A DNA stretch of 64,000 nt from Zygnema circumcarinatum SAG 698-1b (Eukaryota; Plantae; Zygnematophyceae), in contig CM074809.1 in NCBI GenBank assembly GCA_037447605.1, positions 3,400,689-3,464,688 of the forward strand, in the 5' to 3' direction. The notes under the pieces are model-generated. The model was not told the DNA's origin. It saw nothing but the letters and a program-made list of their open reading frames with translations, and did no database searches. The first letter of the stretch is position 1; each line of letters begins with the position of its first letter. Shown here piece by piece: positions 1 through 64,000 of the stretch. Position numbers and translations under genes: made by a program.

Positions 1-168
1 TTACTGGAGGACACTTGCCACGTGTGCAGCGTGTACACGTGATAAAAGTGTTATTGAAGGATGCTCGGGTAAAGTTCGCAATATGGCCCTGTATGCCTTC
101 AGAGGTCTCTCTCCAATGCAGCATCAATAGCAGCTTACAGGAGGTTTTAGGTTCTTTGAGCAGAGATT

Positions 169-3100
169 ATGGCTTCAAAGCAGCCTGTTCTTGACAGGCG
201 GCGCATACAGCAGCGGTTCAAACTGAGAGGGATCATGCTGATGAAGGATGCCGTTGAGGCGGTGCTGGAGCTCATGCAGAGTCAGCAACTCACAGAAGAA
301 GCCCTGGTCGAGCTCATCACGGGGGGCATTCAAAAGCAGCAGTGTAAGCGTTGGATTTTTCTGCCAGACAAGTGATCGGTACCACCACTGCAGGTCAATT
401 TTTACAATAGTGGTAGTGTTTGCATTGTCTGTGAATATAGTAAATAGTAGCAATGCAAACACACTACTTAATTAGCTATACTGATAGATTCAACTTGAAG
501 GTAGGTTGAAGCTACTTTTTTTTTTGTTTGTACTTCTGTTTTGAATCATAAAGCTTAGGCTTCACTTGGAGCTGGCCAATGTACGTTGTTAATCACGCTA
601 CACAATGTCGAGAGGAAACAACAAAGCCACAAAGCAAAACAATTTTTTCCGTCATCTACAGAACTTTGTTCAATTTGTGAGTAAATGTAATAGATATTCT
701 AGAATATAATCGCTTGAATGTCGTGACTTTGTTCCTTTTGCAGTGAAAAGTAGTATACTAAGTAAAGCTGATATAGAGGCGCTGATTGGGGCTCCATCAA
801 ATGCTCCGACTGAGGAAACAAATGCGTTTAGCTTCATTGACGCATTTGATGTGCCAAAAAATCTGTATGATCCCCTCCAAAAGCGTTTCTTCAAGTGAGT
901 TCACTTTCAATTTGTTAACCTATTTATTTTCTTACAAAGCATGATGTTATTCAAAAGGTTCATTATCAAATTCCGTCCTCTGCCGCATAACTTCATATGC
1001 AAACCACTTAAACCGTAAATGGGATATCATTCGCAGCACTTATTGAAATGGAGTTTGAAAGGGCGGGACAGACATATTTAGAAAAAAACGAGTTGCACTA
1101 CTGTGAATTAGTTCAAAGCGCTTCGGAGCATGAGTCTTGAAATGAATGAACGTTAATATATAAATTCAGGATGCCATCGCTTATTGTCAATAGATTTTGA
1201 TGCCAAGGAATTTCAAAAAAATGTTTGAAACCTCAAGCCAAGCATCTGCACTCCTTTCATTTTGCGAAGTGCTTTTCTTCAGCGCCTGCAATGCAAAACT
1301 GCCGATCCCGCCTTCATCTTGGTAGCCATACAGAAGGCATTCAAGTTAGTACGTCCGCCTAGAGGTCCTACGTTACTGTGCTTCATGCCAAGTCGGCTAT
1401 AGATTCCATTGGTAAAGTTGAATGAGCTTCTCCGTTCTGCTTTCAACTTCTTCCTCTGCCGCAGATGCAAAGACAAGCAGAGCATCTTCGCAGACGCGTC
1501 ATCAAAGGCCGCTCTTTATCGTGAGAGATTGATGCTCTTGCAACAGAGACTAATGCGAGATCAAGATTTTATGCGGCCGGCACTTGCATTGGAAGGGTCG
1601 CAAAGTCATCACCGGGAAGTGAGTAAAGAAATTGAAAAACACTACCCGACCCAAGCAGCAGACAATAACCACAATACAGGTGTTCACAGTCACAAGTGTA
1701 GGTATAGGTCTATAGATGCAGATATCGGCTTAGGTTACAATGCAAGGTATATGTTACTAGAGACGACCTTTATAGCTTCTTTTTGACAGCCGAGTTAGAG
1801 AGCGTTACTGATTTCTGGAGATGATTTACGTCTGCAGTTAATGTCATTGCAATCTCTCCAAGGTGGTCATGGCCCGAAATACGTTCTCGGAGCAATATCA
1901 CAACTGGAGGATGGGCGATTTTTCCTTGAAGATCTTAACTCTTCTATTCCTCTCGATCTCGAGAATGCAATATCCTTTTCCACCACTTTCCTGGAAAACT
2001 GAAAGCTCAACGTTTCCTTCGTCTAAGCTTCAAGCTAGTTTATTTTCGGTCGCACTTCGACTTTTCTCACATGTAAGCTTCGTAGGAACTTAAGGTGGAG
2101 TTTGAAGCCCTTAACGGAGTTATGTCGACACGTCAGTTTAGCGGGGCTGTACACAGAGAACAGCATGGTTGTGGTTGAAGGAGAACTCAGGAGCGATGGG
2201 GTCCTTAAGGCACGTAACTTCCGAAACCCTAACCCTGGCCCTACCTCTCTCTCCTCCGAAATATCTAAGAGGATTATGTTCTGAGCTTGTTTCCGCTACT
2301 AATGCCTGAAACGAATGGAAAATCATTTGCAAAAATGAAGAAGAAATGAGCTTTTGAACGTCTTAACTGGATAGACTTGTTATTAATGTAGAGTTATGTA
2401 CATTTCCTTGTACTGGCCACCTGCAGGCAAATTTCTTAGGTTCTCCTATCATGGAAAAGCGCGAAAGCTCTCTAGAATTCACAGCCGGACTTGATTTCTT
2501 TGGAGGAGGAGCTCCTGACCCTGAGAACTACGTATGCTGTTTGAACCCAAAAAACCCAAAAATTGATTTCCTGCAGCTCAGTCAAAATCAAGTTCTATTC
2601 TGCAGAATGACTTCCGGTGACATTCTATCTTCGTTTGAGTATGTGGATGCATCTCTCTGTGAGTGCAGCGAAAATTGAAGGCCATTGAGAGAAATGCTGT
2701 GGAGGACACTTTCATTTTCATCTCCGATATTTGGCTTGATAACGAAAAGGTTGTTTGGTTTGTGAATCTCCAAACCCTGGAACTTCAATGTCTGGGAGAG
2801 ACAGGGATAGAGAGAAGGATGTAACCAGGGAGAGGGAGAGTGAGGAGAAAGCCTTATTTCTATAGAGTGCTATTGGGGTTCTTGGCAGACATTTGCGAAG
2901 CTGAAAACAGTTCTGGATGGATATGAGGCCGTACCGGTTGTTCCCTCTTTGTTTGTGTTTATCGGAAACTTCAGCTCTCACGTTTGCAGTTTAGCATTCC
3001 ATAACTTCACACAATTAAGGTATGAACTCCTCCTGCTGTTACATTCTTTGGCTTCCACCTCCCTTCCCTTCCACCTCCGCCCCACTCCCATGCCCCCGCC

Positions 3101-5089
3101 TTTCCACTGCCTCTCCCACACCCGCCTCTCCCCCTTTCCTTATCTTCCTTTCCTAGCACCGCTTTCCCTCTCTGCCACCTTTTAACGCCATTCCCAGGGT
3201 GGCAATCCGTAAGAATTATGTCAACAGACGTCATCTCGCTCCAACATCCACACGTTCATGCCTTCCATTTCCCATCTTCGTCTCCTCCTCTTCCCCCCTT
3301 CCCCTGGCCCCCACCTTTCGTTTGTCACGTTTCCCCCTTTTCTTCCTTCTCTTGTTTCCTTTTTGGATCGCAGATCATTGTTTGCGAAACTTGGAGCCAT
3401 GATCAGCAGTCACCCTCGAATAATAGAGAAAAGCCAATTCGTGTTTGTACCTGGACCAGGTGACCCTGGTGAGACCGTTTCCATGGCTTTTTCCCTCTTT
3501 CCCCGGTTGCTGAAAGTCATTAGTAGCTCCATTTTGTTTTCGGATGCATTTCACATTGTTCCTTTTTGTTCTTTGTGTTCTCTAATTTTTCTTTCGTGTG
3601 ATGAGTATGCCTCCAGGCCCAGCAAAGGTTTTGCCTCGACCAGCGCTACCGAAGTTCTTTGCTGAAGAAGTTTCCAAGTACTTACCTACCGCAGTGTTTG
3701 CCAGCAACCCATGCAGGTGCTTTTCCTGAAGCTACTCCCTGAGTGCTGCTAAATTGGAATCAGAATCCTTAGGACCTTGCATACTACTAACGTCAACATT
3801 GAGCCATTCACCGACCATTCAAGAGACGGGGAGGTGGGAGAGGGATAGAGCAGAAGGGCGAGGTAGACTAGCGTAGAAGAAGAGGAGGAAAGGAAGGGAT
3901 ACGAGAAAAAAAGAGGGAGAAGAGAGCAATGACGAGAAAAGTAGAAAAGGGAGGGAAAGCGCAAAGGAGTGAGGGAAAGGAAAAACTGTGAGAACACACT
4001 CACAGAGTGAGCACATGTTGGGATCATCGGGGAAGGAATGGGAAAGCGGGAAAGTGGTAGAGAGGACGGGGGAGCTGAGGGATTAGCACATGATCAGACA
4101 CCTCATATATACTAATGCGTATTCCTATGTTTATAGGGTGGGAATCCAGGATCAAGTGGTATTCCCAAGAAATAGTTGTGTTCCGAGAAGACCTTCTACA
4201 CCGCATGCAGAGGGCATGCGTGGTTCCACCTTCAAAGTCAGAAACCACAGAACCCTTTGAGCATGTAAGAACGGCTCTCAAAGGAACTCTGGCTTTTGCC
4301 CATATCCACATTTACCTGCAAATCTTCTCCTGCGCCTAAAATCACTATTTTCTTCATAGGGCTATTTACAGAGAGATGTGGCTATTCAGGCTTTTAGTGT
4401 TTTTGATGTTTTTTGCTTGCTTTCCCCTTTTTGGCAGAGAGGGAGAGGTGTAGGAACAAGGAATGCGCTTCTGGTTGAGCGCAGAATATTTTGTCGTTCT
4501 TACAAAGCTCCATCACACGTTCGGAGGTTGTTGTGGGGTGGAACGGAAAACAGTTGGCAATAACAGTTCTTCAACAGAGCCATCTCTGCCCCCTTCCTCT
4601 TACGGTGCAGCCACTTCTGTGGGAATACGACCATGCCCTCCGCCTCTATCCTGTGCCCGATCTGGTGGGAACCATCCTTCCCTCCTCTCCCCTTCCCCAG
4701 TTTCCTTCTTTCCTTCTTCATTCCTCCTCCCCTCTAACGCCCCTCCTTTCACTCCTTCCCCTTCCTTCTCTCCTTCGCTCCCTTCCCCTCCCTCTCCCTC
4801 CTTCCCACTCCTTTCCCACCGTCCTCACTCCCCCCCCTTTCACTTCCTCCCACTCCCTCCGTTCCCCCTTCCTTTCCCTCTCCCAAACCTCCCTCTTCCT
4901 CCCGCCACCTTCTCCCTCAACCTTGCAACCTTTCTCCTGCAGGTAGTGCTGGCAGACAGCGCTCAGCAGAAGACCTTCAAATACGAGGGCGTGACTGTGT
5001 TCAATCCGGGATCCTTCCATTCTGACGGGACCTTCACCTTCTACCATCCTTCAAGCCGTCAAGCTGACGAAAATCTTGTTGAGGATTGA
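169..5089 (+). CDS. POLE2: DNA polymerase epsilon subunit 2 (DPB2/POLE2), about 13 exons
   Basis: Spliced exons give [158 protein letters not shown] and FNPGSF, all hallmark DPB2 motifs. ATG at 169, TGA ends at 5089. Confidence 0.96.
1970..2131 (+). other. U12-type (minor spliceosome) AT-AC intron in POLE2
   Basis: 5' splice site ATATCCTTT at 1970, branch site CCCTTAAC at 2108-2115, terminal AC at 2130-2131. Removal joins DLENA|[10 protein letters not shown] in frame. Confidence 0.92.
2210..2426 (+). other. GC-AG intron in POLE2
   Basis: AAG|GCACGT donor and CTGCAG|GCA acceptor are the only junction I found that keeps [16 protein letters not shown] in frame. The nearby GT donor (GCAC|GTAAC) gives a frameshift. 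Confidence 0.7.
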
Positions 5090-5599
5090 TTACTAACATA
5101 TTTCCACACAGGAGTGGGAGTCGTCATTCAAAAAGTGAGTCTCCACAACCATCTGGAACTCTTCATGCCTTTCCCATTAAAGTCATAATAAAGGGTACGA
5201 AAAGTGAAATTTGTTAAATAATGAGGGACGTGGTAGATATCTGTTAAAAGTCGGTCGTTAGCGCCAACTTTGTCAATCGGAAGTAATTTACAGCCTTTGG
5301 CAGGTAGGATGCTTTTGTCACACAGCTGTGGAATTGCAGAATATGGAGCATTTAAATAGAAAGAAGGATATTCAAGTAAAAGAGACTTTTTTAGAAATGA
5401 TTGGGATGGGCTTCATTAAAAGTGACGTTTTTTGCTGAAGGTTGGAGCATTTACATATTGTTCGAATTTGATGCTGTTAAGGTGAGAGCGAGAGAGAGTG
5501 TAAGAGAGAGGGCGAGGAGGAGAGAGAGGTCTCTGATTCTTGTTTGGCTCACACTCTCGTACAACTTGATCTTGTGCCAATTGCACCCTCACTACACAG

Positions 5600-8385
5600 C
5601 TACCGCTCCAACTCCTTCTTCATCTTGGCATGCAGCCACACGCGCGCCATGGGGAAGCCCCTCCGGCGGTTGAAGAGGCGCACGCAGCAATATTCGCTCG
5701 CTTCCTGCCACCCCCCTCTTCTGTCAATTTTGTGAGAAACTTGACCTAAATTACAGCTCCTCGAAATTCACAGAGCCTCTAATTCCAATTTTGAGAGAAA
5801 GAGGGAGGGGGAGGAAGGGGGAGGGGAATGGGGAGGGGGGTGGGGAGGGGGGAGAGGGAGGAAAGGGGGAGGGTGGGGGGGGGGAAGGGGGAGGGGTAGG
5901 GGGAGGGGGAGTAGAGATATGCCATAATTTACCTGCACAAAGCCTTGGCGGGAAAAGATGTCCTCGAGGGCTTCTTGGGAGAAGAAGTACGCGAGGGTTC
6001 CATCCTCTCGCTGGAAGAGCGCGGGCCCCACTCTCTGGGATGGTGGGAACCGCATCATGACCATGTCGTACATGCCTGCCATGCATGCCATGCTATACAT
6101 TACATTACTCGCTCGATAACTCAAATGTAAAGAAAAGACGTTACACTTCAATGAAACCGATACCGGCAGAACTGTTTAAATAGAATACAGTTTTCTCTCC
6201 CTCTATTTCTCTCTATCTCTCTCTCTCTACTCTGAGGTTGATAAAGGAGTGGTCTCTATTTGACATGGTGCCTTCGCTGTGGAAAATCTTGTTCAATCGT
6301 TGCCCGGAAATTTAGGAAAGAGGATTTTTGCCTGGGCGCTGCAACTCCGAGGTTCAGCACAAGCATGCATTTCGACTTCCCTGTGTGCAATTCCAACTTC
6401 CACGAGAGAGGCTCGACAATGGATTTGGACATAGCCGATGTGGAAAATCTTCAATTCGAGACCCCCTAGTCTTCTAGCCCTTGACGCCTTACCAAACCCC
6501 CTTGAAGGGTTAAGGGTTTCAGAACTGCAAATAAAGAGATTAACGAGAAGTTGCTCCTAGGCGATAAGCGAAGGCCCTGAACTTTGGCAGAGAAGCTCTT
6601 ACCGTAGTCTCGAAACAGCACAAGCCCTCCAGGCGTCAGAGCTCCCCACATCTCCCTCAGAACTTTAGGCATCACTTTGGGATGCACGGCTGACAGTGTG
6701 AACATCTACATCACCCGAGAACCCCCCTCCCCTCAACATCACAGCTGAAATGATGTACGCGAGATCTCAACATATGTGTATACCCGCAACATTATGAGAA
6801 AACACGGGCCCTAACATCCCACCAGCAGCCAGGGAGCCCTCAAACAAAGAAAAACAAAGCTCACCATTGTAACCATGTTGAACTTGGGCCGCGTACATTG
6901 GTCATCCCTTCTCTCCTCCAATGCATCCACCTCACTGGGATCCCTACCGCTGCCCTCTCTCCTCTCAATCTCATACACATGCCTCCCGTTCCACTTAAAT
7001 TTCTCTCGCAGCCCCTCTCCAACTCTAAAGCACTCTTCACCATGAGAATGGTCTCTTAAGGATCGGAGATTTCCTGAATCCCAAGAGGAGCTCCCCGGTA
7101 CACTCCCACTCCCACTCCCACTCCCACTCCCACTCCCACTCCCACTCCCACTCACTTCGCCCTCAGTCCCTTCGCCCTCTCTCCCACATGTCTCGCTTCG
7201 CACGTTCTCCTCCCTCAGCCACTCCGTGACTCCAACTTCCTCCAGTCTTTTCTCTAAGTCGTCTTCTCCCACATTGCAGACCACCGCTCGGAACCTCTGG
7301 TCTGCCTCGTCTCGGCCAATCGCTTCGCTGACAGCTGTCAGCGCGTGATTGACTGCAGCAGGGCTACAGTCTACAGCCACCACACGGGCTCTTTTGTTGG
7401 CCCTGCAAGGGGAAAAGCAAAGGGGAGAAAAATCCATAGAAATAAGTGAAAAGTAGAACAAAACGCCGAAAAAAAGAACAAAAGAAAGAGTTGGGTGTGC
7501 GGGAGACAAAATGTTAAGACGGATTTGAAACAACAGAATGACAAATGAGCATTTTGCAGTCGATGGAATAGTAGCACAGGGGAGACCTTACAACATTCCA
7601 ACACTTGGGTGCTTCCTTTGGCCAGTTGGTGAAAGAAACAACACATAACACGGCGAATACAAACATTCATCGTCGATTCCTTTTGCAATTGTAAACTCGA
7701 TATAGCACCTGAGGATAGGTATAGCTGTTGAGCCGCTGCCACATCCGACTTCGAGGACCAATAACGGACTGCCATCTGGCGCCTCACCTACCAGCTCTGG
7801 AAACTCCGCCAGGACATAACGCCGCTCCTGCATTGCTATACTCGAGCGGTTTTCTTCAATCATTACATCGTTCAAACTCCTAACTCCCCCTTTCCCCTCC
7901 CACTCCCCCTTCTCTCTCTCTCTCTCTCTCTTCGGCCCCCCTTCCATCCACTCTCTTTTATCCCAATCCCTGGAAACGCCGGTCTTATCGAGACGAGAAG
8001 TGAAGAGTTTCTCAGGAAAACATTCTACTCACCTTGAAAAATCGAGCGCTAGAATGACGCTTATGAAACCGTTCCCAGGCTTCTGTTGCGCGGTCCATAT
8101 CCCATTCTTCGTCCTCGTGTCTATCTGAAACAAGGCACTCGACGAGCCGGACTTTTAAGGAAAAATGTTAAGCAGCTATTAACCTTGACCTCTTACCAGC
8201 AGCGCTCACCCGCTCCCTCAACCCCTGCCATACATACTCCAGCTGGCAGCCTCCCCCTCGAGCTGCTGTTCCGCACTTCGGCGGAGCTCCTCCCATTCGA
8301 AATCCCGCGAGTGATAGCACACCTTTCCCACCTCCTCTGCCGCCATGGCCTCCGCCTCACTCAAGGGCTCACAAGCGGTAGCCAT
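5600..8385 (-). CDS. Plant METTL6/METTL2-like tRNA N3-methylcytidine methyltransferase
   Basis: Exons encode CYHSRDFEWEEL, AWERFHKRHSSARFFKERRYVLAEFPEL, LEVGCGSGST (SAM-binding motif I), FTLSAV..PGGLVLFRDYGLYDMVMMRF, REDGTLAYFFS and EYCCVRLFNRRRGFPMARVWLHAK. ATG at 8385, TAG at 5600-5602. Confidence 0.9.
7101..7152 (-). repeat. (GGGAGT)n coding hexamer repeat giving a poly-GS linker in the methyltransferase
   Basis: The + strand shows tandem ACTCCC units inside the long exon; translation reads SGSGSGSGSGSGSGSGS. Confidence 0.8.
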
Positions 8386-8467
8386 GGCGCCAAACCTCGT
8401 CATCAGCCCCTCTCCCTCTCTCCCTCCCCTCCTTTTAGGGTTTTTAGGGTTCAAAAAGCCCTGATCC

Positions 8468-8503
8468 CTGAACCCTAACCCTAACCCTAACCCTAACCCT
8501 AAC
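8468..8503. repeat. Short (CCCTAA)n telomere-type repeat / telo-box upstream of the METTL6-like ATG
   Basis: gaaccctaaccctaaccctaaccctaaccctaac, about 80-120 bp upstream of the ATG. Confidence 0.8.
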
Positions 8504-8584
8504 TCCTCCCTCCTATGTGTGCCCAGTGGAGGACGTGCCCATAGCAGAATTCGTGCAGTTACCGCACAGCTCAATACCATACAT

Positions 8585-9060
8585 ACCGTACTGTTTCGTC
8601 GTACTGTAAATGTACGGCAGTATTACGAAGGTGCCACGTGGCGCCGAGCTAGGCGGTTCTCTTGGCGCCACGTAGCTGTCTGTCGTGTGAGTCGGGGCTG
8701 TCCGTACGGCTCAACTTGGGACAGTACAGTACTGTACGAATGGTACCGGATGCCGTACCTCTGCCCCAGACAGAAAAAAATTTGGAGCTCGATGTGAGAT
8801 GAATGTAATTATTACAGCTTTTTTTCTTTCTTTGAGTTCAGTGAACGGTTTCGGGCAGAGAAATACTTGCATCTCATTGGTCTTAAATTCGATTAAACGG
8901 GCAACTGAAACGTCCTCAATGCGAATATCCGGGCACTTAAAAATGTTTGTAGCTGCCCGGCCTGCCTGTCATTTTCCCCTACAACTCCGGTGAGTTTCCA
9001 TTGTGTACACGTGTCCCAATCTAAGACAACCACGTGGCAAAAATCGCACACGTGGCAGCC
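8585..9060. promoter_or_regulatory. Bidirectional promoter (METTL6-like / ABC1K) with G-boxes and a GTAC cluster
   Basis: Lies between head-to-head genes. Contains GCCACGTGGC at about 8633, an inverted partner GGCGCCACGT at 8664-8673, further ACGTGGC sites near 9030-9060, and nine GTAC sites in 8588-8758. Confidence 0.6.
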
Positions 9061-10405
9061 ACCGACTGGCCCTGCCCTTCAGGGAGGGCACCCCCGACCA
9101 AAACCTCTGTCAGCTGCGGCCTTCTAGGAAGCTCGCACCGCCTCCCTCCCTCGCTCTCTCTCTCGCACTCGACTTTTTCCTCCCACTCTTTCTCTCGCGC
9201 GCGTTCTCTCTCTCTCTCTCTCTCTCTCTCGCCTCTGTCCGCATGAGAGGTGCGCCATGGCGGGTGTGCTGCGGTGCAGATCGTCGCAGAACGGGAAACG
9301 GGTAGCGTCTCTCCTGCAGAGGTCAGATCCAAGCTGCTGCTGCGCGCATGCGGAGAGATACCTAGATTTATCGAGGTGGTTGCATGCACATATCGAGATA
9401 TATCATCGTTGATCCGGAGATTTGAGTCACCTCCTGAGATATGGTTTTGTTGTCTTGATAGAGCTGCTCATGCTGGTTTGGATATCTGAGTGTGAGGGAG
9501 AGGGAAAAGGGGAGATGGCAAGGAGAGGGAGGAAAGGGAGGTTGAAGTGAGAGAGGGAGAGAGAGGGAGATCGATCTTAGTCACCGATTTGGATGTTCCG
9601 AACCAGTTTAGCAATAAGCAGTTTAACGTCATCTTTCGTGTTCCATGCGCTTACTGTTTCTATATTTCTTCCTATGATGCGTTCTAGAGTTGATCTTGAA
9701 AGTGGCGACGGACAGCGAAGAGATTATTATTATTACTATTGATCCTTCATTGTTGAACTGGTTGTTAAACAGTTCAAACTCATTTCTTTTGTGTTGCAGC
9801 TGACTTCATAATCTTCGTGTATTTTAATCACCTTCACTACTGTTTGTGCTTAAAAGGTTTAAGCTGTGTAAGGTTTGGGCTTGCGGCCTTTTTTAAGTAC
9901 ATCTCAAATGTATTCGATTTTCTCTAATCAAACATTATTTGTTCCAAAAATAACTCTAAGCAATGTGCTTTAGGGTGGATACTTTCAGCGTTTAGATTAG
10001 CTGTTGAGGTAGAGGAGGAAGGAGAGAGGGAGAGATAAAGGGATGTGTTTGAGAATTATAAGCGATAGCATTAAGCAGCTAAATGCTTTCAGCTTTTACT
10101 GCCCACTAGCAGTAGAAGTGAAGTTGCAATTTTGTGTTTCTGGCGCCTCCTTTTTTATCAGTGAAGCATGAACACAAGAGGCTGCACTTGGGAGGTGCAT
10201 AAAGTCGCAAAAGTTTCATAAATCTGAGGGGGAGGCCATGCAAAGCGTTTGACCTTGCAGTCCTTCGACGTTCGGCTTTAGTTTCAGTTCAGTCGGTTTA
10301 GTTTAGTTTTTGTATAGAAGGGGAAAGGTTGCGTCTTGTCCATTTGCCGTTTTCTAATGCAATGACTGTGTAAGAGTTATGTCAGAAGTCATTTGAGTTT
10401 CTGAA

Positions 10406-13364
10406 ATGCCCAGCGTGCCTCTGTGCCTCTCCAGATTCGCTCAGCAGGAAGGAGCAGACAATATGTTCTCCGCTCTACGGCACCAGTCAAAGCGTTTTTC
10501 AACTGCACAAAACAGTTTGATTTCCAACCACGTGAAAGCTCCATGGAACCCCTCCCTGCCCCTACGGCACACCCTTTCCTCCAACTCCTCCAAAATTTTC
10601 GTGGCAACGTTTCGTTCAAGTGGTGCGTTGCAGAGCACAGCTTCAGACAGACTAGTGGGCTCTGCCACTAGGAGGCTCATGGAGATAGGCCGAAGTATGC
10701 GAGTAGCTAATGGCTCCCTCTTGGTTGTAGGAGGAGAGGAGTTTCTGAGGAGTAGTGGCTTATGGAAGTCAATGTGGGGTCATTGGGTAGAGAGGAGATG
10801 GGTGCCCCAGTTGCCCCCTTTAGCGAGGATATTGGGAATAACGACATGGGCTTGTTCCCGTTCACACATAGTTCCTAGAGGACTTGCTGTGCTATTGGGG
10901 GAGGCAACTTGGGGAAGAAAAGTCGCACATAGCTTTGCATCCGCAGAGGCTTACACTCCTTCAGCGGGGATCAGCAGAAAAACAGGATGGCAGCCTATAA
11001 TTACTGCATTTCAGGCCAGTTTTGAACTCTTAATCTTGTGGTGGCGAGCAATGTATCTGCTCGTTCTCTTCACTCCCGCCATTGTCTCGGGTCCCTTTGC
11101 GGATATGATGGGAGGAAGGTTTCGGCAGAAGTGGCTACAATTAGTGCATTACTCCTTAGAGAGTGCAGGTGCTGCTTTCATTAAGTGGGGGCAGTGGGCG
11201 GCTACTCGTCCTGACCTGTTCCCTAAAGATATGTGTGACGAGCTTTCTCGCTTGCACACTAAAGCACCTGCTCATAACTTTGAACATACAAAAAAAACAG
11301 TGGAAGGGGCATTTGGACGGAAGCTTACGGACATTTTTGACGACTTCGAAGATGAACCGGTTGCCTCTGGAAGCATTGCTCAGGTCCGTTTTGTTTCTTT
11401 CCTTACAAGCTTACTTCCCTTTAGCTCAATGGAGGAACGTTCGCTCTTGTGAAGAAGCGTAGAGTGAATCTTTTCTGAAATGTAGCCTGAAACCTTTTGT
11501 TTCGGATTGTGGGGTTCAGGTGCATAGAGCTGTGCTGAAAAGGAGATATCCGGGAGTGCAAACAGAGCCACAATTGGTAGCTGTGAAAGTGAGGCATCCG
11601 GGAGTGAGTGAAGTTATTCGGCGAGACTTTGTAATCATCAACTGGATAGCGAAGTTGTCAAGTTTTCTGCCCGCCACAAGATGGCTGAGATTGGAAGACA
11701 GCGTGCAGCAGTTTGCTACCTTCATGATGACTCAGGTAAGCCTCAGAGCTGTATGTTATATCCCGCACTAAAATTAGGGTTTGATGATCCCCAATCACTT
11801 TATTAGAGACTAAGCTCTGAGATAAATCCTCATTCCCCCTACCTACTTCCCAAAAGCTCCCAATCTCTAGAAGCTTAAGCTGTAAGCTGTAAGAAGGGTA
11901 GCTCTCATTTATGTTGTGTTGGTATAGGTCGATCTCGCCCGGGAAGCTGCCCAGTTAAGCCGCTTCATATACAACTTCAGGAGGTGGAAGGACGTTAGTT
12001 TTCCAAAGCCGGTGTACCCCTTAGTGCATCCGGAGGTGCTGGTGGAGACATTCGAGCAGGGGGAGAGTGTGACTCGCTATGTGGAGAGGCCGGGGAAAGA
12101 TCACATCGATACAGAGCTCGCACATTTGGGGAGCCATACCCTCCTCAAGATGCTCCTGGTAATTCTGAACCCTATGTCCTCAACCACTAAGAATGTATGG
12201 AATACAGTAGTGCAAAGCTGGCCCTTCACGGAGAGATAGAAACCGGAGGGTTTTGATCTTTACAAACTGTATGTAAAGAAAAAAAGCTCTTTACAGCATC
12301 AAGTCATTCAGAGCAAGGCTCGTCCCCTTCAAAGGCCGTCCTCTCACAAATCAGTCACCCTCCTTGTCTTATTTCTAGGTCGATAACTTCATCCATGCCG
12401 ACCTTCATCCGGGAAACATTCTCGTGAGGGTTCAGCGGCAGCCTAAAAGCCCCACGGGGGTTTTGAGGGGGCACCCTCACGTTGTCCTTTTGGACGTTGG
12501 AATGACGGCGGAGCTCTCTCCCAAGGACCGGTCCACCATGTTGGAGTTCTTCAAAGCGGTCGCCATCCGCGATGGGAAGAAGGCAGCGGAGTGCACTCTG
12601 CAGTTCACGAGGCAGCAGAACTGTCCCAACCCTGAACGCTTTGTTCGGGTGAGGAATGAACAAAGGAAGGAAGCAAGGAAGGAAGGACCTTGCGATGATG
12701 GTGATGATGCAATCTGTTCAGATGATGCAGATGGTATGGTGATGTAGCCCATGCAGTGACTGAGAGTGATGAGTGATGGCGGTTGCAGGAGGTGGACGCG
12801 GCCTTCAGAGTGTGGGACGCGCGGGGCGGGCGCGTGCCGACGGGGGAGTGCATTCAGGAGCTGCTCGAGCAGGTGCGCCGCCACCGCGTCAACATCGACG
12901 GGGACGTCTGCACCGTCATGATCACCACGCTCGTGCTCGAGGTCCGCCGCTATCCATGCCCATGCATGCATGCATGGGGAGGAATATGCATGCATGCATG
13001 CATGCATGGGGAGGAATATGCATGCATGCATGCATGGGGAGGAATATGCATGCATGCATGCATGCATGGGGAGGAATATGCATGCATGCATGCATGGGGA
13101 GGAATATGCATGCATGCATGCATGCATGCATGCATGGGGAGGGATGTATGCGTGGATGCATGGATGCATGGGGAGGGATGTATGCGTGGATGCATGGATG
13201 CATGGGGAGGGATGTATGCGTGGATGCATGGATGCATAGGGAGGGATATGCATGCATGTATGCATGCATCATGCATGGTGATGGATAGGGGCGAATAGGG
13301 TATACATAGGGCAGTAAGGTTAAGGTTATCGTTTGGGTATCCAAAGCAACTCTCTCTCTCTCTC

Positions 13365-13414
<50 letters not shown>

Positions 13415-13617
13415 GTCTCTCTCTCTCCTCTCTCTGTCTCTCTCTCTCTCTCTCTCCATTTAGTCTTTTTTTCTGAGTGTTGTTGAAGTTTTTGCAGGGA
13501 TGGCAGCGGAAGCTTGATCCTGATCTGAGTGTGATGGACACGCTGCACTCCATTCTGTTCAAGTCGGACTGGGCGGCGGACCTCTCCTACACCATTGACG
13601 GCTTGATGTCGCCTTGA
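10406..13617 (+). CDS. ABC1/UbiB atypical kinase, ADCK2/abkC-like clade, 6 coding exons, probable organellar targeting peptide
   Basis: AFIKWGQWAATRPDLFP, LHTKAPAH, PVASGSIAQVHRA, VAVKVRHPGV, DLAREA, FPKPVYPLVHPEVLVETFE, NFIHADLHPGNIL, LLDVGM, LEGWQRKLDPD. TGA ends at 13617. The start codon (10406 vs 10463) is uncertain. Confidence 0.93.
12955..13275. repeat. (CATG)n-based satellite with GGGAGGAATATG/GGGAGGGATG spacers in the last ABC1K intron
   Basis: Tandem catgcatgcatg blocks separated by purine spacers, followed by a (CT)n tract at 13349-13456. Confidence 0.9.
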
Positions 13618-14638
13618 CCTCCAAACCCCAAGTCTTAAACCCTACTACCACAAAACCCTAATTTCCCATGCCACTTAAAGCTTAAGTCCATAGGCTTGTT
13701 AAGGCCTGAAGCTCCCATATTCAGAGTACAAGGAGAGGAGGCAGAGGAAAAAAGAGAGAGTAAGTGAGAGAGAGGGAGAAAGAGCGAGAGAGGGGGGGGG
13801 GGACGAGAAAGAGAGAGAGAGAGAGGGGGTACAGATTTGTTGTCGTAGTGGAGTTACAACATCACTGCGGTCAACATCAAGAGGAGTTTTTTTTTTTTTC
13901 GAAGTATTGCAGAGAGGGCGCCTTCCAATTTTGCTCCAGTGCCGAAAAATAAAGATTTCACCTTTAGCCTCCTTATGTCTCCCACCCGCCGGGCCCTTTA
14001 GGCCGTACACCCTGTGAGAGCTTCCATTAGGGTTCAGGTCCCAGGAAACCCTAATTGTGCTCTCAAGTTCCTTTCAATTGACAACACTCGGACCCAACCA
14101 GAGGGGTTCAGGTGTAATAAAAGTCCGTCAGCGCGGTAATTTGCTAGGGTTCAGGAAAATAGCTGTGCAGGTTCTAGCCCCCTGTAAGGCGCCTTGTTGT
14201 TCGATGACACCATATTATAAGTCATGGATCTTCTTTGTGGCCCCCAAGACAATGCATTGCGTGTGCTTCTGTGTGCGATGAATGTGGACGTGTTTTATAT
14301 TGCTGTTCATGGAAACGAGAGACGAAAGGAAGCTAGAAGCTGTGGTATCTATGGGGGTGTGGTCAGGTATGAATTCTGAGCCCTAGTTTGTTAAACCCAT
14401 GTTGTAAAGTGGTCACAAATGACCTAGGATTGGAAGTATGGGTATGAACGAAACTTGGTTCTAGGCCCAACAACAACATGACGGCTCTAGAAGCGGCCTC
14501 TATGGGTTAGAAAATAGCAGGGACTAGAAAGGAGGGTTCACATTTGCTCAACACCAGATGTATCAGCCGTTATCAGTCTTATTACTGTAACTGTGACTGA
14601 AACAGGAATGGACTGGATTCACAAAGAACATGCGACCC

Positions 14639-14733
14639 GTACGGTCAAGTACGATTTCGTACAAGTCCGACTGACCGTACGGTACATTTCAGTGCTGTTC
14701 GTACCGTACGAAATATATTGTACCTTTTTGTAC
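14639..14733. promoter_or_regulatory. GTAC/CCGTAC cluster upstream of SF3B6
   Basis: Nine GTAC tetramers in 95 bp, including two CCGTACGG palindromes, 170-270 bp upstream of the ATG. Function is inferred only. Confidence 0.45.
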
Positions 14734-14904
14734 TTTTGGCCGCCTTTGGGGCCCTTTCACTCGGACCTGCTTTCTGACTCTGCTCAAATGTAGGTCAAAT
14801 TTTTGCAGGTGCTGCTGCTTTGCTGTGCAGGAGGTGGACAATATAGGATTGCGCCCGTTCTGATATCTCCCTAATTCTATTGGAGGGGGAGGATTTGAGG
14901 CACG

Positions 14905-16515
14905 ATGGCTACGAGGCGTTCTAATGTGAGTTTTTGGAGTACGAATGGTTTTGTGTATTTGATTTTTACGGTTTGAAGAGGTTTTTTTTGGGGGGAGTGA
15001 GGATGCAGCTGATGCATGGAATGTATATTATGAACAGAGGAGATGGTAAGATAGGTTTTTTTTTTCTTTTTACGGTTACAAAGTGCCATCCATCCACCTG
15101 TTGAATAAGAGATTCGTTCCTATCTGCTGTGCTGATTCTACGAATCAGGGTTTTAACTCAGAGTATTAGCGTTTGTATGGTTTTGTAGAATACGTGCAGA
15201 GGAAGTCTACGGTGATTTAGGATGTAGAAGAAGAACCATTAACTAGGGAGTAAATGAATCAACTATTCGATGTCGAATTTATAATATGCTATTTGAAATT
15301 TCAAGAAATATCCGGCTGACATGGATTAGGGTTCTTGCGGTAGTGAGAAATCGTCATGTTTCCCGTTTGAAACATTTGTTTCCAAGAATCTATTTATAAG
15401 CTGTTTCCTTTCTGTGAATGGATGGCAGGCTCGGCTACCTCCTGAAGTCAACAGAGTGCTCTATGTTAGGTACGTGGGCCCCTTTGGAGGACTATGGAAT
15501 TTACACGATTGCTAAAGCAGGCTCTCGCTCAATGATAGCTGTAAAGGCCATCGTATTTCGTCGTGCAGTTTATCATCAGTCGGAAAAAGTGATTAGATAG
15601 AATAACTCGTTGTTCTGAAACTGGTATGGATTTTGACTGGACAAACGAAACCTATGGCAAATACTGCAAATGGTGGGCTGAAGGAAGTACAACCCCTCTC
15701 ATTGCTTTTTATTTGTCCAGAAACCTTCCTTTCAACATTTCAGCTGATGAAATGTACGATATTTTTGGGAAGTACGGGGCGATTCGGCAAATCAGAGTGT
15801 GAGTTCCAAAACTTTGGACTCACTAGCCGGTGGTATGAGTGCACTGAAGCTAGATATTGGGACCTTAGCAAAACCAATTGGGGTTTCTGAAATGGACTGC
15901 AATTCTTTTGTCTGCGCGCACCACGCTGTAATTGATGTTGCCCTTCTTTTACTGAACTGGACCCTGAATGTATCCATCAGTAATTGCAGTTACCTTCAAT
16001 AGTTACTTATGTATCTCGTGAATGCAGAGGCACAGCCAAGGACACAAGAGGAACTGCCTTTGTAGTTTATGAAGACATTTATGATGCAAAGAATGCAGTT
16101 GATCATCTTTCCGGTTTTAATGTCGCCAATCGCTACCTCATCGTCCTCTACTACCAGCAGGCCAAGATGACGAAGAAGGTGGATGCGGTGAGTTTCAGTT
16201 CCATTATCACTTTCAGTTCCAGTTTTTAGCCTAGTTGTATTCTCCTTCCATGAAAGACGACTGTTTTTAGGGCTCGGAAGCCTCTCCTGTCCTGCTTCAC
16301 TTTGATGATGCTCGTGCCCGCATTAGCTTCTCAAGCTGAAGAGTCAACATCGTCAGAAGTATGCGTGTAATTGGTCTACATTTGTTCGGCAGAGGCTGCT
16401 GATGCAAGATTTCTGATTTATTTTATCTGTCGGGTTGGGATTGCAGAAGAAAAAGGAAGAGGAGCTGACAAAGTTGCAAGAAAAATACGGTGTTTCGACT
16501 AAAGACGTTAAATAA
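14905..16515 (+). CDS. SF3B6: Splicing factor 3B subunit 6 (SF3b14a/p14), 5 coding exons
   Basis: MATRRSN|[14 protein letters not shown]|[25 protein letters not shown]|..[37 protein letters not shown]..|[16 protein letters not shown]. All junctions are GT-AG and in frame. Confidence 0.97.
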
Positions 16516-17077
16516 AGCGAATGAAAAGAATTTTAGGATAGATTTGTTCGTGCGAAAGCTTTTAGGGTTTAGCATTGCTCGCTCGCCTCTTGTAAAAAGA
16601 ATCAAATCTTTAGTGCCACCTCCTACCGTTCAATTGATTGTTTCTTCTTCTCCTTCAAATGAATTTGTTTGGAAGTCGAAGGTTATTTTCGTCAACACGG
16701 CTTTTAGGGCTCTGAATACGCAGCTGTCGTTGGTGCTCTTTCGGGGCGTCAAGATGTGAAATCTGAAACCCTAAATCCTGATCCCACTTTAAAACCCTAA
16801 ATTCTAAAACATTGAGGCCTGAACCCCCTCCAAAACCCTAATTCCAAAAGACGCCTTGACCCCAAAGCCCTAGACCCTAAATTCTAAACCACCTCTGACC
16901 CCAACCCCATATGAGTGAGCCAACAGCAGCATTCGTCATGCATGTCACGTGGCTCAGCCCGACATCCATGGACCCATAACCATATCGAGAACCAAATTTT
17001 GGAACATCATATTCACCATGGAGAACAGGAAAGAAGAATAATTAGGGCAACATCAAGTTACAACATCAACATTAACA

Positions 17078-19867
17078 TCACGATGAAGATGACGAGGCTT
17101 TCTTGACGACTGCTATTGAAAGCTCCTCCAGCTGCCTTCCATCCACAGAGGCAGGAGCCCGCGTGAGGAGGCACTGGGCAGTTGTGGTCTTTGGAAAAGC
17201 GATCACATCCCGAATGGAGGCTTCGTCTGCCAACAACATGGCAAGGCGATCCAACCCAAAGGCAATGCCTCCTGCCAGAAAACAGGGCAAACAGGGAAAA
17301 GGGGGAAAAAGGGAAGGGGGAGGGGGAGGGAGGGGGGGGGGGGAAACAAACAATATTGTGAATAAAAAGAGTGGAAGAGTGTCTGGAATTGACGAATTGG
17401 AGGAAAGGAAGGGGAAAGGGAGGGGGAGGGAGGGGGGGGGGGGAACAAACAATATTGTGAATAAAAAGAGTGGAAAGGTGTCTGGAATTGAAGAATTGGA
17501 GGAAAGGAAGGGGAGGGGGAGGGAGGGAGGAAGGGACTAATGCTCCACTTTACCGTGAGGAGGAGCTCCAAAGTCGAATGCTTCAAGGAGGTAACCGAAC
17601 TTCTCCTCAGCCTGCAGAGCCTCCATGGTTCAGAAGCCCGAAGTTAGGGTTTAGGATTAGGGTTCAGAGCTTCTGCAGATGCGATCGTGAATTGTGAAAC
17701 TGCAAAAGTCGGACAAGACCAAAATACAGCTTCAGAAGGGTTCAGGGGGCTTAAGGCTTGTTCGGGCATTGGGAGGACGATGCCGCACCTCCTCTGCAGA
17801 AAGTCCGATCAATCTGAACACACGTTCCTGAATGTCTCTCCGATAGGTGCGCAGACTCCCCCCCCCAATCTGTAAATTAAAACAAACAAAGGGAGGGCCG
17901 GGGGGGAGAGGGAGAGGGTTAGATGGACGGGTCTTTGTGTCATCACTGCAAAAGCAAGCGTGGAAACCACGCCTTTTAGATACTTGCCGAGGTTGTTCTA
18001 TGTAAGAAAACAGTTGAAACAGAAGGGTTTGAATGCCGGCCACAAATGTACGCACTTCGACTCCGTTGTAAACCATATCGTACGCGAGAGCTCGCGCGTT
18101 CTCGAGGTCTCCCATGTCCTCCGGATGGGGTGCGGTAAAGGGGTGATGCAGGGCCTGCCCCCAGAGAGAGAGTGGGAGAGAGAGAGGCAGAGACAGAGAG
18201 GGAGAGAGAGAGGCAGAGAGAGAGAGGGAGAGAGAGAGGCAGAGAGAGAGAGGGAGAGAGAGAGGCAGAGAGAGAGAGGGAGAGAGAGAGAGGGAGAGAG
18301 AGAGGCAGAGCGAGAGAGGGAGAGAGAGGCAGAGAGAGAGAGAGGGAGAGAGGCAGAGAGAGAGAGGGAGAGAGAGAGGCAGAGAGAGAGGGAGAGAAAG
18401 AGGCAGAGAGAGAGGGAGAGAGAGAGAGTAAGAGAGAGGGTTGTGAGGAGAAGCCACAACAGCTCATTGCAACATAGCGCTATTTGGATAAACTTTTTCT
18501 AGAACACGAACTGAACCTTCACATTATAGACTACTGATTCTTAAAGGAACAAACTTGAGCCCACCTCTGCCCTTTGCTGCTCTTCATTCCACTCCACGAG
18601 AGGGAAGTCTGTTACCCAAAGCATCGCATGCATGTCCTGAACCCCAACACCCAGAATGTCATCTTCTTTAGAAAGAACTTCAGGGTTTTCGGAGATCTTA
18701 AAAAGCTTACGATACAAAGATCAAAGAGCTCCTGTTCGCCTATCGAAGCATGTCACCAGAAACAGCAAAAAAAGCAAGCCGCATAGAAACATCAATGCAA
18801 CACAGATCATACTATTAGTTTTACTATCGCTATTGTTGATGTTTTTGGCTCACCTTTGGGATAAGGTCGAGACTGCGAGCAAGAAAATTCCGCAATCTGT
18901 CAAGAGTTTTCCTGACTTGAGAAATGGGTCCGGCAGCAAACAGAAGCAAATCTCCCTCTTTAGCTTCACAACGTTCCAAAAGAGCAGCCCTTTGATGTTC
19001 ACTGAGGTTGGAAGTTATGGCCGCTATGCCTTCAACCTCACCTGCAAAAAATCACATGCAAAGACATATATTTATGCATGGAAGAATGAATGATCTCTGT
19101 TCTTGTCAAATTCAGGGGCTCAGAAATCTTAACTTTCAGGTCTTAGTGTCTCTAAAGCTTCAAAGACCCTAGGGTTTGCTGGGTTTCAAAAAGTGTGCTC
19201 GGTTTTGGCTAAATTCGGACCATTTTATCCTGCTGTTGTGCTGATCGAAATGACCAAAAAAGGCAACCGGCTCGATGGGTAATGTCCTCGTCAAGGAGGG
19301 GAGGGAGGGGAGGGGGGAGGGGAGAGAAAGAGAAAAGGGAAAACAGAGAGGGAGAGAGAGAGAGAGAGAGAGTGAGGAGGGAGAGGGGGGAGTGGGGGAG
19401 GGGGAGGTGGAGGGAGAGTGTGTGGGGGATGGGGGGCAGAAAGAGAGTGTGAGAGAGAGAGAGTGAAGAACGAGAGAGAGAGAAAGAGAGAAGAGAGAGA
19501 GAGAGAGGGGGAGAGGGTGGTGGCGCTATACCTCCAGCCAGCACCTTTAAAAAGGCAAGTCCCTTCGCCCCTGAGCTGATCGCTTCCTGAAACACGTCTC
19601 CCTTCTTGAGTCGAGTGGCTGAAATTTTTGCTGCCCCTTCCGGGACTGCGATCGCCTGAATGGCTCCGCCCTCCTCCAGGGCAGCGGAAAAAACTTTGAA
19701 GCCGGAGTCGCGGAAAAGATCGGACACCTGTCAGCCCCCTTCTCAACTCAAAAACTTTCGTCTTCCTTCCCCACTGTCACTCTCTCTCTCTCACTTCCCC
19801 CTCTCTCCCGTCTCCCCCTTATTAACTCAAAAAAAATCGTCTTCCTGCCCCACTGTCACTCACTCCG

Positions 19868-19898
<31 letters not shown>

Positions 19899-22800
19899 TC
19901 CCCCTCTCTCCCGTCACCCCCTTCTTAACTCAAAAACTTTCGTCTTCCTGCCCCACTTCACTCACTCCGTCACTCTCTCTCTCTCTCTCTCCCTTCTCCC
20001 CTCTCTCCCTTCTCTCTCATTCCCAACAGATTTCCCTCTCAGAATTTTTGTAAAGCATTTCTCACCTCCTGCAGTTCCATCCCAAAGCGGAGATCAGGTT
20101 TGTCTGAGCCGTAACGTGATTGGGCCTCGGCATAGGTGAGGCGGGGAAAGGGGGAGGGGAGGTCTATGGCGGCCACCTCCTTAAAGACCTGCAGGGGGAG
20201 GGAGGTAGGGGGAGAGAGAGGAGAAAACCCGGAAAAGAGGGGAAGGTAAGCAGGGAGGGGAGGAGGAAGGGATAGGTCTGTGGCGAGAAATCACTTCATA
20301 AAATCAATTGAGAATACAGAAAGTGGGATCACGATATCCCAGTTGAAAGCGGGTTCAAGTAGACTAATCCTATTCCTATTTTCAATTAAAGGACACAATG
20401 AAATAAGGCGAATGCGGACCTGAGGGCATTAAAGCCCGTGTTGCTATGACAAAAGGCAGGGAAAGAGTTGTGAATGTATTGAAGCATACATGCCGAATGA
20501 GGTTTTCATTGATTTGAAGCATATCCTCTAACGGAGTGAAAGCGAGTTCCATGTCCAACTGAGTAAACTCCGGTTGTCGGTCTGCTCGCAAATCTTCATC
20601 TCGAAAACATCTGCATCCCCATGCTAAGCTCGTACTTATCAAAAAGAAAGAGGACGAGAGAGACACAGAGAGAGAACGAGAGAGAGTGAGAGAAGAAAGG
20701 AGAGAGACAGAAGGAAAATCAACACAACATCTACATTGCATAAAGCAAGGTGAAAATGTCTGCCCCTTGAAGACTAGGAAGAATCAGCAACCCTGAAAAC
20801 CCTAAACCTCTTTGTATCAGGACCTGAGTCTTCACCGAGCTATCTGATAGTAGCGGTCGAATCCTGCCACCATAAGCATTTGTTTGAAGAGTTGCGGACT
20901 CTGAGGGAGCGCATAGAACTCCCCTCCCTGTTCTCCCATCGCAGAACTTCAGGGTATTAGGTTTCAGACTTTCTTTCCATTACAAATGCGTGAATTTTAT
21001 GAAGGGTTTCATGGGTGATATTATCTTTAGAGTTTATGCTGTACTGCGACAGAGGTAAAGTAGCTCTCTATCTGCTTGTTTGAGGGGGGAGAGGAGGAAT
21101 ACCTGCACTCGAGAAGGAACGAGGTAGTCTCTCGCTCCCTCTGGAGTAGAGCGAGTAAGAATTGGAGTCTCAATCTGAAACATTCCAACCCCCCACGCAA
21201 GCAAACTACTGATCTTAACAAATGACTAAAAATCAGAATAAAGTCGCTGCTACAACTACTCACATCTCTTCCATACACGACTACGTCGCAACTTCCACAC
21301 ATGAAGCAGAATGCAGGCTCACTGAAAGAGACTGATGAGCTGTTTGCCAAGGTATACGAAGGTAGACCCGAGCACACCTCAATAAAGCCGAGAATGTCCT
21401 CCAAATATCTTCGTAGAACCTTCACAGTTTGATGTCTCAGACGCAGATTTCGACTCATTTGCTGCCTTCTAAGGTCCAGATGTCGATACCTGCATTTCCG
21501 AGAAGGAGCGAGCTCACACATCTCTCTCTCTCTCTCTCTCTCTCTCACTTCCCCTCTCTCTCTTTCTCTAGCTTAACCGGTAGAACAAGCCCTAAAAACA
21601 AGCAACTCCTAAATTGAATCAATATGGTGAGAATACTTGATACCTCGTAAACAAGAGTTTAGGACTGTGGCTCTCAGCACTAATCTTACATTCTTCAATA
21701 TTTCTCAATTCCTCTCTAAGTTGCATTCCCAAGTCTCCTCGGCTCAGGACAGGAGTAAGTTTCAAGATCTTGGAAGAGATCGAGAATGTAGGACCTCTTT
21801 TAAGATGGAGTGAAAATCTCTGCTTCAACTGAAGCACAGATAACAGCAAGAGACTAACCGCAGGCGCACCTCCTCACGAATTACTTCCTCCTTTCCGTCA
21901 GGTGATGTCACCAAAAAAGGGAGGGCTCTCCGAACCACATTAAGGACTTCAACGCTCTCAGCTTCCACCTGTGCGGATGAAGAGGGTGTAGAAAGGGAGA
22001 GAGTGAGAAAAAGGGAGAGAGAGAGGAAAGGGTGTGTGTGTGTGAAAGAGGGAGAAAAAGCACCAGACCTTATTGGTGAAACATTCTAGACTTTTTAATC
22101 TCAACCTATATGATCCAAGTTCAGCGACGTGATGCATGCGTTGATAAGGAATGAAGCGGAAAACGACGAGCTGGCCAGCAGCGATGATGCTGCGAAGAAC
22201 CATGCTGGGAGTTCCAATGCAGGAGTTGAATAGCGAAACAGAGTAGTACAATTTGCCATAGTTAGCTTTAAGTGAGCAACGTATGTGCCTCTATCAATGG
22301 CTGAAATGTGAACGCACCTCAATGGCTCCAGTAGCCATGCGCGCATTGAGAACAGGGGCAGGGCGGCGACGAACTGTCCCCTCTATCGCTACAACATACT
22401 CCATGCGAACCCCCTCAGCTGCTTCATGCGCTTGCAGATATTTTGTAGGGTTTGTAGTCACCTGAGTGACAACCATAGTGCTTGATTTCGATAAGCTTTG
22501 ACTGTGACCCAAATGACAGGGATTGCAAGGGCCTGCATTACACTCTAACCCTTAATATACTCTACCTAATCCTAACCATAACGCTGGGTATAAGCATGAC
22601 CCCAACCCTGAAACTTTGACCAGAATCCAAAGCCTAACTCTAACCTAGTTCTAACCCTTATCTTTAATGCTATCCTGTTTTAAACTAATATTAATCTTTA
22701 CAAACAGAATGATAATACGTACACGACTTCCAGCGAATGATCTGCAAAATGCAGTTGCAAAACTATTTTTTTTTCGGGCTTCTCTTTGTCAGCAGCACCC

Positions 22801-23261
22801 TCCTCCCTCACCTGCACGATCCCTGAGTGATCCCTCACGTTCACAAACGCCACTCCGCCATGGCTACGCTGTGAGGCAACCCAGCCACATAACCGTACGG
22901 TCTGCCCTACATCGTCTTCCCTCAAACTTCCGCAGAGATGCGTCCGAGTCGTCCACTTGAGAGCCTCCCCTTCTGCATCACCCTGGCTCCCTCCTCCTAC
23001 CTCGCTCGGAAGCTGAAGAGTTTCAGGGTTCAGCACAGCCACAGCGGGCTTCCTCATGCTGCCCCTCCTCCTCAACCCTGAACCCTCTAGCGCAGGATTC
23101 AGGACCGCCACGTGGCTGCTGCTCCGCCCTAAAGCAGCCACGTGGCGCCCTGCGCGACTCCTCCATGGCTGCCTGCATGCCTGCGGAAGATGAGCAGCCA
23201 TGCATGGCCATCCCCGAGCCGCCGCAGGCGGGGAGAGGCGCAGGAGGGAGCGCCAGGCCAT
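17078..23261 (-). CDS. aspS: Aspartyl-tRNA synthetase, bacterial-type (organellar), with an N-terminal transit peptide
   Basis: [154 protein letters not shown]. Confidence 0.96.
18160..18440. repeat. (GA)n/GAGAGAGAGGCA compound microsatellite in an aspS intron
   Basis: About 280 bp of nearly pure GA/GGCA units. Confidence 0.9.
19745..20030. repeat. Three-copy ~80-100 bp minisatellite filling aspS intron 19728-20065
   Basis: The unit actcaaaaa-(ctt)tcgtcttcc...cact...ctctctctcacttccccctctctcccgt starts at about 19745, 19824 and 19928. Confidence 0.8.
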
Positions 23262-24276
23262 GGCTTCTCCGCTCCGCTTCGCTGCGGGAGAGAGCGCGAG
23301 AGAAAGAGAGAGACAAAAGCGGATAGAAGAGAGGTTGCCCTAGTAAAGTAATGGCTGCCATATTGAGCTCTCCTCAAATAGAAACACGCCACGTGTCACG
23401 CCATTGGGACGCTGCTCTACAGTCCCTTTCCGTGTAAGTGACGCAGTTCCGTCCCGTTCCCTTCCAACGCTGTACGGCAGGTCCAGTTCGACAGCGTCCC
23501 AGTTCTGAACCCCGAAGTCTGCGAGAGGCTGCCAGTCGCTGGCATTGAGGTTCAGGGCCGCTCCGAACTCTGAGGGCTTGCAGGGTTTTAGGGGTTTAGG
23601 GTCGTAGGGTCGTCGGGCGGAGGATTCAGGGCGCTACCGCTCCCGCGCCGCCTCTCTTAAACCCTGAGGGCTGGGCACCGCCTGCAAGCGCTCTGCTTCG
23701 GGGGTTTTTTGTTTTTTTTCTGAGTTTTTGAGGGTGTAAGGTTTAAGTGAATGCTGGAGGGGTAGGATTCGAGTTGTTGCAGTGCGAGTGAAAGGCATCC
23801 TGAAACCCTAAATTCTAGAATCGTGAATACTCTAAGGAGTCAAGAGGCTCTGAACTCGGCAATGGGAAAACCTTAAACCCTAAATGATAGCTCAATAGAA
23901 ACCCTAGAAATCTTTGAAGAATCGCGAAATTTTGAATCCCTGGAAACGCCTGTTACTCATCTGACAGAAATTTCAACTTCAAAGTGGAAAAATCAAAAAA
24001 ATGTGAATTCGGAGTCCTTAAAATCTGAATTCTAGAACCTTCTTGACCCTTGAACCCTCCAATTTTAGAACCTGCGAAAACCCCAAAGCCTCTATAGCCC
24101 TCAAACCCTACCCTTAAACCTTAAACCCTCAACCCTAAACTCTAAACCTTAAACCATAAACGCTAAACCCTAAGCCGTACACCCTAAACGCTAAACCCTA
24201 AACCCTAAACGCTAAACCCTAAACCCTAAACCCTCAACCCCCAAAGTTTCGGACTCCCTAGAAACAAGAATCCGAG
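23262..24276. promoter_or_regulatory. Bidirectional promoter aspS / NOC2 with a G-box and telo-boxes
   Basis: Lies between head-to-head genes. Contains GCCACGTGTC at 23388-23397 and many AAACCCTA telo-boxes. Confidence 0.6.
24098..24240. repeat. Degenerate heptamer (CCCTAAA)n telo-box array just upstream of NOC2
   Basis: About 20 units in 7-bp register (ccctaaa, cgctaaa, ccctcaa, ccttaaa), ending 36 bp before the ATG. Confidence 0.85.
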
Positions 24277-32842
<8,566 letters not shown>

Positions 32843-33750
32843 TGATGCCGCGCCCTTTCCCTCCCACAAAACGGTACACATACACAGTGGGAGGGTGAAC
32901 CTGCGGGAGAGGAGAGGGGAGAAGGAGATTGATAGAAGGGAAAGAAAAGTGTCGGCAATTGGTCCCTTCAAGGGGAGGGCGAAGGGAGGCAGAGGGAGCG
33001 AGGAGAGGTGACGTGACGTGACAGCCACATGCTTCAGTCCGTTTGACTGAGACAGATTTTGGAAGCGGTACCTCGCCCACAGTGGACAATTATTTGGGTG
33101 ATGTATCAAGTTCTAATAAAGCTAAAAAACAGTTAAAAAAAAAAAAGTTGTGCTTTTTGATGCGAGGGGGAATTAGGCTTCAAGGTCGACCATCATTTTC
33201 AAAGAAATCAAATTTTGTATTCTCATATTTGTCGCTTCATTTGTGCTGCAATACGTGCCCTCTCTCTCTTATTGCTACTCATACTCACAATGGGCGTGAT
33301 TTCATCCATGGAACTTCCAAACAAATCCCTAAAATTCGAACGTGATAACGGCCTGAATCCAATTTTGTGGATGTATTAAATATGCCAAAACGTGCAGCCC
33401 TTACATCTGAGCTCCATAAAATAAACTAACGGTTCACCATTCTAAGCATGAACGTCGCAAAAGGCAAAACAGCAACACAAAAACATGCCGATTGGAGGAG
33501 GGCTCATACGGAACACGGAACATTATTGACAGGGGGGGTCCTCCGCCGTCACAGAACCAGCAGCAAGTTATTGGAAGTGACTCCCATGCACGTTGAAACC
33601 CTAATCGTCTGAACCCTAAACCTTCAGCGCTGCTATTCTATGCTATGCTTACAATACTGATCTCTCCCTCTCTCTCTCCCCCCCCTCTCTCTCTCACACA
33701 CGCACACCTCTCGCTCTATGTCTCTCCCTTTCAGACTGTGTGCCTTCTTC

Positions 33751-36700
33751 TCAGCCTCCCCCCTGTCTCCCATACTGAATGACGAGAGGTTTTCCTTTGA
33801 GCTTGAACCCGTTCACACGTGACAAGGCCTTCTCAGCAAGCGCAATACCTGCCCAAAAAAACCCCAACAATTGAATCTCTACGATTCATGTGTGAACGCA
33901 TTTACTGCATCGTTATTATCAAATCTACTACCCCAATCGGCCACTTGCTTTTTAGAAAGTCAAATCAAGAGAGATAACACCTGACAAAACTTAAAAGTCA
34001 AACCAAGGGAATGAAAGTCTCAGAATAGGCTTGAGAGAAACCCTGTTGTCCCATTCAATATTAGAATCATGTACAACATGCAAAGTTCAAAAAATGAAAG
34101 ATCAGATTCGCCGGCTTACTTGGGAAGGTAATGAAGGCTTGCCCCTTCATTCTGCCCTTTTGCATGAGCCGATAAATCAAAGGGGGCCCCTCCTCCTCTT
34201 GAAAGCGGAAGAAGAGAGCTACAAGGTCCTCCTCTCTCACATCGGAGGCTAAGTTTTTCAAATAAAGGGTCTTCACAAAAAACACCCAAAGCTGCAATTA
34301 GCAAAACAAGAATCATGACAGAAAGAAAACACAAAGAAGAATAGTCAACCGAGTACCGGCGAGTCGAAAGAAGGATCAATAAGACCAAGTGGGTTTTAAA
34401 CAAGAGGGTTTTGGGTTTCTAAGAATGCTGAATATTCTAGGCTTCTTAGGAATGTAAAAAAATCTCAGGATTTTTAGGGTAAGAACGAACTTTTGATTTC
34501 TCCCCTGCCTCATAGTCGCTGAATTTGCCGCCAAGGAGAGTCCGAATCTCCTCCACCGAGAGGCAGTTTGTCGCAATCTCTTCATCCGATATTGTGGGTA
34601 TAACAATAGCTTCCTTACTCCCATCTTCTTCTCCTTTCTCTCCTCCTCCTCCTCCTCCCTCTCCTCCTCCCTTCCCTCTCCCTCCTCCTGTCTCTCCTCC
34701 CTCTCCCCTCTCTCCAGCTCCTGTCTTTCCTCCCTCGCCACTCTCTCGCTCTCCCTCTCCCTCTCCTCTCTCTCCTCCTTCTGCCACATGAGCTTCAGGA
34801 TCAGCAGCAGTGCCCCCCATGGCTCCGAGGAAGGAGGCCATGTCCAGAAGAGGCGGAGCTCTCTCCTTGAAGACATCCGCGGCTTTGCGTTCCGGCTCCG
34901 TATTGGCAGCACTCCTTGCCGCATCCTGCAGGAGGGAGGGAGGGAGAGAGGGGGAGGGAGAGGGAGAGGAGGGGAGGGAGAGAGAGACGGAAAGAAGAAG
35001 GGGAGGGGAGAGAGGGAGAGGAGGGAGAGGGGGAGAGAGGGGAGGGAGAGGGGGAGAGAGGGGAGGGAGAGGGAGAGGAGAGGGGAGAGGGAGAGGGAGA
35101 GGGAGAGGGGGAGAGAGGGAGAGGGGAGGGAGAGGGGGAGAGAGAGGGGAGGGAGAGAGGGAGGAGAGGGGGAGAGAGGGGGAGGAGAGGGGGAGAGAGA
35201 GGGGGAGGGAGAGGGGGAGAGAGAGGGGGAGGGAGGGGAGAGAGAGACGGAAAGAAGAAGGGGGAGGGGAGAGAGGGAGACGGGAGAGAGGGGAGGGGAA
35301 AGAGGAGAGAAAACGTGTGACAGAAATGTATAGTGAGAGAGGGAGAAAAGAGGGAAGGCGAGAGGAGTGGTCGCAACTAGAGGGATTTATGCTTTGTTTT
35401 GTTCTACAAAACAGCAGAAGAGAACATTGGAAGTGATACAGATGAACATTTACAAGTAGAACACAAACTTTTGAATGAATCCAAAAAAGAGAGAGAATAT
35501 CGAAAATCGTACCAAGGGTGTCCCGTGTTTTGGGCGGAGCACATTTTCCACATGTTCTTCAAAAGGCTTCCTCCTCCCAACACCTGCTACCCCAAGCAGA
35601 CCTTCAAATTCTCAAGGCTTTCCGGGGGTTTAGGGTTTCTTTGAGCTCCATTGCTTTCTTCAAAAGCTGAAGCACTACTTCCTCAAACCTCTTCATGCTT
35701 CTCCTATTTTGAAGCCTATTTTTCTTGTTCGTTGGAGCATTAAAACAGTTGAAACTTTTACAGATGAGGGTTTTGTTGTTGAGCAAGCACCTGCAAATGA
35801 CAAGTGAGCTATGCCTTGGAGATGCCCTCCCCTTCCCTGCAAGAGAGATGCTTCCAACTGCGAAGCATGTCTTCCAGAACATGAAGGAAAGGCAGAGCCC
35901 CCCTCTGCTTGAATGTCATCATTGCCTTCAATTTCAAGTAGTTCCGAGTCTTGTTCATGCTCCTCTCCCCGGTGTTTGAACCGATGAACTTCATGTGCCG
36001 AAGCAAGTTTCCGCTTGCGAACCGTCTAAACCGCGGGAGAGAGGGAGGAGGAAGGGAGGGAGGAGGGAGGAGGGAGGAGGGGGGAGGGAGGAGGGGGGAG
36101 GGNNNNNNNNNNAGGGGGGATGGGGGAGGGAGGGAGGAGGGGGGAGGGAGGAGGGAGGAGGGAGGAGGGAGGAGGGAGGAGGGGAGGAGGGAGGAGGGAG
36201 GAGGGAGGGGGGGGTCTCTTTAGGGTTTTGAAATTTCTTCGGGTCACGCGACAGAACGAGAATTTAAGACAATCTGAGGGCTCTTATTCTAGTTTCATCA
36301 TGATTGCTGATTTTTAGAATATTTTAGGGCTAAGAAAATAAGTGAGAGGTCTGTAAGAGTTTAAATAGACGTGTCTAGCCGTACTCTTGAAGCTGCATTT
36401 CCAGAGTTAGTGTTTGACGCGAAATCGAGAAATGAACTGAATATTTGTCAGGAATAACTTCAAAAGCATCATTCAAACTCACAGAATCTTGATGCGAGAT
36501 TTCTCCTCCACTATTATCAGCTTCAGGAACTCCATCACGCGTCCTTCCACTGAAAGTTGCATTCATACACAGAAAAATGATCAAAAGAATACAACGGCAT
36601 TTGCCCTTCCTTAATTTCATCTATTTCCCTTGTCTACGTTCACGCATCATGAACTTATGCACCTACTCCTACACCAATCAATTTTGATGTTAACCTTCAA

Positions 36701-37315
36701 ATTTCCCTTCAAGAGTTGCTGCAGCCAAGCTGCCATGCAAAGCAGATTCAAAGCTCCCTTACCGAATGCCGTCTTTCTTCTCCGCCTTGTCTCTCTCTCC
36801 ATCGGAACTCCTCCCTCCCTCCGCTTCTCTCACTGCAGCTTCATGTTGTCGGAACTGCTCTAAAGTCAACACTCCCGCAGAGCCCCTGCTGCCAACCTCC
36901 GGAAGCGTCCTCCGAGCCCGAGTGAAGTCCACCTGCTCAGCCCTGCCATGGCCAGGTTGCTTATTTCAAGGAGAGAACAAACCTGCATTCCGAGACAAAG
37001 AGTATAAAAAGGAGCATGAAACTGACTCCTGCTTCAACCAGCAGTGCAGAAAATAGGAATTTTGTAAGGAAAGATGTGGAGACAAGGGAGGGAGTGGGAA
37101 TTTGACCTCTGTAAAGATGTAGAGAGCTGCTTTTGCAGGAGTTCCTTCAGTTTGGCTTCAGCATGCTGGAAAAGAGATTCATCCATGGCTTCCGGAGCCG
37201 CGCGATGCGGTCCTGCACGGGAGAAAGAGCTGCTCCTGTAGAGTTGAGGCTCATTGTTAGCAGCCATGGCTTCCTCTCCATACTCCCAAGACTGCATGCC
37301 GTCGCCTCTTTCCAT
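33751..37315 (-). CDS. RBM41: RBM41-like RRM protein (paralogue of U11/U12-65K/RNPC3)
   Basis: N-terminal AEAKLKELLQKQLSTS and AGVLTLEQF. C-terminal DEEIATNCLSVEEIR..FSDYEAGEKSK|TLYLKNLASDVREEDLVALFFRFQEEEGPPLIYRLMQKGRMKGQAFITFP|SIALAEKALSRVNGFKLKGKPLVIQYGR. Confident exons are 37107-37315, 36763-36942, ~34489-34927, 34120-34270 and 33751-33848. Middle exons (35490-36030) are uncertain and there is an N-gap at 36103-36112. Confidence 0.8.
34930..35340. repeat. ~410-bp homopurine/homopyrimidine (GGA/GA) tract in an RBM41 intron
   Basis: Almost exclusively G/A on the + strand. Confidence 0.9.
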
Positions 37316-37575
37316 GCAGCCACGGCAGTGCCCTGTTGGAAGCTCGAGAAAGATACGAGCGAAATTGATCTTTGGGAATCGTATTAAGCAAAAGGAGTCG
37401 TGCAGATGCAGAATGAGAGGCAGATTTGAACGTGGACAAAGAAGAATATAAAGGAGATAGATACGTTGTAGAGGGAATAGCCTTCTGGAACGACCTTGAG
37501 AGTATCCTGTCTACACTAGTTCGCTTTTTAGGGTTAAGGTTCAAACAAACCTTCTGCAAATCGTTCAGACGCGGA

Positions 37576-38070
37576 AACCCTAACCCTAATCCTGCCCTGA
37601 CCCGGACCCTCACCCTTGCCTGACCCTGATCCTCATCCTCACTCTAACACTAACCTTCACCTTGCCCTGACCAACCCTAACCCTAATTCTAACCCTAACC
37701 CTAACCCTAACCCTAACCCTAACCCTAACCCTAACCCTAACCCTAACCCTAACCCTAACCCTAACCCTAACCCTAACCCTAACCCTAACCCGAACCCTAA
37801 CCCTAACCCTAACCCTAACCCTAACCCTAACCCTAACCCTAACCCTAACCCTAACCCTAACCCTAACCCTAACCCTAACCCTAACCCTAACCCTAACCCT
37901 AACCCTGACCCTAACCCTAACCCTGACCCTAACCCTAACCCTAACCCTAACCCTAACCCTAACCCTAACCCTAACCCTAACCCTAACCCTAACCCTAACC
38001 CTAACCCTAACCCTCACCCTAAACCTAAACCTAACCTTACCCTAATCCTAACCTTAGCCCTAACCCTAAC
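37576..38070. repeat. Interstitial telomere-type (CCCTAA)n/(TTAGGG)n array
   Basis: Near-perfect core at 37691-38010 (about 53 hexamers with a few CCCGAA/CCCTGA variants) and degenerate flanks that keep roughly the 6-bp register. Confidence 0.97.
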
Positions 38071-38741
38071 AATTCATGGCTGATTTCATGAGGCTTAGAT
38101 TTTTGTGACAGATTCCAAGTTTCAAAAGTCGAACATGAGCAGTACATGTATGATTCCAGAACAACATTAGGGTTTTGCATGCTGCGCTCATCGAGATGTC
38201 CATGTGGCCACTGCGAATTTCACTTTTTCATGAATTTTTGTGTACTAAACCGTGCGTTGAATGTATAGGAACATGTTTAAAAATTAAAAAATTTGTAATG
38301 TTTTTTGCGGCTTCATGTTTGATACCTTGAAACGTTTTACATCTCCAGGCTTCAGGTTAAAGCGATGTTGATTAACTGAATGACCCATTCAAAGAATCAG
38401 AGAGTTTGCGCCTTCAAGGCTTTCACTGGATTCATTCAAGATCTAGGGTTCAGGATCTGAAATTTCAGGGCTCGCATTTTCCGTTGAATGCAAGACAACT
38501 CCTTCCGTGCTCCTCAAAAGTAAAAGTTTGCATATTCTTGAAACAGAAGCCTTCCCCCATTCACATTGAAACCATCCACCCTCTCATCCGCACCAAGAGC
38601 ATCAAAACTCGATCACTCATTTTATTACTCAAAATGAATACAGAAAAAAAAAAAAAAATGTAAAGAATTCCAAAACCCTGCTTACAAATATAGACCTTTC
38701 TCTATAATAATAATAATATACACAGATGCAGGCGAGAGCGG

Positions 38742-40601
38742 TCAGGCCCCCCCCAGGTGCTTCCCTCCATAGCCCACGATCCTCTCCCTGTTTACGAGCT
38801 CCTTTCCGGCCACCAGGAAGTACGCGGTGTGCCTGCACATGCAGAAGCAGACGATCCTTAAAAATCGAAATACTTCGAACCTTTCCAAAACTCTTGAAGC
38901 CCACACTGTGTCCAAAACACAAACACAAACACGGAACCCTCAGATGCACACAGCAAGTGATGTTCATGCATGTATGGATGTATGCATGTATGCATGTATG
39001 CATGAATGTATGTATGCATGCATGTATGTTTGTATGCATGTATGCATGTATGTATGCATGGATGCATGCTCACTCCATCACTCATACATACATGCATGCA
39101 TGTATGAGTGATGTTCATGCATGTATGGATGTATGCATGTATGCATGTATGCATGAATGTATGTATGCATGCATGCATGTATGTATGTATGTATGTATGC
39201 ATGCATGCTCACTACATCACTCACAAACCGCATCATCATCCTGCCCCCCCCCCCCTTCCCCCATGCTGTCTGTCTCTCTGTGTGTCCACCTGAAGAACTT
39301 CATCATGCGGTCCTTGGAGTCCGCGTCGATCTCGCGCGTCTCGTCGAGCGCCGCCGCCATGTGCGCGAGCCACCGCTCCGCCGCGGGGGGGGTCACGGCG
39401 TACGGCCCGTGCCGCCCGATCAGGGCGGGGTGGCCTGCACTTGCACACACGCACATTGCTAGTTGCTTTAATCCTGAAGAATTCTAACCCTAACCCTCAA
39501 TCTTCAAGGCCTTGACCTTAACCCTAAAGCTGAACCCTCAGCGCTAACCATCACGCTAAATCTGAACATCCCCTAGCCCTAACCCTAATGCTAACACTAA
39601 CCCTAAGCCTAATGCTAACCCTCTCGTGTTAACACTAACCCTAATCCAGCCCTAGTCATAATCTTAACCCTAACGTTAAACCTAAGCCCAACCCTCATTC
39701 TAACCCTAATCCTAACCCTACCCTAAACCTAACTCCCAATTCTAGCCCTGGCCCTGACATGGCCTTCCAAGTCTCCCAAAAGAAGGCGCTTCCTACCTTT
39801 GCGCTGCGAGTAGAGAGGGGGTCCCCCCATGCGCTGAATGAAAAACTCGTACTGATTCTGAATGGCTTCTTCCTTAGTGGAGCTCGAAAATATGCTCCTG
39901 AACCCTTCATCTTCATCCGCATAAACCCTAACAGCCACAACCCCTCCCGCGCCGCCGCAAGCTGCATGTCAGTTGTGAAGTAAATGGGGGTTACCAATTT
40001 GAAGGGAGCGTTCGACTGAAGTTTGGTTAACCCAACTAACCATAAACCTAACTCAAAAACTTAATCTTAAACCCTAAACCCTGAGTCTAACTCTCAACCC
40101 TAAGCTCCGACCCTAGTTCTAGCACTAAAACCTCAAACCCTCAACCGTCTCACCAGCTCCAACACCGAACCCCCTGACCCTAAACCTTGACCATAGTTTT
40201 AACACCTTGTCCTAAATCCCAAAACCCTGATCAACACCAGACCCAAACCCTAACCCTAAATCCTAAACCGCAGACCAAAACCTTAGCCCATACGCAACCT
40301 CTGACTCTTAACCTACATCTTACACTCAGCCCTACCCTATAACCTTAACACCCTAAACCCCTACCCTGAACCACGCACACCAAGCCCTAATCCGTAAACC
40401 CTCAACCCTAATCCTAAACCCTCAACCCTAAACCCTAAACCCTGAACCCCTTGAGGCCGCTGACCGGTTGTAGAAGTGCGTGGAGAGGCGCACGAAGGCG
40501 GCCTGTCCGAGGCGGCCGTACAGGTCCGCGCTGTCCAGCGAGAAGGCCTCCTCCAGCGGCACGCCGCTCGCCGCCGACGCGCGCTCCTGCAGGGACTGCA
40601 T
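38742..40601 (-). CDS. GLB3: Group II (2/2) truncated haemoglobin, plant GLB3 type, 4 exons
   Basis: [17 protein letters not shown]|[44 protein letters not shown]|[28 protein letters not shown]|HTAYFLVAG. Exons are 40465-40601, 39797-39927, 39290-39434 and 38742-38832. Confidence 0.96.
38955..39220. repeat. (CATG/TATG)n satellite, internally duplicated, in GLB3 intron 3
   Basis: Two copies of gtgatgttcatgcatgtatggatgtatgcatg...gctcact(c/a)catcactca. Confidence 0.85.
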
Positions 40602-40900
40602 CGACCCTCAACCCGTCCTCAACAGTAAACCCTGAACCCTTCCTGAACCCTCAACCCTAGACCCTAAACCCTTCCTGAACCCTCAACTCTAAACCCTGAG
40701 CCCTTTCTGAACCCTGAACCCTAAACCCTTCCTGAAGCCTAAACCCTGACTCTGGACCCTTCCTGAACTCTAAACCCTGAACCCTTTCTGAACCCCGGAC
40801 TTTTTTCTGAGCCCTCACCCCTCAACCCTGAACGCTGGACTCTTTCTGAACCCTGAACCCGACCCCTGAACTCTGAATATCTGAGCCCTGAACCCCTGAA
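39485..40900. repeat. Degenerate telomere-like AACCCT repeats filling GLB3 introns 1-2 and the upstream/5' UTR region
   Basis: Dense ccctaa/ccctaaa/ccctga(a)/ccctcaa units at 39485-39750, 40030-40450 and 40605-40900, C-rich on the + strand. Confidence 0.8.
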
Positions 40901-41409
40901 GGTCAGGCTCTGGGAACCGTCGGGTTCAGAGTGACCAGGCGAAAGCAACCTTCAGGAACCCTCGGGAAGGAACCAACGAAGGAGCCTTTGAGGCTGCCCG
41001 TATCCATGAGATCTTGAGATAGATTTGAGAGGATCTCAAAAATTATAAATTAGATCCTGTCGAATCTTTCTGGTTTGTCTCGACCCCACAATCTAAAATA
41101 AAAGATAAGACGCTGGATACAGTCAAAGACATATCTGATTCGAAATCTACCCGATATCTTGACTTTTGAATTTTTTGTAGGACCGAGTTAGAGCCACAGT
41201 GAAGAGGCGTCAGCGAAAGGTTTACAGCCAATCAAAAGCCACCGACAACACGTCCTGGTAATTCCTTCTGCGTCAGCAGTACGGTAATTTATAAGGCACT
41301 GCATCTTTGTCGTTTAGCTAAAGCATTCAAATATCGGCACTTCGTCGGCGCATCGGCTGTGACCGGCAAAGAAACTTGCCGGTGCCGCCTTACTTTCGCC
41401 GGGTGGCTG

Positions 41410-41715
41410 GAGGTTTAGGGGCAGTTTTTAGGGTTAAGGGTTCACGATTTAGGGTTGTAGGATGTAGGATGTAGGGTGTAGGGTTGAAGTTGGAGGGTCA
41501 GGATTTAGGGTTTTGGGTTTAGGTTGAAGGGTGAAAGGGTAAGGGATGAGGGTCAGGGTCAGGGTTTAGGTTTAGTGTCAGGGTTTAGGTTTAGGGTTTA
41601 GGGTTTAAGGTGAAGGGCTCAGGGTCTAGGGTCACAAGATTTAGGGGTTTAGGATCTAGGTGTGAAGGGTTCAGGGTTTAGAGTCAAGTTTAGGGGTACA
41701 CGGTTTAGAGTTGAA
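41410..41715. repeat. Degenerate TTTAGGG/TCAGGG repeats (opposite polarity) in the probable 5' UTR intron of the BTB gene
   Basis: tttagggt/tagggt/tcagggt units, G-rich on the + strand, between a putative GGAG|GT donor (~41412) and a CACAG acceptor (~41749). Confidence 0.75.
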
Positions 41716-42000
41716 GGGTTTATCGTTTGCTCTCTCACACTTTCACAGCCATTCTTCGGCGCGAGTGAGGAGCCATCCGAGATAAATGTCTTTTTTCTTG
41801 CATGGTTCGGGCGCATGCTCGAGCCGCCTCAGAAATTTGATCGATCTGAGACGGAGGGCGCGAGGATGATGTAGTCGGTCGCTGTGCAGGGCCTGAAAAA
41901 AATCACATAAGCATTTCAGAAAACCATACGAACCCTAGAAACCCTAAAAACTCTGAAAACCCTACAAAAAACCCTAAAAACCCTAAAAGTTTTCTTCGGC

Positions 42001-43369
42001 ATGTCCGATGTGGAGATTTTAGATTGCTTCAAGAATGAGAGGAGGATCCCTAACATACGCAGAGAGGGGGGAGCGGCATCTTCATCGGAGGGCCCGTCTT
42101 TGGGGGTGCCTCCGTCAGACATGGGAGAGCATTTTGGAGTACTTTTAGAGACGGGATTTGGGTCGGATGTGGTGGTGGAAGTGGAGGGAGAAGCGTTTGG
42201 AGCACACAAGTTGGTTCTGGCTGCAAGATCGCCGGTTTTTAAGGCTCAACTTGTGGGGCCTATGAGGGAACGAAATGGCGAAAAATTGCTGGTGGAGGAG
42301 ATGCAAGCGCCTGTATTTAAAGTGGGTGTTCGCTGCTTTTTGAGTCGTTTAAAGAGTTTTTTCGTGGGAATTGGGTGTGCCTGAGTCCTGGTGAATGGGT
42401 AGGGGTAGTTGCTGCATCTCACTTGAAGAACGGCCTGTCAATTGCGTCAGATTGTGAGACTATTGGGGGATATCTTGTTCACTCGTAGGGGCTACTTTGG
42501 GCGTTTATGTCTGTGTTCCTGTTTTGTATGTCTCCACTTCGAGTGCTTGTAAGGAAGATCCTGGGTGCTATGCTTTAGATAAAGGTACCTGTTTCCAATC
42601 ACTGTCAGGCTGCATCCATAGTGATTTTATACATTTCACGACAATTCCCACAGGAACTTAGGTCTTTGCTGACAACCTGTTTCGGGGCGAACGAATGACA
42701 GGCAATGCTGCATTTCATCTACAAGGATACATTACCAGATACGCCCGATTTGACAGGGTCCTCCTTAGCCTCGGCATCCACTCTTATGGCCCAACATTTG
42801 CTTGCAGCTGCGGATCGATACGCCTTAGATCGCTTGCGCCTTATGTGTGAATCCAAACTCAGCGAGGAGGTTAGTATAGACACAGTGGGAACAACCCTTG
42901 CTCTGGCTGAGCAGCATCACGCCGATCAATTGAAGAGAGTTTGTTTGAAGTTTGCTGCAGCCAATTTGAAAGGTAATGCTCTCAAATCTCGAGTCTGCCT
43001 TCAGACTCCAAAGGCTGAGCGAAAAATTAAAGAAAACATGCTTCCTTTTTCCCTGACATAAAAAAAAGTTTCTATTGCTTACTGCAGACATTCAACGTCG
43101 ATTGATTGTGTCTGCGTTTCCCCCGTTGTCCTCACCAGGCTGTGCTTGTTGTGTTCGCGTGTGCAGCGGTGATGGACACGGAGGGGTTCGAGTATTTGAG
43201 AGAAAGCTGCCCCTCGTTGCAGGCGGAGCTGCTGAGGACTGTGGCGGGCGTTGGGACCAGCAGCGCGGGCAGCGAGGAGGGGCAGCCCCCCCGGGGACGC
43301 GCCTCGGTCTGGAGCCAACACGCAGACGGAGCCGACGGCAACAACCGGAGGGTGCGGCAGCGCATGTGA
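42001..43369 (+). CDS. BTB/POZ-BACK protein of BPM/SPOP type with no detectable MATH domain, 3 exons
   Basis: [47 protein letters not shown]|[48 protein letters not shown]|[43 protein letters not shown]. Exons are 42001-42321, 42702-42972 and 43167-43369. Confidence 0.9.
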
Positions 43370-44179
43370 GAGAAGGGAGCACGGGGACCGACCCTCCTCT
43401 CCACTGGGTCAGTTTGTACAGACGAAACGGAAAGGGGAAAAGCTGAGGACGAGAATTGAAGCAGCAACAGCGCATCTGTGGGTGCTCGCTGAGATGAGCA
43501 AAAAGCAAAAAGTCTGGTTGCACCCACCAACGTTTTTATGCGCTAACATCACTTTTATTTTTTTACCATATAGCGTGAATTTCATATGGCGGCACTTTTT
43601 TGTTTTGCCAACATTGGGGAAGGAGCGAAAGTAAAAGAATAGAAAGTAGCATTGACCTCACGATGGCGAGGCCATCAAATGTACATAAACCAGCATCGCC
43701 AGCATGGGGAACCACAAGGAACTTGTCGCAAAGGACCTAAGCACAAAGTAAGAGGCGTACAATGTGCGAGCCACGTTCCCATACATAGAGAGACACGTGT
43801 GCCGTTCTTAAGCACTAAGGCTGCCCAGCTGGCGAGAAATGCTACATAGAACACACTATCCCAAACAACTGTGACATTACGCCACAAGCTCGCCTTAAGT
43901 TCTTATGTTATTGTCAACATTAGTGACACACTTTCAGATTTAGATTCATGTCTAGATTCGCCAGAAACGTTATCAAACATCTGGTCTGTACGATTATTCC
44001 AAAAAATTGAAGACCTCAAATCAGTCACGATAACAAAAGAAAACATTTCCTGCAATTCTCCTCTACAAGAAATGGGTCATGTGCCTTTCCCTCCCAAAAA
44101 CAGCAACAATTCAGCAGCAGCAATTCCGTGCTCATTTATACACATTAATGCAAAAATTAACGTCAGCCTCCACGCAGGT

Positions 44180-44374
44180 TCACTCCACCTGCACATATTC
44201 AGTTGCCTGGTACGGACGCAAGTGGCTCTGTTCCAAGTACTCTGGAAGCTTCAGTTGTGGGAGGAGGAAGGGCGGCCTGGAGCCTTTCCTGCTTGCGTAC
44301 CAGAGAGCCACTCCGCATATAACACCCATCCCCAGTACGAGGTACAGCTTGTGGCGCTGAGAGGATGCCACCAT
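44180..44374 (-). CDS. Possible small single-pass membrane protein (64 aa), or the first exon of an unresolved gene
   Basis: MVASSQRHKLYLVLGMGVICGVALWYASRKGSRPPF.. is a hydrophobic span followed by basic residues. An upstream acceptor-like GAAGCAG suggests a 5' UTR intron. I recognise no family. Confidence 0.35.
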   Translation of the reverse strand: MVASSQRHKLYLVLGMGVICGVALWYASRKGSRPPFLLPQLKLPEYLEQSHLRPYQATEYVQVE

Positions 44375-45754
44375 GGACTGCCAGGTGCCTGCTTCGCTCA
44401 CAACAACACGTTCAAGGAATTTAGGGTTTCGAATTTGACATCCTCAGGGTTGGCATCACTACAGTTGGTAGGATGGAGGTGAGGTTGATTAGGTGAATTA
44501 GGTGCTTAAAGACTTTGAATTCGGCTTAACCTCGTTGGCTTTCGCTTGCTTCACGACCCTTAAGATTTTGAAATCTCTTGAGATTTTTCTGAGCTTGTGA
44601 GGTGTTTCTGATTTTGAAGGTTCCAACAGAAATCGGAGTGAAAGGACTAGTTTTTTTCTTGATACGATGTACATAGTGAGATGACGGGGATCTTATGACT
44701 GGAATTGATTCCGGGGTAGCGCTCCCTCTTCTTGATTCTCTTGCTGATAAAAAATTTCATTGGAAAAAAGGACTGAAAAGTGGACAGAAACGTACGTGAT
44801 CTTCGTGCTCGGCGAGCTATCACTTCAATCTCCTCTGCCCCGAGAAGCTGCCCCACTGGGAATCCTGAATTTGAAAAAAGCACGTTCAGTCCTGTTCTAT
44901 GCATTACTCCGACCTTTCCTGAACCATCTCAAGACTACAACACCTCAAACTTTATGCAAGCCGCGCGCAGTGGGTTCAATTTCTCGTCATGAAGGTCAGG
45001 ATAACTTAGAGCCAGGAAAATCTCATGTTTCTTGTCAGGAGAAGGAGAATCCACGAAAGGATGCATGGTAGGATTTTTAGTGGTCTAGTACAAATACAGC
45101 AAGGCTGAAACAGTATGATAGCAAAAGTACAATAGGAGTATAATATGTAGGGAAAGTATGGTAGCAAACGAACAAGAGGAGCATAATAAGTAGGGCAAGA
45201 AGTACCTCTGTGAATGTCGGGAGAGTGTCTAGGACAACATCGAACCACGGCCAACCTTGGGCTCCAATCTCGAAGGCTACGCGCTAAAAGCAGCATCAAA
45301 TCCTCAGATATTTCGCCGCCACACACTGAGTTCACAAGCAATGCCTCCGCCCACAAGCTTATATCACTAAGACTTGAAAACGAAAGCACGGACAACATCG
45401 GTCTCCGGCTACGCTAGTCCTTCAAAAAAAACTCAGTAAAGTGCGATAACTGCTCAATCTAGCCTACAATTTTACCTAATGTAACAGCTGATTTCAAATT
45501 TCAAAGTAACTCTCAAGCCTTTCACAGATACATAATAAAATATAGACTTGCAGTAACGATTTTAAACTCTCTACAAGGAAAAGGCAAGGATCACTTCATT
45601 CAGTAATTAGATCCTCTTGCCGTCTCTGTTTATGTTGCTACTCTCTAAGTTATTTGGACAGGCCATTTAGTTGATATGCTGCAGAAAGTACCGTAACTAG
45701 ACCAATTCGTGGGGCTTTCGCATTCCAGGATTGTTGGCGTTAGAAGCTACTCAC

Positions 45755-48700
45755 AAGTGAGTGTGAGGCAGTCAAGTGCAGGGCTGCACTGAAGAGCCTG
45801 CATAAGCACTTGGCCTACTTGAAGGTTGTCGGCTCTAACTGGCCCCGCAGGCAGTCATCTCAACACGTAATGTCAGAGTATTCAAAACCGCAGACAATAC
45901 GAACGCTGCTAATTTGCTGCACCGAGGCATCTTTCCGTCCACTATAACCTTCAGCACAGCACCTTATTCCAGATCAAACTCCTGCTTTTCGTACTTCTAA
46001 TCATGTGAGGGTGAGTGAGCGCGAACGGAGGGAAGCAGGGGGGGGGGGGAGGGAAGGAGAGGGAGAAGAGAGATGGAACTTCTTACCTTCAACTTTGAGA
46101 GACGTTAAGATGCGATTGGTCCTCAGTGCCTCCACAAAAGCTAAGGCACCATTCACTCCGATATTGTTACAGTCTGCAACAGACTCGGCAGGAAGGCATC
46201 AAAACGCCAACCTTAAAGTCCTATCAATAATGTAGCCATAGGCCCCTCTCACAGATATGTTCCAAATCCTCCTAACTGCATGGCTAGCTTGAGTTACGGA
46301 TGAAAAGGAAAACTTAAAAGGAGGGGGAAAGAAATGGTAAAACAACACAAAATTAGAGAATATGGAAAAAAAAAAAGGGGAACACTGTTCTGTTGACTCG
46401 TTGTTACAACAACCATGAGTTGTGCTAAAATACAACTAACTTTACAAAAAAACTAAAAAAAAGCAACAAAAACTTCAACACCCTACACAACTGCACACTC
46501 TGTAAGGTTGTGTGTTCCTGTGTAGCTGCAAACTCACGCACGATGGGCATGCAGAGTTTTGAGAGCAGTATTTGACCGCAAAGCGTTAGCCAAATTAATC
46601 GCGCCTTCTACGCCCATTTCATTGCCTGCAAAACACTTGCATTCCAGTTCAAGAGTAAAATAGGGCGCGAAGGGGGTAAAGGAAAAGAGCAGTTGAAATG
46701 GGGGAGGAGAAGGGGGGGGGGTGGGGGTGGCGAACGAGTGAAAAGAGGTCGAGAGAAGGAGAGAGAGGTGTAGAGAGGGGTCAGACCTTTCAGATCCAAT
46801 TTCCGAAGGCTCGTGTTATTCACCAAGACTTTTGCCAAACGTGTAACGCCCGGAGTCCTCAGCCAATTGGCTGCAATACCACAAGTTCAGATTCATCCTG
46901 CTCAGCTAGAGGAGGAAAGGACAGGATGTACGCCTCCACGAACAAAATTCATGCGGTGCTGTACACTCGTGAAACAGAGCAACGACATAAGACAAACCAA
47001 TGTGTAGAACGATCGTACTGGAAACTCATGGACAACTCCCTCAAATACCGGACACTCTCAATTGCATTTCCAGCTCGACGGAAGAGCCTCGTAGGAGAGA
47101 ATCGTTCATGCACTTATTTTCTTGAATGGGTCATTGGAAAAGGCTCCTTACTCTCGGCTTAACTCAGATGAAAAGATAAGAGAGGCAAAACCACTCACAG
47201 CCCAAGTCCAAATCGGTGAGCGAAGAAGTGGTGGCCAGGAGCTCCTCCAAGTGGGGAGCAGCAGCCTCCGTGAGGTCATTGTCTGTTTCCACATGCTTAG
47301 ACTGCCTTCCTCAGAGTAGACAAAAAGAAATTGCTGGACGAGAATATGGCTCCAAAAGAACCAGCATAGTCTGTGAAAAGTGATTTCAAATGAAAAGGGA
47401 GAGAAGGGACAGGCAAAAGGGAGAGACGAGAGGCGGAGAGAGAACAGGAGATGAGGGAAACGAGGAGAGATGAGGGGTGAGTGGAGTGGCGGAATGCGAG
47501 CGGCGATAGGAAAGGAGAAAGAATATTGACTTGGCATTTGCTTAACAATCTCCCAAAGAAAAAGAAGACATCCCCTTACATGCGAGGTTGAGCTGCGTGA
47601 GATGGCGAGAAGCCTTCAAAGCGACCTGAAGGAGTCCAAAATTATCATTGCCCATGAAGCAAGCTGCAGGCGACATGCTCATCATGAGTGACCCGTTCCA
47701 AAAATGTCCTCATTCTTTACTAATGATCGAAGAGCACCCGAGAGCCCCTCTTACTAATGAGCAGAACAAGATTGTGCATCAAATCTGGCTGCGAAGTAGT
47801 TTGTCCATTCCTTATATTATAGTGACATTAATCGTAGATGTGAGATATTCAAAGGCTAGGAAATCATAACATACAATCAAGGCAGAGTGCCTTTAGGTAG
47901 CATGTGGGACTCAACAAAAGCTGCGTCAATGCTGAGAAGCCTTGCCAGCCTAGCTCATCGTTACCTGCAAAGAAGCACAGCCATAGCCTTAGTTGCACAA
48001 GATAGGGTGTGCGCCAAAAAACACATTTCAATCTCAAATCTTGCATAGCGGAAAATTGTCCAAGAAACTGAAAAAAGCGGGCTGTGAGGGCTCTTACTTT
48101 AGGAATACAGCAATTTCTAGGCATAAAACTAAGAGAGAGACAGCAGTGACAGAGACAGAGAGGGAGAAAGTGAGAGGAACGGGGTATGAGAGAAGGAGAG
48201 ACAAATGACAGGAAAAAGTACATACAGGAGGAAAAAAAGCGCGAGAGGACACAAAGTAGGAATAGAAACTGGAAAGAACGTTTGTGTACCTCCGAGTCCT
48301 AAACATGAAAGGAGAGTGTTTTCTGCTAGAGCTCCTTCCAGTAGTATCATATGTTCATCCTGCAAGCCGCAATCTAAAAAAAAAAAAAAAAATGCACGAT
48401 CTTGTCAATAGTTCCATGTGAGAAACTCAAATGTATTCCACGAGTTCAAAGGAGCGAGACGATTTTAGTGCTACACTTCCACATAGATTATTTTGGAAGA
48501 GTTCCAAAGCTGGTTGCATTCACTACTGTTGGGAAGCACGCGCGAAGGAGTTCACTTACATGTGAGACGAAGTGTGGAGATAGATCGATTTTCGCTCAGG
48601 CCTGACGTCAAAAGGCTCATCTCATCCAAGCTCAGATCTCGACCTACACACCTCCCAGCATCAACACGTTTTTAAACACTTTCCTCGCTTGGGTTGAAGA

Positions 48701-50535
48701 ATTACACGTCTGGCTTCATAAAGCCCCCTCGAATCCCCTGTAGCAGCATCTTACATTTCGCAATTGCGAATACAATATAGTGCGATAGAAATGCAAAAAC
48801 TCCCAAGACTAAAAACGGGAGGGGAACGAGAAGGTGGGGGAGAACGAAATAGAACGATAGAAATGTGAGGTGTAGAAGTGCGAAGTGTAGCTACCAATGA
48901 CACAAAGCTCATGCAGGCACACGTAGCGGAAGTCAGGTGGACTCCGCCTCAGCAAACGTGTGACGATATCCAAGTCCGCCGGTGCTGGTACAAGAAGTTC
49001 TGCGTCTGCCTGATAAATCATAATGAAACCAGTAGCGCATAGACTTAGAATTTCAGATTCATGCCAAGGTATTTGGCAACGTCTTCGTCGTGTGCAAGAA
49101 CTCGACGGAATCTTGAGAAGAAGACACTGTTATAACTACGGTATTCATTGCCTGAGGCATGCTGCCGAGTCCCCGAGATCACTGGCATGCACTGGTTGAC
49201 GAACAGTAAAGTTCCAAACTGACCACAACAAAAAGGTCTGGATGCAGCTCCACGAAGTTGCGTGTGCCAAAGCGCTTGCAAGCAACTGCCACAAGTTCCT
49301 GCAAGTCAGGACTCATGCGCACGACTGCCATAATCATTTCAACCTGCAAAGCAAAGGGGCACAACCAAGAACCATTACTAAATTCGGCAAAGGAAGTATC
49401 TTCGTGCTGCTTGATAGGAATATAAGAAGCAGCAGCATGCAAAACTATCTAGAAATCCATCTTTCCTTTCCATAAACTTCCCTTCAGAGCGTCCGTTACC
49501 CCCAAAACTTGCAGGAATCATGCCAAACGGATCTCCAAACATACCGAAAGGCTGGTGCAGCCAGACACAACGAGACTCTTGACTTGGAATCCGAATTTGC
49601 CAAACGCGCGAGCCTGCCCTGACTTCTTCCATTCTCGAAGAACAGCCTCCATTTCTTCACATCTGCCAGTTGTCTCCCATGTCCGTAGAGAAAGCTGGCA
49701 CACAAAAAATACTCTCTTGTTGGTTGCAGTTGTCGGTTGCATACAACTGCTAACAAGGTGAATTAACAAAAATTACTTCATTCAGGATCGAAAAAAAAAG
49801 ACAAGTACTAACAAATGCATGCAAACGCACGTCAAGAAGAATATCATCTGTGATTCGCTCTCCTCGTCCTTTCACCGACGACAGGTCAATTCTCTCCCAA
49901 AATGAAGACTGTCGAAGAAGTTGCTGCCAGCCTCGACAGACTTGTTCACATCGGAGCCGTTCGTCTACAGGAATGCGGGAGAAAATTGCAACAACAATGT
50001 CGACTGGCAATGCTCCCAGAGCAGGTACAGCCTGAGCAGGAGGAAGCAGCGCTGTGAGCAAGACAAAATACAAGATCAAACATGTGTATCATCACATCAC
50101 TCACCCCGAAAGAGATGCCAGCGAGACAGAATATGCTCACATCTGAAAACCTTTCCTGTGTGAATAGGTCACAACTTAGAACAGAACCAACATTCACCTC
50201 AGCAAGGCAACAAATGATAACATACGCTCAAGGCCCCTGATTTGCTCTAGCGTGTACAGCTGTATGCATATTTAAAAGCAATTTGCAAAATCTGACATCA
50301 AATTATGCAAAAGAAAGATAAAATTAAATATTTTCACCTCATGCTGCACTCTCCGACTGGAGAATCTGATGGCTGCTTCAGCTCTAGCTAACTCAAGCCT
50401 CCAAAGCTCCACTTTAATCTGCCCTGTGATACATTTTTCGTTGGATTTCTTGTACTCTGCTTCCTTCTGAGAGAGGTTAATCACTGCTTCCTTAAAGCGG
50501 ATCTTTGCAATCTGCAAGTCTCTCACAGCTGCCAT
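45755..50535 (-). CDS. F-box protein with C-terminal RI/NLRC3-like 28-residue leucine-rich repeats (both ends uncertain)
   Basis: F-box LGALPVDIVVAIFSRIPVDERLRCEQVCRGWQQLL at about 49900-50020. Nine phase-1 exons of 84-90 nt each encode one repeat, e.g. NWLRTPGVTRLAKVLVNNTSLRKLDL and NEMGVEGAINLANALRSNTALKTL. The terminal exon and the true start are not resolved. Confidence 0.8.
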
Positions 50536-51114
50536 TGCTTGCGCAAGATGCAAACTTTTGTAACCAGCTCAATATTGTGCGGTTTCACGATTCATCGCTT
50601 CGCCTCCTCACATCCATCACACTTATCCTTCATCAGTGCAATACTTGCCATTGAATATGGCGTCCATATCCATATCCATTTCCCATGAATGGCCCAATCG
50701 CCAGCTAAGCTTCTCCTCCATCCTTTCCTGCAACCTGCAAGGAGCCAGCCACCAAGCAACTTTCAGTATCCTACGTGGCAGCCGACGTGGCATTACCTGC
50801 CATCCAGCTCCGTGGAACAATAACTGAGAAGCGGACGATCTATGTGAGTCCAGTTCATTAAGTGACATCATTTACGGTTTTAATGACGTAATAATCAGTC
50901 GGAAGGCGTCTTCTTCCGTTACGGACGTTACCTGTTTTTGAGGTTCCCTTGCTTCCTTCCCTTCCTGCAGAAACGGCTCCAAGCTCTGAACTTGTGCAGG
51001 AGGATTTTCTGTGCAGGGGAGCGAGCTCACAGCGACATCTATCTTGAAGCTGTCAATAGCTGCTCACCATATGCAGGTCAACAGTGTTATCAACAGGTCG
51101 ATACACTCGGGGGA

Positions 51115-54100
51115 ATGGCTTTTGTTGCGCAATCTAGACTGCAGGTTAGAGTATGCTGCGAAGCTGGATGAGGGAAGGCTGCTTTGCGGGACTGCGAGCG
51201 CTTCAGCATCTAAACGTGGACTGGCAGCGTGGAATGTAAGGGCTTCTGAATGCGAAATCATGCATTGAAGCGAGAAGCATGATGCTGGAGGCGCCGCCGC
51301 AGGGGAGGAGATTCGTTACCTGTATGTGTGTCATGCATGTATGGGCTTGCAGATTCCAAGCCATCGTGGAGGCTCGAGTGCTGCTGTGCCTTCATCAAAA
51401 CATTATCAAAGGTTGAAGCGGGCGACGGTCATCAGGCGGGCACAAGGCGATGCAGAGTCAGAAGTTGATGCGAGTGCTGTCAAGAAGGAGGCAATATCTG
51501 AGAAGAGCTCCACAGCTAATGATGAACTCCTTCTTTTCTTCTTCCAGCTCGACCTGAATACTCGCCTCCAGGTATTGGGAACGCCCGCTGAATTTGTTCC
51601 TTCTCAGTATATTGGCGTGCAGTATGATTCTCCAGGATATAGCCCGAATCTTTTTTTTTCTGTTTGAATACGTGGTAATGGATTGAAGTGAATGTGGGAT
51701 TTCATGTCGATGCACTGTGTACTGCGAAGTGAATGTTAGAGGAAGCTAACACCTTGTGGTGAGATGCTTTATTTCTTGATTGCAGAAAGCGTTAAACATG
51801 GACCAGTATGAGGCAGCTAAGCGAATTCGTGAGAAAATTGTGGAGGTATATTCCATTTTTCTCCAGATTGCTTGATACAAAGAGAAACCACAGCATCACC
51901 TTTGTTCCATCATCGCTTCTAGTTGACGGTGTCCTGTAGTGGACTTTAAGAGTCCGTGAAGCGTCCTTGCATATCAAGTTTGGCATTCATTTTTGCTGCA
52001 GGACACAGTACATGCTGTCTCGTATGTTTCCAAGAAGAGAGAAGTACCACCACGTACTTCATGTCGTGACAGCGTGTCGGTTGCCTGAAGTGCACAAAAG
52101 GAATTGACAATCGTCCATAGCAGTGTTGGTGAATTGGTTTTGAGGGCATGCTGATCTTCACACAATAGTTTTACACATGTCATCCACTCTTTTGCATGCA
52201 AGCATTTTCCAACAATTGTGAGACGCATGAGACTTATTAATTCTAGACATTAGCCATTGTTTTATGCTTGATTCTCTCTTTTGTCTCTCACATGAGGGCG
52301 TGTCAATATTTGACATTTCGCTTTGGAATTTATTTGAAAATCAGTCCTTTCGGATTTTCCCTCTCTCCTTATTTTGCGGGATTCATGTACTGTTTTCGAA
52401 TTCTTTTTTTTTCTGAAATGTCCAAGATTGACACGCCCTGTTCTGTGTTCTGCCTAGAACAAGAAACTTTTTTCTTCACTTTTTCATTTCATTCAGTCAC
52501 CGTCTACAGCATATCCCTTGCATGGTACACTTAGAGAGACCCCGTTGGATTAGAACAAATATTGAACAGAGGATGTAGGAAGTCAAAACTTCATTAGCCG
52601 GGTCTTTTAGTTTCTAGTTTCGCGCTCTTTGGTGGGGCAAGCACGAGGCTATGGAGATCACTTCAGGTAGACGCACACCTCCAGGCTCAACTTAAGATTC
52701 TTTGAGTGTCTGTGCTGGTTGAAGCTGACATGCATCTGTCATGGGACGCACATACGTTGTTGTCTACAGGTTGTATGGTTCGCTGAAGCCTGGCAGCTGC
52801 TGCTGTGTCTTGAAGGTTGAGCAAGAGACGGCTCGCCTGCGGGAAATGAAAATGGGGCGCTCTTCAAAAGACGAAGCACAGGAGAAGGGCCTCGCAATGC
52901 TGCGAATCAAGTGAGTGTCGACCGCTTTACAATCCGTATGTGGAATACGAGTCAGCTGTACATGGTAGGACCTTTCGCTAATCTGTTTGCTTGCAGATGT
53001 TGTGATATTCCTATGGACTGCGTAGAGCAGGCTGCGGTTTGTGGTGTAAGGGCCTCTGTCGTGCTCTGCTGGCTTGTATTGATGGAGAGCAACTCCATCA
53101 ATTCCTCTATGGCCCTGTTAATCCTTCATGTACAGCCCTATTTAGCAAGTCTCTGAGGTTGGCAGGACTGAGCTGCAGAAGGCCATAGAGGAGGAACGTT
53201 ACGCAGACGCTGCAGCTCTTCGAGACAAAATCTCCAAGTTGGAGGTGAGGTCCTTTTCGGCATGTCACGGAAAGCCCCAGAAACATTCACTTGTTAACGA
53301 GATGTTACATTGATGTGCTAATCATATGTTCTAGTCGCATTTACTCTTTAATGTTCGACTGAGGCTGAAAGCTGGCGTTCAAGTGTTTATACAGACGGAC
53401 GCACTGGCTGCTTCATTGAAGGGGTTGGCTGCGAGTAATGCCAGATACGAGTTTCGATTGGGCCAGAAGATTCGCCACAGAGAGTTTGGTGAGAAAGTAA
53501 AGCTCTACTTGTTAATGCTTATTGTCTACTAGAGATTTTGCAATTTTACGGTGGAATTCTGCCTGACTGTTTGAAGGGCAATACAACTTCACCGGCTTCT
53601 CTCTAGTGGACTACAATTGTTCTTAAGTCATGCTATTTGTGCACAGGCTATCGAGGAGTTATCTGTGGGATGGATCCTGTCTGCTGTGAAACTGAGGAGT
53701 GGGCTGAGACGGCTCAAGTCAACCGGCTCTCAAAAGGCCGCAACCAGCCATTCTATCAGGTACAATCGACGTTTCCTTCCTCCCTGAAGCAGTGGTCAAC
53801 AATGTAAGTGTTTTCAAGCGGATGTGTTACCGCCTTGCAGTCTGGCTTGTTTGAGGTCTGTCGTTGTTAAGCCTGTGGAATGTCAGGGAAATTGAGGAAG
53901 TGGAGTTGCCCTTTGCTCATTTTTTCATTCGTTCTATCAACACGTGTCATCAACTTCTGCTAAGCCTAATGAGGATCCGTCTCTTGCCACAAATCTGTTG
54001 CTTGGGAGCAGGTTTTGTTGGATCTTAAAGAAGTGGGCAACAGTAACTTCACTATTTCTTATGGTAGACTCTCACATATTGACCCAGCATATTCGAGCGT

Positions 54101-54814
54101 TCGCTTTTTATTTGCCATCAATTGCAGCCACAATTCTCCTCTCTCCCAACCTTTTTCCCTTTCCATGTTTGCCTCTCTTCCCACGTGTTTGCCGATCCCT
54201 TTCCCTATTCATCCTTCTATTCCTCCCTGTCCCCTGGAATTCCTCTCGCCACTTCTCTCCCTCTCTCCACCTTTTTTGAATGCATGTTCCAATCTTGAAA
54301 GTGACCATACCTCTACTGAAGAGTGACGATTTTGATGATTGGGCTTGACAGTGGCAGAGGAGAACATCAGGCCGCCTGACGAGCCTGATATGGTAAGCCA
54401 GTTATTGCTTGTCCTTTCTTCTGTCAATCTTTTAGCCAACAGCTTGCTGGCAATTTTTTTAGTCATATATCGGTCATCAAGGCAACTTGCCCCTTTCAAA
54501 GGACAAGGGCTGATCTCCACCTAGCGATAACCACTGATTCTGCCCTTCTCTCTGACGGATTCATGCCAAAGGACACTTTCTCAGACAATGTGTGTGAGAG
54601 GCCTTGAAAGGGTTAACAGTGGAGCTTTGTTGCGACCCTCCTTGTATTCCAGGATGCTTTCACCCATCACTACACCTACGTGATTTTCTTCGGTATGGAC
54701 GGAAATGGAGATTTCATCCCTATAAAGCAACTTCGAGAAAAGTATAATGCTCCTCGGCATGAACTCCCATACGATGAGAATGATGACAATTCCAAGGGGG
54801 AGGAGGGTTCATGA
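51115..54814 (+). CDS. CLPF: Plastid Clp protease adaptor ClpF (UVR/uvrB-C + YccV/HspQ domains), about 10 exons
   Basis: ANDELLLFFFQLDLNTRLQ|KALNMDQYEAAKRIREKI, DEAQEKGLAMLRI.RTELQKAIEEERYADAAALRDKISKLE, YEFRLGQKIRHREFGYRGVICGMDPVCCE, GRNQPFYQVL, YVAEEN, GDFIPIKQLREKYNAPRHELPYD. TGA ends at 54814. Confidence 0.93.
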
Positions 54815-55465
54815 AGGTTGTCTTTCACTCTTTCGCTCTCTTAAAGGGCTCCTAAATGAAGTGATTGCACTGTACCTTGGCATAGATGAGTACAGTGGAA
54901 GCAGATTGGAAGGATAGGCCAACGAGGACTTCCTCATCAAGTTTAGCAGAGGTTGACGACTGACCCGACCGGTCGACCTGTTGACGACTAACAAATGTAT
55001 TTTTAGTCAATGATTGAGATATCCCTGTCACTTCAACAGCTCACTTGAGTGGGGAGGAAACTACTTGACATTTATGAAAATTAGGGCCCCATACTGCGGC
55101 CTTTCCAAATCAGTGCTACGAGCCTGATTTTGTGATATTTTTTAGCCTTCATAACTGGATTCCAAAAGCAGGAATATGGAAATTGTTGTGGGAGGAAAGA
55201 AATAATGTGTTGTAAATGAACCCAATGGTGCAGATGTGTCTAGCGAAGCGGAGTGCGCAGACATTTCCCGCTCTATTTCACATTTTTGAACCGCTTCGAT
55301 CCTGGGTAAAGCTCATAAGCCTCGATGTGGCTCAAGTTAAGTTTTGCTCTAGTGTCTGTTCCTTCCACTTCATCGAGAACCTCTTGCACTTAGAGAGAGA
55401 GAGAGAGAGGGAGGGAGAAGGAGAGGCAAGTGGAAGAGATGTGGCAGTCATTGTTCCACGACGGC

Positions 55466-55913
55466 TAGGGTTGGGGGCACGGGGCACGGGCATGCCCGGG
55501 GGGGGGGCATGCCCGGGGGGGGGGCATGCCCCCCATTTTCGACCGTCCGTGCCCGGGGCACGCCTCCAAAAATTTTCCCCATATATTTCGTGCCCCCCCG
55601 TGCCCCCTGTCACGTGACGCTTACCTCGTACGACCAGGCCCGGGCCGGTGACGATTGTTGTGTTGAGTACTGTCCGTACTTTTCATATTTTTCCGTACAT
55701 GTGTACCTTTATCCGTACGTTTAGTACATTCATCTGTACTTTCTGTACCTTCATCCGTACTGTTTTTAAAATAGTATATTCTTTTTGGGGCCGATTTGAA
55801 TTGCTCAATGCAGTCACGTCACGGGGCACGAAAAAGGGGCATGCCCCCCCCCAAGGGGGGGGGGGCACGTGCCCCTGGGCACGGGTCGGAGGGGGACCGT
55901 GCCCCCAACCCTA
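55466..55913. mobile_element. Non-autonomous hAT-type MITE, 448 bp
   Basis: Perfect 17-bp TIRs TAGGGTTGGGGGCACGG (55466-55482) and CCGTGCCCCCAACCCTA (55897-55913). 8-bp target-site duplication ACGACGGC at 55458-55465 and 55914-55921. Subterminal GGGCAC/GTGCCC and GGGCATGCCC repeats. No transposase ORF. Confidence 0.92.
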
Positions 55914-56402
55914 ACGACGGCACACACACTCGCTCGCACTTTTGGTTTTTCTTTGAGACGTAGAGGCCACCGACAACCGACAGCCCGACCGTCCGACCGA
56001 CCGACTAACCGTACGATCGTACACGTCCATGCGTCAGACTGGGGTCAGAAGGGAACATGGAAACAGACTTCTGCACTAAATTCAGGAGCCGTTTCACGCT
56101 ATGCGCAACATCGAACGGGGAAGAGTCACGCTTTACTGCGACACTTTTAAGTGACATGGATCGCTCTTCAGGACTTGCTGCTTGCTTTTTTCTGAAACAA
56201 GGGAAAAAAAAAAAAAAAATTCCCTTAATAGGCAGGAGCTGCAGAAGCATCGTTGTATCTTGCAGGCTCAATGTGACATCAATATCTGTATCATGTGACG
56301 AATAGCCGCTTCTTCTCTTCGCCTTCCTTCTTTCGTTCGCTCCTTTCTTGTCGCAAACAGTGTCGCAGCAGGACTCCAGGCCCTCGCAAAGAGCTCACAA
56401 CC

Positions 56403-59400
56403 ATGATGGAGGCATTCACGTGGTTCGATTTCCTGACAATGTTAATTGGCAATATCAGCTTGGCGTTTATCCTGCTGCTGTTGTTCTCCTTGCTGCATCG
56501 CACGGAGTTCTTCCGCCGCCTGCACGCCACTCGCCTTTTCAATGAAGCTGAAGAACCCGTGCCTGTGAAGCCTATGCAGAACCCGTTTGCATGGCTCGTT
56601 CCAGTCTGGACGGCTACAGAAGACGATATCATAAAATACGCAGGCTTAGACGCTGCTGTGTTTTTAACGATGTTCACATTCAGCATCAAGGTACCCGTCT
56701 GAGCTAACAATTTGAACAAAGGCATGCACATCTTCTAGACCTGATAGCAGTTATTTCACAAAACTTACCTATGGCGCATTCATAATGCTGGTCTTTCGAA
56801 ATAGCAGCTACAATTGCAGTGGTCCAATCGTTGTACGTGTGTCAGTGAGGTGGGTGGCATTAAACCCGAATATGAGTTTTCGAACCGTCTCAAGTAAATC
56901 AAAATCCTTAAAAGCTGTAGACAAGTTGGCCTTGTCGTCTTCATTTGAAAGCAGGTCGACATCTTCAGTGTTTCCAAAAGCTTCTGTTAGGAGTATGCGC
57001 AAATATTGCCATGTATTATTGCCTTCAATTTGCGGTTTGAGAGTGGACGGCAAAGAGTATTTGCACTGTCTTTGCAGTCGTCTTCAATAAGGAGGAAACG
57101 GCAAAAATAAGTGCTTTTCTTGACTGAAGAGCACCTGAAATGTTGGGGAAGGGCGGAAATGTTGCTTGGCCAGCTATTCATCATCCTGAATATTCTGTGC
57201 CTTCCGGTGTTGCTACCGCTAAATAAAACTGCAGAAGGCGTCAGTTCACCCTCGGTTGAAGTAACGGCCGTGAATTCTTTCGCCACCAGTAATGTTGGCA
57301 CAAATTCGAACCGACTGTGGGGGACATTTGTGATGCTCTATCTAGTTTGTGGAGTGACATGCGCAATGATTTGGGCGACGTTTCAACATATTTGGTCCCT
57401 GAGGCACAAGTATTTGGCGAGCAGATCGAGAAATCTGCATCCGGAGGAGTTCACCCTTCTTGTGACAGATATTCCTGATGTTCCTTTGCCAGACAGACAG
57501 GACTCAACAGTACAGCTCTTCGAGAAGTGCATCAGGTGAATATATAGGCCTTTTTGTTGCGCTCGTTGGATTTTCCATTCATTTTACTCAAGTATGTCGG
57601 TTTACTTGGTCGTGGCAGCTATGTTCGCAACATGTCAATCTTAGGAGAATTTGGAACCAGATGATGAACATTTTAAATGCTAGCGTGAAAATAACTCTTG
57701 CGTCAGCAAAGTTGGAGGTGTATGCTTCATTCTGTTAAGAGTTTGTGGCTGTGATTGAAACTTGAGAACTGCTTCCAAGTCTTCCTTGTTCTTGCATTCT
57801 TACTGCAGCAAACCGGTCAAAGTGAAAAAAACATTTGTTCGCCAGATATTCCGAGTTTTGCGAGGAGCCTCTTTGGGAATCATACGAGCTCCGTCGAAGT
57901 ATTTGAGAAGTGATATAGCTACATCAAAGTCGCTGGAAATCGATGCTTTTTTTAATAGGCTTTATCCTCAATCTTACTTGACCAACCAGGGGGTCCGTTC
58001 CTCTAGCAAGGTGAGTTAGACCTTTACCTTGCCGAAAATTATCCTCCGAAAAGCCTTCTTTATTATACATCACATGATTTCCTTATATATCACGTGCACT
58101 ATTGATATTTTGTGAAAAGATTCATCAAATTGTGTTGACAAGTTCAAAGTATCCTCAAATACATCCATGTATCCTTTTTCCCGTTTTTAAAGGTGATGAT
58201 GTTGGATCTCATGAGCTTCTTTTGGCCGTTTTTTACTTGAGCAGGCTCAGAGGGCTTACAACCGATGGAGGACTGCTGTGCGAAAATTGAGAAGAACTCG
58301 GTGGAGGCTCGAGCAAAGATTAGAAGAAAATCGAGCGAGTGATAATCCACTACTTGACAGCTCATTAGTGCAATATTACAGAACGGGCTTCTGTGGGTGC
58401 TTTGGCCGTAAAGTTGAAGCTGTTTCTTACTGGGAGGAGCAGGTGAAGGAACGGACTAAGAAACTAGAGAAGCAGCAGGAGATTGCGATAAAGAGGAGGT
58501 ATGTTTGTTCTTTGCCCAAGAAATGTAACTTTGTTTCTGAACTTGTCTTTGCAGGAATTATAGTTGCTGAGCATTAGGCCATAGGTGATTTTTCAGGCTA
58601 CAGTAGGAGGCATGGAACTATCTAAAGGGCCATTTAAACTGATTTGCTTGATCGTCGAGCTTGGGGAATACCCAATTCTGCAGGAGCACGGGTTCCGCCT
58701 TTATCTGTTTCAACAGTCGGCGAGTGACAACCGTTGCAGCTCAAACAGCTCACTCAATTAGAGGTATTTTCATGCTTGGGCAATTTCTTCTTTTTCCGTC
58801 GTTCTCCTTTCGTTCTTCCTTTCCTTTCGTTTTCCCTCCTTGGGAGACACACAAATATAGTATGAGTTCAATAGTTACTCTTAGTTTCGCTTTTGTTGTG
58901 ATCACGTTGATCTTTGTTGGCAAGGACTGTCTGAACCCACCACTTTTAAGTCCGTTCTGTGTTTTTCTATTACATCTACCTCGTTCATGTTTCTACCATT
59001 TTCCGTGGCAACTACAGCAGCCGGAGCATTTGAACTGAATTGCCTAAGTGTGGATGGAGTATTTCTGCTATTCTTTGTCCACAGCTATCTATCTGAGACT
59101 TTCTTGTTTTCCACTTTCGTTTGTCTTTCAGGCACAAGGTGGCGGATTGAGAGAGCCCCTGAGCCGCGAGATGTGATATGGCGTAACGTGGAACTGCGAT
59201 TCTGGGAGAGGACGTTACGCTCACATTTAGGACTTGCACTTACGGTGTTGCTGATCATATTTTTTTATATTCCAGTGACTGCTATCGCTGGCCTGACATC
59301 TTTGAATAAACTCGTGGAGTGGTTCCCAGGCATCCGACATCTGGTGGCGAAGTATTATACTCCCTTTTTTCCTCCTCTTTGTTAGTAGAGAAGTTGCTTG

Positions 59401-62094
59401 ACACTGAAACATTCATTTTGGAGGGATCGACGTGTGAATTCCATCGTTCCATTCCATGCAGCAGCTAATATTTGCCCTCTCTGGGGGGATGGTTGAGTTG
59501 ACAGTGTATGGTTTCGCGGTATGGTCTCCTCCTTTTTGGCGGGGTTGGGACTTCGTATCATGCTCTGGGTAATACAACCTGTTTTGATTTTACTCGCCCG
59601 ACTTGAGGGCTATCCGAGCGTGAGCGAGTCAGAGCGAGTGGCAGTGGGGAAGCACTTTTATGTGCTGCTTTTCAATGTGTTTTTAGGGTATACCTTCACA
59701 GACACGCTTCTTTCCCAGCTGGAGGTGAGTTAGCTGTTTACTATGATAAGCGAGTTGCAGTTAGAAAGGGAATTGTTGATAGCTTATGATGTAAAGGAGG
59801 ATTTACACGAGTTGTGAATGAGCTTGTGGAATTCAGTTAGAGGAAGAGCAGCTGCCAAATTTCAAGTGTGCCTTTTGTCGAAGAGACCCTTATGGGTCGT
59901 CAAATGCTGACTTGGACGCAACTCCATTTGCTTTCTTTTTTAACTCCAAATGTCTTCCTTGAAATGTTGATCCTCATCTGCTCCAGTTCACTTATTCGGA
60001 GATTGGCTTCTAATTCTCAATGGTTTTGTGCAAAGTCAGGCAATCATTGATCACCCTTCAGATATTGTCACGATTTTGGCCACATCTCTCCCCCAAACAT
60101 CCGCATTCTTCATCACGTATGTTGTCATCAGCGGAGTGTTATTCTTTCTCGAGCTACTGAGGTTTCCTATTCCCTTAATTCGCTATCTCTTTCTTCGAAA
60201 CTTCGTGGGGAAGGACATTTGCGACAGAGAGAAGAGTTGGGACCTGGTAGTGCCCTGAAACCACTCTCTACTGAATGAAACATTCTTGCAATTTGCGTTG
60301 TTTCTATGTGAATGGATGGTTGCTATCCTCACTTGTGACGAGATACCTCTTAAAACTCTGCAGATTGAAGAGAGTACCTTCTGCACTCAGATCCTAAGTG
60401 TTCTCTTAAGAGTTCAATCCACACACATGTTGTTTAATGCCTGGTCGTCAGAAAGAGGCTGAGATGGGATGATAAGTCTGCTAAAGGCTGCGTCGGACGA
60501 CGTGTGTGCAGGGGCGCATCACTTACTACGTCTTTGTGCCGTATCAGAACTTGATCATTACTTTTGGATTAGTTTATGCCGTTCTGTCGCCATTGATATT
60601 GCCATTTGTTCTCTTATACTCCATCATCGGCTACATAGTCTGGAAGCATCAGGTGAGTGTTGCAAGGGCTTGCATGTCAGAGCAACTCTCTATCATGTTC
60701 TGCCAGTGTGTCCTTCCTTCCTTTCAGGAAAGTTGTAGCATACTTACAGCTTCATTTTGGAGTTCTCTGTTCCATAGATGAGGCATGAGTGAGCAAATCT
60801 AGATGTTGGTGCTGGTGCATGTAGTAAATGGAAACCCCAAAGTATTGACTTAGTTGACATGGTGAAACCATGCAGATCATGTATGTGTACAGTCAGCCAT
60901 ACCAGACAGGGGGGCTCATGTGGCCAAGTTTTGTGAACCATGTCTTTGTGGCATTGGTGATTGCTCAGCTCACAGCTATTGGAGCATTCGCTCTGAAGCA
61001 AGGGTACTACCAGGCAGGCTGGAGTGTGCCGCTGCCAATCTTGACCATCTATACATGGCTCATGTTGAATTCTCAATACAGCTCCACTTTTAGGTGCGTC
61101 CGTGCAGTTCCTGTACTTCCTGACTTCGGAGAAACTACTATTGAGTCTCTTTCTTGTGGCTAAGGGCGCTTGTATCGCCGATATCTAAGTCCCTGAATCT
61201 CTGACATAGAAAAAGGAGGTAATCTTAGAATGAGCGGAATCAACCTCTGGCAATCTGCTATCTCCCGGCCCTCCTTCTGATAAACGACTGCAAATACTAC
61301 AGATTTGAGTCGTAAAATCGACTAAAATGTAAATCGTTCTCTTGTGTGCTGTACTTTCCATAAACTTGGGTCAGACATAGCAGAACCACAAATCTCACCT
61401 TCTACGCGGCTCTATTTGCAGGGTGCTCCCGCTCGAGCTTGCCTGTGAAGTGGATGAACTGAACGAGAGAGAAGGACTTGTGCCTATTGCGAGAGACTTT
61501 GCTGGACAGTACATTCCGGAGTGTCTGCAGAATCATGAGAATCCGCCACTGAGCAAAAGCACCGTGGATGCGGAAGACCCCTTAGCTTCTGAGTTGGCGG
61601 CAGAGGAGATTCAAGGCTTCAAAACGACAAGGGAGGGAGAGACTGATGACAGCCATAATAAGCGTTGTTGCCTTGGACTTTGTCTGGTGTGCTTGAAACG
61701 GCCTGCTGTGAAGTCTGAGGGGGAAGCAAGTGGGAGGGCGGTGGATGGGCTGCATTTGAAGGAAAGAGAGGGAGGAGTGCATGAGGAACTGGAATCAGCA
61801 AGCAGGAAACATGTGAATGGGGAAGCTAGCGGTCGTGATGTCATAGGCTCGAGCGCAGATAGCCTCGAGAATGATGATGGGCAAGATATTTCTTCAGCCG
61901 ATACATTGTCGGTACTGAGGAACATGCATTCGGGATCTGTGGTTGATCAAGTACGTCCTGATGGGCAGCAAGAAGGGGAGCGTGGAGGGGAGTCTGGTCG
62001 TTTAGGAGAGAGAGTAAGGACAAGAGAACTGCCAGGAGGGTTAGGCTTCGGGTTAGAGTCTAGCAATGGACCAGGCTCGCCAGAAACGAAGTGA
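56403..62094 (+). CDS. OSCA/CSC1/ERD4-like (TMEM63 family) mechanosensitive channel
   Basis: NPFAWLVPVWTATEDDIIKYAGLDAAVFL, LPVLLPLN, FTLLVTDIP, IDAFFNRLYP, YRTGFCGCFGRKVEAVSYW, AFICFNSR, WRIERAPEPRDVIWRN, FFYIPVTAI, LARLEGYPS.S, FNVFLG, LATSLPQTSAFFITYV, YAVLSPLILPF, YQTGGLMWP, LPILT. Confidence 0.93.
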
Positions 62095-62759
62095 TGCCGG
62101 GTTCAGATTTGCCAGACTCATGTCGTGGGCGAGTGCATCACAGAACTTTAGGGTTTCTACTGGTGCCTCTCCTTTTGTGTGAGTCGGGGTCCACCCTTAG
62201 TCGCTAGTAGCCATGTATAGTGAGATATGCCCACGCCGCTGAAAATAAAGTACTTAGGCGGTTAACCAATAAGGAGTGCTCTACGCTCACTAGGAGTGAA
62301 TAATGTTTTCAAGCAGTAGCTACCGTAAGTGTATACCATGTATAATTTGACGTAGGAATCTGCAATGGGAGAAATCCGAGTCTCCCTTTGTGAGGAGATG
62401 ATGGTAGAATGATGAAAGGGCTTCACTGGATCCCCCAACTTGGAGACATATCTGCATCTGGGTACACTCCATCTTGCCTTCTCTCTCGATGAGCCCCACC
62501 AAGTCCTTACAGCTTATGGCGGTGCAGTGCATGGTAAGACCCTACCTCCCGCACACTACCGTACCTGCTTCTTTGCTGCGTCAGATATTGTCCGCATTGA
62601 TGCCCGGATGTTCGATCGACGATGTCTCATGGATGGCCATAATGCGCCTCCATTCTCCAACCTCCATGAGTCCAGGCCACACAGACTGTAGGCAACAATG
62701 CCCACGTGAGTCTGTGCCTTTTTCTAAAACTCCAAAAGCTTATGCTTGTGTTTAGCTTA

Positions 62760-64000
62760 TGTTGATCTCACGATGGCGCCACATCATTTCGGCTTTATGT
62801 AAGCTTATGTATGTAGCTTATGCCACATCTTTTCCCTTAATGTAAAATTTGTTAACCAGATTGAGCGTGTTTTAGAAATGACTTTAGCTCCCAAGCCCCC
62901 AGATGCGCAGCTCGACTGACGACTTCTGCTGCGTGCATCGTGCGGTCCACCGCGTTTCCCGCCCAACATCCAACGGCCCAACGCGCCTGCATCCGCATCT
63001 CGCATCCATCCAACGGCTCAGCGTCCCCCCTCAGCGACTTCGTCACATCCGCAGCTCGTGGTTTTGGCGCTCCGCAGCGCCATACCGTATCATACAGTAA
63101 ATATCATGTAGCGTATGCAAGAGCATCAGAGATGCAGCACTTGCATTCACTCTGGAAACCAGCATTTCTCATTCAAGAAACTTGTCTCTAGCAGGTTTTG
63201 GGCTTGGTGCTCAAGACTTGTTACACTTTCTCTACCTTAGTGTTCTTGTCTTACATATGCCTTGAGCATTCCCTTCGTGAACTGCTGCAGCGAAGATGTC
63301 TATGATTACAAAACTGAGTGGAGGAAACTTTGGCGAGGGTGGTTCCACAATGGAATTACCAACAAGTGGTATCAGAGTTGATGGTGACATTTGGCACACT
63401 ATCCCTATCTTCAAAGGTACTGACTATAAGGACTAGCGGTGGCACATGATGACCCTTCTCAAGACCAAGAATCTGGTTCAGTACGTGAACGGGACTATCA
63501 GACCACCGACTGCAGATTCGATCATGGCAGCCAAAGAGCTATCAATGTGGACTATGAAGGACGCTCAAGTGAGGCTGCTCATTGCGGCAAGCGTCAGAGG
63601 GAACCCTGCCAAGATGTTTCGAGAGCTTACGTTTGCCTACACAATGTGGTAATAGCTCGCAAACATCTACGATGTCATCGATATCAACGTAAAATTTGAG
63701 CTCTATGATGAACTAATGCAAATGAAGATGGCCCAAACCGAGGAGCTAACCGCATACGTGATTCGCTTCAATGATCTGATGGCAAAGTTTGTGATTGCCC
63801 AGCAGCCCATCGTCAAAGTTCACCAAATTGTGAGCTTCCTCAAAGGTTTGCTGAGCCGGTTTGCACCTACCATCAATTCCCTGAAAACCCTGCTCGTCAG
63901 ATATCCACATACTCTTGAGGAAGTGAAAATGCGAGTGACAAAGGAGGAGTGCACGATCAAAGGAATGAAGAAGACCAATTCCGAGGACGTCATGACGATT
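62760..64000 (+). mobile_element. 5' part of a decayed Ty1/copia LTR retrotransposon (5' LTR, PBS, gag), truncated by the window edge
   Basis: LTR-like end ..CCAACA at 63364, then the tRNA-iMet PBS TGGTATCAGAG at 63367-63377, then a UBN2-type gag frame. The LTR 5' boundary is uncertain (TGTTG at 62760 or TGTT at 62850). Confidence 0.8.
63390..64000 (+). pseudogene. Copia gag with premature stops
   Basis: IPIFKGTDYKD*RWHMMTLLKTKNLVQYVNG..MW**LANIY..KFELYDELMQMKM..FLKGL..TLEEVKMRVTKEE. In-frame stops at 63434-63436, 63650-63652 and 63653-63655. Confidence 0.8.

Follow-up and report, generated by a model that had tools for sequence, protein, structure and literature searches.

Two related proteins, RBM41 and U11/U12-65K (RNPC3), carry closely similar C-terminal RRMs, and a gene in Zygnema circumcarinatum that ends in such a domain therefore raises the question of which of the two it encodes. 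The original prediction, made from the 64-kb window (the whole stretch of DNA analyzed in this study), proposed a full-length RBM41 orthologue on the basis of several short peptide blocks. All of these blocks occur within positions 37315 to 33751, read on the minus strand. From sequence comparisons of the individual exons, we judge it very probable that the gene is an RBM41 orthologue, where RBM41 is the sister paralogue of U11/U12-65K.

A predicted eight-exon gene

The gene is complete on the minus strand, running from an ATG (37315) to a TGA (33753-33751) that coincide exactly with the ends originally given, with eight coding exons whose summed length of 1446 nt yields a closed frame and a predicted product of 481 aa. 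Exon bounds were set by splice-site motifs, and exons or six-frame pieces were used as search units, with positions 34623-34683 (within exon 6) masked in the local BLAST and HMMER copies. All seven introns predicted in this manner are GT-AG, and the phases agree at every junction. When a green-lineage profile was compared with 2706 six-frame pieces of the window, exons 1, 2, 4, 6, 7 and 8 were matched collinearly with E values from 9e-6 to 2e-29, and the same exons were still matched when the closest relative was omitted. These gene-wide collinear matches are far beyond chance. All eight exons are also collinear with P0002, a full-length transcript-derived relative (SRR8128904-7), with an exon order that follows that of a single transcript contig; the phases close across the predicted junctions.

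Exon 1 (37107..37315) opens with the start codon, carries the N-terminal block AEAKLKELLQKQLSTSLQ (the peptide originally quoted being LKELLQKQLSTS), and ends in phase 2 at the donor AG/GTCAAA. It matches the green-family HMM at E 9e-6, and 27 of 59 positions are identical to P0002 residues 8-64. Exon 2 (36763..36942; EQVDF...GSAGVLTLEQFRQ) includes the block AGVLTLEQF between the acceptor ...GGCAG/G and the phase 2 donor CG/GTAAGG, with an HMM E value of 1.4e-9 and 29/58 identities to P0002 residues 67-122. Exon 3 (36483..36549; acceptor TTTCAG/T, donor TCT/GTGAGT) is predicted as a short variable linker of 22 whole codons and is the least certain of the eight, its placement being suggested by phase consistency and by weak similarity to P0002 residues 126-133. 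This frame was chosen because it is the sole one with consistent phases between exons 2 and 4; another frame (…VMEFLKLIIVEEKSRIKIL) breaks these phases and was ruled out.

Exon 4 (35791..36025; donor G/GTGCTT, phase 1) encodes VRKRK...GRHASQLEASLLQGRGGHLQGIAHLSFA, which lies centrally in the N-terminal domain of RBM41 and is conserved there. The HMM gives E 1e-10 for this exon and a tblastn search with P0002 gives 65 bits (E 9e-14), and in the exon alignment 38 of 77 positions are identical to P0002. Exon 5 (35513..35583; GVGRRKPFEEHVENVLRPKHGTPL; donor TTG/GTACGA, phase 0) is placed more weakly, by phase consistency and by a weak similarity in which 10 of 22 positions are identical to P0002 residues 218-237. 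Exon 6 (34491..34925; HMM E 6e-17; aligned to P0002 238-283 and 312-345) begins its three-part product with a conserved block (...PERKAADVFKERAPPLLDMASFL), followed by a low-complexity linker rich in Gly and Glu and by the helical extension ISDEEIATNCLSVEEIRTLLGGKFSDYEAGEKSK that precedes the RRM, with the quoted block DEEI..LSVEEIR..F.DYEAGE at its end. The first two thirds of the RRM are carried by exon 7 (34120..34270; LYLKNL...RFQEEEGPP...GRMKGQAFITFP), including RNP2 (LYLKNL), the RFQEEEGPP loop, RNP1 (KGQAFITF) and a Tyr/Gln/Phe triad; this exon scores 27.8 bits with Pfam RRM_1 and has 274 library matches at E<=1e-3. Exon 8 (33751..33848; HMM E 5e-10) supplies the last third of the RRM (IALAEKALSRVNGFKLKGKPLVIQYGRQGGG), the quoted peptide ALSRVNGFKLKGKPLVIQYG and the stop codon, and is sister to P0002 in the tree described below (99/84).

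An assembly gap at 36103-36112 lies within intron 3 (36026..36482, minus strand), in a CT-rich pyrimidine tract, at a distance of 77 nt upstream from the acceptor of exon 4. This (CCTCCCT)n tract, which ends just before the acceptor, extends on both sides of the gap, so that no reading frame crosses it. The original prediction had raised the prospect that an N-terminal RRM exon is missing there. In P0002, the segments that match exons 2 and 4 are separated by 20 residues (123-142), a space filled by the 22 codons of exon 3. Judged by this collinearity, an intronic gap whose length is an estimate would have no room for a hidden exon, and the homologue has no residues unaccounted for.

The estimated gap length, the weakly supported third exon, and the unusually long Gly/Glu-rich tract of exon 6, which is built of GA repeats like those filling the introns, might instead be read as signs of a pseudogene, an unexpressed copy, or a chimera joined across the gap, in which case the 481-aa product would not be made as modeled. 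We consider this unlikely, given that the eight exons contain no stops or frameshifts, have canonical splice sites with matching phases, and retain conserved residues throughout. The two flanks of the gap lie in one (CCTCCCT)n repeat and carry successive portions of a single gene, with order and orientation preserved. A hint of transcription comes from a sequencing run guessed to be RNA, which holds 0.36 of the sampled words, close to the coding (exon) share of 0.375.

RBM41 or U11/U12-65K

The RRM exon aligns to human RBM41 chains in the PDB with 65.6 (2cpx_A) and 63 (9xu3_y) bits versus about 35.6-35.7 bits for RNPC3 chains, and its alignment to RNPC3 requires a 4-residue insertion. Similarly, P0002 yields 124.5 bits with RBM41 and 71.4 bits with RNPC3, with both N-terminal motifs visible in the former alignment. 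The human motifs cited in the original prediction are confirmed by the alignment of P0002 to 9xu3_y and by guide-RNA target sequences (Norppa et al., 2024, supplement; PMC11039992). The tyrosine of LYLKNL and the glutamine and phenylalanine of KGQAFITF align with human Y312, Q352 and F354, and thus the triad is kept. An animal RBM41 HMM also matches the end of exon 6 at E 6e-5, where the helical extension can be followed from exon 6 to P0002 residues 313-344 and from P0002 to human residues 274-308.

Animal profiles score the RRM core nearly alike (RBM41 76 versus RNPC3 67 bits), and the RNPC3 profile assigns 67 bits to exon 7 and 30 bits to exon 8. This closeness is what might be expected if the gene were a U11/U12-65K orthologue whose N-terminal RRM exon had been missed, either in the assembly gap or upstream. 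However, a search with the RNPC3 profile detected no N-terminal RRM on this strand from 33 to 42 kb, and thus gave no such signal within or upstream of the gene, in agreement with the original prediction, which could find none; the sole match to the N-terminal RRM of the profile is an unrelated ORF at 15984-16226(+). The intronic position of the gap and the collinearity with P0002 leave no space for a further exon, and it is the RBM41 domain, rather than RNPC3, to which the N-terminal exons correspond. A quickly built initial tree with 126 rows resolved poorly and was superseded by a careful maximum-likelihood tree of 58 rows, whose RNPC3 rows come from outside the green lineage. In the latter tree, RNPC3 is split from all other sequences at 100/98 and the three exon rows from the window fall on the RBM41 side. 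In light of these findings, an RNPC3 identity appears highly improbable, and the proposal of a full-length RBM41 orthologue is upheld by the alignment scores, by profile and profile-profile comparisons, by the missing N-terminal RRM and by the tree.

The N-terminal region provides a second line of evidence. With the RRM removed, hhalign comparison of green and animal RBM41 N-terminal regions gives a probability of 96.9% (E 1.3e-10, 225 columns), versus 0.2% for green and RNPC3 N-terminal regions, with a negative control at E 0.32. The link between exon 1 and animal N-termini passes through the green family profile; a direct comparison of exon 1 with a profile built from animals only falls short of significance (E 0.89). 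One could argue that the locus encodes a generic RRM protein that resembles RBM41 at its N-terminus by chance, since phmmer searches of the PDB with exons 1 and 2 alone recover no RBM41 match and Pfam, which places RRM_1 in exon 7 only, offers no family model that covers the N-terminal part. The phmmer result reflects motifs that are too short, such that family profiles are needed, and these profiles match exons 1, 2 and 4 (E 9e-6 to 1e-10) in the correct order. Together with the profile-profile E value of 1.3e-10 against a control of 0.32, this makes a chance resemblance scarcely credible. Weak CENPU and ACP Pfam matches on other frames are noise, and a search of the ESM Atlas with exon 1 returned no usable match.

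Distribution of RBM41 in the green lineage

Database searches identify RBM41 in a moss, lycophytes, ferns, gymnosperms and zygnematophyte algae. Green RBM41-like proteins include those of Physcomitrium patens (XP_024365074, named ‘RNA-binding protein 41-like’ at NCBI), Selaginella moellendorffii (‘RNA-binding protein 41’, likewise the NCBI name) and Diphasiastrum (KAJ7569802), those of Ginkgo (Gb_26417), Cryptomeria (LOC131056780), Adiantum and Psilotum, and those of the algae Mesotaenium (ME000308S05225) and Spirogloea (SM000013S26453), in addition to P0002. Since mosses, ferns and conifers, as well as related algae, are already recorded as having the gene, its occurrence in Zygnema is ordinary. 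As the original prediction had allowed, so wide a plant record reduces the novelty of the gene and leaves its identity unaffected. The family has already been traced to the last common ancestor of eukaryotes, and in that respect the Zygnema gene is one more RBM41 from a streptophyte alga that adds little beyond annotation.

The suggestion that RBM41 may be rare or lost in land plants goes too far. Its presence in a moss, lycophytes, ferns and gymnosperms speaks against rarity in land plants as a whole. In an earlier study, the Selaginella orthologue was used because A. thaliana lacks RBM41 (Vosseberg, 2023; PMC9887622). No angiosperm member was found in word-seeded searches or among the best 150 matches. 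It is conceivable, though we hold the view only tentatively, that streptophyte algae, mosses, lycophytes, ferns and gymnosperms all retained RBM41 and that its loss took place in the angiosperm stem; the pattern is only suggested by searches that were word-seeded or confined to the best 150 matches. If this loss did occur, then recycling of the minor spliceosome in flowering plants does not depend on RBM41, and Zygnema or Physcomitrium would offer a natural green model for RBM41 function.

Possible function and comparison with known systems

In human cells, the substitutions Q352A and F354A abolish binding of RBM41 to U12 and U6atac (Norppa et al., 2024; PMC11039992), and both residues are among those kept in Zygnema. 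By analogy with these human data, the Zygnema protein may likewise bind U12 and U6atac and contact DHX8. Its N-terminal domain, which has neither an additional RRM nor a 59K-binding part, would link the protein to the DHX8/Prp22 helicase as in human RBM41 (PMC11039992). A domain with this link would favor a role after catalysis, when the minor spliceosome (U12 mono-snRNP) is released and recycled, rather than one in intron recognition as a bridge between U11 and U12.

U12-type intron signals are found elsewhere in the window at 1970-2131 (donor ATATCCTTT, and branch site CCTTAAC close to the 3′ AC), and RBM41 therefore appears to co-occur with a predicted minor spliceosome. An Rfam scan of the 64-kb window gave no match of any kind, and so no snRNA gene. 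With RBM41, the minor-spliceosome protein set of the Zygnema genome would reach past intron recognition, and the conservation of a DHX8-linked N-terminal domain between animals and the green lineage argues that the post-splicing role of RBM41 is ancient.

U11/U12-65K (RNPC3, RBM40; PDB 3EGN, 5OBN) has a similar C-terminal RRM with a helical extension and the same YQF triad, and the human protein binds the same U12 and U6atac 3′ stem-loops as RBM41. It differs in having a longer loop before RNP1, an RRM at the N-terminus, and a proline-rich part that binds 59K and bridges U11 and U12; the Zygnema gene has neither this RRM nor this proline-rich part.

Human RBM41 (PDB 2CPX for the RRM, 9XU3 chain y; PMC11039992) has the same order of parts as the Zygnema protein, in which an N-terminal helical domain is followed by the helical extension and a single C-terminal RRM. 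The two have in common the N-terminal blocks LK.LL..QL.TS, AG..TL.QF and R.E.E.E..L..G, the extension DEEI..N.LS.EEIR, the RFQE..GPP loop and the YQF triad, and across the RRM core exon they are about 65-70% identical. The predicted Zygnema protein is longer (481 versus 413 aa) and its exon 6 encodes a long Gly/Glu-rich linker, whereas its central part, corresponding to the region of the human LGL..EI motif, is short and divergent.

Among green RBM41-like proteins, which are collinear over their full length with the same conserved blocks, the low-complexity linker is found in the Zygnema gene only. P0002 is the closest relative, being 72-73% identical over the RRM and about 45-50% identical over the N-terminal exons, and the two proteins are alike in lacking the KG[LF]S..EI motif that is present in other green members and in animals. 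The green members also have in common the plant-typical blocks GRH..LEASLL.G...L..I.HLS, RKP and ..VF...AP..LD...[FY]L.

Gene model and the assembly gap in intron 3

A reading of the three minus-strand frames, together with the location of splice motifs, yields a single minus-strand RBM41 gene with eight coding exons (E1 through E8) spanning positions 37315 to 33751, the same range as in the original prediction. These are E1 (37315-37107), E2 (36942-36763), E3 (36549-36483; 22 whole codons), E4 (36025-35791; acceptor TTTAG/ACG), E5 (35583-35513), E6 (34925-34491), E7 (34270-34120) and E8 (33848-33751; TGA stop at 33753-33751). Each of the seven introns has GT-AG termini, the phases are consistent across every exon junction (2, 2, 0, 1, 0, 0, 1), and the exons total 1446 nt, or 481 codons plus the stop. 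No U12-type donor is apparent among these seven introns. The peptide blocks cited in the original prediction are all encoded where it had placed them. A putative RNA run holds 0.36 of the words sampled from a 3851-nt stretch, with a coding share of 0.375; this word share is the one hint that the gene is expressed.

Searches, profiles and tree rows employed single exons separately, or the transcript-derived homologue P0002 as a proxy for the whole protein, and positions 34623-34683 within E6 were masked in local searches. P0002 (431 aa) is the top full-length match to E7, and is encoded without interruption on 2.3-kb transcript contigs (runs SRR8128904-7). By tblastn it aligns with the window as seven collinear pieces, and direct pairwise alignment matches it to every exon.

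An assembly gap (Ns at 36103-36112) falls within intron 3 (36482-36026), flanked on both sides by a long sense-strand (CCTCCCT)n tract that ends just before the E4 acceptor. The original prediction had allowed that an exon encoding an additional RRM might be missed here, which is not borne out by the intronic location of the gap or by the collinearity with P0002, which leaves no room for it. No reading frame spans the gap because coding sequence stops 370 nt upstream of it (E3) and resumes 77 nt downstream (E4). Moreover, the 20 residues of P0002 (123-142) that separate the E2 and E4 matches are accounted for by E3, and therefore a hidden exon is neither required nor fitting. The sequences on either side of the gap are consecutive pieces of one gene in unchanged order and orientation, which argues in favour of their physical continuity.

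Introns 5 and 3 are largely composed of plus-strand (GGGAGA)n/(GGGAGG)n repeats (34930-35310 and 36040-36215), resulting in very long pyrimidine tracts before the acceptors. The Gly/Glu-rich linker of E6 is an in-frame version of this repeat type. Elsewhere in the window, the region 29030-31110 holds near-identical ORF texts spaced ~990 bp apart, as in 29465-29767 and the last part of 29872-30759. Several N gaps separate them, and the pattern reflects a tandem duplication or else an artefact of assembly.

Homology of the exons and distinction from RNPC3

The C-terminal RRM (E7 plus E8) is recognized by Pfam in E7 (RRM_1, 27.8 bits). Among PDB chains, E7 alone matches human RBM41 (2cpx_A, 65.6 bits, E 2e-17; 9xu3_y, 63 bits), whereas the chains of its sister paralogue RNPC3 (U11/U12-65K, or RBM40) reach ~35.6 bits and require a four-residue insertion. 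When 1.84 billion representative proteins were scanned in full with HMMER, E7 had 274 matches at E<=1e-3; most of the full-length ones have 360-480 aa and align with E7 close to their C-terminus, which is the RBM41 layout. The closest relatives of the gene are streptophytes. When the window's six-frame pieces, 2706 in all, were searched with a profile of 11 green-lineage relatives, matches appeared in the correct order to E1 (9e-6), E2 (1.4e-9), E4 (1e-10), E6 (6e-17), E7 (2e-29) and E8 (5e-10; all E values), and all six remain significant with P0002 removed from the profile.

P0002 scores 124.5 bits against RBM41 versus 71.4 bits against RNPC3. Because the RRM core scores are close (76 bits with the animal RBM41 profile, 67 bits with the RNPC3 profile), the N-terminal domain bears much of the weight of the identification. 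An alignment of green-lineage N-termini, from which the RRM and the preceding helical extension were removed, matches 17 named animal RBM41 proteins with 96.9% probability (hhalign; E 1.3e-10, 225 columns) versus 0.2% (E 0.32) for RNPC3 N-termini. The N-terminal motifs of human RBM41 that the original prediction had cited are present in the P0002-human alignment (klkellnkqlsts/qlksllqhqldts and ssgvlslaqf/aagtmtlsqf), and are encoded by guide-RNA target sequences in the supplement of Norppa et al. (2024; PMC11039992). E1 compared directly with an animal-only RBM41 profile is not significant (E 0.89).

The N-terminal RRM of a 19-protein RNPC3 profile has no minus-strand match between 33 and 42 kb, and its sole match in the window is an unrelated plus-strand ORF (15984-16226). 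This ORF piece gives E 2e-4 with that RRM and about 1e-3 with RBM41 profiles, and is probably an exon of a gene for a different RRM protein. The stretch upstream of the RBM41 gene holds hexamer and other simple repeats and then a plus-strand BTB-like gene.

In a careful maximum-likelihood tree of the extension plus RRM (55 proteins, with three window exon pieces each entered as a partial row of its own), the 17 RNPC3 sequences, all from outside the green lineage, split from all RBM41-type sequences with support of 100/98. The RBM41 side takes in all three window rows; there, E8 pairs with P0002 as its sister (99/84), and E7 attaches to this pair (87/82). Thus RRM scores, the N-terminal domain, the lack of an N-terminal RRM and the tree are four independent lines of sequence comparison that all point to RBM41 rather than RNPC3, and the original assignment stands.

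A ~500-bp CCCTAA/CCTAAC-like hexamer array (37540-38080) directly precedes the RBM41 start codon and yields artefactual PNPNPN and RVRVRV ORFs, and more microsatellites of the ACATGCAT type follow at 38.8-39.3 kb. The next recognizable gene is the ORF with the BTB-like motif on the opposite strand (42001-42384).

Distribution of RBM41 and its probable role by comparison with the human protein

RBM41 and RNPC3 are sister paralogues, both dated as orthologous groups to LECA (Vosseberg et al., 2023; PMC9887622), and RBM41, profiled across 167 eukaryotes, shows more frequent loss than other proteins of the minor spliceosome (Norppa et al., 2024; PMC11039992). The suggested rarity or loss of RBM41 in land plants applies to flowering plants at most, since Physcomitrium, Selaginella, ferns and gymnosperms have it. 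Clear orthologues also occur in Diphasiastrum, Adiantum (two species), Psilotum, Ginkgo, Cryptomeria, Taxus, Mesotaenium and Spirogloea. No angiosperm RBM41 is present among the named matches listed, which fits the reported absence from Arabidopsis and is compatible with, rather than proof of, an angiosperm-wide loss. NCBI already carries the names 'RNA-binding protein 41' (Selaginella) and 'RNA-binding protein 41-like' (Physcomitrium), and the Selaginella moellendorffii orthologue has been used because A. thaliana lacks RBM41 (Vosseberg et al., 2023; PMC9887622). The novelty of RBM41 in the green lineage is therefore low, given a family as old as LECA with plant members already named. The literature searched contained no experimental study of a green-lineage RBM41. 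Beyond plants, an orthologue is found in the amoebozoan Ceratiomyxa. It belongs to a strongly supported clade (99/96) of RBM41-type proteins from neither animals nor plants (P0191, P0202, P0134, P0109 and P0204) that groups with animal RBM41, and whose N-termini match both green and animal profiles.

This genome plausibly has a minor spliceosome, as the plus-strand AT-AC intron noted in the original prediction (1970-2131) carries U12 signals, with ATATCCTTT as the donor and CCTTAAC as the branch site (~2108-2114), close to the terminal AC. Human RBM41 binds the 3′ stem-loops of U12 and U6atac snRNAs. In the E7-PDB alignment, the window protein keeps the residues corresponding to human Y312, Q352 and F354, and the changes Q352A and F354A abolish this binding in the human protein (Norppa et al., 2024; PMC11039992). 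DHX8 association requires the conserved N-terminal region of RBM41, and the protein occurs with excised U12-type lariats and the U12 mono-snRNP, on which basis it is assigned to post-splicing disassembly and recycling; unlike RBM41, 65K bridges U11 and U12 via its N-terminal half (Norppa et al., 2024; PMC11039992). By analogy, the Zygnema protein would share the roles of human RBM41 in U12/U6atac binding, DHX8 association and post-splicing recycling.
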